A stretch of DNA of 57,600 nt from Promethearchaeota archaeon (GTDB lineage: Archaea > Asgardarchaeota > Lokiarchaeia > Sigyniarchaeales > SOKP01): the NCBI GenBank assembly GCA_013375475.1, contig JABXKD010000009.1, positions 1-57,600 of the forward strand, given 5' to 3'. Positions 1-57,600 of the stretch are shown piece by piece. The position numbers were made by a program, and so were the translations under genes. Position 1 is the stretch's first letter. Each line of letters starts with the position of its first letter. A model generated the notes under the pieces. That model saw only the letters and a program-made list of their open reading frames with translations, made no database searches and was not told the DNA's origin.

Positions 1-2649
1 AAAATCAACTGGTCGAAGCTTTACATGAGCCTCTAAGAAAAAATTATCCTCGTTTATAGGTACTTTTAACAATTTGCCCATTTCCTCGTTTTCTTCTTTT
101 TGGGCTACTATTCCCACACTTAACACTAGTAAATCTGAGTTTATTTGAATACTGTCTTTTCTAGGTGAAACAACATTCACTCTTAATTTTGAACCTTCTG
201 GTACTACTTCCGGAGGGTTATTTTCATCGTAACGAATAAAAACAATTCCTTCTTCACGTGCTATTCTATAATATTTCTCTTTAAATCCATAAGTTCTAAT
301 ATCTCTAAATAAAATAACAATCTCAGTGGAAGGACTCTTCCTCTTAGCAACTATTGCATTTTTTATTGCTTCCGCACAACACATTTTGCTACAATAAGGA
401 TGTTCTTCGTTTCGAGATCCTACACATTGAATCATAACAATTGATTTTTTATCTTTAATATCATCAGTAGTATTTATATACTTCTCAAATTCAGACTGCG
501 TAATCACATTATCGTTTTTACCATATAAATATTCATTCGGTTCATATTCTTTAGCACCTGTTGCTACAACTACAACCCCATGTTCAAATTCTACTTTATT
601 CTTTTCTGGACCAAATAGTATTGATGATTTGAAATTTCCAATATAACCATCAATAATTTCAATTTCAGCCTCAGTGAAAACATGTATCTTGTCGTGAGTT
701 TTTACTTTTTCAATCAATTCTGTTAGGAAATCTTGCACATCTCCACCTTCAAGCGTTGTATAAATATTTCGGGCAAAACCTCCTAATTCTTTTTCCTTTT
801 CGACTAGAAGAGTCTCATAATTTTGATCAGCAAAATTCAGAGCTGCAACCATCCCAGTAATACCTCCTCCTATAACTAGAGTTTTAGGAGTAACTCCTAA
901 TTTTATTCTTTCTAATGGTTGTATGTTTCTCGCCTTATTTACTGCCATTCTTACGAGGTCCTTTGCTTTATCTGTAGCCTCCTCTGGTTGATTCATATGA
1001 ACCCAACTACATTGATCGCGTATATTTGCCATTTGAAATAAGTATCTATTTAACCCCGCTTCTCTAATAGTTTCTTGAAACAATGGTTCATGAGTTCTTG
1101 GGGTGCAAGAAGCGACGATAACTCTATTAAGGGTATAATCTTTAATCATATCCTTTATTATCGTTTGGGTGTCAGCTGAGCATGTATATAAGTTCTGATC
1201 CGCTAAAACTACATTTGGAAGTGAACTTGCATATTTTACTACTTCAGGAACATCAACATATCCTCCAATATTTACACCGCAATGACAGATAAATACTCCA
1301 ATTCTCGGTGGTTGACCCGCGACAAATATTTCTGGCGGTAATGTTTTCTCTGTAATTAGTGTATCTCTCTGATCATATAACAGCGTATTTACGCAACCTG
1401 CAGCTGCGCTTGCTTGAGTGACTGTTTCAGGAATATCTTTCGGTGAGGAAAAAGCACCACAAACGAAAATACCTGGTTTAGTTGTCTGAACTGGGTTAAA
1501 AATATCCGTTTTAGCGAAATTAAATTCGTTCAATTCAATTCCAAATTTATCAGCTAAATATTTAGCATCGTCTGGGGGATTTAGGCCAACTGAAAGTACT
1601 ACCATCTCGAAATTTTCTTCAATGATTTCCCCATTTTCTGTTTCGTATTTTATTATTAGGTCCTTGGTTTCTGGATCCTCTTTAACTGAAGAAATACGAC
1701 TACGAATATAGCGCACACCATATTCTTCTTGCGCACGAATAATATATTTATCAAAATCCTTCCCGTATGCCCTTACATCCATACTGAAAATTGTAGGTCT
1801 TATTTGATGCATATGTTCATGAGCGATTACTGCTTCTTTTGCTGTATACATACAACACACTGAGGAACAATAAGGTTGACCATTTCCCGTAAAATCGCGA
1901 GATCCAATACACTGAAGAAACGCAACTTTTTCTGGGATATCTCCATCAGACGGGCGTAATACTTTTCCTGTATAAGGTCCACTCGCGCTTAATATTCGCT
2001 CGAATTCAATACTTGTAACCACATTTTTATACTTCCCATAACCATACATATTACCCTCAAGAGGGATATATTCATCGAAACCGGGGGCTAACACAATTCC
2101 ACCTACCTTTATTTCAACTATTTCATCCTCTAAATCATATTCTACAGCATTTGCTTTACAGACTCCTTTACAAATTCCACACCCTATACAATAATCTTTA
2201 TTTATCGCGTAAACAAGAGGGACTGCTTGTGGATACTTAACAGATGTTGCTGCAAATTTAGATAATTTCTCGTTGAAAACATCAATTGCCTCTACTGGAC
2301 AAGCTCGACCGCATACACCACATCCTGTGCATTTATCCGTATTCACATATAATGTTTTCTTTAATAATTTAACTGTAAAATTACCTGCTTCTCCTGAAAC
2401 ATCCAAGACTTTACAATTAATACTCAGATCGATATTATGATGCCGACCAGTCTCTACAAGTTTAGGACTTACAATGCACATAGCACAATCGTTAGTCGGA
2501 AAAGTTTTATCCAACTGTGCCATCACGCCACCTATGCTTGTGCTTGATTCAAGCAAGTATACTTTAAATCCAGCATCACCTAAATCTAGAGCCGTTTGAG
2601 ATCCTCCAATTCCTGCTCCTACTACTAATACTGCTCCTACTTTTTCCAT
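1..2649 (-). CDS. hdrA: Large (fused, two FAD-module) heterodisulfide reductase subunit A; 3' end runs off the window
   Basis: Not in ORF track because it is open at the edge. Manual translation from ATG 2649: MEKVGAVLVVGAGIGG...LDKTFPTNDCAMC...CTGCGVCGRACP...QCIGSRD...YCSSVCCMY...IGVFICHCGVNIG...ASCTPRTHEPLF...RDQCSWVH...FLEAHVKLRPVDF; 883 codons with no stop; AGAGGT SD upstream. Confidence 0.93.
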   Translation of the reverse strand, partial: MEKVGAVLVVGAGIGGSQTALDLGDAGFKVYLLESSTSIGGVMAQLDKTFPTNDCAMCIVSPKLVETGRHHNIDLSINCKVLDVSGEAGNFTVKLLKKTLYVNTDKCTGCGVCGRACPVEAIDVFNEKLSKFAATSVKYPQAVPLVYAINKDYCIGCGICKGVCKANAVEYDLEDEIVEIKVGGIVLAPGFDEYIPLEGNMYGYGKYKNVVTSIEFERILSASGPYTGKVLRPSDGDIPEKVAFLQCIGSRDFTGNGQPYCSSVCCMYTAKEAVIAHEHMHQIRPTIFSMDVRAYGKDFDKYIIRAQEEYGVRYIRSRISSVKEDPETKDLIIKYETENGEIIEENFEMVVLSVGLNPPDDAKYLADKFGIELNEFNFAKTDIFNPVQTTKPGIFVCGAFSSPKDIPETVTQASAAAGCVNTLLYDQRDTLITEKTLPPEIFVAGQPPRIGVFICHCGVNIGGYVDVPEVVKYASSLPNVVLADQNLYTCSADTQTIIKDMIKDYTLNRVIVASCTPRTHEPLFQETIREAGLNRYLFQMANIRDQCSWVHMNQPEEATDKAKDLVRMAVNKARNIQPLERIKLGVTPKTLVIGGGITGMVAALNFADQNYETLLVEKEKELGGFARNIYTTLEGGDVQDFLTELIEKVKTHDKIHVFTEAEIEIIDGYIGNFKSSILFGPEKNKVEFEHGVVVVATGAKEYEPNEYLYGKNDNVITQSEFEKYINTTDDIKDKKSIVMIQCVGSRNEEHPYCSKMCCAEAIKNAIVAKRKSPSTEIVILFRDIRTYGFKEKYYRIAREEGIVFIRYDENNPPEVVPEGSKLRVNVVSPRKDSIQINSDLLVLSVGIVAQKEENEEMGKLLKVPINEDNFFLEAHVKLRPVDF

Positions 2650-2660
2650 TATTTTTACCT

Positions 2661-3422
2661 CTATATTCTCATATATAACGGAGTATTTCCGTCAATACGT
2701 TGATAATCTATTTCTCCTCTACTCTTTAAAGTTAGCATGTTTTCTAAAATTTCACTGGGATCCAGTTTTAGCTCAGTAGCTAAATCTTTAACTGAAAGGA
2801 CTTTATTACTTAATGAAAGTAAGATTCTTTGCCTAACAAATTCATCGTGAATTGCTTCATCAAAAATAGCGTTAAATTCATCCACAGGGATACGCTCTCC
2901 ATATTCGTTTTCAACTTCAGTAATCTTTCTCTGCCGCCCTACTAATGCTCTAACCCTATCGCTTGAAACAGCATTTTCCATAGCTTTTAGATTATTAAAT
3001 AGCCCTTGATCGATGTTTGCTCCGCTAAGCGGAGATGGTCCTTGTTCTCGAATTGCTTCAATAAACTCAGTAACTACTTTACCAAATCTTGCTCCTTCAG
3101 AAGCAGAAACCCAATCCAATCGTATTCTCTTATCAAAATCGACCATTTTAAGAAATTTTTGTACCATGTTAAACTTCTTTTCAGCTTCGTAATTTCCCTC
3201 TAAATAATGGCAATCTCCAGGATGACACCCTAATACAAATACTCCATCTATTCCTGTTAAGAGAGCCTTAAAAATGAATACAGGATCAACTCTGCCACTA
3301 CACATAACCCGTATAACTCTCATGTTGGGGGGATACTGAATTCTACTGACTCCTGCTAAGTCTGCTCCCGCATAGGAACACCAGTTACACAAAAAACCCA
3401 ATATTTTTGGTTCAAATGTCAT
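2661..3422 (-). CDS. mvhD: MvhD-type [2Fe-2S] subunit with C-terminal extension ending in a winged-helix-like segment
   Basis: FLCNWCSY, RVMCSGRVDP, GCHPGDCHY and WVSASEG motifs; ~110 extra residues ending SVKDLATELKLDPSEILENMLTLKSRGEI. Confidence 0.9.
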   Translation of the reverse strand: MTFEPKILGFLCNWCSYAGADLAGVSRIQYPPNMRVIRVMCSGRVDPVFIFKALLTGIDGVFVLGCHPGDCHYLEGNYEAEKKFNMVQKFLKMVDFDKRIRLDWVSASEGARFGKVVTEFIEAIREQGPSPLSGANIDQGLFNNLKAMENAVSSDRVRALVGRQRKITEVENEYGERIPVDEFNAIFDEAIHDEFVRQRILLSLSNKVLSVKDLATELKLDPSEILENMLTLKSRGEIDYQRIDGNTPLYMRI

Positions 3423-5110
3423 TATACTTCTTTACCTCCATAAGCGTATATTTCAGAAAGAATTTGTTGATCTGTAAAATGTCGTATGACAATTGCGTGA
3501 TTGGTACATGTAGCACCACATAAACCACAACCTTTACACAATACTTGAGTTATTTCTATCTCTTCGTCTTCATTCTTACTAATAGCGTTATATGGGCAAA
3601 TTTTTATACACACATCACAACCGGTGCATAAATTTTTGTTATAGTCGGGTAAAAATGATGTAGCTCCCTCAACTTCTATCGTATCGTGAGATATTATCCT
3701 ACTAGCTCTTGATGCTGCCGCATAACCTTGAGAAATGGATTCTGTAATATCCACAGGCCATTTTGCTGAGCCACAGACAAAAATTCCATCAGTAGCGAAA
3801 TCCATTGGCCGCAATTTTACATGTGCTTCTAAAAAGAAACCATTTTCTTCTAATGGAACTTTTATCATTTGTGCTAGTGCTTTATTATCATTATTTGAAA
3901 CTAACGGTGTTGAAAGTACACAAAGATCATATGGGATGAGTATGTCTTCTCCAAGATATTCATTGTGCACTTTAATTTGATGCTCTTTGACAATTGGTAT
4001 TTTTTCAGGAGAATATTCAATAAATATAACCCCTGTTTCTCGAGCCCTTCTATAGTAATCTTCGTAATAAGTACCTGGAGTATATAAATCTCTAAAAAGT
4101 ATGGTAACATTTGACTCCGGATTGTTCTCCTTTATAATGAGAGCATTTTTCAAAGCGGTCATACAACACACACTTGAACAATAAGTTCTCTCATCATTAC
4201 GAGATCCAACACACTGTACCATAACAATATCTTTAGCCTTAACTTCTTTATTCTGTAATTTACTTTCCAATTCATGTTGGGTAATTCTTATCTTACCATC
4301 ATAGCCGAAGTATCCAGTTGGAGTCAAAAGCGAGGCTCCAACGGCCACGACAATAACACCAATAGTTAAATCAATATTAATCCCATTTTCCTCCACTATT
4401 ACTTCATAATTACCAATAAAACCTTCAATGTTTTTCACTTGTGCTGAGGTATGGACTTTCAGATTTTTATTACCTTTAATGTTTTTCTTAAGATTATCCA
4501 ACAAAATTTGGGCATCTAGGTCAATAGGGAAAAGTTTATATAGTGTTTTCAACCTTCCACCTAATTCATTTTCTCTTTCAACTAAATGCGTTTCAAATCC
4601 TTGATTTGCTAAACTAAGTGCAGCAGTCATTCCTGAAACTCCTCCACCAATTACTAATGCAGTAGGAGTTGCATCAACTATAATATTTTCGAGTGCTTCA
4701 AGCTTAGCTGCTCTTGCTACACCCATAAGAATTAAATCTTTCGCCTTGTCAAACGCTTCCTTGGGGTATTTCTGATGACACCAAGTGTTTTGATCCCTTA
4801 TGTTCACAAAATCAAAGAGATACTCATTTACGCCTTCTGTTTCAACACAATCTCGGAATAAAGGTTCGTGGGTTCTCGGAGTGCATGATGCTACAATTAC
4901 TCTATTCAAATTATGATTTTTAATCCCGTTTTTAATTTGGGTTAATCCCGTTTCTGAACAAGTATACAGATTATCTTCAGTAAATACCACATTTGGTAGA
5001 GTTTTAGCATATTCGGCAAGAGCTTTAACATCTATAAGCCCTCCAATATTTGTTCCACAAGAACAGACAAAAACACCAATCCTAACATCTTCACTTTCTT
5101 TTTCAGACAT
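3422..5110 (-). CDS. hdrA: HdrA-family protein, equivalent to the C-terminal half of the large HdrA
   Basis: IGVFVCSCGTNIG, SCTPRTHEPLF, GGGVSG FAD motif, QCVGSR..YCSSVCC, FLEAHVKLRP, C-terminal 2x[4Fe-4S] motifs. Confidence 0.92.
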   Translation of the reverse strand: MSEKESEDVRIGVFVCSCGTNIGGLIDVKALAEYAKTLPNVVFTEDNLYTCSETGLTQIKNGIKNHNLNRVIVASCTPRTHEPLFRDCVETEGVNEYLFDFVNIRDQNTWCHQKYPKEAFDKAKDLILMGVARAAKLEALENIIVDATPTALVIGGGVSGMTAALSLANQGFETHLVERENELGGRLKTLYKLFPIDLDAQILLDNLKKNIKGNKNLKVHTSAQVKNIEGFIGNYEVIVEENGINIDLTIGVIVVAVGASLLTPTGYFGYDGKIRITQHELESKLQNKEVKAKDIVMVQCVGSRNDERTYCSSVCCMTALKNALIIKENNPESNVTILFRDLYTPGTYYEDYYRRARETGVIFIEYSPEKIPIVKEHQIKVHNEYLGEDILIPYDLCVLSTPLVSNNDNKALAQMIKVPLEENGFFLEAHVKLRPMDFATDGIFVCGSAKWPVDITESISQGYAAASRASRIISHDTIEVEGATSFLPDYNKNLCTGCDVCIKICPYNAISKNEDEEIEITQVLCKGCGLCGATCTNHAIVIRHFTDQQILSEIYAYGGKEV

Positions 5111-5117
5111 TTTCGCT

Positions 5118-6422
5118 TTAACCTCCTTTAATTACTTCCGCTGCTCTTGCTGCTGCTCCACTAGCTTCAGCGACAGAACGAGGAATATCCATTGGTTCAC
5201 GAGCACATCCACATGTGAAAATTCCTTCCACACTCGTTTCTACTGGTAAGAATGGATTTGTTTTTACAAAATTATAATTATTTAATTCAATTCCTAATAT
5301 ATCTGCTAATTTTTCGATTCCTTGTGATGGAATTATGCATGTTGCTAAAACAGCTAAATCCACTTTCATCTGTTTTATTTCAGATGTATCATAATCTTCG
5401 TAAGTTATAATAGGAGTATTATCCTCATCAACATCAATATGGGATATCTTACTTTTAATATATTTAATGTTATATTCATCTGCTCCTCTACGGAGAAAAG
5501 TTTGAAATCCTTTTCCTCCTGCTCTCATATCAATATAAAAAACATATGATTCTAAATCGTTATTATGCTCATAAGAGATCATTGCTGCTTTCGTGGTATA
5601 CATGCAACAAATAGAAGAGCAATACTTTTTATCTCTATCTGAGCGTGATCCTATACATTGTAGAAAAGCAAGTTTTTTAGGATCTTTTCCATCGGATAAT
5701 CTTTTTAGATGCCCTTCTAATGGTCCAGAAGCACATATTAATCGTTCAAATTCTAAGGCGGTTACTACATTTTTATATTTCCCATAACCATAATTTGTTA
5801 ACGGAGAGACATCTTCCAATAAACCATATCCTGGTGCTACGATAATGCAACCAACATTATTAATTTTTAAAATTTCATCTTTTTGTGAGAAATCAATTGC
5901 CTCAGCTCCACAAGCTTTTACACACAGTCCACAAATTCCATAATTTAAGTAAACACATGAATTTTTATCAATTATGTAGACTGGAGGAACTGCTGAGGGA
6001 AATGGGATGTATGCTGCTGCCATATTTTTCAAATTAGCATCAAAATAATTTGGAATTCCTCTTACTGGGCAAACTGAAGCACAATCACCACAATTAGTAC
6101 AAACATCTTCCTTAACATATCGTGCACGTTTAAGGATATCTACTGTAAAATTCCCACTTGTACCTTCAACATTATTTACTTCTGAAAGCGTATAAAGAGT
6201 AATGTTTGGATGCCTATAACATTCTGATAATTTAGGTGCTAAGATACAAATTGAGCAGTCTAAAGTAGGAAATGTTTTATCTAATTGAGCCATTTTTCCT
6301 CCAATTACAGGATTTTTTTCAACTAAATGAACTTTTATTCCCATATCTCCTAAATCTAAAGCCGCTTGAATACCCGCAATACCAGCCCCAATAATAAGAA
6401 CAGTTTTTGAATTTTTTTCCAA
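5118..6422 (-). CDS. hdrA: HdrA-family protein, equivalent to the N-terminal half of the large HdrA
   Basis: GAGIAG, LDKTFPTLDCSIC, ferredoxin insert, QCIGSR..YCSSICCMY, GCAREPMDIP; TTG start preceded by AAGGTGAT SD. Confidence 0.92.
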   Translation of the reverse strand: MEKNSKTVLIIGAGIAGIQAALDLGDMGIKVHLVEKNPVIGGKMAQLDKTFPTLDCSICILAPKLSECYRHPNITLYTLSEVNNVEGTSGNFTVDILKRARYVKEDVCTNCGDCASVCPVRGIPNYFDANLKNMAAAYIPFPSAVPPVYIIDKNSCVYLNYGICGLCVKACGAEAIDFSQKDEILKINNVGCIIVAPGYGLLEDVSPLTNYGYGKYKNVVTALEFERLICASGPLEGHLKRLSDGKDPKKLAFLQCIGSRSDRDKKYCSSICCMYTTKAAMISYEHNNDLESYVFYIDMRAGGKGFQTFLRRGADEYNIKYIKSKISHIDVDEDNTPIITYEDYDTSEIKQMKVDLAVLATCIIPSQGIEKLADILGIELNNYNFVKTNPFLPVETSVEGIFTCGCAREPMDIPRSVAEASGAAARAAEVIKGG

Positions 6423-6438
6423 TCATATCACCTTTTAT

Positions 6439-7533
6439 TTATTTCTTCACCTTTAGTGAAGTCATTTTTTTCAACCAATTGATTTTTTTAGGTTGCCATT
6501 CTGAAATCTGATCAGCAGGAATAATATATCGTTCGATATATCCTGTGGCGAGTAATGAATCTATTAAACTACGACCTTTTTCAGTTCGAGTAAGAATCAT
6601 TGAATAACTTTTAGCGGCTCCAGAGGCTCCAATGCTAAGATCTGAAAATCTCCCTACAAAATCATCACATTCATGACAATGATTCCTTACTGCATCATCA
6701 AGGTCTTTAATATTCACTTCCTTAACAGAGTCATCTTTTGATGTGACAAAGAAGTTCTTCTTAATATTTGTTTTTTTAATATCTGAAGGATTTTTTTTAG
6801 TTTTTGACCTTAGCGCAGCCATCAATTTATCATAATCAAAATTTTCAAAACAAAAAAGACCAATAACTATACTTATAACATGTGCAGGTTTAATATTCAA
6901 AAGCTTCATTTTACTAATAGCTCTACATTGGCACGGTGTCCCAATAAAGGCAATTCGTAATTGATCGCTATCATAAATGCGTTTCTTTTGAGAAATGATG
7001 TCTTCTGCGATTTGAGTCAAATCTTTTAATGGTAAAATATTAGATGAAATCGAATATCGAGTCCCTGCTGATTTTACTAAATCATCTTTACTGTATATTA
7101 TTTTGGGTATTGGTTTAAAATTATCATCGTATTCTGATACAATTGCGGCATCAATATTATTAGTATCAAATAAATAAGTTAAAAGAGTTGATACAATACC
7201 CCCATCTTGTCCAACTTCTTTAAATTTTGTATTTGTTGTCCTGGCGGCGAGTATATCAATTATGTTCCCAAGTTCATCTTTAATTAAGTGTGTTTCTTTT
7301 AATTTATCTAATAATGGTTCTGTTTGCGGACAAATATAATAACAATACCCACATTCTTTACAATTTTCAACACTTTTATCAGTTTTAAACTTAGGATTAT
7401 AATTTTCCATCTCAATAACGTTAAATGCTTGGTTTTCACAATATGCTATACAAGCGCCACAAGCACAACATCTATTGACTGAGATTACATCATCTTCCAA
7501 ATTTCTGAATGTTTTTATATCTACTAATCCCAT
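6439..7533 (-). CDS. Coenzyme F420 hydrogenase/dehydrogenase beta-subunit family protein (FrhB/FdhB/FpoF-like) with N-terminal ferredoxin
   Basis: CCACGACIAYC and CKECGYCYYICP; GQDGGIVS, SAGTRY, GTPCQ, IGLFCFENF, CHECDDF motifs. Confidence 0.88.
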   Translation of the reverse strand: MGLVDIKTFRNLEDDVISVNRCCACGACIAYCENQAFNVIEMENYNPKFKTDKSVENCKECGYCYYICPQTEPLLDKLKETHLIKDELGNIIDILAARTTNTKFKEVGQDGGIVSTLLTYLFDTNNIDAAIVSEYDDNFKPIPKIIYSKDDLVKSAGTRYSISSNILPLKDLTQIAEDIISQKKRIYDSDQLRIAFIGTPCQCRAISKMKLLNIKPAHVISIVIGLFCFENFDYDKLMAALRSKTKKNPSDIKKTNIKKNFFVTSKDDSVKEVNIKDLDDAVRNHCHECDDFVGRFSDLSIGASGAAKSYSMILTRTEKGRSLIDSLLATGYIERYIIPADQISEWQPKKINWLKKMTSLKVKK

Positions 7534-7589
7534 TTTTCTATCAATTCTTATTTTTAAGTTTAAATTTATTATATAACTTATCTTAATTT

Positions 7590-8453
7590 CTAAAATCCTG
7601 CTAATAATTCTTTAGGTCGAACTCGATGAAAGCTCATTCCTAATTCTTCAGGTTTGAACCCAAATGCGAGGGCTATTAACTCTGAGAGATAAAAAACAGG
7701 GAAGTTATAACCATTTTCTTTTTCTTTACTCAGTTCTCGTTGGTTGAAATCGAATTGTTGAAAACATGCTGGACATACTAGGCTAACACAATTCGCACCA
7801 GCTTCTTGAATTGACTTGAATTTGTTATCTATCATTTGTAGAGAAATTTTTTTATCGGATTTCTCAAGAGGATTTCCACAGCATTCCATCTTTAATTCGT
7901 AATCTATAGAATCAGCACCTATAGCTTTAACAATTTCATCTAGAGTGTTTGGTTCAAAAGGATCATCCCAATTAATAATCTCAGAAGGTCTTAAATAATG
8001 ACACCCATAATGAACGGCAACTTTAAAACCAGTTAAAGGACGTTCCACATTTTCTCTTACTTTATCAAGATTTTCATAAAGAACCTGAGCGAAATGCTTT
8101 ACTTCAGTTTTACCCTCATATTTTTTACCAACAATCTTTAAGATTTTATTTACATCATTCTTTATTTCAGAATCTTTGTTTATATAGTAATTAACTCCTT
8201 TAAGAGTTTCAACACAACCCGAACAAAAAGAGATAATTCCACCATTATTATTTGATAAGCTTAAATTTCTTGCACCTAAAGCTAACCAAGTTTTATGATC
8301 TATAAGTTCTATACCCGTTGGATCAGGACAACAACTAAACCCATCAACATCATTCAATTTAATACCAAGCTTTTCAAATACTTTTCTTGAAGATGCTTCT
8401 AAGAATGGAAGCCTTGCCGGAATTACACACCCTAAAAATAAATCATAAGACAT
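7590..8453 (-). CDS. hdrB: Heterodisulfide reductase subunit B
   Basis: FLGC, SCCP, CSGC, HYGCH, ECCG, CPAC..QFD CCG-domain motifs. Confidence 0.92.
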   Translation of the reverse strand: MSYDLFLGCVIPARLPFLEASSRKVFEKLGIKLNDVDGFSCCPDPTGIELIDHKTWLALGARNLSLSNNNGGIISFCSGCVETLKGVNYYINKDSEIKNDVNKILKIVGKKYEGKTEVKHFAQVLYENLDKVRENVERPLTGFKVAVHYGCHYLRPSEIINWDDPFEPNTLDEIVKAIGADSIDYELKMECCGNPLEKSDKKISLQMIDNKFKSIQEAGANCVSLVCPACFQQFDFNQRELSKEKENGYNFPVFYLSELIALAFGFKPEELGMSFHRVRPKELLAGF

Positions 8454-8456
8454 ATT

Positions 8457-8954
8457 TTATGCTCCCTCCTTTGGAATGTTATTTTCAAACTTAGTTTCTT
8501 TTAATATTTTCTTAATTTCATCAACTGGTGCTGTTTTTATGGAAGGAAGGCGCAATTTCTCCCGTCTGGTAATAATGGCTTTTGAATATGGAAGTGCAAC
8601 TCCATTTTCTAAAACAGTTCTCCCTTGTGAAATAAAAGCTTCAGGAACTTTGCCAGTATTAAAACATTTATTTTTTATTAATGTAAAAATTTCAGTAATC
8701 TCAACTTTTTGAGGACATAGCTCAACGCATGTCTGACAGGTTGAACAAAGCCAAGGATTAGGATCTTGTCTTATTATTAATTTATCCTCTAACCCTAAAA
8801 TCGCTTGTTCTATAATTTTTCTAGGATTATAACTACCTTGAGTTATCAGAGCAACGGGGCAACCACCACTACATGTACTACACTGATAGCAGTACTGTAA
8901 AGAAGCATTATGTTTCAATACTTCATTTCGAAACTCAAAATTTATTACAGACAT
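8457..8954 (-). CDS. hdrC: Heterodisulfide reductase subunit C
   Basis: CYQCSTCSGGCP and WLCSTCQTCVELCPQ; immediately upstream of hdrB. Confidence 0.92.
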   Translation of the reverse strand: MSVINFEFRNEVLKHNASLQYCYQCSTCSGGCPVALITQGSYNPRKIIEQAILGLEDKLIIRQDPNPWLCSTCQTCVELCPQKVEITEIFTLIKNKCFNTGKVPEAFISQGRTVLENGVALPYSKAIITRREKLRLPSIKTAPVDEIKKILKETKFENNIPKEGA

Positions 8955-9185
8955 GTCTAAAAGTTTTATTTTCCTTCTACTAGATATTTAGAAGAATAAA
9001 GGAGATTTAATAAAATTTTTTAGAAAATTCAATAACCAAATCATTTCTATTTGTTATATAATATTAAAAACGCACATATTAAGTTCTATTTTGAGCACCC
9101 AATTTCCCTCTTTGTTTATTTCTTTTATTCTTAATAATTTCTAAACATCTTTTTTTATAGAAAACTTAATTAAAGATAGGTTAAT

Positions 9186-9422
9186 GATCAAAGTTGATCA
9201 AAATCTTTCTAAAATGTTGTAATCTTTCAGATATAGTTTTGATGATCGCTTTTAAAAGTAATAATGATCGATTACATCGATTTTAACTATTACTTTTCGA
9301 TAAAATTATCTTTCTGAGCTATATATGATCAATTTCCAGGATCTATGTGTTGAAAACAGCATCACACGATCAAGATTATGCAAATATATTCTTTTCAAAA
9401 CAAGAAATGTCGAAGAACGATC
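9186..9422. promoter_or_regulatory. GATC-dense intergenic tract between the divergent hdr operon and the 85-aa gene
   Basis: GATC at 9186, 9196, 9244, 9266, 9327, 9340, 9368 and 9419 (8 in 237 bp of AT-rich DNA); function inferred only. Confidence 0.45.
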
Positions 9423-9529
9423 ATCTTTAAATATGAAAACATTATATTATTATATTATGGTAATAAACATTTATAAAATAAATTAAAATTTCCCAAAAAG
9501 TAAATAAAAAATAATGGAGTGATAAAAAA

Positions 9530-9787
9530 ATGTGTAATAATTGTAATTGTGAAGCATATGATCAATGTTCCATAGTAGGATACCTGCCTGTAGGATTCTG
9601 TTGTGTTAATTGTTATCTTTATAACGAGGCACACACTTGTTTAGAATCAAGGACAAAGGAAAAAGTGTCTAAAATTGAACCTGTGAGCGCTACAATTGAA
9701 GATGGAGTTTTAAAAGTCGTTATAAGAAAGGATGAGAAAGAGGTTCCATTAATCATTAATTTAAACAAACAATTAAGTTCTGAGTAA
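9530..9787 (+). CDS. Small Cys-rich protein (8 Cys in the first 37 aa) with an Hsp20/alpha-crystallin-like C-terminal motif
   Basis: GGAGTGA SD upstream; CxxCxC-x5-C...CCxxC...HxC; VSATIEDGVLKVVIRK resembles the Hsp20 A-x-x-x-(N/D)GVL motif; T6 tract after the stop. Confidence 0.75.
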   Translation: MCNNCNCEAYDQCSIVGYLPVGFCCVNCYLYNEAHTCLESRTKEKVSKIEPVSATIEDGVLKVVIRKDEKEVPLIINLNKQLSSE

Positions 9788-9821
9788 AAATTTTTTAATT
9801 AATTATTCAGTGAAGTCTAAA

Positions 9822-9929
9822 TATTCCGATAAAAAGTAAAAGGGTCAGTTCCCTGATATCTCCGTGAACGATGATTGGACATTGAGGTGAGTATTTTACG
9901 GACGAAGTCAGGGAGCTGGTATCGGAATA
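9822..9929 (+). ncRNA. Putative structured small RNA: long hairpin with an apical K-turn/K-loop-like motif
   Basis: Nested helices TATTCCGATA(9822-31)/TATCGGAATA(9920-29), CAGTTCCCTGA(9846-56)/TCAGGGAGCTG(9908-18), TCCGTGA(9861-67)/TTACGGA(9896-9902). The non-Watson-Crick positions are G-U on the + strand. Apical gAUGAU...UGA; GC-rich island in AT-rich intergenic DNA. Confidence 0.6.
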
Positions 9930-9969
9930 AATGTGAAAATTGAAAAAATAACCAAAAAAGAAAATTGAT

Positions 9970-10236
9970 TTACATATTAGCTAAATATTCGTTTAGCACG
10001 ATGTTTAACTCTACTTCTGAGTTTTGGATCTTCTTTACAAGTTGTCGAAGCCCAAACTCGTTTAACAATAAATCTATGAGATTTTTATAAATTGCTGTAA
10101 TATTATCTTTCCCTGCCTCATAATAAAAATCATCTTCTCTTAGGGAAAGATCTAAAATCTCATATAAACCTTTTACGGCGTCTTTTATATTCTCAAAATT
10201 CATTTCAGCTTTTTCTTTCGATCTAAAACTGTTCAT
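9970..10236 (-). CDS. Hypothetical 88-aa alpha-helical protein
   Basis: Strong GAGGTGA SD, TATA-like box upstream, oligo-T tracts after the stop; no family recognised. Confidence 0.75.
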   Translation of the reverse strand: MNSFRSKEKAEMNFENIKDAVKGLYEILDLSLREDDFYYEAGKDNITAIYKNLIDLLLNEFGLRQLVKKIQNSEVELNIVLNEYLANM

Positions 10237-10243
10237 AGTAACT

Positions 10244-10300
10244 TACTCACCTCAATAATATTATGTGAATTTTCATATATAAATATGACGGTTTTCGTCA
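10244..10300 (-). promoter_or_regulatory. Promoter/leader of the 88-aa gene: palindrome, TATA-like box and SD
   Basis: TGACG-GTTTT-CGTCA (10286-10300); minus-strand TTTATATAT (10283-10275); ATTGAGGTGAGTA (10256-10244) 7 nt before the ATG. Confidence 0.55.
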
Positions 10301-10620
10301 CGGACATAAAGGTTTCATATCTATAATATGAGTCATAACTGACACGAGAAGTAAAGAATTAGTCGCCCAACGACGATAGTAATGATATACAATTTTTGAA
10401 AGTAGTCACGGAATAATATGTTAAACTACATAATACTTAATAAAGAGAAACGACCATGTGTGTAGGGATCATTCAAATAATATTAGCTTTTGATCAAAAA
10501 CAGAATTAAAAACAGAGTTAATGATGAATAGGATACTTCTACTTATGAAATGTTGTATTTTAAAAGAAAAGAATCAAAATAATTTTTTTTTACAAAAGAA
10601 AAAAAAATACTAATTTTATT

Positions 10621-12102
10621 TTAGTCGTGAATAGGGCGCCCCTTCTTATGGATTGCTTTACCTATGACAGACTCAGAACCTTCTAACACCATCTCAGATA
10701 TTGTAGGATGACTATGGATTGTCTCTGCGACATCATGGATTGTTAATCCATGTTGCATAGCTAGAGCAATTTCAGATATTAATTCGGGTGCTTCAGCTCC
10801 AATACAAGAAGCTCCAATGATTTTATATGTGTTTTTATCGGCAAGTACCATAATAAAACCTTCTTCTTCACCCATACACTTAGCTTTACCAAGTGATTCA
10901 TAAGGAAATTGACCCATCAAGACATTAATTCCCATATCTTTAGCAACTTTTCTTCTATAGCCTACAGATCCTATATTTGGGGATGTGAAAATTGTTGCTG
11001 GAATTACAGCGTAATCAGGTTTCATTTCATTAACAGGAAAGCCTCCAATACTGGCTAAAGCATTTGCAACTGCGATATCACCCTCATAACTGGCTACATG
11101 AGCAAGCATAAGTCCTCCTGTGACATCTCCGATTGCATAAATTCCTTTCAAAGAAGTCTCTAATGTATTTTTATTGACTTTTATAGCATCCCGGTCAGTT
11201 TCTATACCAAGTGTTTTTAATCCAAGATCTTTTGATTTTTTTATGCGTCCAATGGATACTAGACATAAATCAGCTTCATAGATAGATTTTTCAGCAGAAT
11301 TTATTTGATCTCGTGAAATGGATGCATTACAGGTTGTCGCTTTTACTCCAGAACCCGTGTTTTCTACAGATAGTACATTTTGCGAAGTATAGAGTTCAAT
11401 TCCCAATTCATCAAACTTTTTTATTAAAACCTTTACAATCATAGGTTCTTCTGTAGCAATTGCGGAGGGAAGATACTCAAGTATGGTTACTTTACTACCA
11501 AACATTGTAAAAATATTAGCAAATTCACAGCCAATAACACCTGCGCCAATAATTAAAAGTCTCTTAGGTATAGTTTTAAAATCAGGATGTAAAATATCAT
11601 CACTTGTTAAAATCCGTTCATGATCGATATTAAATGCAGGAATTAGAGCAGGTGAGGAGCCTGTTGCGATAATTGCTCTTTTTGCTTTAATTACTGCATT
11701 ATTTTCGCCTTCAACCGAGACTTCAAATCCATTATTAATATCTCCCCTTATAATTTTACCGTGACCTTTATACACATCATTTTTCCAAGCTTTCTCTAAT
11801 TGCTCAATTCCACCAACTAATTGTTCTACTACTTTATTTTTTCTTTCGACAGCTTTAGCAAAATCTAATTTATAATCAGATATTTCTATTCCGAATTCAT
11901 GAGCTTCTTTAATTTTCTCAATTAAATGGGAAGACGCGTATAAAGCTTTTGTAGGGATACAACCCCAGTTAAGACAGGTACCTCCCAATTTGTCTTTTTC
12001 AATTAAAGCGACTTTTGCTCCATATTGAGCCGCCCTAATAGCCGCATGATAACCTCCTGGTCCTCCTCCAATAATCGCTAAATCATATTTATTTTCACTC
12101 AT
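10621..12102 (-). CDS. lpdA: Dihydrolipoamide dehydrogenase (E3 / glycine-cleavage L protein)
   Basis: GGGPGGY, GGTCLNWGCIP redox disulfide, GAGVIGCE, IYAIGD, HSHPTISE. Confidence 0.95.
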   Translation of the reverse strand: MSENKYDLAIIGGGPGGYHAAIRAAQYGAKVALIEKDKLGGTCLNWGCIPTKALYASSHLIEKIKEAHEFGIEISDYKLDFAKAVERKNKVVEQLVGGIEQLEKAWKNDVYKGHGKIIRGDINNGFEVSVEGENNAVIKAKRAIIATGSSPALIPAFNIDHERILTSDDILHPDFKTIPKRLLIIGAGVIGCEFANIFTMFGSKVTILEYLPSAIATEEPMIVKVLIKKFDELGIELYTSQNVLSVENTGSGVKATTCNASISRDQINSAEKSIYEADLCLVSIGRIKKSKDLGLKTLGIETDRDAIKVNKNTLETSLKGIYAIGDVTGGLMLAHVASYEGDIAVANALASIGGFPVNEMKPDYAVIPATIFTSPNIGSVGYRRKVAKDMGINVLMGQFPYESLGKAKCMGEEEGFIMVLADKNTYKIIGASCIGAEAPELISEIALAMQHGLTIHDVAETIHSHPTISEMVLEGSESVIGKAIHKKGRPIHD

Positions 12103-12420
12103 TTTATAATCAATTATAATTGTATTTTATTTTTCAAATTAAATCCAATGTATAGAATTAAATTCTTCTATGTTTAAAAATATTAAATAAAGATATTAAT
12201 CTTTTTTTAAAATTAGATCATTTAAATACTAATTTCGATCATTAATTTATTAACTATCCAATAATAACTCTAAATTTTAACTTTAGAAAAATAGATAAAA
12301 TAGATAATTTTTAATCTTCTCATCAATAGCAATGAATTAATAAATGAAACATCATATTCTAAAACTAGAAGCAGATTAACTTCTGAATTTTATATCTCGA
12401 ATTTTTACGATTTGATCAAA

Positions 12421-12840
12421 ATGGATTTAATTGATCTTAGAATTTTGGACCTACTTAAAGAAAACAGTAGAATGTCTTATAATGAAATTTCTAAAAATGT
12501 GCAGAAAACAGAAGCAACAGTTAGAAGACGGGTGAAAAAACTTGTTGATGAGGGCATAATAAAGAAATTTACTATTGATTATGAAATTGATTCAAAGCAA
12601 AAACTTAATGCAACCATTAAAATTGAACCTGATTTTAAGGATATCAAAAGGATATTGAAAGAATTAACTAATATTAAGGAAATTTCAGGTTTATGGCGGT
12701 TATCAGGTGATTGTGGTTTATTTTTAAAAGTTGATGTCGATTCAATCGAGCAATTTAATCCGTTAATAGAGGAAAAAATATCACCAATAACGGGAATTAA
12801 GATAATTGAAACTTGTTTTATAACCGATATCATTAAGTAA
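12421..12840 (+). CDS. Lrp/AsnC family transcriptional regulator (copy 1)
   Basis: MDLIDLRILDLLKENSRMSY..EATVRRRVKKL HTH plus RAM domain; ATG 12421 preferred over TTG 12412. Confidence 0.9.
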   Translation: MDLIDLRILDLLKENSRMSYNEISKNVQKTEATVRRRVKKLVDEGIIKKFTIDYEIDSKQKLNATIKIEPDFKDIKRILKELTNIKEISGLWRLSGDCGLFLKVDVDSIEQFNPLIEEKISPITGIKIIETCFITDIIK

Positions 12841-13523
12841 GTTTATTTTATTCTTCCCTTACTTTCAATGAATTATGTTTTCAGATAATAGTTATATTAA
12901 CTAAAATGAAGTCCATCTCTTTTCAGTGTAATTAATCTCAATAAGTTTTTGTTAAGATTAAATAAAGCCGATATAATATCCTAAAAGAACTAAATCAATA
13001 AAAAAAAGATTGTTCACCTTCGAAAAATGTAAAAATTACAATATATTGACTATTCAATGATAGAAATTTAAAAAATGTCTATTTCGAGCGACTTTTTTAA
13101 TACTTTTCAAGCTCTTTTTTGGTCTGCTCTTCATTAAGAAGGAGTTTAATAGTCCTAAACCGTGGATAGAGTATCATTTTTGTTAGAAATTATAACAGAG
13201 CTGACTTAGATTTAGAACTATTTCACAATATTAATGGTTCAGTATTATTAATAGATTTATATCAGCGAAAAATAACTTTTTCATCAAAAGTGATTATTGC
13301 AAGTCGAAAAAAGAAAATAATATATTTTGTCAAAACGAATTTCTTGCAATTTAAAACATATTCAATTAATGAATATACAAGTGTATTAATTCACAACAAT
13401 GTGTAAAGTTTCGATAAAACAATTTTTAAAATTCGTAATTTATTTAAATTATTTTTATATATTTGATCATAAGAATTTGATATTATATTAAAAAAATAAA
13501 ATTAAGTTATAGAGTCTATTAGT

Positions 13524-13952
13524 ATGAGGACTGTAGATCCAGTAGATCTTAAGATTTTAGAGGAATTAAAGAAAGATGGTAGGAAGTCATTTAACGAAAT
13601 TAGTGACATTATTGAAAAAACAGAAGCAACAGTCAGAAGAAGAGTATCCAAAATGCAGGAGGAAGGGACTATAAAGCGTTTTACTATAGAATATGAGCTT
13701 GATACAAAACCAAAAACATCGGCGACGATAAAAGTTGAGCCAGATTTCAAAGAAATTAAACGAATCCTCTTTGAATTAAAGAAAATAGACGAAATTACGG
13801 CCATTTGGAGATTATCTGGAGAGTGTGGAATTTTTATGAAAGTGGATATCGAATCAATCGAGCAATTCAATCCCCTCATTGAAGATAAAATCTCACAGAT
13901 AGCAGGAATAAAAATCGTAGAAACTTGTTTTATTACCGATATCATTAAATAA
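13524..13952 (+). CDS. Lrp/AsnC family transcriptional regulator (copy 2)
   Basis: DPVDLKILEELKKDGRKSF..EATVRRRV; about two-thirds identical to copy 1 by manual alignment. Confidence 0.9.
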   Translation: MRTVDPVDLKILEELKKDGRKSFNEISDIIEKTEATVRRRVSKMQEEGTIKRFTIEYELDTKPKTSATIKVEPDFKEIKRILFELKKIDEITAIWRLSGECGIFMKVDIESIEQFNPLIEDKISQIAGIKIVETCFITDIIK

Positions 13953-14166
13953 TATAAGTTTCTTCAGAAAAACTTTTCTTCTTCCGACGTATAAAAGTAT
14001 TATTAGAACTATACTGGATTAAAATCAAAGGAATTTATTATAATCGACCAGAATAAGAAAGAAATTAAAAATTTCTCGCACTCAGCTTTTTTTAATTATT
14101 CTGGGATAATATAACGGACATAAGAAATGTGTACTTTTCTTTAATAGTGATAAAAAGTTGGTATAA

Positions 14167-14343
14167 ATGATGATTACAGAATCAAATTTTAACCTTGAAA
14201 GGAATATTTTGTCGTGCCCTTTCACATATAAATGTGTCCTTCCTAAGATTGAAACCTTATGCAGATTTCCCGAATATAAAATTTGTCCAGATTACGACTC
14301 GAAATTAAGAAGATTGAAAGCTTCTATAAAAGTATTGCACTAA
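14167..14343 (+). CDS. 58-aa four-Cys microprotein (putative metal-binding), below the ORF-track cutoff
   Basis: Manual translation MMITESNFNLERNILSCPFTYKCVLPKIETLCRFPEYKICPDYDSKLRRLKASIKVLH*; stops 45 bp before the convergent GMP synthase gene. Confidence 0.65.
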   Translation: MMITESNFNLERNILSCPFTYKCVLPKIETLCRFPEYKICPDYDSKLRRLKASIKVLH

Positions 14344-14388
14344 ATGCCTTTTCATTTCTTATTCTACAATATTAAATATGAAAATATT

Positions 14389-15576
14389 TTAAATGTATTC
14401 AATTGTAGCTGGAGGTTTCGGTGTAATATCAAAATATATATCTTTAGTGTCTGGGAACTCTAACAGCTTATATTTTAATTCTTCAATTAAATCTATCGGT
14501 AAGTTTGTAACACTTGCCGTTCTTGCATCTATGCTATTTATCGAACGAATTATTACATCATATAATCCTTCCTGGCTTTCATGAAGCTCGTAAAGAATTC
14601 TTGCGTATCCCTTTACTTGAGAAGAAAAGTGTACTAGTTTTTCAAAATCCCATTCACCCTTAATCGATAATGGAACTTCGTAAGTTCTTTGACCATTAAT
14701 AATACCCGTTACTTTTCTTAATAAAACATCCGTAGTTGTCGCAGCAAATGCTTGAAATGGTTCTTGTTCTCCTTTTTCGTTAATAATCATTGGTTTTCCA
14801 TACTTTTCCAAGTAATAATCGCTAATAGCAGATTCTACAACATCATGGACTCTTTTCTCAAAATTTAAATTTTCTAATGTCACTGGACCAATAATCCTCG
14901 CTGAAAGCGCAGGTCCCGGAAAAGCTTTCCTAAATACTAATTCATTAGGCATGTTGAAGTATTCAAGCGTTTTTCTAACTTCTGGTTTAGTAAGACTAGC
15001 AACTGGTTGGATTGTAGCTTCTACATCGTATTCAATCTCTAAATTATGCTGGCTTTTAACGAAACCTTGAGGATTTTTAGCTTTTAGTGAAAGCTCTTCT
15101 TCCAATGACATAGTTTCTTTCAGATCTGAGATTTTTGCCCCAAAACTCTCTTCGATATCTGGTAGAATGGTACCATCAGCTAACAAATGGCAATTTTCTT
15201 GTTTTATTACTCTACTTATGGTATCGGAGTACGCGTCCTTGAATAATTTTCTTTTACTTTCAGCATCTTCCTCTCCTAATATTTTAGGCAGAAATGAATC
15301 TCTAATATCTATAATTAAAACATCAGGAAATAATTTTTTAACATGTTCGCTTTCTTCTTTTCCTCTAATTATTCGCATAAGTCCGTGATCTATAAAAACG
15401 GGAATGGTTTCGATCTTAGCTTCTTTGAGCAGGAGATAGGTTGCCGAACTATCGACCCCACCAGAAAGCGCGCAGAATACTTTTTTATTTTTCGCGTGTT
15501 TTTGTAAAAATTGAACTGCTTTTTTGACAAATTTTTCGGGTTCACGAGGTGGATCTATTAACCTATGATTAAGCAT
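14389..15576 (-). CDS. guaAB: GMP synthase, ATP-pyrophosphatase (B) subunit, long form
   Basis: ALSGGVDSS PP-loop, IDHGLMR, KSQHN, FPGPALSAR, DITPKPPATIEY; no glutaminase domain. Confidence 0.85.
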   Translation of the reverse strand: MLNHRLIDPPREPEKFVKKAVQFLQKHAKNKKVFCALSGGVDSSATYLLLKEAKIETIPVFIDHGLMRIIRGKEESEHVKKLFPDVLIIDIRDSFLPKILGEEDAESKRKLFKDAYSDTISRVIKQENCHLLADGTILPDIEESFGAKISDLKETMSLEEELSLKAKNPQGFVKSQHNLEIEYDVEATIQPVASLTKPEVRKTLEYFNMPNELVFRKAFPGPALSARIIGPVTLENLNFEKRVHDVVESAISDYYLEKYGKPMIINEKGEQEPFQAFAATTTDVLLRKVTGIINGQRTYEVPLSIKGEWDFEKLVHFSSQVKGYARILYELHESQEGLYDVIIRSINSIDARTASVTNLPIDLIEELKYKLLEFPDTKDIYFDITPKPPATIEYI

Positions 15577-15709
15577 AAAATAATTTAAGTTAGTTCATAA
15601 AAAAAGTATAATTATTAATTGGTTATGATTCGCCTAATTTTTTATACAAGTTTTAAGATTTTTTAATTACTTTTACGATTTTTTCGTCTCTGAAAGAGGA
15701 TAATAAGAG

Positions 15710-15979
15710 GTGTTAAATATGGAAGAAGAAATCTCTCCAGAATTAAGACATAAAATTGATAATGCAGTCGAAAAAGTTTTTGTGTTATTTATTGATAAAG
15801 CTTCTAAAGGTGGCTCGTTAGAGGAGCTCTTAAAAACCTTAATTACTGAGAAAATAAATGGCAAACTTGGTGCTAGAATGAATAGGTTCGTTGTAAAGAA
15901 AGCCGCTAAAAAGGTTATAAGAAAAACTGTTGATCGTGTCTGGGATAGACATAGAAATAAACTGATATTAAAACTCTAA
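15710..15979 (+). CDS. Hypothetical basic protein
   Basis: 89-aa ORF filling the gap; GAGGTG SD suggests a start at ATG 15719; no family recognised. Confidence 0.65.
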   Translation: MLNMEEEISPELRHKIDNAVEKVFVLFIDKASKGGSLEELLKTLITEKINGKLGARMNRFVVKKAAKKVIRKTVDRVWDRHRNKLILKL

Positions 15980-16001
15980 TCTCTCAACTAGTTAAATAAA
16001 T

Positions 16002-16487
16002 TTAAATAGAAAATATTGATCTTTTGTTTTTTTCATCATACTTCTGATGATATTCTTCAGCTCTATAGTATTCTGAAACTGGAATTATTTCTGTAACTAT
16101 TGGTTTATTATATTTCCCAGATTTATCTAAGTCTTCCTTTAACTTTAGCGCTGCTAATCGCTGTTCTTCACTATTGTAAAAAACTGCAGACCTGTATTGC
16201 GTTCCTACGTCCCATCCTTGACGATTGAGTGAAGTAGGATTATGTAAATTCCAAAAAATTTCTAAAAGTTCTTCATAAGATACAATTGAAGGGTCAAACG
16301 TGACTTTAACAACTTCAGCATGCCCAGTTTTATTAGTACACACATCTTTATAAGAGGGATTCTTCGTGGTGCCACCAGTATAACCAACCTCAGTTTCTAC
16401 TACTCCTTTTACTTTCCCAAATCTAGACTCTACTCCCCAGAAACATCCTGCCCCAAATATAGCTATTTCTAATTTTTTTTGTTCCAT
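16002..16487 (-). CDS. msrA: Peptide-methionine (S)-S-oxide reductase
   Basis: GAGCFWGVE, GHAEVV, GTQYRS, AEEYHQKY. Confidence 0.96.
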   Translation of the reverse strand: MEQKKLEIAIFGAGCFWGVESRFGKVKGVVETEVGYTGGTTKNPSYKDVCTNKTGHAEVVKVTFDPSIVSYEELLEIFWNLHNPTSLNRQGWDVGTQYRSAVFYNSEEQRLAALKLKEDLDKSGKYNKPIVTEIIPVSEYYRAEEYHQKYDEKNKRSIFSI

Positions 16488-16634
16488 AAGTAATAAAATG
16501 ATACTAACTTAGGTTAAAAAAAATATTGATAATTCTTTATAAAAGAAATAGAATAAAAGCAAATAATTCTAATAGAAATACTGGTATACTTGAATAAATA
16601 ATAATAGAAAATAATACAAAGCAACTCTAAGGAA

Positions 16635-18275
16635 TCACTTTTTTAATGCTTCCAAATCTTTTAATTCTCGATGTAACACTTTTCCAACAACTGTCTTTGG
16701 AATTTCATCAATAAATTCTACAAAGCGTGGATACTTATCAAATGCCATGTTATTTTTTGCCCAATCGATGATATCTTGTTCATTGATTTCTTTTCCTTTA
16801 TAATCTTCTTTAAGTACAACATAAGCTTTGATATTTTCCTTTCCTTCGTCATCTATGATTCCTATAACGCCACATTCCTGAATTGCTTCATGGTAATACA
16901 AAAGATCTTCGACCTCAGTAGGATAAACGGAATGCCCCTTATACTTGATTAAATTCTTTAGTCTGTCTTTAATGAGAAAATAACCATCTTCATCCATTAG
17001 CGCTAGATCCCCCGTCCACAACCAGCCATCCTTGATTGTGTTTTTAGTTTCCTCATCCCGTTTATAATAACCTTTCATCATCTGCGGCCCTCTTGTTACA
17101 ATTTCTCCAACTTCTCCAATCCCAAGTGTATTGCCGTTAGGATCGCAAATTTTTACATCTGTATTCGGAAACGGCATGCCAATTGTACCTGGTTTGAAAT
17201 TAGCTTCAAAAGGGTTTGCCGTAACGGCTGGGGACATCTCGGTTAACCCATACGCTTCTCGAAGCTTGGATCCAGTAAGGCCTTCGAATGTTTTTCTTAC
17301 ATCGTCGGGAAGGGGGCCCGCCGAACTTAAACAATATTTAATGCTTGATAAGTTGTGATTTTGGATTCCTTCGTAAATATTTAGATTATTATAAATAGCA
17401 GCTACTCCAGGAAATACAGTAACTTTAGTTGCTTCGATGACTTCGATGACTTCGTGAGCTTCCCGAGGATTAAACACACATGCTAGTTTCCATCCATTAT
17501 GTACGCACATGTTCATCATAAAACCCATGTATATGTGATAAAATGGTAACGCAGCTAATAATACTTCTTTACCTAATTCCTTTTCAACAAACCATGATTC
17601 AGCTTGAAAAATATTAGCAGCAATACTTCCGTGGGTTAACATAGCTCCCTTAGGGAATCCTGTTGTTCCACCCGTATATTGCAATTGAGCTAAATCGTCT
17701 TGAGTGATTTCTACTTCCGGTGGATTTGGTATTGTTTCCCGTATTAGATCTTCCATCATAGGATCACCTCCTATGGAAAATTCAGGAGGTGCCATAGGAT
17801 CAGGTGATAAAAAAGGCGATAAGTTGCTATAAAACTTGTGTTTTACACCAGTTTCGCCTATAATCGGATCAACTAATCCAGAAAAACCTTCCCAACCGAT
17901 ATAACTTATTGCGTCACTGTCGTTGAGTTGCCGCTTAATCTCAAGTTTTTTAAATAATGGCGAGATTGGAGTGACAATTCCACCAATCTTCAAAATACCG
18001 TAATAATAAGCAATAAAAGCGGGATTATTAGTAAATTGGATTGCTATACAATCACCTTTCTTTATACCAAGTTCGGTTAATTTTGTTGCTACACGATAGA
18101 CAATATCAAGTAACATAGAATAGGTGAGTTCGAACCCCATGAAATATGTTACTACATTATTAGGATAAATTTTTGCAGAATCTTCAAGAAAATCAATTAA
18201 AGTCTTATTTGGAATTTGAATTTCTTTTGGAACTCCCTTTGGCCAATATTTGTAGTAAATTTTTTGATCTGACAT
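16635..18275 (-). CDS. Long-chain fatty acid--CoA ligase (AMP-binding family)
   Basis: YTGGTTGFPKG, YGLTE, WTGDLA, PKTVVGKVL. Confidence 0.92.
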   Translation of the reverse strand: MSDQKIYYKYWPKGVPKEIQIPNKTLIDFLEDSAKIYPNNVVTYFMGFELTYSMLLDIVYRVATKLTELGIKKGDCIAIQFTNNPAFIAYYYGILKIGGIVTPISPLFKKLEIKRQLNDSDAISYIGWEGFSGLVDPIIGETGVKHKFYSNLSPFLSPDPMAPPEFSIGGDPMMEDLIRETIPNPPEVEITQDDLAQLQYTGGTTGFPKGAMLTHGSIAANIFQAESWFVEKELGKEVLLAALPFYHIYMGFMMNMCVHNGWKLACVFNPREAHEVIEVIEATKVTVFPGVAAIYNNLNIYEGIQNHNLSSIKYCLSSAGPLPDDVRKTFEGLTGSKLREAYGLTEMSPAVTANPFEANFKPGTIGMPFPNTDVKICDPNGNTLGIGEVGEIVTRGPQMMKGYYKRDEETKNTIKDGWLWTGDLALMDEDGYFLIKDRLKNLIKYKGHSVYPTEVEDLLYYHEAIQECGVIGIIDDEGKENIKAYVVLKEDYKGKEINEQDIIDWAKNNMAFDKYPRFVEFIDEIPKTVVGKVLHRELKDLEALKK

Positions 18276-18462
18276 AATTTTACTTTTATCCTAAATGTTA
18301 TTTATTATTTTTCTTCTGAATTGATGCTTTATGAAATTGAAGTTTAATTGTTCTAGATATTAGACGATTTTTTTATAAGTAAGTTAAAAATAGAATTAAA
18401 TATAATAAAAATATTAATTTTAAAGTAAGAAATTAAAATTAATTTACCATTATAAAAAAAAG

Positions 18463-19011
18463 GTGTTAAAAATGACAGATCGTGAAGGCGCGTTTAAATT
18501 ATGCATTTTTGGAGATGGAGGTGTAGGGAAAACTACTCTAGTTAATAGATATCTCACAAAAATATTTGACGAAGACATAAAAATGACTGTTGGTGCTGAT
18601 TTTTATGTTAAAGACTTAGAAATTGATGGAAAGAAAATTGTCGTTCGAATTTGGGATTTTGGGGGAGAACAACGCTTTAAAGTGCTATTACCTAGCTTTG
18701 CTAAAGGTGCTGATGGGGGAATATTTATGTTTGATATAACTCGATATACAAGTGTAAAAAACATAGATGATTGGCTTTCAATTTTTGAGAAAAATGTTAG
18801 GGAAGCAGAATTAAATTTGCCAATTATTATGGTGGGAGGAAAACTAGATCTCCAAGAAAAACGATCTGTGGAAACCGAGGACGCTGTTGAATTGTCTGAA
18901 AAATATAATTTACAGGGTTATTTTGAATGCTCTTCCAAAACTGGTGATAAGGTAGAAGATATATTTGAATATATAACTCGAAAAATGATGAAATCTACAG
19001 GATTGCTATAA
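18463..19011 (+). CDS. Rab/Ras-like small GTPase (Asgard eukaryotic-signature type)
   Basis: GDGGVGKTT (G1), TVGADF (G2), WDFGG (G3), GKLD (G4 variant), CSSK (G5); start may be ATG 18472. Confidence 0.92.
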   Translation: MLKMTDREGAFKLCIFGDGGVGKTTLVNRYLTKIFDEDIKMTVGADFYVKDLEIDGKKIVVRIWDFGGEQRFKVLLPSFAKGADGGIFMFDITRYTSVKNIDDWLSIFEKNVREAELNLPIIMVGGKLDLQEKRSVETEDAVELSEKYNLQGYFECSSKTGDKVEDIFEYITRKMMKSTGLL

Positions 19012-19045
19012 ACTCCAATATTTCATTTCAGGATAAATCTTTTTG

Positions 19046-19654
19046 TTAAAAATGCTTATATAGCATATAAGAGGAAATTATCCACACCCATAGCATTATT
19101 GATAAAGTCATAATCCATTGTGTTATCGGGGTAAGAAAAGTCAAGTGTAATAAGAAAGTTCCTGCAACTATAAATCCAAAAAATGCAATTGACTTTGGAT
19201 ATCTCACATCTTTAAACATTAGAATACTAACAAGGCTTATGAAGATCAAACCATCAACCCAGCATAGAAATGCGCTTAAACCGTGGATAAAAGAAACCAC
19301 AGCATCGCTTCCCCAAAAATAACCAATAAGCATTAACGAAACACAATAAATTATGGATCCTATTACTGTCAATTTTCGAAGGGGTTCTATTGTGTCTTCC
19401 TTATTAAAGGATCTTCCCAAAAAAAGGCAGAACGGTATGCCTATTATCCCTGTTAAAATTAATCCAATACGATAAATTATTCCCCCATATCCATCGCCTA
19501 GAAAACTTATCGCTATTTTGGTCATATTGTAGTTAGGATACAACAGAACTCCTATTAAATGGGTGAATAGACTTATCCCAAAAGAAATTAATCCAAAAAC
19601 ACTTCCAGGAAACAGATTATTAAGTTTATTGAAAAAGGAGAACTTTTTTTTCAT
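19046..19654 (-). CDS. DUF998-like integral membrane protein
   Basis: About 6 hydrophobic helices; YP.Y....AISFLG and a conserved-looking His (FIHG). Confidence 0.6.
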   Translation of the reverse strand: MKKKFSFFNKLNNLFPGSVFGLISFGISLFTHLIGVLLYPNYNMTKIAISFLGDGYGGIIYRIGLILTGIIGIPFCLFLGRSFNKEDTIEPLRKLTVIGSIIYCVSLMLIGYFWGSDAVVSFIHGLSAFLCWVDGLIFISLVSILMFKDVRYPKSIAFFGFIVAGTFLLHLTFLTPITQWIMTLSIMLWVWIISSYMLYKHF

Positions 19655-19694
19655 AATAAATTATTTAAAAAAGAAGTTGGATTATAGTTTTTCA

Positions 19695-20231
19695 TCACTC
19701 CGATGTTCTCTTAATAACTTTAACTAAGCCTTTGTTCCTTAATTTCTCTAACATATTTTCGATTTTATCGACAGGTTTCTGCGTTATCTCAGCACATTGT
19801 TCTACTGAATTCATTCCATCGCAGACCGTTAAAAGTTTAAATTCATCCATAGATATCATTCCTAGTTGAACGCTCATAGGTTGTACTTCCTTTACTACAA
19901 TTGGGATTTTCACTTCTCCCCCTGGTTCGACGCTAGGCCCTCCAACATCGCTCATACTTGGTGAATCTCCAAAAAAAGATCTTACGCCCGTAATGTCGTA
20001 ATTTTCGTCTATGTATATGTAAACTGTATGTTCTTGACTTGAAACATCATCAACATCTTCAGTATCAGGAAAAGGATTTACATGTTTATATTCTTTCGTG
20101 TAAATCCCCATTTTTAATCCCGCCTTGATTTCGTCCTTATCTACCCTAATATTGACCATTTCGGTACATATTTCGCACCAAGCCCATGCCTCTATTAAGC
20201 TAAAATATTTCTTCACTTTATTTTCTGGCAT
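19695..20231 (-). CDS. Hypothetical protein: N-terminal CxxC/His putative Zn domain plus C-terminal winged helix
   Basis: WCEIC...YKH...EHTVYIYID; C-terminal CDGMNSVEQCAE..IENMLEKLRNKGLV. Confidence 0.7.
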   Translation of the reverse strand: MPENKVKKYFSLIEAWAWCEICTEMVNIRVDKDEIKAGLKMGIYTKEYKHVNPFPDTEDVDDVSSQEHTVYIYIDENYDITGVRSFFGDSPSMSDVGGPSVEPGGEVKIPIVVKEVQPMSVQLGMISMDEFKLLTVCDGMNSVEQCAEITQKPVDKIENMLEKLRNKGLVKVIKRTSE

Positions 20232-20422
20232 CGTATTATTTAAAAAGAATAACTTTTGTATAAAATAAAATAAGCTTTATAATTATTATGTTGTGAATTA
20301 ATATAAATATTGATTACGAATATTTCTGGGTAAATCTAGAATAAAATTAGTTTTTAAAATCGAAAATAATTAAAGTTATATGATATTTTATTATCCATTA
20401 CAGTTAACTAAGACTACTAATA

Positions 20423-20605
20423 ATGACGATGTCAAGTTATAAAAAAAACATGTGTTTCTCTTGTGGACGACCTATAGCCCCCTATGAAGCTGCAGTTCAT
20501 TTTCCTTGTCCTCAGTGTGGCGATGTTACTATTTGGAGATGTGAACGTTGCAGAACTATGGGAAACACTTATAAATGTCTTCGTTGCGAATTTGAAGGCC
20601 CTTAA
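20423..20605 (+). CDS. Archaeal double zinc-finger small protein (DUF1610 / HVO_2753-like)
   Basis: CFSCG..FPCPQCG..IWRCERCR..YKCLRCEFEGP; typical position upstream of EF-1beta. Confidence 0.9.
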   Translation: MTMSSYKKNMCFSCGRPIAPYEAAVHFPCPQCGDVTIWRCERCRTMGNTYKCLRCEFEGP

Positions 20606-20631
20606 ATAAAACTTAAAAGAGTGTATCTAAA

Positions 20632-20898
20632 ATGGGAGAATTTGTAGCATTAATTGATGTAGTTCCAGAAGACATTGATGTAGATTTCGAAGAATTTGTA
20701 TCAAAATTGAAAACTGCACTTCCGGATGATGCCGTTATTGAAAACTACGATATAAGACCTGTAGCATTTGGTTTGAAAAAAGCAAGATTACGGGTTAGAT
20801 ACCCTGAAGAATGGGGGGGCACCGATAGGATTGAAGAATTACTTGGACAAGTAGACGGTATCCAAGGTATTGAAGGAATCGCATTCAGCAAAGCGTGA
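20632..20898 (+). CDS. ef1b: Translation elongation factor 1-beta
   Basis: VVPEDIDVD, PVAFGLK and GGTD motifs; 88 aa. Confidence 0.92.
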   Translation: MGEFVALIDVVPEDIDVDFEEFVSKLKTALPDDAVIENYDIRPVAFGLKKARLRVRYPEEWGGTDRIEELLGQVDGIQGIEGIAFSKA

Positions 20899-20948
20899 TA
20901 TTCTAACCAAATATTCTAAAAAGATTAATTTTGAGTTTTTTTGCTCAT

Positions 20949-22859
20949 TCATACTATTCTTTTAAAAAGCTTATCTAACTCTTTAAATGAGAAAAATTTA
21001 AGCGTTGGTCTTCCATGTGCACAATGGAACGAATCCTTACAGTTTGCTAAATCAATAATTAACTTTCTGATGGATTGTAACGACATGTCATCTCCTCCTC
21101 GAATACTTTTATGGCATGCTAAATAGTTTATGATTTCTTCCAATTTATCTGAAAAGCTCCTATCCTTTCCAATATCGGTTATATCACTGATGATTTCATT
21201 TATAATATGTAAATTTGGAGTTCTTCCCATTACTATTGGAACTGCTCTTAACACGAATGTATTTCCTCCGAAATGCTCAAAATCAAATCCTAACTTAGCA
21301 ATCTCTTTAATATTGCTTTCTAAGAAGAATTTCTCGCTTGGACTGACCTCGATTTTAAGAGGAGTAATTAATTTTTGTTTACTCTTTCTAGAATTCTTAT
21401 AAAAATTATAAAAAAATTCCTTACTAACGCGTTCTGAAGCAGCGTGCTGATCTAATATGTAAAAGCCTTCCTCGCTATTTTCATTAATCCCTTCCAGAAT
21501 TATATATGTTTTGTTACTTAATTGACCCGTTCGAGATATTAATCGTAATCTAGGGAAATTCTTTATATCGATGTAATTTCCTCTTAAAACTGAATCTACC
21601 GAAGAGAATTTTTCGATTCCATTGCCTATATCGCTGTTAGTTAAATTTAATTGAACTTCTTTTTCTAACACTTCTTTCTCTAGTATTGGAGATTGATTAG
21701 TACTAACTTTTTCTTCCGGTTGAATTGTTTCATAATGATCTTCAATATATAATTCAGTGGTATTTATTGAACTTGTAGACTCTTTGTTCAATTCTTGCTT
21801 ATCTTTACCGGATATAGGTGATGTATACTTGCTGATTTCTGAATAATTGTAAGTATCTTCCTTTTCTATAAATTTATCTTCAACAAATTTGCGAACAATG
21901 TTATAAACTTTATTGTATATGTATTCTTCGTTTTCAAACCGAACATGCAACTTTTTTGGATGAACATTAAAATCAATTATAGAAGGGTCAATTTCTAGAT
22001 TTATAATGAAGAATGGAAATTTTCCCGTCATTAAGGTTCCTTTATACGCTTCTTGAACAGCCCTAAATATAAGGTCACTTATTACATAACGTTTATTTAA
22101 TAGGAAGCTTGAATCTGTTCTGTTATTTTTAGAAATCTCACTATGGCCCATTAATCCATAAAGGTTAAACTTTTCTTCCTTGTGATTAATAGATTCCATC
22201 AGATTTGCTATTTTCTTACCATAAATATGAAAAACTGTTGTCTTTAAATCATTTAAAGCGGGGCAAGTAAGAATGGATAAATTATTATGCGTGTAAATGA
22301 AATGAAGTTGAGGATATGCCAAAGCATATCGTTGGATGATGTCAGTGATGTGACCTAGCTCAGTAGAGTCTTTTTTTAAAAACTTTAATCTTACAGGGAT
22401 GTTATAGAATAAACTCTTAACTTTAATGTCCGTTCCAATTGAGCAAAAAACCTCTTCTTTCTCAATAATTTTGCCATCCTTCAGTACTAACTTCACTCCT
22501 CTTTCCCTTTCTTTAATTCTTGAAGCTATTTCAACTTGGCTCACTACAGCAATACTAGCTAAAGCTTCACCTCTAAAACCTAAAGTAGATAATCGTTCTA
22601 AATCTTCAATGTTCACTATCTTGCTACTAGTATGGCGCTCAAACGCTATTTCAATCTCCTCAGGTGGGATACCTATCCCATTATCAATAATCTGGATTAA
22701 ATTTTTTCCTGCTTTTTTGATTATTACACGTATCTCTTTCGCTCCCGCATCTATACTATTTTCAATTAATTCCTTTACGATGTTTGCCGGTCTTTCGACT
22801 ACCTCTCCAGCGGCTATCTTTTCTGCATCAATAATTTTCTTTATTTTACTTCTTTTCAT
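20949..22859 (-). CDS. mutL: DNA mismatch repair endonuclease MutL
   Basis: IAAGEVVERP, KELIENSIDAG, LGFRGEAL; endonuclease motifs DQHAASER, ACH, CAHGRP. Confidence 0.97.
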   Translation of the reverse strand: MKRSKIKKIIDAEKIAAGEVVERPANIVKELIENSIDAGAKEIRVIIKKAGKNLIQIIDNGIGIPPEEIEIAFERHTSSKIVNIEDLERLSTLGFRGEALASIAVVSQVEIASRIKERERGVKLVLKDGKIIEKEEVFCSIGTDIKVKSLFYNIPVRLKFLKKDSTELGHITDIIQRYALAYPQLHFIYTHNNLSILTCPALNDLKTTVFHIYGKKIANLMESINHKEEKFNLYGLMGHSEISKNNRTDSSFLLNKRYVISDLIFRAVQEAYKGTLMTGKFPFFIINLEIDPSIIDFNVHPKKLHVRFENEEYIYNKVYNIVRKFVEDKFIEKEDTYNYSEISKYTSPISGKDKQELNKESTSSINTTELYIEDHYETIQPEEKVSTNQSPILEKEVLEKEVQLNLTNSDIGNGIEKFSSVDSVLRGNYIDIKNFPRLRLISRTGQLSNKTYIILEGINENSEEGFYILDQHAASERVSKEFFYNFYKNSRKSKQKLITPLKIEVSPSEKFFLESNIKEIAKLGFDFEHFGGNTFVLRAVPIVMGRTPNLHIINEIISDITDIGKDRSFSDKLEEIINYLACHKSIRGGDDMSLQSIRKLIIDLANCKDSFHCAHGRPTLKFFSFKELDKLFKRIV

Positions 22860-23061
22860 CCTATTCCTAATCCATCGCTATTTAAATTAATTTGAAAAGG
22901 CTTATATGGATCATATAATCATCAAATATAAAATAAAACTCTATTAAGATTTAAATAAATACCATTTAATAAAAGAAATAGGGGCTACAACAAAATTCTT
23001 ATAAATTTCAATTAATACTTAAAACTATCCATATCAAATAAATAAAATTTTTAACATTATC

Positions 23062-23982
23062 ATGGATGAAGAAGTGCACTATACCGTTCATACAAACATG
23101 GTTTATCTTCTAATAGCCACAGCTATAGTTCTATTCATTAGCAGAATCGTAGTTAATATACTCGACCTACCGTTATTTTTAGATGGATCCAGAGATGTGG
23201 ATTTTAGAATACTTTTACTTGGATTAGAGAATGGTTTAATTGACTTTTACGATCCGGTTTTCGTACCAGAAGGAGTGCCTGATTGGCCACCATATTACCT
23301 CTACTTTTGGTATTTCATTTTTTATCCAATGGGACTGATTCCTTTCGAAATTGGTGTGTATGTATGGGATATATTACGGTTAATAATCTCTAGTTATATA
23401 GTTCTCAAAGCATTTAAAATAATCAAAAATAGAACAAATTTGCTGTGGTTTTACTTCACTGTACTCGTTGGTTTTATAATAGATGGGTGGTATAATAATT
23501 GTAACTTCTTACTCATATTCTTCTTACTCTTGTCTTACACATCTTTAGAAAATGATAAAAAGTGGGTGTCAGGGATATTCTTTGCCCTCTCTACTATAAA
23601 AATAAATTCTGTTCTATTCATCCCCGTTTTACTACTTACCAAGAAAATCAAATTCAAAGATTTAATTTATTACATAGTTCCTTTCGCTGCTTTATGTTTA
23701 CCATACATTATTTTTCCTGATTATCTCTTTCAAATGCTTAATAATTGGTCCAATAGTACTCCTGGTATTCAAGGCCTTACACCCCTTGATCCAATAATAT
23801 GGAAAGCAGTCCAACCTTCTCACTTAATGTTTTTGGGATTTATGCTTATAATAGTATTTGAGCATCTTATGCAATATGAGAAAGGGCAAAAATTCAGGAC
23901 AATAGTTGTATCAGTCCTAATATTCTTCTATATCTATATCAGTATTACAGTCTGGATTTTACCTATGATCTTTATTTATTAA
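23062..23982 (+). CDS. Polytopic membrane protein, GT87/DUF2029-like (GT-C) glycosyltransferase
   Basis: N-terminal helix followed by DVDF, PPYYLY...FYP, NNCN, G...ALSTIK pattern; many TM helices. Confidence 0.65.
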   Translation: MDEEVHYTVHTNMVYLLIATAIVLFISRIVVNILDLPLFLDGSRDVDFRILLLGLENGLIDFYDPVFVPEGVPDWPPYYLYFWYFIFYPMGLIPFEIGVYVWDILRLIISSYIVLKAFKIIKNRTNLLWFYFTVLVGFIIDGWYNNCNFLLIFFLLLSYTSLENDKKWVSGIFFALSTIKINSVLFIPVLLLTKKIKFKDLIYYIVPFAALCLPYIIFPDYLFQMLNNWSNSTPGIQGLTPLDPIIWKAVQPSHLMFLGFMLIIVFEHLMQYEKGQKFRTIVVSVLIFFYIYISITVWILPMIFIY

Positions 23983-26893
23983 TGTTTGATAATTTCTCTT
24001 TTATTAATATAAGCTTCTTCATCGCTTCAATGGGAGTTAGTAAGTTGATATCAATCTCAGAAATAACTTCAACTAACTCTCTAAAGTATTCGTCATCAAC
24101 CGTTTCTTTCACGATTGTGGGTTTAAAAAAAGTAGTTTGGACGTATTTCTTTTCCTTTGTGCTGCTTGAATGTGATATTCTATTGCTACTCGCTTGAGAG
24201 TTGATTATTTTTTCATCTTCAAAGGATTTTTCAACTAAGGCTTTTTTAACCTTGATTAATTCTTCCTCAAATCGATTTAACTCTTTTTTTTTCACTTCTA
24301 AATTTGAATTTACTCTATCCAGCGCTATTTTTTTCTCTTGGAGTATTTTATCGTGATACTTCCCATGTAACAATCCATTACCGTTTTCTTTTACTGTAGC
24401 TTTGAAAGGATCTTTTTCCTCAATTTCATCTAAGATTTCAAATGCTCTAATGATAACATCATCTGGAATTCCTGCTAATTTAGCAACATGAATTCCATAA
24501 GATTTATCAGTGCTTCCCGGTTGTAATTTACGGATGAAATTAATGCTGCCATCGTCATTTTCAATAATATCAAGATGATAATTTTTAATTCGAGGTAAAT
24601 CTATTTCCGTTAATTGGTGGTAGTGAGTACTAAATAGTGTTTTTGCTTTTAATTCATGCAACTTTTCAAGAGTCGCTAAGGCGATACTTTGACCATCGCT
24701 GGTACTGGTCCCTCTTCCCAGTTCATCTATAATAATAAGGCTTTTCTCCGTAGCAAAATTCAAGATTTTTGCGGTTTCGGTCATTTCAATCATAAATGTG
24801 CTTAATTTTCTTGCTAAATCGTCAGAAGCACCAATTCGAGTAAATATGTTGTCAACTACGCCAAGAATTGCTGATTTTGCCGGTACAAAACAACCCATTT
24901 GAGCAATAATACAAATTAAAGCCACTTGTCGAAGATAAGTACTTTTTCCCGCCATATTTGGGCCTGTAATTATTAATACCTGCTCTTTATTGGTATCCAA
25001 ATAGCAATCATTAGGTATAAATCTTTCAGAGAGATTAATTTGCTCTACAACGGGATGTCTTCCCTCTTTTATTATAATTTTATCTTCAGAATTCATCTTA
25101 GGTCGACAGTAGTTATATTTCTCAGCAATTTCAGCAAAACAAGCTAATACATCAATATAAGCTATAGTTCTCGCAGTTTCTAGGATATCCAATGTCTTAC
25201 CTACGACTTTTTCTCGTATTGTACAAAAAATTTCGTATTCTATTTCATTTATTTGATCTTCGGCGTGTACTATCTTTTCTTCAAGTTTCTTAAGTTCGCC
25301 TGTAGTATATCTTTTTGCATTTTTTAGGGTTTGGCGTTCAATATATTCATTTGGGACTTTAGGTATCTCCTTTAATGTTCTTAGAGTAATTTGAATGTAA
25401 TAACCAAGGATGTTATTGTGTCCCACTTTCAAACCAGAATTTAAATTCCATCTCTTCTTCTGCGTTCTCTCATAATCAAGAAGATAACTTTTACCATTTT
25501 GAAGAACATCTCTTAAATCGTCGATCCTCTCATTAAAGCCCGATTTAATTAGATTACCCTCTTTTATCGTGGTTGGAGGATTTTCATTGATTGAAGCCTC
25601 AATTATGCTATGAATCTCTTTAAAATTATCGATTTTTTTATCGAAATCTGATATTTCTGGATTATTAGTGTCTTCTAATATTTTTTTAATTTTAGGTATC
25701 TTTTCTAAAGCATGTTTGATGTTAATTAAATCGCGAGCGTTGGAATTCCTAGAATAATTGATTCTGTTAATATATCTTTCCAGATCACCAATAACCTTTA
25801 ATTCTTCCCTTAACTCTGATCTTATGAAAACATCGTCTTTAAACTTATGAACAATATTAATTCTCTGGTTTATTTCATCTATATTCGTTAGTGGTTGGAG
25901 AATGATTTTTTTTAGTAATCGAGCTCCCATAGGGGTGTGCGTCTGATTAAATATGGAGTATAACGTTGTATCCTTCCCTTTTTCCCAGAGCGAATTGACC
26001 AATTCCAAATTTCTCTGTGTAACATAATCAATGTGTAGCACCTTTTCTTCTCGAATATAACTGATTTTGAATAGGTTGGGAAGTACATCTCTCTGGGTTT
26101 CTTTTAAAAATGCTAATAACCCTCCAGACGCTTGAACCGCTAATTTGTTTCTTTCTAAACCAAAGCTATTTAAATTGGAAATTTTAAAGTGTCTTTTAAT
26201 AAGATTACACGATTCATCGTAATCAAAAACTATATCGTCAAATGTTTTAATTAGGGCGTCATTCAAATCAGTTAATAACATAAAGAGACGCCCATCTGTT
26301 TTTATTTCAGTGGGTACGATTACTTCAACTGGATCATATTGTGAAAAAACGCTCAATAATTTTTCTAACGGATCTTGGTCGTTTTTTAAAAATTCTGTAG
26401 TAACAAATTCCCCTGTCGAGATATCCACGAAAGCTATGCCAAAACCTTTTCTCTCCTTGACAATTGAGCAAAGATAGTTGTTCTCGTTAGATTTCAACAT
26501 ATCTAATTCGGTAATAGTTCCGGGAGAAAGTATTTGGACGACTCCACGCTTAACTATCCTACCTTTTACAGTAGATGGATCCTCTAATTGATCAACAACG
26601 ACAACAGTCTGTCCTAAATTAACTAAATTTTTTAGGTAATTTCCTGCATGATGAGGAATTCCAGCAAGTGGGTATGCATCACTTCCTACTTTTCGTTTCG
26701 TTAGTGTAATCCCTAATAGTTTAGAAACCCTTACAGCATCGTCGTAAAAAAATTCATAAAAATCTCCCATCCTGTACGCAATAATATGGTCTGGGTATTT
26801 TGTTTTATGAGTCTCCTTTATGCTATACCAATGTTTCATCATAGGGGTTAAATCTTTGAATTTTCTATCTTCTCTCGAATCTTTATTAGACAT
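23972..26893 (-). CDS. mutS: DNA mismatch repair protein MutS (MutS1)
   Basis: TPMM, RMGDFYEFF, ITGPNMAGKST, STFMIEM, IIDELGRGTS, STHYH, SYGIHVA. Confidence 0.97.
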   Translation of the reverse strand: MSNKDSREDRKFKDLTPMMKHWYSIKETHKTKYPDHIIAYRMGDFYEFFYDDAVRVSKLLGITLTKRKVGSDAYPLAGIPHHAGNYLKNLVNLGQTVVVVDQLEDPSTVKGRIVKRGVVQILSPGTITELDMLKSNENNYLCSIVKERKGFGIAFVDISTGEFVTTEFLKNDQDPLEKLLSVFSQYDPVEVIVPTEIKTDGRLFMLLTDLNDALIKTFDDIVFDYDESCNLIKRHFKISNLNSFGLERNKLAVQASGGLLAFLKETQRDVLPNLFKISYIREEKVLHIDYVTQRNLELVNSLWEKGKDTTLYSIFNQTHTPMGARLLKKIILQPLTNIDEINQRINIVHKFKDDVFIRSELREELKVIGDLERYINRINYSRNSNARDLINIKHALEKIPKIKKILEDTNNPEISDFDKKIDNFKEIHSIIEASINENPPTTIKEGNLIKSGFNERIDDLRDVLQNGKSYLLDYERTQKKRWNLNSGLKVGHNNILGYYIQITLRTLKEIPKVPNEYIERQTLKNAKRYTTGELKKLEEKIVHAEDQINEIEYEIFCTIREKVVGKTLDILETARTIAYIDVLACFAEIAEKYNYCRPKMNSEDKIIIKEGRHPVVEQINLSERFIPNDCYLDTNKEQVLIITGPNMAGKSTYLRQVALICIIAQMGCFVPAKSAILGVVDNIFTRIGASDDLARKLSTFMIEMTETAKILNFATEKSLIIIDELGRGTSTSDGQSIALATLEKLHELKAKTLFSTHYHQLTEIDLPRIKNYHLDIIENDDGSINFIRKLQPGSTDKSYGIHVAKLAGIPDDVIIRAFEILDEIEEKDPFKATVKENGNGLLHGKYHDKILQEKKIALDRVNSNLEVKKKELNRFEEELIKVKKALVEKSFEDEKIINSQASSNRISHSSSTKEKKYVQTTFFKPTIVKETVDDEYFRELVEVISEIDINLLTPIEAMKKLILIKEKLSNINK

Positions 26894-27092
26894 TGTAAGA
26901 AAGGAATCAATTTTTAGAATTAAATATTACAAGACTATAAGTTTTTAAAAGAAATTTATAATTTTTATTAGAAAATTAATAATATATAGTTTTATTGAAT
27001 CAAATCCAAGTAATTCTCGAGCATTTCCCTAAAAATTTTTATTTCTTATAAAATGATAAAATATAAATTTGCTAAAATGAATTTGAGAAACT

Positions 27093-27878
27093 ATGAGCAA
27101 TCAAGAATTGATTTTATATGAAGTTAAGAACCGTGTTGCTACAATTACTATTAATCGATCAGAAAAAGCACACGCTTTCAATATCAGTATGCTCCAGATG
27201 ATGCACGGTAGGTTATTAGAAGCGGATGAGGATGAAGACGTAAAATGTATTTTAATCATGAGCACTGGACAGCGTTTTTTTTCAGCAGGTTATGACTTAA
27301 ATGAAATCCAAGGGGCCCCTGAAAAGATGTCTGAGACTAAAAAATGGGGTAGAAAAGTAAATGAAACAATGCTTATGATAAAAAAACCAATTATCACACA
27401 AATCAAGGGTATAGCCGTAGGTTTCGGAGTTTTGATGATCTTAGCATCTGACTTAAGAATTTTTGCGGAAAGACCAAAGGAGGAATTATATTTAAGGCTC
27501 CCAGAGATTGCAATTTCAGCCTTTCCACAAACAGGAGCAACACTTTTACCATTATTAAGTTTCGGGTTAACATACGCCAAAAATATGTTATTTACCGCCG
27601 ATAAGGCAGGATTAGAAGAGCTAAAAAATATTAATTTTCCAACGCGTATTTTTCCACTTGAATCCATCGATCTAGAAACAAGAAAGTTCCTAAAGGTATT
27701 AACCAAACACCAAACGGAATTCTTGTTCTTCATAAAATCCATGCTAGGAATTATGAACAAAGCTTACATTAAATCTTGCTTCGATTTAGAAGATGAATGT
27801 GGAAAAGCAGCTTATGAGAAAAAATCTATGAAGGAACTAGATGAATTTATTAAAGATTTATATAAAAAATATCCTTAA
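27093..27878 (+). CDS. Enoyl-CoA hydratase/isomerase (crotonase) family protein
   Basis: VATITINR, FFSAGYD, KKPII..IKGIAVGFG, LASDLR, LPE. Confidence 0.88.
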   Translation: MSNQELILYEVKNRVATITINRSEKAHAFNISMLQMMHGRLLEADEDEDVKCILIMSTGQRFFSAGYDLNEIQGAPEKMSETKKWGRKVNETMLMIKKPIITQIKGIAVGFGVLMILASDLRIFAERPKEELYLRLPEIAISAFPQTGATLLPLLSFGLTYAKNMLFTADKAGLEELKNINFPTRIFPLESIDLETRKFLKVLTKHQTEFLFFIKSMLGIMNKAYIKSCFDLEDECGKAAYEKKSMKELDEFIKDLYKKYP

Positions 27879-27909
27879 TTGGATATTGTCTTTTTCCATT
27901 TTATCAATT

Positions 27910-28761
27910 TTAATTTTTCTGATGTTTTTCTAGCCATATAAACATATCTTGAAAAACTTGTGCTCTGCTTTTTTCATTCCATAATTCATGCAGAAGTCCG
28001 TCATATTCTCTGTATGTCTTATCTTTAGATTTAATTTTTTCAAAGAATTCTTTAGTAGCTCCTTTATCAACTACTTTATCATTTCCCGCTTGCATAATCA
28101 ATGTTGGAGATAGTAGGTTATCAGCGTTTTCCATAGCCCATTTCATTGACCTTTCCATTTCAGCAGCGGATATTAAAGAAATCTTTTCGATTTTTTTATT
28201 ATCAGATATATGTTTACGTAAAATCTTAATATCGCTCGTTAAGAGATTTTGTTCTATTACCATATCTATTGTTTTGTTAGGGGAAATTTTAGAAATAGGT
28301 GCTGTAATTTTCTTACCCAATCTTTTACTTAAAGATAATTTTTTAGAATATCTCAACAACGGAGATGAAGCTATTACACCGCTTAAAGCTGGATGATTAA
28401 TTGCAAATATTAATGAAATCAAACCCCCGAATGATTGACCCATTATAAAAATCTTCTTATCATTCGCACTTTTTTTTATTAAATCTATAAATAATACTAT
28501 ATCTTTCTGAACATGATCCATACTATCTATATGTCCAGGGTTGTTGCCTGCATTCCTCCAATGACCTCTAATATCAAATGCATAAATAGCGTATCCCTTT
28601 TCCGTTAAATATGCTGCTGGAACCTCCATTCTATCGGAATGAGCCCCCCAACTATGTAAAGCTATAATATATGCTTTAATATTCCCAGAATTAGGTAACC
28701 AATATTGATAAAATAACCTTTTTGTCTCTCTTCCTTCAAAATACCCTTTTTCGTTAATCAT
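27910..28761 (-). CDS. Lysophospholipase/monoacylglycerol lipase-like alpha/beta hydrolase
   Basis: FDIRGH, GQSFGG nucleophile elbow, D..V, LLHEL. Confidence 0.88.
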   Translation of the reverse strand: MINEKGYFEGRETKRLFYQYWLPNSGNIKAYIIALHSWGAHSDRMEVPAAYLTEKGYAIYAFDIRGHWRNAGNNPGHIDSMDHVQKDIVLFIDLIKKSANDKKIFIMGQSFGGLISLIFAINHPALSGVIASSPLLRYSKKLSLSKRLGKKITAPISKISPNKTIDMVIEQNLLTSDIKILRKHISDNKKIEKISLISAAEMERSMKWAMENADNLLSPTLIMQAGNDKVVDKGATKEFFEKIKSKDKTYREYDGLLHELWNEKSRAQVFQDMFIWLEKHQKN

Positions 28762-28964
28762 AATAATGAGCTCAATGAATATTTTTCAAATGAATACTCT
28801 TATTTATGAAATATACTCTTTATACTTTTCATCCTACTCAATGTCATTTATTAATTCATAAAACCTTAATACCAGTCAGTACAAAAGTTTTTAATTTTTT
28901 AATTAACTCTTTAAAACTAAGGTTCATTCCTAAAAATAAAGTAAGTATAAATATGGTTTTTCTT

Positions 28965-29558
28965 ATGAGCGAGTTAGAATTGGTAAAAATAATACTGCTT
29001 GGTAGAGGGGGTATGGGTATAGTAACTGCGTGTGAAATAATAGCAGAAGCTGCGTATTTAAGTGGAAATTTCATTGATGTCCAAGCTTATCCTTCCTTTG
29101 GAGCAGAAAGAAGAGGTGCCCCTATTCAAGCCTACGTAAAATTATCTAGAACTGAAAAAGTGTATGATCGTGCTCAAATTGAAAACCCAAATATTTTAAT
29201 CGTGTTTGATGATAGTGTGTTAACCAAAGATATAGCTCTATCTTTAGAAAAAAATGGCGTGTTTATAGTAAATTCAAATAAAAATCCCGAATATTTTGTT
29301 AATGAATACGATCTTAATAAAACGATAAAAGTTATTGTCGCGGATATTAATTTCTTAGCGATTGAAAAAAATTTAACGATAGACGGAAATCCTGTAATAA
29401 ATACTCCAATATTGGGTTTACTTTCAAAAGCTCTCCCTGATCTACATTTAGAGAACCTTAAAGACGTAATAGTGAATAAAATGGGAGAGAACTTAGGTAA
29501 CCTTAACTACGATTTGATCGAGAAAGGGTACAATATGGCAAAACTACTAGAACGCTGA
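28965..29558 (+). CDS. porC: 2-oxoacid:ferredoxin oxidoreductase gamma subunit
   Basis: GRGGMG, PSFGAERRGAP, INTPILG; start reset from 28806 to ATG 28965 because the longer ORF adds non-homologous sequence; substrate uncertain. Confidence 0.88.
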   Translation: MSELELVKIILLGRGGMGIVTACEIIAEAAYLSGNFIDVQAYPSFGAERRGAPIQAYVKLSRTEKVYDRAQIENPNILIVFDDSVLTKDIALSLEKNGVFIVNSNKNPEYFVNEYDLNKTIKVIVADINFLAIEKNLTIDGNPVINTPILGLLSKALPDLHLENLKDVIVNKMGENLGNLNYDLIEKGYNMAKLLER

Positions 29559-29572
29559 ATTTTTTTCCATTT

Positions 29573-31831
29573 CTAACACGAAATAGGTAATTTTACTATA
29601 AATGTACTTCCTTTATTTCTTCCTCCAGATTCAGCTCTAATTTCCCCTTCGTGTGAGTCAATGATCTCTTTTGAGATGTATAACCCTAGGCCCGTTCCTT
29701 GAATATCGATATATTCATAACCTTCACCATAACGCTCTAATTTACCAAATCGGGTAAATAACATATCCATCTCCTCTTGAGATATGCCAATTCCCGTGTC
29801 TTTTATAGATAATTCTACTGAGTTTTCTTTTTCCATCAAGTTTACACTTATCTCCCCCTTTGGAGGTGTATTTTTGATAGCATTCGAGAGCAAATTCATT
29901 ATTACTTGCTCGATCCTAACTTTGTCTAATTCAATGGTAAGATTTTCCGGAAGTATAAGCTTTAAACTAATATTTCTTTCCCTTATTGAATACATCAGTT
30001 CCTCCGATATCTCTCGTATCAAGGCACTAAAATCAGTTGGTTCTTTTACCAGTTTGAATTTTTCGTATTCGATGCGAGAAATATCAATCAAATTATCAAC
30101 TAAATGTTTTAATCTTTTACCTCCTTTCTCAATAAGTTCTAGTATTTCTAGTTCCTCTTTTTTTAATTTATCACCATAAAGGGTCAATAGCAATTCGCAG
30201 CCTCCACTAACAGAAACGAGTGGAGTTTTCAATTCATGAGAAACCCTGGAAATTAAGTTTTTTCTAATTTTATCAAGTTCTTTCAATTTTTTAACTTCCT
30301 CGTTAATTAAGAACTCGGCCTCTTTTTTTGCCGTAATATCTGTAAATAGCGCTTGGACGAATGTTTCATCATTAATTTTCATTAAGGCTGCTTGCAAATT
30401 TGTCCAAATTGTCGTTCCATCCTTAGTTTGTATTTGTACATCTATCCTGTGTATTTTTTCTCCCTTTAAAAACTGTTTAAAAAGTGTTAAAATTGTAGGT
30501 AAATAGTCTGGATGTATAATTGAGACATCCATGAATTTGCGGCCAAGAATTTCTTCTGGGGAATAAGCAAACATCAGAGTTGCTTTAGGATTCATGTCAA
30601 CAACTATTCCTTTAGTGTTAATTAGTACTACTGAAAAAGGTGTGTTATCATAAAGGTTGCGGTATTTTTTCTCTGATTCTCTTAGCTTTTCCTCTAATTT
30701 ATATCTTTCTGTGATATCGATAAAGGTTCCTTCAATTCCATAAGGAATTCCCTGTTTATCTAGCATTAAATGAGAATTTAGTTGAACAACAACCTTCTTA
30801 CCATACTTTGTCAAAGACGGGCATATAAAGTTCTTAACAAAAGTATCACGTAAAATTTTCTTTTTGTATTCATCTCGATCTTCGGGATATTGCCAGAAAT
30901 CTGTTACTTTTTTGCCTATTAAACTTTCTGAAAGGTCGTATTCTAAAATCTTATTATGTGCTGGATTATGATTTAGCATTATTCCGTCTAAAGTAACTTG
31001 ATAAAAACCAACATCAAGATTATTAACCATGTTACGATATTTGAGCTCGGATTCTTTTAAGCCCTCTTCCGCTTTTTTTCTTTCTGTGATGTCTTCTGTA
31101 CGTACAACTATTAAATCTGGATCTACATAGCTATAATTTACAAGTAGGAATTTTTCTTCATTAGAGTATTGAAATCGGTAATTAACTTCTCGTCTAATAT
31201 GAGTTTTATCATTAAAACACAAATGTAAATCATTTAAAATGTCTAAGCGATCTTTGTACATTTCAGTTGCTTTATTTCCTAAAAAGTTTTCTACGATTCC
31301 ATGTGTTATTTTTTCCGCAGCGTGGTTGTAATCGATTAAAATAAAATCCCCGTTCATCTTTTTCCAAGTATAAGCAGGTATTGATCCTTCTTTAAACAAA
31401 GCCTTGAACATATCTGTTGATTCCGTTAACTTCTTTACTGCGTTTTTACGCTCCGTTATGTTTTTAGCTACTCCTAATACGGCGTATAACTCACCATCTT
31501 TCTTAAGAGGAATTCCATAGGTTTCTAGGTAAATATAATCCCCCATTTTAGTTTTAAGTTTGTACTCACTCTGAGCAGACTGTTTTCCTGTTTTTTTTAT
31601 CTCCTTCGTTACTTTGTAAGCTTTTATTAAATTATCTCTATCTAGGAAATCAATAAAAGAAACATTAGGGATATCTTCTCTCTCCATACCAAGAGCAATT
31701 AATGTTAAATCACTAGCATCAAGGAAATTACCATTCAAATCATTAACATAAATTAAATCTAACGAGTGTTCAAACAGTTCTTTGTATTTTTCTCTTACTT
31801 CTTTTCTATTATACTCTATATTTATCACCAA
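29573..31831 (-). CDS. Soluble sensor histidine kinase with four PAS/PAC domains
   Basis: Four PAS repeats ending NITERK/DITERK/DITERY/DITAKK; SHELKTPL, NLLSNAIK, DTGIG, GTGLGL. Confidence 0.93.
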   Translation of the reverse strand: MVINIEYNRKEVREKYKELFEHSLDLIYVNDLNGNFLDASDLTLIALGMEREDIPNVSFIDFLDRDNLIKAYKVTKEIKKTGKQSAQSEYKLKTKMGDYIYLETYGIPLKKDGELYAVLGVAKNITERKNAVKKLTESTDMFKALFKEGSIPAYTWKKMNGDFILIDYNHAAEKITHGIVENFLGNKATEMYKDRLDILNDLHLCFNDKTHIRREVNYRFQYSNEEKFLLVNYSYVDPDLIVVRTEDITERKKAEEGLKESELKYRNMVNNLDVGFYQVTLDGIMLNHNPAHNKILEYDLSESLIGKKVTDFWQYPEDRDEYKKKILRDTFVKNFICPSLTKYGKKVVVQLNSHLMLDKQGIPYGIEGTFIDITERYKLEEKLRESEKKYRNLYDNTPFSVVLINTKGIVVDMNPKATLMFAYSPEEILGRKFMDVSIIHPDYLPTILTLFKQFLKGEKIHRIDVQIQTKDGTTIWTNLQAALMKINDETFVQALFTDITAKKEAEFLINEEVKKLKELDKIRKNLISRVSHELKTPLVSVSGGCELLLTLYGDKLKKEELEILELIEKGGKRLKHLVDNLIDISRIEYEKFKLVKEPTDFSALIREISEELMYSIRERNISLKLILPENLTIELDKVRIEQVIMNLLSNAIKNTPPKGEISVNLMEKENSVELSIKDTGIGISQEEMDMLFTRFGKLERYGEGYEYIDIQGTGLGLYISKEIIDSHEGEIRAESGGRNKGSTFIVKLPISC

Positions 31832-32094
31832 AAGACTTGAAATTTATGCATTACTGATATTTTTCTAAAGAGATAATGAAATTGTTGAATATAAAATTCT
31901 TTCGATTTCCAAACGATAATAGCCTAAATTCTTTTCTTGGTGAAATATATATTCAGCTTTTTTCCAGGTCAAAACGAAACTGATTTTTTATAGAATTCTT
32001 GACATCAAACCCTATTTTAATTAATAGGAAGAGTTTTATTACAAGAGATACAAATTTTTATATCGGTTATGATTCAATAAATTGTGAAATATCT

Positions 32095-32394
32095 ATGGTA
32101 AATACTAAAAAAGATTATCAAAAAATCCTAGGATCAGTCCAAAAACCCGTTAAAGGTGAAGCTGGAAAAACAGGAACATGGAGTCCTAAGAAACCTATAA
32201 TAGATCTAGAAAAATGCATTCCCGTAAAATCTGGAAAACCTAGCTGTTTTAATTGTTGGCTATATTGCCCAGAAGCAGTAGTAACCCGGACTATCCCTCC
32301 AGAAATAGATTTAGAATATTGCAAGGGATGCGGAATCTGTCAGGAAGAATGTCCCGTGAAAGCAATTTCAATGGAAGAGGTGAAAATTGAGTGA
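32095..32394 (+). CDS. porD: 2-oxoacid:ferredoxin oxidoreductase delta subunit
   Basis: KTGTW..KKP, CFNCWLYCPE, YCKGCGICQEECP; start reset to ATG 32095. Confidence 0.9.
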   Translation: MVNTKKDYQKILGSVQKPVKGEAGKTGTWSPKKPIIDLEKCIPVKSGKPSCFNCWLYCPEAVVTRTIPPEIDLEYCKGCGICQEECPVKAISMEEVKIE

Positions 32395-33686
32395 CAATCA
32401 CAGAAAAAAAACATGACTCAAGCGATAGAAAAATAAAAATTATAACTGGAAACCACGCTGCAGCACATGCTCTTAGGCAAGCGAGAGTTGGAGTCATAGC
32501 AGCTTATCCAATAACTCCACAGAGTCCTGTTGTGGAGAAAATCGCAGAATTTATTTCAGAAGGAAAACTAAAAGCAAGATTTGTTAAAGTAGAATCAGAA
32601 CATTCCGCACTCGCGGTATGTTGCGCGGCTTCCGCTACAGGTTCTAGAGTGGGTACAGCAACCTCTTCACATGGTTTGATGTATATGTATGAGCTTTTAC
32701 CATGGGCTTCCGGAAATCGTCTACCGATAATAATCAATTTAGCTACCAGAGCTACTGGTGCCCCTTGGTCTGTTTGGACAGATCATCAAGATTTTATAAC
32801 CATACGCGATGTTGGTTGGATCCAGATGTTTTGTATGGATAATCAAGAAATATACGATACTAACATACAAGTTTTCAAAATATCTGAAGATCCTCGAGTC
32901 TTTCTTCCATCTATCGTTGCATATGATGGTTATATTTTATCTCATACGATGATGCCAGTTTCTATTGAAAATCAAGAGGACATTGATAATTTTTTACCTC
33001 CATTAGAACATCATTACAACCTTTCTGATGTGTCTATCGTGAAAGGAATAGATCCAGTAACCACACCTCATATAAGAGATAGAGGTTCTGAAGGAACAGC
33101 TCCGGGATATTTTGAATATAGATATGCAATGCAAAAAGCTCTTGAAAATTCAATTGAAATCATAATGGAGGTCCACGATGAATTTTCAGAAAAATTTGGA
33201 CGATCCTATGGAAATGGGATTTATAAAACTTATTTGACGGAAGACGCTGATATAGTAATATTTGCAATGGGATCAGTAGCTTCTCAAGCGCGAAATGTTA
33301 TCAGTCAGCTTCGTAAAGAAGGATTAAAAGTCGGATTAGTTAGTTTAAAACTATTTAGGCCTTTTCCCGTAACTCTATTACGAGATTTGTTTAAAGAAAC
33401 AAAAATCGTGGTAGTTTTTGATAGAGATATTGGTTATGGTTATGAAGGGGTTCTTTCATATGAATTGAAAGCAGCTTTATACGGTTTGAAACAAGCCCCG
33501 TTTATCAAAGGATTTATCGTAGGATTAGGCGGAAGGGATGTAACCGACCAACATATTGCTAAAGGAGTGACTAAAGCAATAAAAGAATCAGAAAAAGGAA
33601 AAATTTCCCATGAAACTGATTTTATTGGGTTAAAACTGGACAATTTAGCTGATTATGATGAGGAAGATTATTTTAAAGGAGGATAA
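32391..33686 (+). CDS. porA: 2-oxoacid:ferredoxin oxidoreductase alpha subunit
   Basis: GNHAAA, AYPITPQS, VESEHSA, TATSSHGL, FRPFP, GLGGRD. Confidence 0.93.
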   Translation: MTITEKKHDSSDRKIKIITGNHAAAHALRQARVGVIAAYPITPQSPVVEKIAEFISEGKLKARFVKVESEHSALAVCCAASATGSRVGTATSSHGLMYMYELLPWASGNRLPIIINLATRATGAPWSVWTDHQDFITIRDVGWIQMFCMDNQEIYDTNIQVFKISEDPRVFLPSIVAYDGYILSHTMMPVSIENQEDIDNFLPPLEHHYNLSDVSIVKGIDPVTTPHIRDRGSEGTAPGYFEYRYAMQKALENSIEIIMEVHDEFSEKFGRSYGNGIYKTYLTEDADIVIFAMGSVASQARNVISQLRKEGLKVGLVSLKLFRPFPVTLLRDLFKETKIVVVFDRDIGYGYEGVLSYELKAALYGLKQAPFIKGFIVGLGGRDVTDQHIAKGVTKAIKESEKGKISHETDFIGLKLDNLADYDEEDYFKGG

Positions 33687-33691
33687 AAAAA

Positions 33692-34591
33692 ATGGTTAAA
33701 TTAATGGAAATTCCTGAAGAAGAATATATATTTCCTGGCACTAGAGCTTGTGCGGGATGTTCAATGGCATTAATATATAGAATAGCTCTTAAAGCAATGG
33801 GTCCAAAAACAATAATTACAGTTCCGGCATCCTGTTTAACTGTTTTACACGGTATGCAAGGATTCTGTACAACCAAAGTTTCTGTTCTTCACACTCCGTT
33901 TGCTACTACAGGTGCTTCAGCTTCGGGAATTGTTGCTTCACTTGAAGATAAGGGCTTAGCTGACGATGTGAATGTACTTGCTTTCGCAGGAGATGGTGGA
34001 ACCGTCGATATAGGAATTCAGAGTTTAAGTGGAGCTGTTGAAAGAGGTACGAATTTTATTTACGCTTGTTACGATAATGAGGCTTACATGAATACAGGGG
34101 TTCAAAGAAGTGGAAGTACGCCACCTGGTGCTTATAGCACTACTACTCCTAACGGTAAAACGGGATATAAGAAAAATATGGCTAAAATTCTAGAGGCTCA
34201 TGGAATTCCTTATGTTGCTACGGCTATTTCTTCCTACCCTCTTGATTTATACGAGAAATTTAAAAACGCTCAAAAAATTCAAGGTCCAAAATACATTCAT
34301 ATCCTCGCTCCATGCCCCCCAGGGTGGGGATATAACCCTAAGGACTCAATTGAGATTGGGAGATTAGCAGTTCAAACAGGATTCTGGCCGCTATACGAAG
34401 TTATTGAAGGTAAATTTATCTTATCAAAGGATAGTCAAAGATTCATAGATCCTGCTAAAAGAAAACCTATTGTAGAATATTTAAACATTCAAAAGAGGTT
34501 TAAAGACATTTCTGATGAATATATTGAACAATATAAAAGTTATATTGAAGCACAGTGGAAAGAGATTGAAAGAAGAATTAAAAATGAATAA
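33692..34591 (+). CDS. porB: 2-oxoacid:ferredoxin oxidoreductase beta subunit
   Basis: ACAGC, GDGGTVDIG, DNEAYMNTGVQRS, APCPPGW. Confidence 0.93.
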   Translation: MVKLMEIPEEEYIFPGTRACAGCSMALIYRIALKAMGPKTIITVPASCLTVLHGMQGFCTTKVSVLHTPFATTGASASGIVASLEDKGLADDVNVLAFAGDGGTVDIGIQSLSGAVERGTNFIYACYDNEAYMNTGVQRSGSTPPGAYSTTTPNGKTGYKKNMAKILEAHGIPYVATAISSYPLDLYEKFKNAQKIQGPKYIHILAPCPPGWGYNPKDSIEIGRLAVQTGFWPLYEVIEGKFILSKDSQRFIDPAKRKPIVEYLNIQKRFKDISDEYIEQYKSYIEAQWKEIERRIKNE

Positions 34592-34706
34592 ACCATTTTC
34601 TTCGCAATACTTCATAAAAATCTGATTTTTTTTGTTTTCCCTAACAAAGTAGTTTAGATATAGAAAAAAATATAAATTAATTAGAGTTAAAATTACTTGA
34701 ATATCT

Positions 34707-35492
34707 ATGCTAAAAACATACATTTTCGACGATTCTAACAAAAAATGGATTGAAGAAGATAAAAGTTTACTGTACCACGATCTGTGTGCTATTTTGGACG
34801 AAGAGCGGAATATTATTTATTTATGGAATGGACCAAAAAGCTCTCAAGAAAAACTTAAAAAAGGATATAGTCTATTAGAAACTTTAATGTCCTACTACCC
34901 AACCATAAATTTTAAACTGTCAATATTAAAGAAAAAAGTACCAAGTGATATTCAAGATAGGATAGATCTAATGTTAAATAAAATAAAACAAGAAGAAAAA
35001 AAAGATTATTACAAATTTTCCCGATTTACGACCTTAAGGTTATATTTTATTCTTTTGTTAGGTTCAATAATTTTTCCTATCTTATCTTATCTAAATCTTG
35101 TTTCTTCATTAATGTGGACAAAATCAAACATTAATTTTGAAATTGGAGCAGAAGCATATAACAATTGGTTGTTAATTTCCTTTATTTTAATATTGATTTC
35201 TTTAATTTTCTTTAGTATTATGATAATTATAGGAATTATTGAAATTGAATACCAAGCTATAGTTTTTTCCTTGTTAGGGGTATTAGTTTGTATCGGTTTA
35301 GTTATTTACTTACAGCAAGGAATATTTTTGTTTTTGTTTCAAGGAGGTTCTTCTTCTTCAATTTATTATTTCAGACAAAATGATATAGTTGAGTTTCTAA
35401 TCTTAATTATCTTGGGAATTTTAGTTTTTGAAATACCAAATACGATAAAACTTATCTCATTGATGAAGAATTATAGAAAATTCATTTTTTGA
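34707..35492 (+). CDS. Membrane protein with N-terminal gelsolin-like domain and four TM helices
   Basis: DLCAILDEERNIIYLWNGPKSSQEK matches the gelsolin-repeat core D-x-x-x-I-L-D...I-Y-x-W-x-G-x-x-S-S-x-x-K; four hydrophobic stretches after residue ~112. Confidence 0.7.
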   Translation: MLKTYIFDDSNKKWIEEDKSLLYHDLCAILDEERNIIYLWNGPKSSQEKLKKGYSLLETLMSYYPTINFKLSILKKKVPSDIQDRIDLMLNKIKQEEKKDYYKFSRFTTLRLYFILLLGSIIFPILSYLNLVSSLMWTKSNINFEIGAEAYNNWLLISFILILISLIFFSIMIIIGIIEIEYQAIVFSLLGVLVCIGLVIYLQQGIFLFLFQGGSSSSIYYFRQNDIVEFLILIILGILVFEIPNTIKLISLMKNYRKFIF

Positions 35493-35545
35493 AATAATAC
35501 CTGTTAAAATGTTTAATTATTAAGAAAAGTTTTGAAGTTATCAGT

Positions 35546-36427
35546 ATGGCTGAAGCAGCAAAAATTCTTCCGGATATGGAAAAAGAAGATCTAAGAATTC
35601 TAATGGCAATTGAAATAGGAATGAAAAGATCTGAATATGTTACGGTAAACAACATAAAGTTTTATTCCAGATATCCAATAGAAGAAACCCTTTTTCGTCT
35701 TAAAAAAGTACATAAATGGAATCTAATTGTAAGAGACTCTTCTAAAAGCGAGGTGGGTTATACGCTAAATTCTATTGGTTATGATGTATTGGGGCTTCAC
35801 ACTTTAGTTGAGAAGAAGATAATAAGTCAATTAGGGCCTTTAATCGGTAAAGGAAAAGAATCAGATGTTTACGGGTGTATGGATGATAGTAAGAACATAT
35901 TCGCTTTAAAAATTTATAGGATAGGTAGAACCAGTTTCAAAAATATTAAAAAGTTAAGAAGTTTTCAAGGGGATCGAAAACACATTTCCTGGTTATACGT
36001 TAATAGACTTGCAGCTAAAAAGGAATTTGAAGCTTTAGGTGAAATTTATAAACTCAAATTGGACACTCCCAAGCCAATAGATTTTAATAGACACATAATA
36101 GTGATGTCATACCTGAGAGGAAAGGAATTAGCATATTCTCAAAATATCAAAAAACCAAGTAAGGTTTTCAATAAAATTATTAAACAAATCAAAGAAATAT
36201 ACCAGAATGCGAATATGATACATGGAGATTTAGGAGAATTTAATATTGTCTTAGATCATAAAGATAATATCTTGATTATTGATTGGTTACAATGGGTTCC
36301 CTCAGATCACCCAAATGCTAAATCTCTATTAGAGCGAGATATAGAGAATGTATGTAATTTCTTCAAAAAGAAATATCATGTCGAAAGCGACCCCTATGAG
36401 ATTATTCAATCGTTCTATAACAAATAG
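35546..36427 (+). CDS. rio2: RIO2-type serine/threonine kinase
   Basis: N-terminal wHTH (GYTLNSIGYDVL), GKGKESDVY, RIGRTSF, HGDLGEFNI, IIDW.Q. Confidence 0.93.
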   Translation: MAEAAKILPDMEKEDLRILMAIEIGMKRSEYVTVNNIKFYSRYPIEETLFRLKKVHKWNLIVRDSSKSEVGYTLNSIGYDVLGLHTLVEKKIISQLGPLIGKGKESDVYGCMDDSKNIFALKIYRIGRTSFKNIKKLRSFQGDRKHISWLYVNRLAAKKEFEALGEIYKLKLDTPKPIDFNRHIIVMSYLRGKELAYSQNIKKPSKVFNKIIKQIKEIYQNANMIHGDLGEFNIVLDHKDNILIIDWLQWVPSDHPNAKSLLERDIENVCNFFKKKYHVESDPYEIIQSFYNK

Positions 36428-36434
36428 TTTTAAA

Positions 36435-37034
36435 TCAATCCTTTTTTAGGTCTCCTTGGATGATTACATCTTCTAATTCTCCAAAAATATCTGTTCTCAG
36501 ATTGTTCGTACACGAATTCAAATATAAAATCACTTCCTCCAACTTTAGTTGTTTGCGCAATATTGATAATTTTAAAGCAGTATCCTCCTTACCCACTCTA
36601 ACTAGTTCTTTTAGTCCCTTCTTTAAATCTTGTAAGTTCTGAAGAGATGTGGTTGAAAAGATTAGATTAAATTTAGCCTCTCTAAATGGTAAATTTTCAA
36701 TATCACCTAAAATTAAATTACTGTTTCCTCTATAATTTGAACGTCTAGTTTTCATATAAAATTGCACAAGCATTTTCCAAGAGATGTCTAATCCGACGTA
36801 CCTAATTTCTCTATTTAAATTAACAAATTTCAAGTTAGAAATGTATTCAAATAAAAGTCCTGTTCCACAACCCGCATCTAAAAGAGTTTTATACTTAAAA
36901 TCAGTATTTTTAAATTGTAGAGCATACTTCTCATTTTGTATTTTCCTATATCTATCGTCGTAGAAGCTTGAAGTTGAATTATATTTCTCAATAATTATTT
37001 TTTTCTTGTCTGAATCTTCATTTAAAGGGGTCAA
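36435..37034 (-). CDS. Class I SAM-dependent methyltransferase
   Basis: LLDAGCGTG, GLDISWKML, GDIENLPF. Confidence 0.9.
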   Translation of the reverse strand: MTPLNEDSDKKKIIIEKYNSTSSFYDDRYRKIQNEKYALQFKNTDFKYKTLLDAGCGTGLLFEYISNLKFVNLNREIRYVGLDISWKMLVQFYMKTRRSNYRGNSNLILGDIENLPFREAKFNLIFSTTSLQNLQDLKKGLKELVRVGKEDTALKLSILRKQLKLEEVILYLNSCTNNLRTDIFGELEDVIIQGDLKKD

Positions 37035-37128
37035 TATTCTTAGAAAGGTTTTAATTGAAAAAAGTTTTTCTTTAAATTATCTGTTCAATAATTATATTAA
37101 ATAATGTTTTTTTGATAAAGGTTATAAT

Positions 37129-37383
37129 ATGTCTAATCAAAACAATAGAAATAAAAACCCATTGAATATTTTACAAGCTGCGCAAAACAGCCAAATCTTG
37201 CTCAGATTAAAAGATGGGACGGAATATAGGGGATTATTAAAGGAAATCGACGCATATATGAACATGATTTTAGAAAATTGCACAGAGCTCATGGAAGGCA
37301 GCCCTGTGGCGAAATACAGCGAGATTTTTATACGCGGTAATAATCTACTGTTTATAAAGCCAGATGCTTCTCAGATTATGTAA
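37129..37383 (+). CDS. Sm-like (LSm/SmAP) RNA-binding protein
   Basis: PLNIL..LRLKDG.EYRG.L...D.YMNMIL (Sm1), IFIRGNN (Sm2). Confidence 0.93.
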   Translation: MSNQNNRNKNPLNILQAAQNSQILLRLKDGTEYRGLLKEIDAYMNMILENCTELMEGSPVAKYSEIFIRGNNLLFIKPDASQIM

Positions 37384-37397
37384 ATTGAGAGCTAAAA

Positions 37398-37841
37398 TTG
37401 ATCGCAAATAACTCAACGTGTTTTAATCTCATTCCAATTGTTGGTTATGGTACTTTCATTACTCGGAATCTTTGGGTAGATAAAGCTAATGTTGAGGTTT
37501 GCCTTGTAAAAAATTTTACAAGGATTTATCCTAAAGGAAACTGGTTTCCTTACGCTTTAAGGTCGAATGGTTCTTTTAAAGCTTTAAAATTTAATGTAAA
37601 CAAGCAAGAATTAGAAACTTTAGACCTAATTGAAGGAGTTAATGAAGGATTATTTGAAAGAGTAAACACAGAAATTTATCTCAAAAATAGTAGAAAATCA
37701 TCTGCTTTCATATATATACCTACAAATAATACAATAGCATCACAAAACTTAACTCTAGAAATAGATAAAACAGATCGATGGATAGAAGAAATATTAAAAA
37801 ATTCTAAAGTTATACACGAATTTCCTGAATTAGTGACATAG
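37398..37841 (+). CDS. Gamma-glutamylcyclotransferase-like protein
   Basis: VGYGT, LETLDLIEG..G.FER, AFIY; start codon uncertain. Confidence 0.7.
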   Translation: MIANNSTCFNLIPIVGYGTFITRNLWVDKANVEVCLVKNFTRIYPKGNWFPYALRSNGSFKALKFNVNKQELETLDLIEGVNEGLFERVNTEIYLKNSRKSSAFIYIPTNNTIASQNLTLEIDKTDRWIEEILKNSKVIHEFPELVT

Positions 37842-37846
37842 TTGAA

Positions 37847-38734
37847 TTATTCAACTATTTTTGGTCGAACAGAGTCTCTTTTTATTATAGCATAGGATGC
37901 TGGATTTTTTCCTCGATAATTAGCAGAAGAAAAGATCGATAATAACTTCTTATTGAAAAACCATTTATATCCTTCAGGAAATAATTCATGACTTCTAATT
38001 AAGTGATTTAACTTGTTTTTTTCCATAAAATCCTTAAAAACATCCTCTCCAAAATTTTTGATATCTTTTCCTCTAAAACTATCTGAAAAACCAGTTAAAT
38101 TAGATTTGGGGTCATTCCACATTATTTGCTTTAGACTTTTAGCTACACTCTTGTTTAATAAAGCTAAATCTTTTGTTTTTACTCCTTTCAATTTCTTTAA
38201 AACTTCAAAATCCTCTGGAATTCCTCCATGAATACATAACACGGTTCTATTTACTAAAGCGCAGATAGGGAGAACCTTATACAATGCTAAAACATCTTTG
38301 AATTTACTCTGATCCTTAAACTTGAAAATAAAATCTTGGTAAAATCCATAATATTGGTTAATTTCTAATGACTCATGGTTTCCTTTTAAAAAAAAATATT
38401 TATTAGGTTGCTTTATTTTTAGAGCAAGTATCAAAATTAAACATTCTAATTGATGTGGGCCTCTATCAACAATATCACCTAAGAATATTACATATCTAGG
38501 ATTAGCTTGTTCAATAATCTTAATTATTTTTAATAGACTTACTAGATTACCGTGAATATCACCAATTACGAAAGTCTCACTACCAAAATCTTCAACATTT
38601 AACTCCATAACTAAAGTCTCTTCTTTCAAAATATCTTCTACTTTATTTAAAATCTGTGAAATCTTATGAAATTCTAACTCCGATATTTTGTATGGATTTG
38701 CAATTATATCATTCAAAATATTTTCATTTGTCAT
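37847..38734 (-). CDS. PPP-family serine/threonine protein phosphatase
   Basis: GDIHG, GDIVDRG, LKGNHE, HGGI, MWNDP, IRSHE, SIFSSANY. Confidence 0.93.
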   Translation of the reverse strand: MTNENILNDIIANPYKISELEFHKISQILNKVEDILKEETLVMELNVEDFGSETFVIGDIHGNLVSLLKIIKIIEQANPRYVIFLGDIVDRGPHQLECLILILALKIKQPNKYFFLKGNHESLEINQYYGFYQDFIFKFKDQSKFKDVLALYKVLPICALVNRTVLCIHGGIPEDFEVLKKLKGVKTKDLALLNKSVAKSLKQIMWNDPKSNLTGFSDSFRGKDIKNFGEDVFKDFMEKNKLNHLIRSHELFPEGYKWFFNKKLLSIFSSANYRGKNPASYAIIKRDSVRPKIVE

Positions 38735-38890
38735 TTCTCAATATCAATTGCACATTAATTTTTTATTTATCTCAATCGGTTATGGTTTAATTTTTAAATT
38801 AGTACCTTATATTTTAATAAATAAGGGATTTGATTATAAAAATTAGTATAAAAAATTGATTTTTTTTAGTTAAACTTCCATAAAAATCCG

Positions 38891-40930
38891 TTGTTTAAAG
38901 AAATGATATCCGTTTTGGAAAAGATAATTGATGAATTTGAAAGCAAGAAATTTATAGAGAAAAACAATAATCGAGATCGAGGTGTAATTTACACACCTCA
39001 ACCGATTGCAGACTTTATGGTAAGAAATACTTTTAAATTTTTTTTTGGCAAATTTCCTGAGATCCAAAAAATCTTCCAAAAAAACTGTGATAGCAAAATT
39101 CTAAAAGAAATTTTCGTAGAAAATAAAAATATTAAATGCAGGTTTGAGACTAAAATTAGAAATATTAAAGTATTAGATCCCGCCTGTGGAACAGGACGAT
39201 TTTTGATTGCAGCTGCTAAATTTCTTTTCAAGATTTATAAAGCACTTGATTTAAAGAGCTCAGATCAAAAAATAAAAAGAAAAATAATTCAAAATCATCT
39301 CTATGGAATCGAAATCGATGAATCGGCATATCTAATATCAAAAATAAGGTTGATATCATGGATTTATTCTGATATTGATGCTTCTATTTTGGATGAATCC
39401 ATTGATATCAATTCAGACTTTGGTAAAATAAAAGAGTTTGTCAATAATTCTGATGTGAAATTTAACATATGTAATATTGATTATCTTCTACAATTTAATT
39501 CAACGGATTTTGATATTATAATTGGAAACCCTCCCTATGTCGAGAATAAGAAGATATTAGATTTAGAATTTAAACAGAAAATAAAAAAAAAATTTGAATC
39601 TGCTTACGGTTTATACGATCTTAGCATTGTTTTCATTGAGAAATCAATTGAACTGTTAAAAAATGGCGTTGGATGCTTATCCTTTATAACTACTAACAAA
39701 TTTCTATCAGCCGATTACGGTCTGAAAATCAGAGAATTGATGATTCGAAAAACAGAACTTAAAGAGATCATAAATATCTCATCTTTACCGATTTTTCATA
39801 AAACAGCAGCTTATCCTGTAATAATATCTTTTAAAAAAAGGACGAGCACTAAAAATACAATTATCATAAAAAACTTTGAGATTATGGAGGATTTTGAGCA
39901 ATTTCATGATGAAAGAATAATAGTATATAACCAAAATTCAATTAAAAACCTTCCTTCAGCTGTAATACCGATATCACAAAGTGTAAAATTGGTTAATCAA
40001 TTGTATACCAATTTTAAACCTATGAAAAGTGTAATAAAAGATTTAAAAATTCTTTATCGTCCTTTTGGATTTATTAACTGGGCAGAAAATTTCAAAAATA
40101 TCTCTAAAAACAAGACGTCTAATAAAGATTTATTATTAATCGGGACTGGAAATGTTGGTAGGTTTTATATTGATTACAAAAAACATATTAAAATTGCGAA
40201 AAAAAATCAAGAAATAACCTATTTTAGATTCCAATCCAAATACAAAGATGTTTGGGACAAACTTGGCAATGAAAAAATTATCTTCAGGGAAATTGCTAAA
40301 GATATTACTTGTGTATATGATCCTGGTGTCTATGTTAATTTAACTGGCTTATATTTTTTGAATGTGCCATCTTTTAAAACAGACGATTATTTCTGTTTAC
40401 TAACGATACTCAATTCAGCTTTAATTGATTTGGTTTTTAAGACTTTATACGGAACTCTACACATGTCTGGGGGGTACCTAAGGTTTAATGGAAGTTTTAT
40501 AAAAAATATTCCACTGCCAAATAAATTTCCTCTAACTCTCTCATATATAGGTAAGGTACTCCAATTCTTATATCAGCTAAAATATGAAACTCTGCAAGGA
40601 TCAAATTTTCAGTTAGAAAATAATACAAAATTAAAAGATATTCTTAATCATCTCAACTTTTATGAGAAGTTATCTAACTCATTAGTAAATCAACTATATT
40701 TACATTTAGAGCATTATGATGAACTGAATAAGCTTCTTTATAGTTCTAATCTATTCCCTAATGTTGAATTTAAATTTATGAATTCTTTATATGAATTACC
40801 TAGTTATATTGTTTATGAAAAAAGAGAAGTAGAAGAAATATTAAATCATATCAATAAGTCCATTAATTTATTAAGTGAAAATTCAAAATTAATTAAACAA
40901 ATGAATAAAATCTTAACAAGACAATTATAA
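38891..40930 (+). CDS. N6-adenine DNA methyltransferase (gamma class, Eco57I/TaqI-like) with TaqI-C-like target recognition domain
   Basis: YTP, VLDPACGTGRF, LYGIEID, IIGNPPY, ILNS..GGYLRF..IKNIPLP; start may be ATG 38903. Confidence 0.88.
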   Translation: MFKEMISVLEKIIDEFESKKFIEKNNNRDRGVIYTPQPIADFMVRNTFKFFFGKFPEIQKIFQKNCDSKILKEIFVENKNIKCRFETKIRNIKVLDPACGTGRFLIAAAKFLFKIYKALDLKSSDQKIKRKIIQNHLYGIEIDESAYLISKIRLISWIYSDIDASILDESIDINSDFGKIKEFVNNSDVKFNICNIDYLLQFNSTDFDIIIGNPPYVENKKILDLEFKQKIKKKFESAYGLYDLSIVFIEKSIELLKNGVGCLSFITTNKFLSADYGLKIRELMIRKTELKEIINISSLPIFHKTAAYPVIISFKKRTSTKNTIIIKNFEIMEDFEQFHDERIIVYNQNSIKNLPSAVIPISQSVKLVNQLYTNFKPMKSVIKDLKILYRPFGFINWAENFKNISKNKTSNKDLLLIGTGNVGRFYIDYKKHIKIAKKNQEITYFRFQSKYKDVWDKLGNEKIIFREIAKDITCVYDPGVYVNLTGLYFLNVPSFKTDDYFCLLTILNSALIDLVFKTLYGTLHMSGGYLRFNGSFIKNIPLPNKFPLTLSYIGKVLQFLYQLKYETLQGSNFQLENNTKLKDILNHLNFYEKLSNSLVNQLYLHLEHYDELNKLLYSSNLFPNVEFKFMNSLYELPSYIVYEKREVEEILNHINKSINLLSENSKLIKQMNKILTRQL

Positions 40931-41112
40931 TTTCTAAAAGAAAAAAGTAAAGAAAATTAATTACGAAATTAGGTAGAAAAACTTAATTAAATGTATTTGT
41001 TCCGATGAATTTAATTTTTAAATAAAATATCCATCAAAAAAAATAATAAAATCTAAATTTTATAGTAACAATTTTATTTTATAATATTTTTAAAAATTAA
41101 ATAATATTAATC

Positions 41113-41439
41113 GTGAAATCAATGGCTAAAAAAAAGAAAGTACCAGATGAAACTGAAGTGGAAGACGTTCCCCTTGGAAAAGTAGATGACGATGGTGACG
41201 AGATTCTTGACTTGTATGATGAACAGGATAATTTAGAAGAGGATCTTGATTACGATTTGAGCGAAATTGATGATGATATGTTAGCGGACGAAACAGAAGA
41301 CGAAGAATTCGGAATGGAAGTTGACGATGTCGTAAAAATGTTAAGAGGAGTTAAATGCGATCCATGCCCTGGTTTAAAAAGTAAACCTGGTTGCCAAATT
41401 GCTCATGACCATGGTTGCCCAAAACCCAAAAAGCCATAA
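41113..41439 (+). CDS. Highly acidic small protein with C-terminal Cys/His cluster
   Basis: KKKK N-terminus, 32 D/E in residues 12-72, CDPC-x8-C-x3-HxHxC; probable start ATG 41122. Confidence 0.75.
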   Translation: MKSMAKKKKVPDETEVEDVPLGKVDDDGDEILDLYDEQDNLEEDLDYDLSEIDDDMLADETEDEEFGMEVDDVVKMLRGVKCDPCPGLKSKPGCQIAHDHGCPKPKKP

Positions 41440-41519
41440 TTAAATAAATTTATTTCCTTTTATTTTTTTATTCAATTTTACAACATTTCACCTTAAGAAA
41501 TAACAGTTAGGGATAATCT

Positions 41520-42521
41520 ATGCTTACTAAAATTCACAAACGTATTATCCTAATCATTTTTGCTCTTATTATTAGTGCGTATATATGGAATGTTAATGCT
41601 TCATGGGGAAATACCTTTAACACTTGCCTGATTTTATCAACCACAACGTTTTTAATCATTTACACTCCGTTTGAGATATACTGGAGTTTTAGGGATATTT
41701 ATTTTGATAGATGGGCGCCTACTAAATTCAAAAACATGAAGACTACTAAAATAAATATCAAGGTTGGTAAAAACAGAAAAGGAAAAAGTAAATACATTGT
41801 AGGACTTTTAATTTCTTTAAGTAATAAAGAACTCGTTGAATCCAAAAGCTCCCTAGTCGTTATTTGTCATGGATTTTCAGATTCAAAAGAAACGCTACAA
41901 TATTTCTATATTCCACTCGCTCTTCAGGGACATACAATATTAGTTTATGATGCACGAGGAACTGGAGAATCGAAAAAAGTTGGAAGAAGAAGTCAGTTCT
42001 TAAAACGAATAGAAGATTTTGAAAAAATTATAGAATGGATTAAGGTTCATGACCAACTTAAAGATTATGATCTAATTACTGTTGGGTTCAGTATCGGGGC
42101 TATAACTGTTTTGTGTGGGGGTTTTTCGAATAAGGATATTAAAAAAATTATTGCAGTTTCTTCAATGTCAAATTACAAGCAAAACCTACCAAAGTATAAT
42201 CCAATCATTATGTTTAGCTATTTCCTAAAAGGAGTCAAATTATTTCCAAATAAAGTAGAAAATTATAAGTTGTCTCCTTATTCTGTAATAAAAAACTCTA
42301 AACGACAGCTTTCAGAAAATGTTTGGCGAGAATTCTCTAAAAGAGTATTCCTCATCCACGCAAAAAATGATAGGATCATACATTTTAAAAATTTCCAAGA
42401 AAACGTTGAGCTCCTTAATTTATCAGAACAAAATACACTAGTTTTAAATAGTGGTGGCCATACTCAGAAAAAAAATGAATTATTGTTGGTTGCAAGCTCT
42501 CTAAAGTTTTTAGAATCTTAA
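41520..42521 (+). CDS. Membrane-anchored alpha/beta hydrolase
   Basis: Two N-terminal hydrophobic helices; CHGF, YDARGTGES, GFSIG, D..I, GGH. Confidence 0.85.
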   Translation: MLTKIHKRIILIIFALIISAYIWNVNASWGNTFNTCLILSTTTFLIIYTPFEIYWSFRDIYFDRWAPTKFKNMKTTKINIKVGKNRKGKSKYIVGLLISLSNKELVESKSSLVVICHGFSDSKETLQYFYIPLALQGHTILVYDARGTGESKKVGRRSQFLKRIEDFEKIIEWIKVHDQLKDYDLITVGFSIGAITVLCGGFSNKDIKKIIAVSSMSNYKQNLPKYNPIIMFSYFLKGVKLFPNKVENYKLSPYSVIKNSKRQLSENVWREFSKRVFLIHAKNDRIIHFKNFQENVELLNLSEQNTLVLNSGGHTQKKNELLLVASSLKFLES

Positions 42522-42605
42522 TTGCATCCCTTAATTATATTTATTAAATGTTCACTTTAAATAATTTATTTTTAAAATACTCCTAATAGTGTAGAGTGAT
42601 TTTTA

Positions 42606-42800
42606 ATGATTAAATGCCCAATTTGTAAAGATGAAATAAACCTCCAAAATTTAAATAAACACTATAAAATTACTTTAGGTGATATTATAAACGGTAAATT
42701 TTGGGGTAAGAATACATTATACTATCATAAAAATTGCTTATGTAGCAAAGATCTTTATGAAAAACGGATTATATCACCCCCAATCCAGAATAAATTTTAG
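42606..42800 (+). CDS. Small CxxC...HxxC zinc-finger protein
   Basis: KCPICKDEI ... YYHKNCL; GAGTGA SD-like upstream. Confidence 0.7.
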   Translation: MIKCPICKDEINLQNLNKHYKITLGDIINGKFWGKNTLYYHKNCLCSKDLYEKRIISPPIQNKF

Positions 42801-42807
42801 GCGTTTT

Positions 42808-44250
42808 CTAAACCCTCCCCCAATCTGAAAACTCCATGATTTTATTATAATTTTCGATTATACTTTTAAAGATTACTGAACCTAAACAAAATGCATTAAT
42901 AAAATCTTCAAATTTTAGCTCTAAGAGTTTGCTGTTTTCTTCCGAAAAACCTACACCGCGTTTAACTTCTATTTTGCCGTCATATCCAGATAGATTCACA
43001 ACAAATTCCTGTTTTTCCAATCCTTTAGTATAAATACCTCTTGCAATCCTAGCTAAACCTCCAATCGGGACGATTTTATCATTAATTTGAGCTAGATAAA
43101 TTCGCAAATCGAATGTGTGTTTATTATTTTCCCAATTAATTAGTGAGAAATCTGCTTTCTCTTGAATTGTGTATGGAAATGGTTCTCGGCTTCTGGAAAA
43201 TTTATTATAAAATTCTTTTTTACTTTCCTCAATAATTTTTATAATTCCTTCAGATTTTTCTCCTTTAAATATCGGAATTACTCCTGCACCCCCAGATCCC
43301 CCGCTAGGTTTTATTATAAAAGACTTTTTATTCTTTTTTATTAATTTTTTTACTTTGTGATTTAAATCTTGTTCATCGTAGGCTTTAGTGAATATTAAAT
43401 ACTTTAAATTATACTTTTTAAGCACATTTTTGCTCAAAAAACTGGCAACATATGTGAGAGATTTATCGTCAGTAATTTTAAAAATTGGATTAACAATTAT
43501 GGTGTTAATTCGACGAAAATCTTTACTAATTAGTTCATCAAATTTTTTATCATTAAGACGCCTTGCTATTCCATCTCCTATTAAAACATGCACTCTTTCG
43601 CCTTGATACCAAAACCAACCATTAGAAAAAGATAAGATCTGACTTAATTGTTTGTAATCAGATATTATAAACACAACTTTCGCTTCATGCTCCTTATTAT
43701 AATTCTCTGAATTAAAAATTTTTAGGGTATATCCCCGAAATTTAATTTTTTTTCTCAAATATTCAACCATAATTACTTTTTCGTGAATTAATCCGTCATT
43801 AAAGGGGACACCTACTAACACTAGGATTTTTTCATTTTCTTCTTTAGACTTTGCGATAGCCTGAGATATTGATTCGTAATAGCCATCATATAATATTGCT
43901 TGTTGCTTTTTCGTGAGTATGGATAAACCCCGATTTGAACCGCCATTCGTTTCGAGCAGGAAGAATTCCTTGTTTTCAGGGTTATTACTTACCATAAAAT
44001 CTACGCTTCCCGCATAAAACGAGTAATTATTACTTACGATATTATCGTTACTCTTAGCAAGCCTCTTTAATGCCTCATTTCTTACACGATCAATAAATTC
44101 ATCATCTTGGGAATCACGAAGTTTTGAAAAAGATATTAAATCTAAACCTAATGATCTCCCCAAGGGAACTAATTCTAAATCAGACTCGGATATCTCTTTT
44201 GACATTAATTTTAGGAATTTGGTTAATAAATTCTCTTCCAAATATATCAC
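42808..44250 (-). CDS. ATP-grasp ligase, circularly permuted (YheC/D- or TTL-like motifs)
   Basis: DDK, FIIKPSGGSGGAGV, YTIQE, FDLRIY, VVNLS; the D..ExN metal-binding segment (SVDF...LLETN) lies at the N-terminus. Confidence 0.75.
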   Translation of the reverse strand: MIYLEENLLTKFLKLMSKEISESDLELVPLGRSLGLDLISFSKLRDSQDDEFIDRVRNEALKRLAKSNDNIVSNNYSFYAGSVDFMVSNNPENKEFFLLETNGGSNRGLSILTKKQQAILYDGYYESISQAIAKSKEENEKILVLVGVPFNDGLIHEKVIMVEYLRKKIKFRGYTLKIFNSENYNKEHEAKVVFIISDYKQLSQILSFSNGWFWYQGERVHVLIGDGIARRLNDKKFDELISKDFRRINTIIVNPIFKITDDKSLTYVASFLSKNVLKKYNLKYLIFTKAYDEQDLNHKVKKLIKKNKKSFIIKPSGGSGGAGVIPIFKGEKSEGIIKIIEESKKEFYNKFSRSREPFPYTIQEKADFSLINWENNKHTFDLRIYLAQINDKIVPIGGLARIARGIYTKGLEKQEFVVNLSGYDGKIEVKRGVGFSEENSKLLELKFEDFINAFCLGSVIFKSIIENYNKIMEFSDWGRV

Positions 44251-44319
44251 TACTATGTGATTTTAAAAAGTGATTTGTCTAATTTCAAATTAATATAATT
44301 ATCTATTAGAAGCTAATAA

Positions 44320-45525
44320 TTATAAATATAGATATCCTTGGTGATTCCCTTTAATGCTTAACCTTAGACTTCCAAGCAAAATTTTTTTCACTTTGCTTTG
44401 TTCCTTGAAATTTAAATCGGAAAACAATAAAATGTAGTTCTTTTCAAGATTTATTACGAATAAGAGACCAATTCTTATGAGCTTAGAATCTTCTGTAAGT
44501 AAAGCAATAATTACATAGTGATAAGGGAGAGTAATTAGATTTCTAATATCAATATCTGATTCAATAATTTTATCTTCCTCAAGATCATAACCCGCTTTTA
44601 TGAATTTAATGTCATCTAGAGGTATTGAAATTTTTCTGAAATTTTCTAAAACCTTAGCAAACTGACTTTGGCGTAAAAATCTTCTTTCTTCTTTATCCTT
44701 ATCGTAGAAGTAGTTATTCTGTTCTTTTAAAAATAATATTTTTCTCTTCTTCGATTTAGATGCGTTTTTTTCAATTGCTTCTAATTCTTCGATACTATCG
44801 TCATGAAATACAATCAAGATATCAGGATCTACAGTATCTATAAAAAAATTCTTATATATAATTCCCGCTTCTGTTCTTATCCATCCATCACTATCGATGA
44901 GAATAATATCCGAATCTTTATGCGTCGATTGGAAATTGTTAATTAGGTCGTTACATGAGTGTGATACAATAAATTTGAAATTAGCTTTTGGGAAGGTACT
45001 ACCAATAAAAATGGTATCTTCAGTTTTAATATCAGCGCTTGAAACTATGTTTTCTTTTATTTCCCCTATATTAAGCGTTGTTGGAAGGTATAATAGTTGC
45101 TGTCCTAAATCCGAATCTAAAAATGATGCTTTAAATCCTTCATTGAATAGATTATTAGCTAAATATTTTATAAGAGTAGTTTTGCCACTACTTAATCCTA
45201 AAACCATTAGTTTTATTGGTTTTTTTTCTTCATTTTTGCGAATGATACCGATAACAGTATCCTTAATTTTAATCCATTCTTTACTGATCGTGTTTTCTTC
45301 GACAATTTGTATATTATCCTTGTTACTTGTGATAATCTCAAGTTTCGATGGTTCCAAAGCATATAATGGATAATTATTCGCACTTGGTATTATTATTGTG
45401 CTCTCAAGTTCATTCTTTTCTGGTACAAACACTTTACCAAAAACTTCTATCTTTCCTTCTAACAATCTAACCCTAGATGGACCTTTTACTAAGAGCGTGT
45501 GTTCCGTTTGCACTTCTTGTATCAT
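44320..45525 (-). CDS. Clp1/Grc3/Nol9 family polynucleotide 5'-hydroxyl kinase-like protein
   Basis: TLLVKGPS..LLEG N-domain, SGKTT, DSDLGQ, IDSDGW, ERRFLR lid. Confidence 0.85.
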   Translation of the reverse strand: MIQEVQTEHTLLVKGPSRVRLLEGKIEVFGKVFVPEKNELESTIIIPSANNYPLYALEPSKLEIITSNKDNIQIVEENTISKEWIKIKDTVIGIIRKNEEKKPIKLMVLGLSSGKTTLIKYLANNLFNEGFKASFLDSDLGQQLLYLPTTLNIGEIKENIVSSADIKTEDTIFIGSTFPKANFKFIVSHSCNDLINNFQSTHKDSDIILIDSDGWIRTEAGIIYKNFFIDTVDPDILIVFHDDSIEELEAIEKNASKSKKRKILFLKEQNNYFYDKDKEERRFLRQSQFAKVLENFRKISIPLDDIKFIKAGYDLEEDKIIESDIDIRNLITLPYHYVIIALLTEDSKLIRIGLLFVINLEKNYILLFSDLNFKEQSKVKKILLGSLRLSIKGNHQGYLYL

Positions 45526-45645
45526 GTATTCCTCAAATCATCGTTTATAAAAAATAATAACTATTATTTCTCTTACATTTATACTTATTATCTAAAAGAA
45601 TTATAGTTTTTCTTTCAATTCTGTTATTTTTATTTATAAAATGAT

Positions 45646-46176
45646 CTACTCCTTAAATTCTTTATAACATGGGATACACATAATTTTACCTTGATAATTC
45701 ATCATCCGGCTATCCATTGTAAGTTCGCCACATATACTGCAAGGTACTGATTCCTCTATCTGAGCCATCCCAGGAGGATCATAATCAATATTTCTAATGT
45801 CAAAAACATCTTCAGGTTTCATACTAAGAAGTTTCTGAATTTTCTCGTCTCTTGAAAGCTTTTTATCTAAAATAGTTTTTTTTAGAGATAACCTTATTCC
45901 TTTTTGATTTTTTCTACTATAGATCTTGTAATTGCTTTTACCATAATCCTTATGAATAAAATTACCCTTACCGTACGTTGTACCTAATATAGCTTGAAGT
46001 GCATCAACGCTGCAATTATCAGTTTCAACAACCGCTACTAGTTCTTCGTCAGGAGAGTGCTCAAAACCATGTTCTATAGCGTATTTCGCGACTAATACGC
46101 CAATTGCTATTCCTGGACATATGTGTCCATGAAATATGGTTGCTTTCTTCATCAACTCTCTTATTTCCACTATCAA
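45646..46176 (-). CDS. FmdE family protein with C-terminal C4 zinc finger
   Basis: FHGHICPG, ETDNCSVDALQ, T.GKGN, CSICGE..CIPC. Confidence 0.9.
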   Translation of the reverse strand: MIVEIRELMKKATIFHGHICPGIAIGVLVAKYAIEHGFEHSPDEELVAVVETDNCSVDALQAILGTTYGKGNFIHKDYGKSNYKIYSRKNQKGIRLSLKKTILDKKLSRDEKIQKLLSMKPEDVFDIRNIDYDPPGMAQIEESVPCSICGELTMDSRMMNYQGKIMCIPCYKEFKE

Positions 46177-46254
46177 TCAGCTCATTGTTTAAGATTTAAT
46201 AAAAATATCAAATATATTAATTTTTTTAATGACTTAAATATAATTATAATAATT

Positions 46255-46746
46255 ATGAAATTTCTTACGGATGCTATGTTAGGAAAACTCACGCGGTTCC
46301 TAAGAATCTTTGGTTACGATACTATATATGCTAACGATCTACTAGATTTTTATTGCGAAAATCCCGTCCAAGACAAAAATCTGAAAGAATATGCACTTTT
46401 GAGCAACAGATTAGTAATAACGAAAGATTTGCCATTCTATAATGAAATTAGGGAAAAAGCCATTTTACTAGAAGGTAAAGGCGTTTATAATTACTTAGAT
46501 CAACTTAAACGAATGTTAAATTTAGTTTATGATTTTGACATAGAAAAAGCAAGATGTTCTGTCTGTAATTCAATGTTAGTGAAGATTAATGATAAGAATT
46601 CAATTAAAGAATTAGTTAAACACGAAACTTTTAAGAATTATGACGAATTTTTTCAATGCAATAATCCAAGTTGCCAGAAAGTATTCTGGAATGGGCCACA
46701 TATAGCTGACATCAATGAAAAACTGAGAGATGAGGTAAATTACTAA
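46255..46746 (+). CDS. Mut7-C RNase (PIN-like, DUF82) domain protein
   Basis: KFLTDAMLGKLTRFLRIFGYDT, ITKD, RCSVCN, C..C.KVFW.GPH; start reset to ATG 46255. Confidence 0.9.
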   Translation: MKFLTDAMLGKLTRFLRIFGYDTIYANDLLDFYCENPVQDKNLKEYALLSNRLVITKDLPFYNEIREKAILLEGKGVYNYLDQLKRMLNLVYDFDIEKARCSVCNSMLVKINDKNSIKELVKHETFKNYDEFFQCNNPSCQKVFWNGPHIADINEKLRDEVNY

Positions 46747-46979
46747 GTATTACTATTTTTAAAATGGGTTTTTTTAATATCTTCAAATTTTAGTTTTACT
46801 TTCTCTGCTTCCTCTTTTGCTCCCCCTTTTTCAAACATTCCATGTGCTTGAGAGAGCAATTCGAGACATTTTTTATATTCCCTATTCTTAAAATGATTTT
46901 CTGAAAGTTCAACTAAGTAATGCCCTTTTTTAACATAGAATTCAATGAACTGCGCAGATGTATCTATTTTTCTACTCAT
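46743..46979 (-). CDS. Hypothetical helical (TPR-like) small protein
   Basis: 78 aa; F...EYKKCLELLSQA..MF helix-pair pattern. Confidence 0.6.
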   Translation of the reverse strand: MSRKIDTSAQFIEFYVKKGHYLVELSENHFKNREYKKCLELLSQAHGMFEKGGAKEEAEKVKLKFEDIKKTHFKNSNT

Positions 46980-47049
46980 TTTTAATAAAATGCATTTTTT
47001 TTAGTATATCTATTTAATAAAGCTAAAGTAATTAAAAATTTGTATTAAC

Positions 47050-48480
47050 CTAATTTTCCTCTATACGACGGAAATTTTCCATATCAACAACTTTTGCTTG
47101 CAAACGTGATTCATTAGCTGCAAAAGCCATAAGATGGCTTTCTAAAGTTTCAAAAGCGTTTGTTAAAGGTTTAGTTTTGCTCTTATGAAGCGTATCTAAA
47201 AAAGCATCAATTAAAGCAACATCACCTCCACCATGAGCAGAACCTTCAATTGTTAATTTTTCAGAAAAAATTACTTCCTTAGTACCGGAAAAATGATCAA
47301 ACAATGTAATTTTTTGACCTGAATCAAAAAATTTACCTATAAGTGTGGCTTTGGTACCATCAATTCTTAGAGTTCGCCCCTCCCGTTCACTAAATCCGTG
47401 CATAGTTAAATTAGCTGTCACACTATTCTCAAATTCGATATTAACGACTTGATGGTCAACTACATTGTTATCGCACTTATAAACGCATCTTCCATAAGGA
47501 CTTGTTTTAAGAATTTCCATTTTCGTTTCATCGGAATAGTTTTCGATAACTTCTTCAGGGCGTCCAGAATAAAGCGGTTCCACTGGCCATCCTTTCCAAT
47601 ATCGCAATCGTTCTAAAAGTTTAATTACCTTACTTAAAGTAGTTAATAATCTTACGTGATTTTTTCTTAAACTAGCTAGAACTTTTAGCCCAAATTGATC
47701 TGTTTTTTCTAATATTTGGATTATAGGAATAATATCGATATATATTCTTGGAGCGTAGTACAAACAGGTTTGTTCTATAGGACATCCTTCTACACAGTAC
47801 TTTGGAGAATTTTTAGGCGCATTGGAAGGTGTAAAATGCTTTAAACTTCCGAAGGAACTTATCTTTTTTGGTTTATCTCCAACCATCCAAAAAAGTAAAT
47901 CTAAATCATGACAGCATTTTGCAAGTATCATCGGAGATGATAAATTTACATTTCTCCAGTTTCCCCTAACAAAACTGTGTGCCATGTGGTACCAGCTCAC
48001 ATTTTCTCGATGAGATATATTTACAATGTTTCCTAATAATCCTTTTTCAATAGTCTCTTTTACTGTTAAAAAGAAGTTTGTATACCTTAAAACATGGCCA
48101 ATTCCTAATATCCTACCTGTTTCTTCGACTTTATTGACAATCTTAGTGCAGCCCTCAAGAGTATGTGCCATGGGTTTTTCCAAAAGAACATTATACCCTT
48201 TATCAAGGGCTTTCAGAGAAGGTTCAACATGCAATTGGTCTTGGGTGCAAACGAAAACAACATCAGCGAATTTTTCTTCACCCAGAACCTCTTCCCAGCT
48301 GTTATACATTTGTTCTAAAGGTATATTATGAAGTCGGACGAATTTTTCCCTCCTAAATTGAATAGGTTCGGCTACAGCTACAAATCTTAGTTTATTAGGA
48401 AATTTGAGAGCGTAATTACCATATGCATCCATCCCTCTATTACCAGCACCTATTAAAATCGCTGTAATTACATTTCCCAT
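47050..48480 (-). CDS. Gfo/Idh/MocA family oxidoreductase
   Basis: IGAGNRG, LLEKPMA, HSFVRGNW, KCCHDLD, HGGGD. Confidence 0.92.
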   Translation of the reverse strand: MGNVITAILIGAGNRGMDAYGNYALKFPNKLRFVAVAEPIQFRREKFVRLHNIPLEQMYNSWEEVLGEEKFADVVFVCTQDQLHVEPSLKALDKGYNVLLEKPMAHTLEGCTKIVNKVEETGRILGIGHVLRYTNFFLTVKETIEKGLLGNIVNISHRENVSWYHMAHSFVRGNWRNVNLSSPMILAKCCHDLDLLFWMVGDKPKKISSFGSLKHFTPSNAPKNSPKYCVEGCPIEQTCLYYAPRIYIDIIPIIQILEKTDQFGLKVLASLRKNHVRLLTTLSKVIKLLERLRYWKGWPVEPLYSGRPEEVIENYSDETKMEILKTSPYGRCVYKCDNNVVDHQVVNIEFENSVTANLTMHGFSEREGRTLRIDGTKATLIGKFFDSGQKITLFDHFSGTKEVIFSEKLTIEGSAHGGGDVALIDAFLDTLHKSKTKPLTNAFETLESHLMAFAANESRLQAKVVDMENFRRIEEN

Positions 48481-48495
48481 TTCTAATTCAATCCT

Positions 48496-49614
48496 TTAAT
48501 CTTTTAAAACACTAGGGATTTTCCCTTCAATTAGTAAAAAATCTAATATAACTATTGCCGCTATAGATTCAACAACTACTATTGCTCGAGGAACTATGCA
48601 AGGATCGTGCCGGCCTTCGATTTTTATATCGTCTTCTTCCATTGTTTTAATGTTAACTGTTTTTTGGATTTTTCCTATTGAAGGAGTTGGTTTTACAGCT
48701 ACAGTAAATACAATTGGCATTCCGGTTGAAATTCCACCTATAATTCCGCCAGAATCGTTTTTAGTAGCTTTAATTTCACCATTTTTGATTGTCCATGGGT
48801 CGTTATGTTCTGAACCTTTCATTCTTGATGCTCTAAATCCCGCACCAAACTCAATCCCCTTTACTGCTGGTATTGAAAAAACACCTTTGCTGATGTTAGA
48901 TTCTAGGCTGTTAAAAATTGGTCCTCCGATTCCAGGAGGAAGTTTATTAATTATGCAACGAATAGTACCACCAACAGAATCGTTAGCTTTTTTAGTAATC
49001 TCTATCAATTTTTCCATTTTTTTTGAAATTTCGATATCCAACGCTCCCACTGGCGATTTTTTTCTCCGTTGGAGGAGAGGTTCGAGATCATTAATAGAAT
49101 GATCTTTGTTATCTTCAACATTTCCTACACTTTTAGTGTACGCTAAGATTGAAATGTTAACCTTACTCAATAATTGTTTAGCAATAGCTCCTGCCATGAC
49201 AAATCCGGCAGTGATTCTTCCTGAAAACCTTCCAGAACCGCGAAAATCTGCAAAATCACCAAACTTCTGCAAACTTACATAATCAGCATGAGAAGGCCTT
49301 AATAGATTTTTAGAACTTTCGTAGTTTGAAGAATCTACATCTTGATTCTTAATAATTAGACAAATAGGAGCACCTGTCGTTCTATCATTAAAAATTCCCG
49401 ATAACGCCTCTACCCTATCTTGTTCTTTACGGGCTGTAGTAAAACTCGATTGTCCTGGTTTTCTTGTGTTTAATTCGCGTTGGATGTAATCTAGATCAAT
49501 TTTTAATCCCGCAGGAGTTCCATCAATAACGACTCCAACCACTTTACCATGACTTTCGCCAAAAGAAGTAATTCTAAATTTCGTTCCTAATGTATTATCT
49601 CCCATTTTTATCAT
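48496..49614 (-). CDS. aroC: Chorismate synthase
   Basis: FGESHG, RPSHADY, SIPAVKGIEFG, GGISTG, KPTPSI, GRHDPC. Confidence 0.96.
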   Translation of the reverse strand: MIKMGDNTLGTKFRITSFGESHGKVVGVVIDGTPAGLKIDLDYIQRELNTRKPGQSSFTTARKEQDRVEALSGIFNDRTTGAPICLIIKNQDVDSSNYESSKNLLRPSHADYVSLQKFGDFADFRGSGRFSGRITAGFVMAGAIAKQLLSKVNISILAYTKSVGNVEDNKDHSINDLEPLLQRRKKSPVGALDIEISKKMEKLIEITKKANDSVGGTIRCIINKLPPGIGGPIFNSLESNISKGVFSIPAVKGIEFGAGFRASRMKGSEHNDPWTIKNGEIKATKNDSGGIIGGISTGMPIVFTVAVKPTPSIGKIQKTVNIKTMEEDDIKIEGRHDPCIVPRAIVVVESIAAIVILDFLLIEGKIPSVLKD

Positions 49615-49821
49615 CCTATTTAGAATGCTAAAGCTCCAATCAACTATTTATTTCAATTATGATAATATGAGTAGTCTTCACTTATTATTTTTTATGAATC
49701 GTAATTATCATATCCTTTAAATCTAATAGTGTAAAAACGCTAAAAATAAAATAGAAATATAATAAAAGTCTTCTTTTATTTTAATTTAAGAACTTATAGT
49801 ATTAATTTTTAAAACAGATCA

Positions 49822-51147
49822 ATGAAACTAAAAATTTATCCGACAACAAAACTTCAAGGGGAGATTACTGCTCCGTCTTCTAAAAGTTATTCTCATCGTG
49901 CTTTTATAGCGTCTAGCCTTGCTAAAGAAGTATCCATAATTAAAAAACCTCTGATATCGGGGGATGTAAAAGTTACAATTGAAATTTTAAATACATTAGG
50001 TCATAGAATTACAAAAGTATCAGAAGATACCTATATGGTTAAAGGTAGCTCCGGAAAAATAAAAGCTATTAATAAAACTCTAGATTGTAAGAATTCTGGG
50101 ACTTCTCTTCGGATCTTTTGCGCTTTAGCTTTGTTGATTGAGGGCGGGCTTACTTTTTCGGGAGAGTTTCTAAAAAGAAGGCGACCTATTATACCGTTAC
50201 TAAAGGCTTTAGAATTGCTTGGGGGAAATTACGAATTATTTGATGAAACTTTAACGATCAAGCGTAAAGGGAAGAATTGTAGCCCAATAGAATTACCAGG
50301 AAATATAAGCTCCCAGTTTATAACCGCTTTACTAATGATATGCCCTTTATTGACATGTAAAAAGACTAATTCTATTACGATAAACATAACATCTCCTATC
50401 ACATCATATCCTTATGTAAAAATCACTTTAGATGTATTAAAATCATTTGGAATTAACATTCAAGAAAATTTAAACGAAAGCAAGCTTGGTAAATATATAA
50501 TATCTTGTGAACAAAATTATAGAGCCCAAACTTACGAAATTCCTGGTGATTTTTCATCAGCTTCTTTTATGATCGTCGCTGCTATCCTTTCCCCGGAAGA
50601 CTCGAAAGTAATTATAAATAATCTCAATTTTGACAAACCCCAAGGCGACCGAAAAATAATTGAGATACTTCGGAGGATGGGAGCTAAAATTGAAGTATTT
50701 AGGGATAAAAAAAGTATTACTGTAACTGGTAATTTAAGTAAATATCCCTTAACAGGTATAGCTGTTGATATCGAAGATACTCCCGACTTATTCCCTATCC
50801 TATCTGTTGTTGGAGCATTTGCAAAGGGCAAGACAGAACTTTATAACGCTTCAAACATTAGGGGTAAAGAAAGCGATAGAATTTCACTAATCGCCCAAGG
50901 TTTAAGTAAAATGGGTGTTAGGGTAAAAGAAGGAGAAGATTTTCTCACAATATTTCACTGCGATCAGTTAGAAGGCTCTATTATAAGTCATGAAAATGAT
51001 CATAGAATCGTTATGGCACTTACAATTGCGTCCTTGTTTGCTAATACACCTTCCCAAATATCCGATATTGAGGTTGTTGAAGATTCCTACCCAAATTTTA
51101 TTGAGGACATCATAAAGTTGGGAGCGAAAGTTGATAAATTAGAATAA
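49822..51147 (+). CDS. aroA: 3-phosphoshikimate 1-carboxyvinyltransferase (EPSP synthase)
   Basis: PSSKSYSHR, NSGTSLR, SSQF, PGDFSSA, R.KESDRI, DHRIVM. Confidence 0.96.
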   Translation: MKLKIYPTTKLQGEITAPSSKSYSHRAFIASSLAKEVSIIKKPLISGDVKVTIEILNTLGHRITKVSEDTYMVKGSSGKIKAINKTLDCKNSGTSLRIFCALALLIEGGLTFSGEFLKRRRPIIPLLKALELLGGNYELFDETLTIKRKGKNCSPIELPGNISSQFITALLMICPLLTCKKTNSITINITSPITSYPYVKITLDVLKSFGINIQENLNESKLGKYIISCEQNYRAQTYEIPGDFSSASFMIVAAILSPEDSKVIINNLNFDKPQGDRKIIEILRRMGAKIEVFRDKKSITVTGNLSKYPLTGIAVDIEDTPDLFPILSVVGAFAKGKTELYNASNIRGKESDRISLIAQGLSKMGVRVKEGEDFLTIFHCDQLEGSIISHENDHRIVMALTIASLFANTPSQISDIEVVEDSYPNFIEDIIKLGAKVDKLE

Positions 51148-51164
51148 TACCAAAATCCTTTAAA

Positions 51165-51581
51165 TTATCGAAAAGATTTTTGTCTTCTTGCTCGAGCCTT
51201 TTTTCCACCAAAATGCTTTGGTTCAGTTCTCCTTGAATCTCCAGAAAGTAATGATTCTTCGTATTCTCTAAAAGACTTTTCAATAGTTTTTGTACCAATA
51301 AATTTATTAAGGGATTTAGCAATAGCAATTCGTACGGCGTCAGTCTGCCCCATTGTTCCACCCCCCTTTACAGATATATTAATATCGCACTTTTCTATCT
51401 TAGGATGATCGATAACTTCAAAAACTTCTTGAATACGCATTCTTGCGATATCGGGTTCGTAGTTTTCTAGCGGGACATTATTAATTTTAATCTGTCCTTT
51501 AGCGGGATATTTTAGCACAGCTCGAGCGATTGCTGTTTTTCTTTTTCCTGAAGATTGAATTACTTTTGTTCTTTCTGACAT
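51165..51581 (-). CDS. rps9: 30S ribosomal protein uS9
   Basis: GKRKTAIARA, V.GGG.MGQ.DA.R, D.RRTEPK.FGG..ARARRQKSFR. Confidence 0.97.
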   Translation of the reverse strand: MSERTKVIQSSGKRKTAIARAVLKYPAKGQIKINNVPLENYEPDIARMRIQEVFEVIDHPKIEKCDINISVKGGGTMGQTDAVRIAIAKSLNKFIGTKTIEKSFREYEESLLSGDSRRTEPKHFGGKKARARRQKSFR

Positions 51582-51586
51582 AAGTT

Positions 51587-52057
51587 TTAAACCTCAATTT
51601 CTAATTTGTTCCAACCAATTCTCGAACAAAGATTTTCTAGAGTAATATACTTGTTGTAATAGGAAAGTCTTTTTTTATCTGAAAATGGTATTTCCGTTGG
51701 GATTAATGTTTGATATCTATTCTGAAACCGTTCCGGAATTGCTCCGATATAAACATGTACGCGTTTTAATGCATCCTTACCTCTAATTTTTTTCGTTGGA
51801 AGCATTTTCTTAATTACATTCCTCATAAATGTATCAGGTCTTCTCGGCCAGAAAGGTCCGCGCCTTGGATTAGTTGCAGTGCTAATATTTAATTTGTTTA
51901 AATATTTTTCATGAATATCCCGCTTAGAACCACTAATTATAGCTTCTTTAGCATTTATTATGACGATTTTTTCTCCCAATAACGCCTTTTTAGCTACTTG
52001 GCTACAAAACCTTCCTAAAATCTTGTTCTTCGCGTCCATTAAAAGGTATTCTTGCAT
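51587..52057 (-). CDS. rpl13: 50S ribosomal protein uL13 (archaeal)
   Basis: DAKNKILGR..S.VAK..L.G, GPFWPRRPD, MLP. Confidence 0.96.
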   Translation of the reverse strand: MQEYLLMDAKNKILGRFCSQVAKKALLGEKIVIINAKEAIISGSKRDIHEKYLNKLNISTATNPRRGPFWPRRPDTFMRNVIKKMLPTKKIRGKDALKRVHVYIGAIPERFQNRYQTLIPTEIPFSDKKRLSYYNKYITLENLCSRIGWNKLEIEV

Positions 52058-52082
52058 TTGACTCTCTCTCGAATTTATATTT

Positions 52083-52439
52083 TTAATAAAAAACTTTTAC
52101 ATTTTTCCCCTTGGGATTTTGCTCAAATAGTTCTTCTATCGATAAAAGTTTACCGCCTGAAGATTCTATTTTTTTTTGAGCAGCTTTAGAACAATCTAGA
52201 CAAGCAATAGTTAATTTATGGTCAATAGCACCAACACCTAATACCTTACCGGGGACAACTATTACATCATTTTCTTTTGTTTTATTATTGATTCTATAGA
52301 GATTCGCTTCTACTCGATCTCTCCTAGCTCCTGAAAGTTTTTTTGATACCTTTCTCCAAATTCTTCTTTTAGTCTTCCACAATTCGCGAATCAGCTTCCG
52401 ATTGTAATAATTACTTGGTCCCGTAATTCGATGACTCAT
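52083..52439 (-). CDS. rpl18e: 50S ribosomal protein eL18
   Basis: IW..V...L....R.R..NL.RI, VVPGKVLG.G, NPKG. Confidence 0.95.
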   Translation of the reverse strand: MSHRITGPSNYYNRKLIRELWKTKRRIWRKVSKKLSGARRDRVEANLYRINNKTKENDVIVVPGKVLGVGAIDHKLTIACLDCSKAAQKKIESSGGKLLSIEELFEQNPKGKNVKVFY

Positions 52440-52608
52440 TTTGTGCTCATTTGTTTAATTACTAGAAAATTAATCTTGAGAATTGCCCAAAACTTAAATA
52501 TTTTTTCGATTTATTTAATTGTCTTTTATTCTTATGCTCAGAAAGTAATCAGTAAGAATCAATTATTTTTTTTCTTAAGTTTATTCACGTTCGCAAGACA
52601 ATAAACTC

Positions 52609-53904
52609 TTAACTTAATATTAAAGTATAAAGCATCGTATATCCTAAAATTATAAAAAAATGAATCATTGCGAAAAAGGCACCGTTTTTTAGTAAACGTC
52701 TGTAATTCAAATTTTCCACTTTATACTTTTTTGCTAAAGTTAGGGTAAGAAGATCACAGGCTGAACCTTGTGGTAAAAAATTGCCCGCCATATTAACACC
52801 ACTTATAAAAGCAATGATTATCGGATTAGGAAAGAAACCCTTGCCTATGAATACCGAGAAAATCGGGAGAAGAATAATGGTAACAGGTGTACCGGCAAGA
52901 AAAGCAGACAGTAGAGAAGATATACCTAATGTTATCAATACTGCTAGATAAATATTGTCATTTAGCAAATTTACCAATCCTGTTGATATTAACTCTGAAA
53001 AACCAAAAAATGATAAAGAATTTGAAAGGATGAACAGAATCGCAAAAACTATGATAATTTTCCATACTATCTCGTTTTTGATGTCCGAGAAACTAGTATC
53101 CTTATATTGAATTAGAAGAAGAATCGCTGCGGATATGATAGCAACAAGGGCAGGGTTGAATCCTAAGAACATAAACGTGAAAGTTGCAAGAACAATTAAA
53201 ATTGTTGTAGTAAAGTATGTTTTACTTCGGATAACGATACTGGGGTCAAGCATTGATATTAGGATCTTCTTGTTCTTTTCAGTTGGCTTTTCTTCTTTTT
53301 TTAAAATTAACCGATCTATCAAGTAAATGGTGGATATTAGTGAAATTAAGAATAAAATGCCCATATTAGCAAAATATTCTAGAAAACCCCATCCAAATTC
53401 CTCACCGATGATGAGGTTTTTTAAACTTGAGATAGGTGTGAGGATAGCACCGACGTTTATCGTAATGGTCATTCCCATCATATAAGTACCTGCAGGAATC
53501 TCTAAAGCTCGGCAGGTTCTGTAAATCAACGGAATTAATATCAATGAAAGGGTTAAGTCCTCAATGAAGGCAACCATAGTGCCTGTAAATAAACAAATAA
53601 TATAGAAAAATAAGCGGTTATCTCCCTTTGTGATATGAATCATTTTAATAGCGAAATATTCCAAAACCCGGTTATGAGTTGCAAAATAGATAACTATTTG
53701 CATGGCAAATATGAAAATTAATGTGTTAAAATTGATAAACCCAAGAATTTCTTCCTCTTTAACATTCCAAATGGTGAGCATTGCAACTACTGCGATTGCT
53801 CCTATAATTAAGGCAATAGGGAAGTAGTCAAATTTATTTTGAGAAAAAAAACCCATTAAAATTGCAAATAAAACCAATATTAAAATGATTGCTGGAAGGT
53901 TCAT
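52609..53904 (-). CDS. ArsB/NhaD/SLC13-like ion-transporter superfamily permease
   Basis: About 12 TM helices; NVGAILTPISS..NLII and NMAGNFLPQGSA repeated hairpin motifs. Confidence 0.82.
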   Translation of the reverse strand: MNLPAIILILVLFAILMGFFSQNKFDYFPIALIIGAIAVVAMLTIWNVKEEEILGFINFNTLIFIFAMQIVIYFATHNRVLEYFAIKMIHITKGDNRLFFYIICLFTGTMVAFIEDLTLSLILIPLIYRTCRALEIPAGTYMMGMTITINVGAILTPISSLKNLIIGEEFGWGFLEYFANMGILFLISLISTIYLIDRLILKKEEKPTEKNKKILISMLDPSIVIRSKTYFTTTILIVLATFTFMFLGFNPALVAIISAAILLLIQYKDTSFSDIKNEIVWKIIIVFAILFILSNSLSFFGFSELISTGLVNLLNDNIYLAVLITLGISSLLSAFLAGTPVTIILLPIFSVFIGKGFFPNPIIIAFISGVNMAGNFLPQGSACDLLTLTLAKKYKVENLNYRRLLKNGAFFAMIHFFIILGYTMLYTLILS

Positions 53905-54034
53905 TCAATTAAGTGAAATGGTTTTTATTTTAAAAAAGATCACATTAATTAGGAAGTTATAATTAGTTTTTAGGTTTAGTTCAAGATTGGAAAATATCTT
54001 CGATGTAGCAATAAAACGCAAATTTTTTGAAGAT

Positions 54035-54874
54035 TTATGATTCTACGTCAAGTTCCTCTAAATTTGTGCTAAATTCATCAATCTTCTCATTAAATATCTT
54101 AAAAATCTGGCGAATTAATACTTTAAATTCTAAAACGCCATCGCTTTCTATTGACAGAATGTATACATCTTCTTTAGGATTAACTTTAATTTTATCATCT
54201 GAATTATTCTTACATGACATACATAAATTACATGACTTCCAATAATCCTCTTTTAGTTTTAGAGATTCGTTATTGGTTAATTTAAATAGCTTTTCAGGAC
54301 ACATCTTGACTATTAAGCGATTTTCCTCTGGATCTTTAAATAAATTTCCATCAAATTCAACCAAGGGATAATGTCTATAAGCCACATTTGAAACGGCTTG
54401 CCATTTTGCATGATCTTTAGCTAATCCTAAGATTGCATAGGCTTCGATAATTACCTTATCATTCTTATCAATCTTAACAATTGGGATGTTAGGATCAACC
54501 GGTATTATCTTTGGATCATTTGATTTTAAATCACCAGAGTATATCTCTAAAGGGGTATTAGTGGTATTAGTAATTTCGCAGGTTAAAGAAACTTGGCATA
54601 ACGGACACCCAAATCCACCACATTCGCATTCTTGTGGCAATTTATATACATCTAAATCTGTTTTAAGAGGAATGAGTCCAAGTCTATGAGAAATAATTTC
54701 GTCATATAGCGGAGAATCATTCTTTAAAATAATAACCTCGTCAATTGCCATGACCGGTATCTCTGTAAGTATAATTCGTCTTAGAGCGTTAATCATTTCA
54801 ATTGAGATACCTTCAACTACCAACACTAATTTGTGTTCAGTTTGGTCAAGAACATCAAGTTTTAAGGGGATCAT
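54035..54874 (-). CDS. rpoD: DNA-directed RNA polymerase subunit D (Rpo3)
   Basis: NALRRIILTEIP.MAIDEV, NDSPLYDEIISHRLGLIPL, G.AKDHAKW, IESDG. Confidence 0.97.
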   Translation of the reverse strand: MIPLKLDVLDQTEHKLVLVVEGISIEMINALRRIILTEIPVMAIDEVIILKNDSPLYDEIISHRLGLIPLKTDLDVYKLPQECECGGFGCPLCQVSLTCEITNTTNTPLEIYSGDLKSNDPKIIPVDPNIPIVKIDKNDKVIIEAYAILGLAKDHAKWQAVSNVAYRHYPLVEFDGNLFKDPEENRLIVKMCPEKLFKLTNNESLKLKEDYWKSCNLCMSCKNNSDDKIKVNPKEDVYILSIESDGVLEFKVLIRQIFKIFNEKIDEFSTNLEELDVES

Positions 54875-55100
54875 AGTCTTTAACAGCTTTACACTTGTAA
54901 ATAATGCATTAATTACTTGTAGAAATATGCAATTTAAGATAAATTTTACTGTTTAAATTAAAAAAAGGTTTGGTTGACCAATTGATATTAAAATGTATTA
55001 ACATAACATTACTTAATATTCCTAATAAAAGTAATAGCTTGAATAAGTGTGAGTATAATAAATCGAAGTATGACTAATTAATTAAAATAAGAAATAATTA

Positions 55101-56099
55101 TTATCTCGAAATATCTCGCTTTTTAAAGAGAAAATATCCTAAAAGTAATAACCCAATAGCTATTGAGAGTAGAAAAATGAACGATCCTAAAGGTGAATAA
55201 TAATCATTACGAGTAAAAGAGATCTCCCACGTGTACTCATCAAATTCTTGAGTATATAAACCAAACATGTAAAGAAAATACATCATACTCTCAGAAACTC
55301 CCCCTGAAATGATATTCAAAATTCCTATGTACGCATTGAACAAATGATAGGCTAAATCAAAATGGAACAATTGAAATTGGACATATATTGGAACCTCACT
55401 ATCACCTATGTACATATACATAAACATTGGTCGAAAAGTCATTAAAACAAAAAACGTAACGATAACAATTAATAAGGGTAATAATATAGCATTTCGCGTC
55501 TTTTTAAACAAACAGGAAAAACCAAATGCGATGCTCTGAAAGAATAATTGAACTATAAGAGAAAAAAGCAGATTTATAACGAAGAATTCTGCCACACCCT
55601 CAAAAGCATATTTTAATGGGGCGATTAAAGTTATTAGAGATAGCGATGCTATGTTAATTAAAAATCCGAAACAGGTAAGTGCGAGATACTTTGTGACCAA
55701 TATTTCTCCTCTTGAAATTGGCTTACTTATGAGCGTTAGCATCGTTCCAGATTTTAGCTCTTCTGCAATAAGAGGTGCACCAACAACAGTAAGTATGATT
55801 GGGAACATTATACTGTATGTGTAAAAACTGTAAGTTAAACCAAGGTAATCGTTTAACGAAGTGTAATATAACTCAAAACCAGGAGGAATCATAAGAATAG
55901 CCATTAAAGGACCTAAAACCATGAGAATTATAGAAACGAGTAATTTGGGAAATTTAAACATGTCTTTAAATAACGTTTTTTTAAAAAGAATAACGCTTGG
56001 TGTTGTTAAATTCATCATTAACCCCGATTTCTCGTCCTTCATATCTATATTATCCGTAGTTTCTTCCCCAATTTCAGATTTTATAATTTTATGATCCAT
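55101..56099 (-). CDS. ABC-2 type exporter permease
   Basis: IAEELKSGT..LISKPISR.EI...KYL; multiple TM helices; overlaps the ATPase gene. Confidence 0.88.
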   Translation of the reverse strand: MDHKIIKSEIGEETTDNIDMKDEKSGLMMNLTTPSVILFKKTLFKDMFKFPKLLVSIILMVLGPLMAILMIPPGFELYYTSLNDYLGLTYSFYTYSIMFPIILTVVGAPLIAEELKSGTMLTLISKPISRGEILVTKYLALTCFGFLINIASLSLITLIAPLKYAFEGVAEFFVINLLFSLIVQLFFQSIAFGFSCLFKKTRNAILLPLLIVIVTFFVLMTFRPMFMYMYIGDSEVPIYVQFQLFHFDLAYHLFNAYIGILNIISGGVSESMMYFLYMFGLYTQEFDEYTWEISFTRNDYYSPLGSFIFLLSIAIGLLLLGYFLFKKRDISR

Positions 56100-57072
56100 T
56101 TCGTTTACCCTCGTCTTTATTTATAATTTCCAAAAATGCATCTTGAAGACTTGATTCGGGTTGATAAAAAGATTTTAGAATTAATTCTTTTTCGATAATT
56201 AATTTTGGTATTTCCTTTTGAAATTGTTCGATATCATTAGTATTGACATAAATTTTTTTTTCTTTTTCATCAATCCAAGCATTTGTTATTATTTTTAATT
56301 CTTTAATCACGGATAGGAATGTCTCATTAGAATTGGTATCAATTACATAGAGATTAGTAAAATTAGAAAACCACTTTTTAACATTTTGTATAGTATCAGT
56401 TAATTTGATCTTCCCCTTATTGATGATGGTGACTCTATCACACATTTGTTCGACTTCAGAAAGCACATGACTTGAAATAAAAATACTCATATCTTTTGAG
56501 ATTTTCCTTACATAATCAATAATTTTTTTTCTTACGAGAGGGTCTAAGTTGCTCGTAGGTTCATCTAAAATTAAGAGTTTAGGATTATGTATTAATCCCG
56601 CTGCTAATCCAATTTTTTGTTTCATACCCATAGAATAAGTCTTGATTTTCCGATCCTTCTCTTCCATCAAATCAAAAAATTTCAGTAAATTCAGTGCTTT
56701 TTGTTTTGCAATGTTTTTAGGAATCGAATTCATACGTGCTAAAAAAATTAAATATGCTAGTCCCGTAAGTTTTTCATAAAAAGCAGGATCTTGAGGGAGA
56801 AATCCTATAAATTCTCTAGCTTTTTTAGTACCAGCTTTTTTACCTTTTAAAAAAGCATTCCCTTCTGTAATTGAAATAGCTCCAATTAACATGTTAATTG
56901 TTGATGTCTTTCCAGCACCATTTGGACCTAAAAATCCATGAACTCCTGACCTCATTGTAAAATCTATTCCATCTACAGCGAGTACTTTTTTTGTACCAGT
57001 TCCATAAACTTTGGTGAGTTTATTTGTCCAAATATAATAATCCTCAATATTATCTTGTTGAATAGATTTCAT
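56089..57072 (-). CDS. ABC transporter ATP-binding protein
   Basis: GPNGAGKTS, YSMGMKQK, LILDEPT, SSH. Confidence 0.94.
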   Translation of the reverse strand: MKSIQQDNIEDYYIWTNKLTKVYGTGTKKVLAVDGIDFTMRSGVHGFLGPNGAGKTSTINMLIGAISITEGNAFLKGKKAGTKKAREFIGFLPQDPAFYEKLTGLAYLIFLARMNSIPKNIAKQKALNLLKFFDLMEEKDRKIKTYSMGMKQKIGLAAGLIHNPKLLILDEPTSNLDPLVRKKIIDYVRKISKDMSIFISSHVLSEVEQMCDRVTIINKGKIKLTDTIQNVKKWFSNFTNLYVIDTNSNETFLSVIKELKIITNAWIDEKEKKIYVNTNDIEQFQKEIPKLIIEKELILKSFYQPESSLQDAFLEIINKDEGKRNGS

Positions 57073-57272
57073 AATTTCATTGTAAATAGGATTTCATTTT
57101 AAGTTATATTATCAAAAATAGCTTTATAAACATTTTTGATTACCGAAACGCACGTTTAGAAATTTAGGCTTAAAAATTTTTAAAATGACAATAGCCTAAT
57201 ACAGGGGGAATTTACCTGAAGAAATGGAATTAAATCTTAATTATTCAAACATTTATAAAATAAAAGAAATAA

Positions 57273-57600
57273 TTAGTAAAATTTCATGTATTCATAAGCT
57301 TTGTTTGGAGATTGAAAACAGTAGTGTATTTCTTGAAACTGTTTTTTAAATTCAACAACTTCTTCTTTAACCTTCTTAGGATCTTTCTTGTCGATTAGTA
57401 AATCTTTGAAGAAATCTGCTATATCTACCATTTCACTTTTACCCATTCCAAGGCGTGTAACTTCTGAGGTTCCCAACCTTAATCCACCGGGATTTTTATA
57501 GTGTCTACCCTGTGCGATATCCCATGGTAAGAGGTTTCTGTTGATAATTATATTTGCATCTTCTAATAACCTCTCAATATCTCCCCCTAAACCAATATAT
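57273..57600 (-). CDS. glyA: Serine hydroxymethyltransferase, C-terminal part (5' end outside the window)
   Basis: Frame stays open to the edge: LEDANIIINRNLLPWD..NPGGLRLGTSEVTRLGM..F.EIHYCF. Confidence 0.9.
   Translation of the reverse strand, partial: YIGLGGDIERLLEDANIIINRNLLPWDIAQGRHYKNPGGLRLGTSEVTRLGMGKSEMVDIADFFKDLLIDKKDPKKVKEEVVEFKKQFQEIHYCFQSPNKAYEYMKFY

Follow-up and report, generated by a model that had tools for sequence, protein, structure and literature searches.

Comparison of related genomes suggests that the message of p88, a small gene of a Promethearchaeota archaeon, may be switched off by its own downstream stem-loop. The gene lies in a stretch of 57,600 nucleotides (contig JABXKD010000009.1, positions 1 to 57,600; hereafter the window), and its ribosome-binding leader shares the 13-mer ATTGAGGTGAGTA with the apical loop of the stem-loop, the two copies lying on opposite DNA strands at 9881-9893 (+) and 10244-10256 (-), with no further copies in the window. 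The identity of loop and leader and the inverted repeat that brackets the 88-aa gene, as set out in the original prediction, are confirmed at the same coordinates. The features of the locus are as follows.

9530..9787, + strand: cys85, a Cys-rich 85-aa gene (open reading frame)
9841..9920, - strand: conserved stem-loop (hairpin) of ~80 nt (folds and covariance model R1)
9881..9893, + strand: loop copy of the 13-mer, with the core GAGGTGAGT at 9884-9892
9930..9969, - strand: spacer between the p88 stop codon and the hairpin (sequence; the hairpin as defined by the covariance model begins at 9920)
9970..10236, - strand: p88, an 88-aa open reading frame of a small unnamed family
10237..10256, - strand: p88 leader, with the 13-mer at 10256-10244, the Shine-Dalgarno (SD) sequence GGTGA and an inferred start at 10253
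10257..10590, - strand: conserved non-coding region of ~330 nt upstream of p88 (22-locus alignment), originally described as an operator array
10276..10283, - strand: p88 TATA box TTTATATA (sequence and locus alignment)
10518..10549, - strand: degenerate additional copy of the adjacent Lpd-like gene's 3' end (locus alignment)

p88 and its upstream region

Homologues of p88 form at least 80 clusters at 62-100% identity, with 63 representatives among 1.84 billion proteins. The protein is rich in Asp, Glu and Lys and, judged by sequence and predicted model, acidic, soluble and all-helical, with no hydrophobic stretch of membrane-spanning length; the structure model consists of four amphipathic helices (pLDDT 78.7). 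A Foldseek search of this model against the PDB gave no match with E ≤ 0.001, a search of the ESM Atlas with p88 gave none, and neither p88 nor cys85 matches a PADLOC, NCBIfam or significant Pfam family. The suggestion of a toxin-antitoxin-like unit is not borne out by these properties. Two p88 paralogues in the same genome have neither the hairpin nor a p88-type leader.

The minus-strand copy of the 13-mer ends 7 nt before the ATG of p88, and the TATA box is found 30 nt upstream of position 10253, a G that forms the fourth base of the 13-mer. This box is unchanged in 17 of 22 aligned loci, the other five showing one or two base differences, and its spacing to the motif is fixed, with no indel in the alignment. 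From the usual geometry of archaeal promoters we take the p88 transcript to start at ~10253; because of the position of the TATA box, the earlier placement of the start near the beginning of the 13-mer is reasonable. The 10257-10590 region is kept regardless of the upstream gene, and the remnant of the Lpd 3' end accompanies the p88 block also at loci that have no Lpd gene in front of it. In the sister genus the region contains several GATC palindromes, two of which flank the TATA box; these are degenerate in the window. A search with the palindrome pattern returned 12 records, five of them bacterial chance matches.

A conserved stem-loop carries the anti-leader in its loop

The stem-loop consists of an 11-bp stem (P1), a second stem of ~10 bp with two bulges (P2) and a 29-nt apical loop. 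The copy in the window has an additional 10-bp outer stem that extends it to 9822-9929, with the + strand copy of the 13-mer in its apical part; the extended element folds with -44.6 kcal/mol (z -6.3) on the + strand and -30.6 kcal/mol (z -5.1) on the opposite strand. Read on the minus strand, the loop copy is the anti-leader UACUCACCUC, which is unpaired in the minus-strand fold. The hairpin scores 74.4 bits with covariance model R1 and is single-copy in its genome.

RNAalifold, run on the aligned hairpins, missed the stem on the + strand and found part of it on the other, so the structure was set by hand from single folds. With this structure, 93.3% of 476 pair cells in 23 distinct aligned hairpin copies are standard pairs, versus 25-53% when the partners are slid. 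Covariation in the stem is weak, with double changes at 3 of 21 pairs, and a strand test based on G.U versus A.C pairs is ambiguous (19 pair cells fit the p88 direction only and 12 the opposite strand only). In the p88-direction fold, the anti-leader lies in the unpaired apical loop for most of the 23 copies, exceptions being L021-L024, in which its first letters are paired.

No known RNA family was identified: Rfam at gathering thresholds gave no matches across the whole window, a permissive Rfam search of 9400-10650 gave two chance-level matches (E 4.4 and 9.7), both off the hairpin, and a tRNA/tmRNA scan gave none. A reading of the loop as a K-turn, C/D box or L7Ae site was rejected, as by eye the boxes and spacing of these elements do not fit. 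A small open reading frame using the SD-like sequence of the loop is ruled out, there being no ATG, GTG or TTG at SD spacing after 9881-9893, in agreement with the original description. The motif also resembles the eukaryotic splice-donor consensus, a likeness without supporting evidence of any kind.

Loop and leader are conserved and change together

The window alone gives no unusual match, and the case for the significance of the 13-mer therefore lies in its conservation in relatives. The leader motif TTGAGGTGAGTAAGT was found in all 33 loci that include a 5' region (with one change in 7 of them). The hairpin follows directly behind p88 in 32 of 33 loci fetched with p88, and in the remaining locus (L036) the contig ends 64 nt after the stop codon. 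In all 24 species-level genomes with a full p88 beside the hairpin, a core of 9-10 nt is common to leader and loop; it comprises at minimum GAGGTGAGT, or a form of this sequence that is matched or wobble-compatible. The p88 proteins of these genomes are 73-100% identical, and the spacers and loop flanks around the core vary. Conservation of the 13-mer is confined to the core (T)GAGGTGAGT(A) and does not extend to its first three letters (ATT). Orthologous loci thus keep the match, and by this conservation we consider the loop/leader observation to be real.

The check for co-variation of loop and leader that was originally suggested showed two joint changes. A matched G->A change occurs in L002, L014, L015, L033, L034 and L037, and a matched T->C change in L026/G106. 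This co-variation amounts to two or three events, with a rough combined chance probability of ~0.03-0.08. Core changes confined to the loop in p88-adjacent copies (L017/G148, L031, L026 and L042) all give G.U pairs with the leader in the p88-direction RNA, and the reverse state (leader A, loop G) occurs in none of the 33 loci. By itself the G.U-compatible pattern has no significance, as 7 of the 9 possible loop transitions would be compatible. In three genomes the last A of the motif is changed in the loop only, giving a mismatch at the duplex end. The leader-loop duplex has a mean energy of -18.2 kcal/mol over the 24 genomes, compared with approximately -10 to -12.5 kcal/mol for shuffled hairpins. 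Furthermore, the motif is kept in 24 of 24 p88-adjacent hairpin copies (with 1-3 changes allowed) and lost in 13 of 29 other copies; the 16 distal copies that keep it have no leader of their own nearby.

A proposed self-pairing p88 message

The explanation we favour, tentatively and at close to even likelihood, is that a p88-direction RNA bearing the anti-leader loop pairs with the 5' end and SD of the p88 mRNA and thereby limits p88. The two copies are inverted on the DNA, and p88-direction RNA through the stem-loop would therefore present, in an open loop, a sequence exactly complementary to the leader. The leader element would comprise the first ~10 nt of the predicted p88 mRNA (start ~10253), including the SD GGTGA, and the loop element would be the apex of the ~80-nt stem-loop, 49-77 nt behind the stop codon across the 24 genomes. 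The pairing partner could be the read-through p88 mRNA itself, or an RNA cut from or started in the p88 3' region. The resulting duplex of 10 bp (~-18 kcal/mol) would block ribosome binding and/or alter mRNA decay, giving self-limiting control of p88, and shorter transcripts ending at T runs before the hairpin would escape it. What has been observed is that the two elements are conserved and complementary, that substitutions in them match and that the loop is open; transcription of the hairpin in the p88 direction, formation of the pairing and its proposed effect are inferred. Of the two models originally put forward, the better fit is given by the second, with a minus-strand RNA whose UACUCACCUCA folds back onto the SD of that RNA. 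No gene is evident for the antisense RNA that this model included.

The spacer at 9930-9969 contains minus-strand T runs (T4, T6, T6 and T4) that could be transcription ends, and 20 of the 24 genomes have a run of at least T5 in the interval from stop codon to hairpin; T runs follow the hairpin in 21 of 24. In archaea, spacer T runs of this kind should end many p88 transcripts before the hairpin. Among the sequencing runs, part of the stretch was found in just one RNA run, as one contig (9924-10143, 2 differences) that begins within p88, spans the T-rich spacer and stops at the hairpin foot; the library is unstranded and DNA carry-over is possible. Small shares of the stretch in other runs were left out of account, and gaps in coverage were given no weight as evidence. 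A separate promoter for a hairpin RNA was not apparent, with no conserved TATA at a fixed distance on either strand and surroundings that are AT-rich throughout. Eighteen model transcripts were folded, of which two without the exact anti-leader pattern were set aside. The 5'-3' pairing appeared in the minimum free energy structure of 3 of the 16 scored, only with the hairpin opened. Nested folding is unsuited to this pairing, because 5' end and hairpin loop together form a pseudoknot.

The stem-loop marks an insertion hot spot

Genomes of the sister genus have as many as 5 copies of the hairpin, which border cassettes inserted between p88 and cys85; the hairpin is therefore also an insertion or attachment site. 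Two to five copies are present in 18 of 26 hairpin-bearing genomes, mostly on one contig and in one orientation, 0.4-12 kb apart; G091 has five, of which four share a strand and are separated from each other by one or two genes, the fifth being on the opposite strand. The cassettes comprise 1-9 genes, with both orientations represented. Among 35 cassette and flank proteins scanned, we found six LRR proteins, one TIR, one SIR2+TPR and one weak Piwi match, with no PF00589 or other recombinase; G000 has one PF00589 gene, on a different contig (C55).

Direct repeats with hybrid arms flank inserted DNA in G086, G084, G112, G103 and G098, and often include the p88 3' end. In G086, the sequence common to copies 1 and 2 is limited to a stretch that starts at the motif (hairpin nt 26) and reaches 137 nt beyond the hairpin; copies 2 and 3 have the whole hairpin in common, and what copies 1 and 3 share is limited to the segment between the motif and the 3' arm, this arm included. 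Here the 3' part of the hairpin, in p88-direction reading, comes from the inserted DNA, so the p88-adjacent copy stays whole. The repeats of G084 and G112 (226 and 204 nt) end within 1-2 nt of the hairpin 3' end. Each insertion in the sister genomes leaves a further copy of the stem-loop.

It could be supposed that the stem-loop is primarily a DNA recombination or attachment site, its motif being the crossover core or a site for the recombination machinery, and the leader copy either a by-product or a second site for that factor, through which p88 expression would be linked to it. The multiple copies with cassettes between them are consistent with this, as are the arms of G086, which are hybrid as expected of attL, attP-like and attR sites, the repeat ends of G084 and G112, and a cassette content typical of mobile defence islands; CALIN-type attC arrays are moreover described as enriched in Asgard archaea (PMC9668308). 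However, no recombinase was found among the 35 proteins scanned, and the repeat boundaries vary by genome, some coinciding with the motif, some with the p88 3' end and some enclosing just the hairpin. Decay of the motif in 13 of the 29 non-p88 copies, set against none in the 24 beside p88, also argues against this supposition, and a site core explains neither why one copy lies exactly at the p88 transcript start and SD nor the matched substitutions. As the reason for the loop/leader identity we thus consider an attachment site unlikely, if the strongest of the alternatives; as a role of the stem-loop it is compatible with self-pairing, and a rival in respect of the identity only.

A wider proposal, which we rate as rather improbable, is that the locus represents an undescribed integron-like cassette platform of Lokiarchaeia, with the stem-loop as recombination site, p88 as a component and p88 translation tied to the site. 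Defence-type cassettes would be captured between p88 and cys85; p88, the sole gene always heading the array, would belong to the platform; and its translation would be tied to the state or transcription of the site via the complementarity of loop and 5' end. If true, an RNA switch and a DNA landing pad would be combined in one element. The loci may be among the archaeal attC arrays tabulated in the supplement of PMC9668308.

The Cys-rich gene at the far side of the hairpin, originally counted as a third element of the unit, proved to be separate. Homologues of cys85 form at least 84 clusters, the named ones belonging to Lokiarchaeota/Promethearchaeota, and the ESM Atlas returned unnamed Promethearchaeota clusters only. 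The gene adjoins p88 in only 15 of 35 loci and can be parted from it by inserted genes spanning up to 12-17 kb, and in arrays the last hairpin copy adjoins its 3' end. In 10 of 10 other loci of the same genus (L003-L012), cys85 homologues lie upstream of hdrC without hairpin or p88. Hence cys85 is the far flank gene of the insertion spot, outside the conserved unit that hairpin and leader form with p88.

Other readings of the loop/leader identity

The first of the two original models, a mimic or decoy, held that the + strand RNA titrates a factor that binds the leader; in a wider form, the two sites themselves would compete for one factor, either a protein or the 16S rRNA 3' end. The two copies are indeed identical in sense on opposite strands, the + strand gives the more stable fold in the window, the 12 stem cells noted above pair on that strand only, and GAGGTGA can base-pair with the 16S 3' end of the assembly (...GGATCACCTCCT). 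However, the conserved core exceeds the anti-SD match by the GT after GAGGTGA, and L026 is changed exactly there in both copies. The + strand lacks a T run after the hairpin, so that such an RNA would run antisense into p88, and neither strand offers it a conserved TATA box at a fixed distance. As for the factor, p88 itself is a poor candidate because it is acidic by sequence. A shared protein site gives no reason for matched substitutions, and every loop-only change of the core is of a kind that pairing tolerates. We therefore regard competition for a factor as distinctly improbable, and less likely than the fold-back model.

That the identity is functionless, a product of chance and generic SD-likeness, would agree with what is seen in the window alone. 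Two 13-mer matches occur there versus 0.07 expected from shuffles, but seven of the 13 nt are SD consensus, and exact 13-nt inverted repeats within 600 nt number 5 in this AT-rich sequence compared with a mean of 3.6 in 200 Markov-1 simulations, 11% of which give one such repeat with at least 5 G/C; the window by itself gives no ground for calling the match unusual. While the SD-like GAGGTGA occurs 231 times in the genome, the 13-mer is confined to the same 2 sites in the whole assembly of 3,920,170 bases, contrary to the concern that it might be frequent, and so is the 10-mer GAGGTGAGTA. Furthermore, the identity is kept in 24 of 24 genomes despite differing spacers and loop flanks, and there are two matched changes. 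Conservation of the locus brings the chance reading, now very improbable, close to refutation.

Least credible of all is a DNA inversion switch in which the inverted copies serve as crossover sites and a flip uncouples p88 from its promoter: the repeats bracket p88 exactly and leave the promoter outside, but the expected inverted junction (TATA, spacing, motif and hairpin 3' arm) has no match in the genome collection, compared with 17 for the normal junction (13 in Promethearchaeota records), all 33 loci have the same orientation, no strand-change joint occurs in 4 runs (as contigs, which drop rare forms) and an invertase gene is absent nearby.

Significance

Asgard archaea are the closest prokaryotic relatives of eukaryotes, and to our knowledge very little is known of RNA-level gene control in them. 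Among the papers listed by a full-text search on Asgard non-coding and small RNAs, none describes the stem-loop in its title or the opening lines of its abstract. If the pairing is real, it would be the first archaeal case known to us of an mRNA silenced by its own downstream hairpin, and the leader-loop target is short and clear, hence easily tested by compensatory mutations. The hairpin also marks a well-defined insertion hot spot with LRR, TIR, SIR2 and Argonaute-like genes, which provides a handle on how Lokiarchaeia acquire defence genes and on the recombination system behind this acquisition; the covariance model allows such islands to be found.

Comparison with known systems

The closest parallel to a self-pairing p88 message is the icaR mRNA of Staphylococcus aureus, for which pairing between 5'-UTR and 3'-UTR is described (PMC3868564). 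In both cases the gene's SD region finds its complement in an anti-SD motif located downstream of the coding sequence, and the outcome we propose for p88, blocked initiation and altered decay, is the one given for icaR. A motif downstream of the stop that is complementary to the gene's own SD over 9-10 nt was found in all 24 genomes. Unlike icaR, p88 is archaeal, its 10-nt complement starts from the predicted mRNA 5' end, and the complement lies in the loop of a long conserved hairpin that doubles as an insertion site. The hbs mRNA of B. subtilis is reportedly a related case.

Type I toxin mRNAs such as hok of hok/sok are inhibited by fold-back, the 3' end pairing with the 5' end. The p88 mRNA resembles them in that its 5' end is complementary to a same-strand downstream element, which could keep the full-length mRNA silent. 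It differs in that p88 is not a short hydrophobic toxin and no antisense RNA gene is evident. Membership of the type I toxin-antitoxin systems was rejected, as p88 is acidic and helical and matches no toxin-antitoxin or defence model in PADLOC, NCBIfam or Pfam.

As a landing site, the hairpin resembles the targets of mobile elements that integrate into the 3' part of tRNA, tmRNA or protein genes and leave attL/attR direct repeats. A conserved structured element is used, direct repeats flank the insert, and the copy beside the conserved gene is whole while far copies are partial and decaying. In contrast, the inserted DNA carries no integrase among the 35 proteins scanned, and an unannotated hairpin located behind the gene of a small protein serves as the target. 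The CALIN-type attC arrays reported from Asgard archaea (PMC9668308) likewise have structured imperfect palindromes at cassette ends and one orientation, as do the hairpin arrays (2-5 copies in 18 of 26 genomes). No integron integrase IntI was found beside the array among the 35 cassette and flank proteins; CALINs lack IntI by definition, and this absence does not therefore exclude them. The hairpin arms, compared by eye, do not fit the R-box pattern of attC sites. The hairpin arrays further differ in having 1-9 genes per cassette in both orientations and repeats that often take in the p88 3' end, and in that they always start at one conserved gene whose leader matches the loop.

A leader motif is repeated in a conserved hairpin behind p88

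The small genes cys85 (Cys-rich, 85 aa) and p88 (88 aa) are convergent, and the stem-loop between them carries in its apical part a 13-mer of the p88 leader, the 5' stretch containing the Shine-Dalgarno (SD) sequence.

Features of the window discussed here
9530-9787, +, cys85, Cys-rich 85-aa ORF
9970-10236, -, p88, 88-aa ORF
9822-9929, stem-loop between cys85 and p88; folds at -44.6 kcal/mol, z -6.3 (+) and -30.6 kcal/mol, z -5.1 (-)
9881-9893, +, loop copy of 13-mer ATTGAGGTGAGTA, apical part of the stem-loop
10256-10244, -, leader copy of 13-mer ATTGAGGTGAGTA, 7 nt ahead of the p88 start codon
10283-10276, -, p88 TATA box, 30 nt upstream of the G at 10253
10621-12102, -, Lpd-like flavoprotein gene, flank
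7590-8954, -, hdrC/hdrB, flank

The identity of the loop and leader 13-mers put forward in the original prediction was confirmed. A genome-wide count found the 13-mer to be rare, with the two copies in the window and no further copy in the whole 3.92-Mb, 32.5% G+C assembly. The 10-mer GAGGTGAGTA is confined to the same two sites; by contrast, 231 copies of the SD-like GAGGTGA were counted in the assembly. The window holds 5 exact 13-nt inverted repeats within 600 nt, compared to a mean of 3.6 in Markov simulations, and one with at least 5 G/C arises in 11% of simulated windows; judged on the window alone, the match is statistically unremarkable. The motif (10244-10256, 9881-9893) also resembles the eukaryotic splice-donor consensus, which is curious in an Asgard archaeon; nothing was found pointing to splicing.

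Loci were fetched by p88 homology (18 genome and 15 metagenome loci). The leader reads TTGAGGTGAGTAAGT in 33/33 loci with a 5' region (31 fetched, the window and a close relative), at a fixed distance to TTTATATA and with one change in 7 loci. A covariance model trained on 23 distinct copies of the hairpin places it directly behind p88 in 32/33 fetched loci, many of which contributed copies to the model; in the exception (L036) the sequence stops 64 nt past the p88 stop codon. Whole-genome scans provide an independent count: the hairpin occurs in 26/151 genomes of the order, namely 3/42 in the window's genus, 23/53 in one sister genus and 0/56 across 22 other genera. Of the 26 hairpin-bearing genomes, 24 have a copy immediately after a full p88, and each of these shares the core GAGGTGAGT or a close variant between leader and loop. 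Orthologous loci thus retain the leader/loop match. Because it is conserved in relatives, the hairpin/leader link is, on sequence comparison, a real feature of this small Lokiarchaeial gene. No Rfam family matches the hairpin.

The hairpin loop may pair with the p88 mRNA

Archaeal promoter geometry, i.e. the distance from TATA box to start, was used to locate the p88 transcript start: because the TATA box lies 30 nt upstream, the mRNA probably starts at the fourth letter of the 13-mer. The loop and leader copies are inverted on the DNA, and RNA reading through the hairpin in the p88 direction therefore carries the leader complement. This sequence, UACUCACCUC, is fully complementary to the initial 10 nt inferred for the p88 mRNA, SD included. 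In the best-supported mechanism, which we put forward tentatively at close to even chances, p88-direction RNA would present the leader complement in its hairpin loop, and the loop would pair with the 5' end and SD of the p88 mRNA. Of two RNA models proposed originally, a minus-strand RNA folding onto its own SD comes closest to this mechanism; the toxin-antitoxin reading that went with it did not hold.

In most of the 23 distinct copies the leader complement, read in the p88 direction, lies in an open 29-nt apical loop, its first letters being paired in four (L021-L024). The leader/loop duplex has a mean energy of -18.2 kcal/mol over 24 genomes, compared to about -10 to -12.5 kcal/mol for shuffled hairpins. 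Two matched changes affect leader and loop alike: G->A in six loci (L002, L014, L015, L033, L034 and L037) and T->C in one (L026/G106). Loop-only core changes (L017/G148, L031, L026 and L042) all give a G.U pair with the leader in RNA of the p88 direction, and the reverse state was not seen among the loci compared. Matched changes and G.U pattern are as RNA-RNA pairing would predict, with small numbers; we estimate a combined chance probability of roughly 0.03-0.08 for the former, and the latter by itself is not significant.

The stems leave the transcribed strand ambiguous. Among 476 stem pair cells, 93.3% are standard pairs in the p88 direction versus 91.8% on the other strand, with 19 and 12 cells, respectively, pairing in that direction only. 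T runs occur ahead of the hairpin in 20/24 genomes and behind it in 21/24. As T runs, which could end archaeal transcription, precede the hairpin, it may be confined to read-through transcripts. The sole expression evidence is one unstranded RNA-library contig (9924-10143), running from inside p88 through the T-rich spacer to the hairpin foot.

Elsewhere in the window (~17761-17810), an inverted repeat sets the 16S rRNA 3'-end letters GGATCACCTCCT opposite their complement. The window's assembly contains three 16S 3' ends (contigs C154, C222 and C263), two of them archaeal-looking; that on C263 differs in its upstream helix and may come from contamination (assembly contamination rated 6.41%).

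The hairpin is probably an insertion site

In the sister genus, genomes with the hairpin mostly carry more than one copy. Overall, 18/26 genomes hold 2-5 copies, most on one contig in one orientation and 0.4-12 kb apart, in the order Lpd - p88 - hairpin - cassette - hairpin - cassette - hairpin - cys85 - hdrC, where a cassette is the gene block between copies. In the window, where a single hairpin separates p88 from cys85, the site is empty. Whichever reading of the motif holds, there is good support for the hairpin as an insertion site. The strongest competing reading of the motif, which we regard as unlikely, takes it as the core of a recombination site. In G086, the sequence common to copies 1 and 2 is limited to the stretch from the loop motif to 137 nt beyond the hairpin; copies 2 and 3 agree over the full hairpin, and copies 1 and 3 only from motif to 3' arm. 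By sequence, this hybrid-arm arrangement is that of site-specific integration. G084 and G112 have repeats of 226 and 204 nt, respectively, which reach from the p88 3' end to within 1-2 nt of the hairpin end. The motif is kept in 24/24 p88-adjacent copies (1-3 changes allowed) and lost in 13/29 others; as a leader motif it is restricted to p88, the cassette genes being without it. For cassette content, a Pfam scan of 35 proteins gave 6 LRR, one TIR and one SIR2+TPR protein, further matches (weak Piwi, DprA-like, ankyrin, winged-helix) and no recombinase; the one tyrosine-recombinase gene of the window's assembly is on a different contig. RNA pairing and an insertion-site role can coexist. An inversion switch between the motif copies found no support, the post-inversion junction having 0 matches in the genome collection against 17 for the normal junction (13 in Promethearchaeota records).

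Several loci are unusual. L051 (G122:C83, ~6800-6900) has an intact hairpin copy with just a decayed p88 3'-end remnant, and another contig of that genome (L072) carries full p88 with its own hairpin. The heavily rearranged L088 (G091:C7) contains two C-terminal Lpd-like fragments of 76 aa each (13293-13523 and 14752-14982, - strand), near a full Lpd gene and a p88 3'-end remnant with hairpin copy. The L089 cassette (G098:C39, 6439-9855) comprises three co-directional genes, the middle one a weak Piwi match (21.5 bits, below cut-off), and may be a short Argonaute system.

p88, cys85 and the upstream region

Homologues of both proteins are from Lokiarchaeota or Promethearchaeota wherever named, which assigns the window to an Asgard archaeon. 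Neither protein has a match in Pfam (curated threshold), NCBIfam or PADLOC. The p88 family is small (63 representatives in 1.84 billion proteins). Its sequence is acidic without a hydrophobic stretch, and the predicted four-helix structure (pLDDT 78.7) has no PDB match at E <= 0.001. Two paralogues elsewhere in the genome have neither hairpin nor p88-type leader. The locus, once suggested to be toxin-antitoxin-like, is not a toxin-antitoxin system, and membership of the Cys-rich gene in the unit was not borne out: cys85 adjoins p88 in just 15/35 loci, can be many genes away, and has homologues upstream of hdrC, often tandem, without hairpin or p88 in 10/10 other same-genus loci. It borders the insertion spot on the side opposite p88 and is no partner of that gene. 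In L003-L012, cys85-related genes (~50% identity, ~1340-2050) form 1-3 tandem copies directly upstream of hdrC in the same direction, which suggests a link of the Cys-rich family with heterodisulfide-reductase-like genes.

The predicted operator array stands in part. A stretch of about 330 nt ahead of p88 is conserved in 22/22 aligned loci, independent of the preceding gene; the GATC palindromes, which in the sister genus lie on both sides of the p88 TATA box, are degenerate in the window. A small GGGG / TCCC hairpin with GATC in its loop (~10330-10365, - strand), degenerate in the window, is clearer in L018, L019, L021 and L035, and in L018 and L019 G->A with C->T keep its pairing. The final ~30 nt of the Lpd-like gene recur in degenerate form at 10518-10549 (-), ~100 nt beyond the true gene end (~10621-10660) in the downstream direction. 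This remnant also stands ahead of the p88 upstream region in loci lacking an Lpd gene; the stretch from remnant to hairpin has therefore moved, or been copied, in one piece.

Comparison with known systems

The pairing proposed for p88 would be functionally similar to the fold-back inhibition of hok. It would likewise be functionally similar to the 5'/3'-UTR pairing of icaR (PMC3868564). As an insertion site, the hairpin resembles tRNA genes used as integration targets, which likewise combine a conserved structured landing site, a whole gene-attached copy and decaying far copies. Its arms, judged by eye, do not match attC boxes; CALIN-type attC arrays have been reported to be enriched in Asgard archaea (PMC9668308).

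Follow-up and report, generated by a model that had tools for sequence, protein, structure and literature searches.

The gene that we call TMGel lies in a window of 57,600 nucleotides (the whole stretch of DNA analysed, GCA_013375475.1 JABXKD010000009.1:1-57600) from a Promethearchaeota archaeon, between the genes for a 2-oxoacid:ferredoxin oxidoreductase (PFOR) and a RIO2-type kinase (Table 1). The surrounding stretch is AT-rich (about 30% GC), ordinary Asgard chromosome, and the window encodes elsewhere Hdr/Mvh-like oxidoreductases, MutS/MutL, a Ras-family GTPase, shikimate enzymes and ribosomal proteins. The Ras-family small GTPase (18463-19008, +; Pfam Ras, 147.6 bits) is a typical Asgard eukaryotic signature protein. 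A 480-aa open reading frame (42811-44250, -) that matches no Pfam family at E<=1e-5 adjoins a gene for a Clp1-type P-loop protein (44323-45525, -), and an Eco57I/MmeI-type restriction-modification methylase gene (38891-40927, +) is situated where the GC content of that half of the window is lowest (0.267-0.278); the latter region may be a horizontally acquired island.

PFOR-beta adjoins TMGel in all nine loci examined from family f1 of the window's own order, and RIO2 lies within 300 nt in seven of these, 2 kb off in one and is absent from one. The syntenic block in this family comprises PFOR-delta/alpha/beta, TMGel, RIO2, a methyltransferase, LSm, GGACT and a phosphoesterase, and outside f1 parts of it are kept in only 1/7 loci. 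Across these genera TMGel is 38-51% identical, against 56-85% for PFOR, RIO2 and LSm and 40-49% for the methyltransferase. The neighbourhood was considered as a functional clue and rejected because the syntenic neighbours are all non-cytoskeletal; in the window and the loci compared they are housekeeping genes, with no cytoskeletal gene among them.

Table 1 Coordinates of TMGel, its predicted elements and its flanking genes, counted from the first nucleotide of the window
Feature	Coordinates	Strand	Basis
2-Oxoacid:ferredoxin oxidoreductase, alpha and beta subunits (upstream)	32391..34591	+	Pfam POR_N/PFOR_II, TPP_enzyme_C
TMGel, whole gene (261 codons plus stop)	34707..35492	+	ATG-initiated ORF, translation
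Predicted cytoplasmic gelsolin-homology domain, residues 1-96	34707..34994	+	AF2, Foldseek, VIA, N-domain profile
Gelsolin core motif, residues 25-50, with D31...W40-x-G42 signature	34779..34856	+	Pfam alignment, invariant columns
Predicted long helix, residues 47-63	34845..34895	+	Column counts, HMMER alignment to 7c2f_B
Basic linker before TM1, residues 97-105	34995..35021	+	Low model confidence
Predicted TM helix 1, residues 106-136	35022..35114	+	AF2 models, hydropathy
Predicted outward beta-hairpin 1, residues 138-147, between invariant W137 and W154	35118..35147	+	DSSP
Predicted TM helix 2, residues 148-179, inner-face end at invariant G176, E179	35148..35243	+	AF2, columns
Predicted TM helix 3 with following short helix, residues 182-211; invariant I185, S188, G197, F209, F211	35250..35339	+	
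Predicted outward beta-hairpin 2, residues 212-223, from invariant Q212	35340..35375	+	AF2
Predicted TM helix 4 continuing into basic cytoplasmic helix, residues 224-260; invariant E242, P244, N245, Y256	35376..35486	+	
RIO2-type kinase (downstream)	35546..36427	+	Pfam RIO1, Rio2_N

An AT-rich genome of about 30% GC favours long spurious open reading frames, but it is next to inconceivable that TMGel arises from chance or from faulty annotation, a reading already refuted by its conservation. We detected 212 homologues at E<=1e-3, nearly all of 259-262 aa and either unnamed or annotated as 'hypothetical protein', and an exhaustive phmmer search grouped the relatives into 76 clusters at 50% identity, with full-length members down to 22-30% identity. 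Full-length or partial matches occur in 130/400 genomes of the phylum, and confident AF2 models were obtained for both domains. Against eight same-genus orthologues, dN/dS is 0.07-0.21, a rough figure as dS is near saturation, and is alike for the head and the membrane part; both halves of TMGel are under purifying selection.

The TMGel family, which belongs to Lokiarchaeia-type Asgard archaea, is single-copy, as it is in the window's own genome, and essentially confined to one Asgard order. At E<=1e-5, matches were found in 129 of the 154 genomes of the window's own order (111/134 in f1, 1/1 in f2, 13/14 in f3 and 3/4 in f4, plus the window's own genome) versus one of 246 elsewhere in the phylum. 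It is missing from all four genomes of genus g6 (89-100% complete), a genus that encodes Lokiactin at 99% identity in 3/3 genomes searched. Members from f3 exceed the others in length (about 280-320 aa), and their cytoplasmic tail at the C-terminus bears a conserved short motif; some f3 matches are head-only, a free 92-aa protein among them. In the sister subfamily the tail motif reads R-P-(S/T)-I-L-R-D-K-E-P-V (P0170, P0174, P0178) and is absent from the window's protein. Other cytoplasmic tails were also observed, including a roughly 120-aa Lys/Glu-rich extension in P0122 and PATKPSTTKK-type repeats in P0193.

In the f3 genome G138, which has no full-length TMGel match, a stand-alone soluble protein of 92 aa (L077:6028-6306, -) displays GWIxTE, DDIA...D and IYFWSGKKS, and this stand-alone protein suggests that TMGel arose by fusion of a ProGel-like gene to a 4-TM module. 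The sole match outside the order, in G058 (L072:1829-2962, -), is a copy of the head joined in frame via the linker to an EamA transporter (Pfam, 115.6 bits). This copy lacks the first three strands, starts at I-W-N-G-P-K-S-S and is 45% identical over 82 aa; it could be due to genuine shuffling of domains, to the decay of a fusion or to a chimeric contig.

The predicted head has the order b-b-b-b-long helix-b-helix, with strands at residues 2-8, 13-16, 26-31, 36-41 and 70-73 and helices at 47-63 and 80-96 (AF2 full-length model; 35-sequence alignment, mean pLDDT 84.5, pTM 0.58). A gelsolin-repeat core at residues ~25-50 had originally been proposed from the sequence, and these residues fall within the Pfam Gelsolin (PF00626) alignment, which pairs residues 18-60 with profile positions 11-52 of 76. 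The Pfam scores lie just below the cut-off of 21 bits, at 20.4 bits (E 4.8e-4) for residues 1-100 and 18.8 bits for the whole protein. The match nevertheless exceeds chance, and PF00626 is matched at E<=0.1 by 20 of 35 diverse family members. Searched against PDB sequences, a whole-protein profile retrieved gelsolin-family proteins in 24/27 matches at E<=10, the other three being RbcX. We also built a head-only profile from 19 rows (16 heads of membrane proteins from both subfamilies and three free-standing soluble relatives), 11 of which match PF00626 at E<=0.1. This profile retrieved villin (8.1e-17), gelsolin (8.2e-14), CapG (3.1e-9), Thorarchaeota ProGel (6.8e-6) and Lokiarchaeota 2DGel (1.1e-5), where the E-values for multi-repeat proteins add up several weak repeats, and 37 of its 38 matches at E<=1 belong to the gelsolin superfamily. 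With hhalign, the family profile reached probabilities of only 0.7% and 19% against the ProGel-like and 2DGel proteins of its own genome, single-sequence templates that are uninformative. Free-standing relatives of the head include the 92-aa protein of G138, which has the same motif pattern, as well as P0190 and P0191 (103 and 120 aa), the former of which passes the Pfam Gelsolin cut-off at 26.1 bits.

Structural comparison bears out the original prediction of a gelsolin fold in the N-terminal domain. The best Foldseek match of the AF2 model in the PDB is actin-bound ProGel (7c2f_B; E 3e-5, TMt 0.69, 87 columns, 21% identity), and among the matches listed 35/35 are gelsolin-family proteins (gelsolin, adseverin, CapG, villin, severin, fragmin and Asgard 2DGel). 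VIA-align superimposed the model on 7c2f_D with a Z of 10.0 and an rmsd of 2.6 over 84/88 residues. D31, W40, G42 and K44 are invariant in 35/35 TMGel sequences, and among 44 diverse members G42 is invariant and W40 mostly kept. A 'DWG'/'WxG' signature has been named for ProGel and 2DGel (PMC7444086, PMC9433394), and D31, W40 and G42 correspond to it, so that the D...WxG motif is present in TMGel. The predicted fold is that of gelsolin, a mixed beta-sheet between a long and a shorter helix, and as judged from profile, modelled fold and signature motif the head is a member of the gelsolin-homology superfamily.

The long helix has one hydrophobic stripe (50, 54, 57, 60/61, 64), which we take to be its core-facing side, and is otherwise charged, with a conserved basic N-terminal half (K44 in 35/35, K/R47 in 25/35, K/R49 in 34/35, K/R51 in 30/35 and K/R52 in 29/35). 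In an ungapped HMMER alignment anchored by the identical W-x-G-x-K, G53 and N-Y-P, ProGel L51, F52, L55, M56 and V60 stand opposite TMGel Q/K47, E48, K/R51, K/R52 and Q/L56; by this alignment and the column counts, the ProGel-type hydrophobic residues on the N-terminal half of the helix are absent from TMGel. A WxG-anchored comparison, which is rough given only five soluble domains and unreliable anchoring, found positions 45, 47 and 52 hydrophobic in 0.6-0.8 of the soluble domains and in <=0.03 of TMGel. Across the wider family the face of the long helix varies and is not conserved. Cofilin binds actin through basic residues of its own long helix. Since the actin-binding mode of ProGel is in turn described as most similar to that of cofilin (PMC7444086), a basic helix does not disqualify TMGel from binding actin. 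The basic face, some 10 residues away from the bilayer, might just as well rest against anionic lipids or against the acidic inner loop of the bundle.

At the position aligned to the long-helix glutamate of gelsolin (1d0n), which we take to be a ligand of the type-2 Ca2+ site, 34/35 TMGel members carry lysine or arginine. Of the pair that would make up this site, the aspartate of the D...WxG strand (D31) is present and the glutamate is missing. ProGel, with lysine at this position, is described as having no Ca sites (PMC7444086). Ca2+ control of TMGel, for which the original prediction had foreseen assays, is unlikely because of this substitution.

C-terminal to the head, the charged helix noticed originally corresponds to the predicted helix 80-96 together with the low-confidence linker (pLDDT below 50 for residues 97-103), and the four transmembrane segments claimed there agree with four AF2 helices and with the Kyte-Doolittle hydrophobic blocks at 109-138, 151-215 and 224-255. 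The third helix is modelled as residues 182-201 followed by a short helix at 204-211. Two beta-hairpins are predicted on the side opposite the head: hairpin 1 (strands 138-140 and 143-147, DSSP) also appears when the membrane module is folded alone, and hairpin 2 has strands 212-215 and 219-223 in the full-length model and only the second strand in the TM-only model. Folded by itself from an 18-sequence alignment, the module reaches a pLDDT of 89.9 and a pTM of 0.83. Of the 23 columns that are invariant in the close family, it holds 14 (W137, W154, G176, E179, I185, S188, G197, F209, F211, Q212, E242, P244, N245 and Y256); the sister subfamily does not retain E179, E242 and N245.

Charge distribution indicates the orientation of the protein. 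Mean K+R is 4.1 over residues 97-111 (the pre-TM1 linker), 0.2 in the TM2-TM3 loop and 2.8 at the C-terminus (249-261), compared with 0.6 and 1.0 on the two hairpin loops, K+R counts averaging 7.1 on the predicted inner segments versus 1.6 on the outer loops. Because K+R is concentrated on the inner segments, TMGel is likely to be N-in/C-in with its head in the cytoplasm, and no N-terminal hydrophobic segment was found in the protein, in agreement with the earlier proposal of a cytoplasmic domain without a signal peptide. The inner loop (178-183) is acidic, with a mean D+E of 2.0. The models therefore describe TMGel as a predicted N-in/C-in four-helix bundle with two outward beta-hairpins, carrying one cytoplasmic head on a basic linker of about 10 residues.

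Searches with the membrane module returned no significant match, and it appears from the models to be a conserved four-helix unit without a relative in known families. No Pfam family matches it, and a Foldseek search of the PDB with the TM-only model gave 0 matches at E<=1e-3 (best ZnT1, 0.55, and cornichon, 0.65-0.81). A wide VIA search found only generic helical bundles, the best being a designed protein (Z 14.1), and a search of the ESM Atlas with residues 100-261 found only the module's own family, at 0.85. At the sequence level, an internal duplication (TM1-hairpin-TM2 versus TM3-hairpin-TM4) was rejected, as its hhalign score of 10.4 falls within the range of 20 column-shuffled controls (6.7-15.3). 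Candidates for a TM-only homologue were likewise rejected, as the short matches P0146, P0188 and P0150 seem to be fragments, a chimera or the products of mis-called starts. The membrane module probably has a partner or role of its own too. Taken together, the original reading holds in that a genuine gelsolin domain, predicted to be cytoplasmic, sits on four membrane-embedded helices; the term 'anchor' undersells a module whose conservation equals or exceeds that of the head and which is predicted to bear two outward hairpins.

An actin system is encoded by the same genome, as the original prediction assumed for Asgard archaea. We identified Lokiactin (a 381-aa ORF, 441.7 bits) and six soluble gelsolin-domain ORFs. 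The genome has a Loki2DGel-like gene of its own, with a C-terminal Cys-rich end, an architecture described by Akil et al. 2022, who add C-terminal linker/Zn extensions (PMC9433394). On contig C20 of this genome, a divergent actin-family gene (1656-2771, -; 165.7 bits to Pfam Actin) shares its strand with an ORF for a soluble gelsolin-domain protein of 282 aa some 5 kb away (7724-7915, -), and the two could represent a pairing of an actin-related protein with its regulator.

Akil et al. 2020 (PMC7444086) distinguish three architectures in Asgard archaea, ProGel, 1DGelX and 2DGel; in vitro, Asgard gelsolins sever, cap, nucleate and bundle. According to the same paper, ProGel binds actin at the gelsolin/cofilin site and bundles filaments, but only at very high concentrations (256 uM); as a single domain it has little effect in pyrene and viscosity assays, while 1DGelX severs independently of Ca2+ (PMC7444086). 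Cultured Lokiarchaeia form dynamic, Lokiactin-filled protrusions and crawl, and the protrusion dynamics depend on Lokiactin (Nature 2026, PMC13716822). In L. ossiferum, that study puts the number of gelsolin-homology proteins at nine and deals with five soluble ones that Co-IP enriched; its supplementary tables list only these five by accession, in addition to InterPro/asCOG identifiers (PMC13716822). Co-IP probably under-represents membrane proteins, as stated in its preprint version. In its available text, Lokiarchaeial actin is discussed with soluble gelsolins, profilins, BAR proteins and an ARF GTPase only, and no protein coupling Lokiactin to the membrane is named (PMC13716822). The original prediction knew of no characterised integral-membrane gelsolin, and our literature search, which covered article full texts, likewise found no description of a transmembrane gelsolin; an earlier description of the architecture may nevertheless exist.

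Among known proteins, TMGel is closest to ProGel, and it is no Ca-regulated gelsolin. Its head and ProGel (PDB 7C2F, PMC7444086) are both single gelsolin/cofilin-type domains of about 90 residues that have in common the D...WxG signature and a lysine in place of the type-2 long-helix glutamate. However, ProGel (94 aa) is free and soluble, whereas the head of TMGel (261 aa) is permanently joined to a 4-TM module and only 21% identical. The aligned long-helix residues are hydrophobic in ProGel and charged in TMGel, and actin binding is solved for ProGel and proposed for TMGel. TMGel is thus not a ProGel, being neither free and soluble nor equipped with the helix residues of ProGel. 2DGel/1DGelX, gelsolin, villin, CapG and adseverin share the homology domain with TMGel (profile E 8e-17 to 1e-5), but these proteins differ from it in having at least two domains or extra soluble modules, together with WH2-like motifs and Ca2+ sites. 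No transmembrane segment is described for any of these proteins in the available text of the two papers (PMC7444086, PMC9433394). Sec23/24 provides a gelsolin fold in a membrane-associated machine without demonstrated actin binding, as the gelsolin-like domain of Sec23a is not known to bind actin (PMC7444086). Unlike in TMGel, this domain is part of a large soluble coat protein; Sec23/24 was not among the Foldseek matches listed for the TMGel model, to which it may nevertheless be similar.

In eukaryotes, supervillin, with its gelsolin repeats, and the ERM proteins hold actin at the membrane and are peripheral, recruited and much larger proteins that are not integral to it. The job proposed for TMGel is the same, with no homology of the membrane part implied.

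We tentatively propose, at a little less than an even chance, that TMGel, as an integral membrane protein with a ProGel-type gelsolin head, keeps Lokiactin at the membrane; its architecture and topology follow from the analyses above, and the binding we infer. The head would bind Lokiactin most likely at the filament side, in a loose cofilin-like mode as for ProGel, and the contact would be made through the conserved basic face of the long helix and not through a hydrophobic ridge, so that filaments would be held against the membrane. If the 4-TM module oligomerises, which is speculation, weak single-site binding could become a multivalent anchor. Consistent with this proposal, the homology extends to both sequence and fold, the nearest relatives are actin binders, and ProGel, 1DGelX and 2DGel all act on actin (PMC7444086). 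The genome also encodes Lokiactin and soluble gelsolins, the predicted topology puts the head on the actin side, heads of this type have free-standing soluble relatives (the G138 protein, P0190), and both halves of the protein are under purifying selection. Moreover, protrusion dynamics depend on Lokiactin (PMC13716822), and according to the preprint version of that study its Co-IP probably under-represents membrane proteins. The long helix argues otherwise, as polar and charged residues face the positions of ProGel L51, F52, L55, M56 and V60, the hydrophobic positions of soluble domains are hardly so in TMGel (by the five-domain comparison, with its unreliable anchoring) and the helix face is not conserved across the wider family. 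The high concentration at which ProGel itself bundles actin, the retention of Lokiactin in genus g6 without TMGel, the non-cytoskeletal neighbours, the weak hhalign scores against gelsolins of the same genome and the existence of gelsolin-like folds without known actin binding, e.g. Sec23a (PMC7444086), weigh in the same direction. Alternatively, the fold may have been repurposed, with TMGel not binding actin and its head acting as the membrane-proximal regulatory or lipid-binding part of a 4-TM module, a quite credible alternative if appreciably short of an even chance.

In this alternative, the polybasic helix would dock either on the acidic inner face of the bundle (E179, E181, E242) or on anionic lipids, and the 4-TM module with its outward hairpins would do the real work, whether sensing, scaffolding or partnering another membrane or surface protein. 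The predominance of invariant columns in a membrane module that folds alone, the exposed basic face of the helix, the acidic inner loop, the truncated head-linker copy attached to the EamA transporter of G058, the absence of TMGel from a Lokiactin-bearing genus and the precedent of Sec23a (PMC7444086) all favour repurposing. However, the nearest structural and sequence relatives of the head are actin binders and the family occurs only in a Lokiactin-bearing lineage; moreover, the TM module offers no nameable function, as neither Pfam nor the PDB nor the Atlas yields a relative and the monomer shows no polar, pore-like lining, and the sister subfamily does not conserve E179, E242 and N245. That TMGel is a membrane-localised actin regulator and not a passive tether, its head capping, sequestering, severing or nucleating Lokiactin at the membrane, appears unlikely. 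Soluble Asgard gelsolins act in this way in solution, with severing, capping, nucleation and bundling observed in vitro, and a single-domain head resembles 1DGelX, which severs without Ca2+ (PMC7444086), but the 261-aa protein lacks a second domain, a WH2-like motif and a domain X, the residues of the Ca2+ site are missing, and single-domain ProGel does little in pyrene and viscosity assays (PMC7444086). It is similarly doubtful that TMGel is a minimal-integrin-like coupler, in which oligomeric heads would engage Lokiactin inside and the hairpins would engage surface proteins or substrate outside, transmitting force in protrusion or crawling, with the basic helix switching between lipids and actin.

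With its conserved integral membrane module and cytoplasmic gelsolin-type head, TMGel is a concrete candidate for coupling Lokiactin to the membrane. If it does not bind actin, it would instead exemplify an early recruitment of the gelsolin fold to a different role at the membrane. Either outcome bears on the origin of actin-membrane coupling before eukaryotes.
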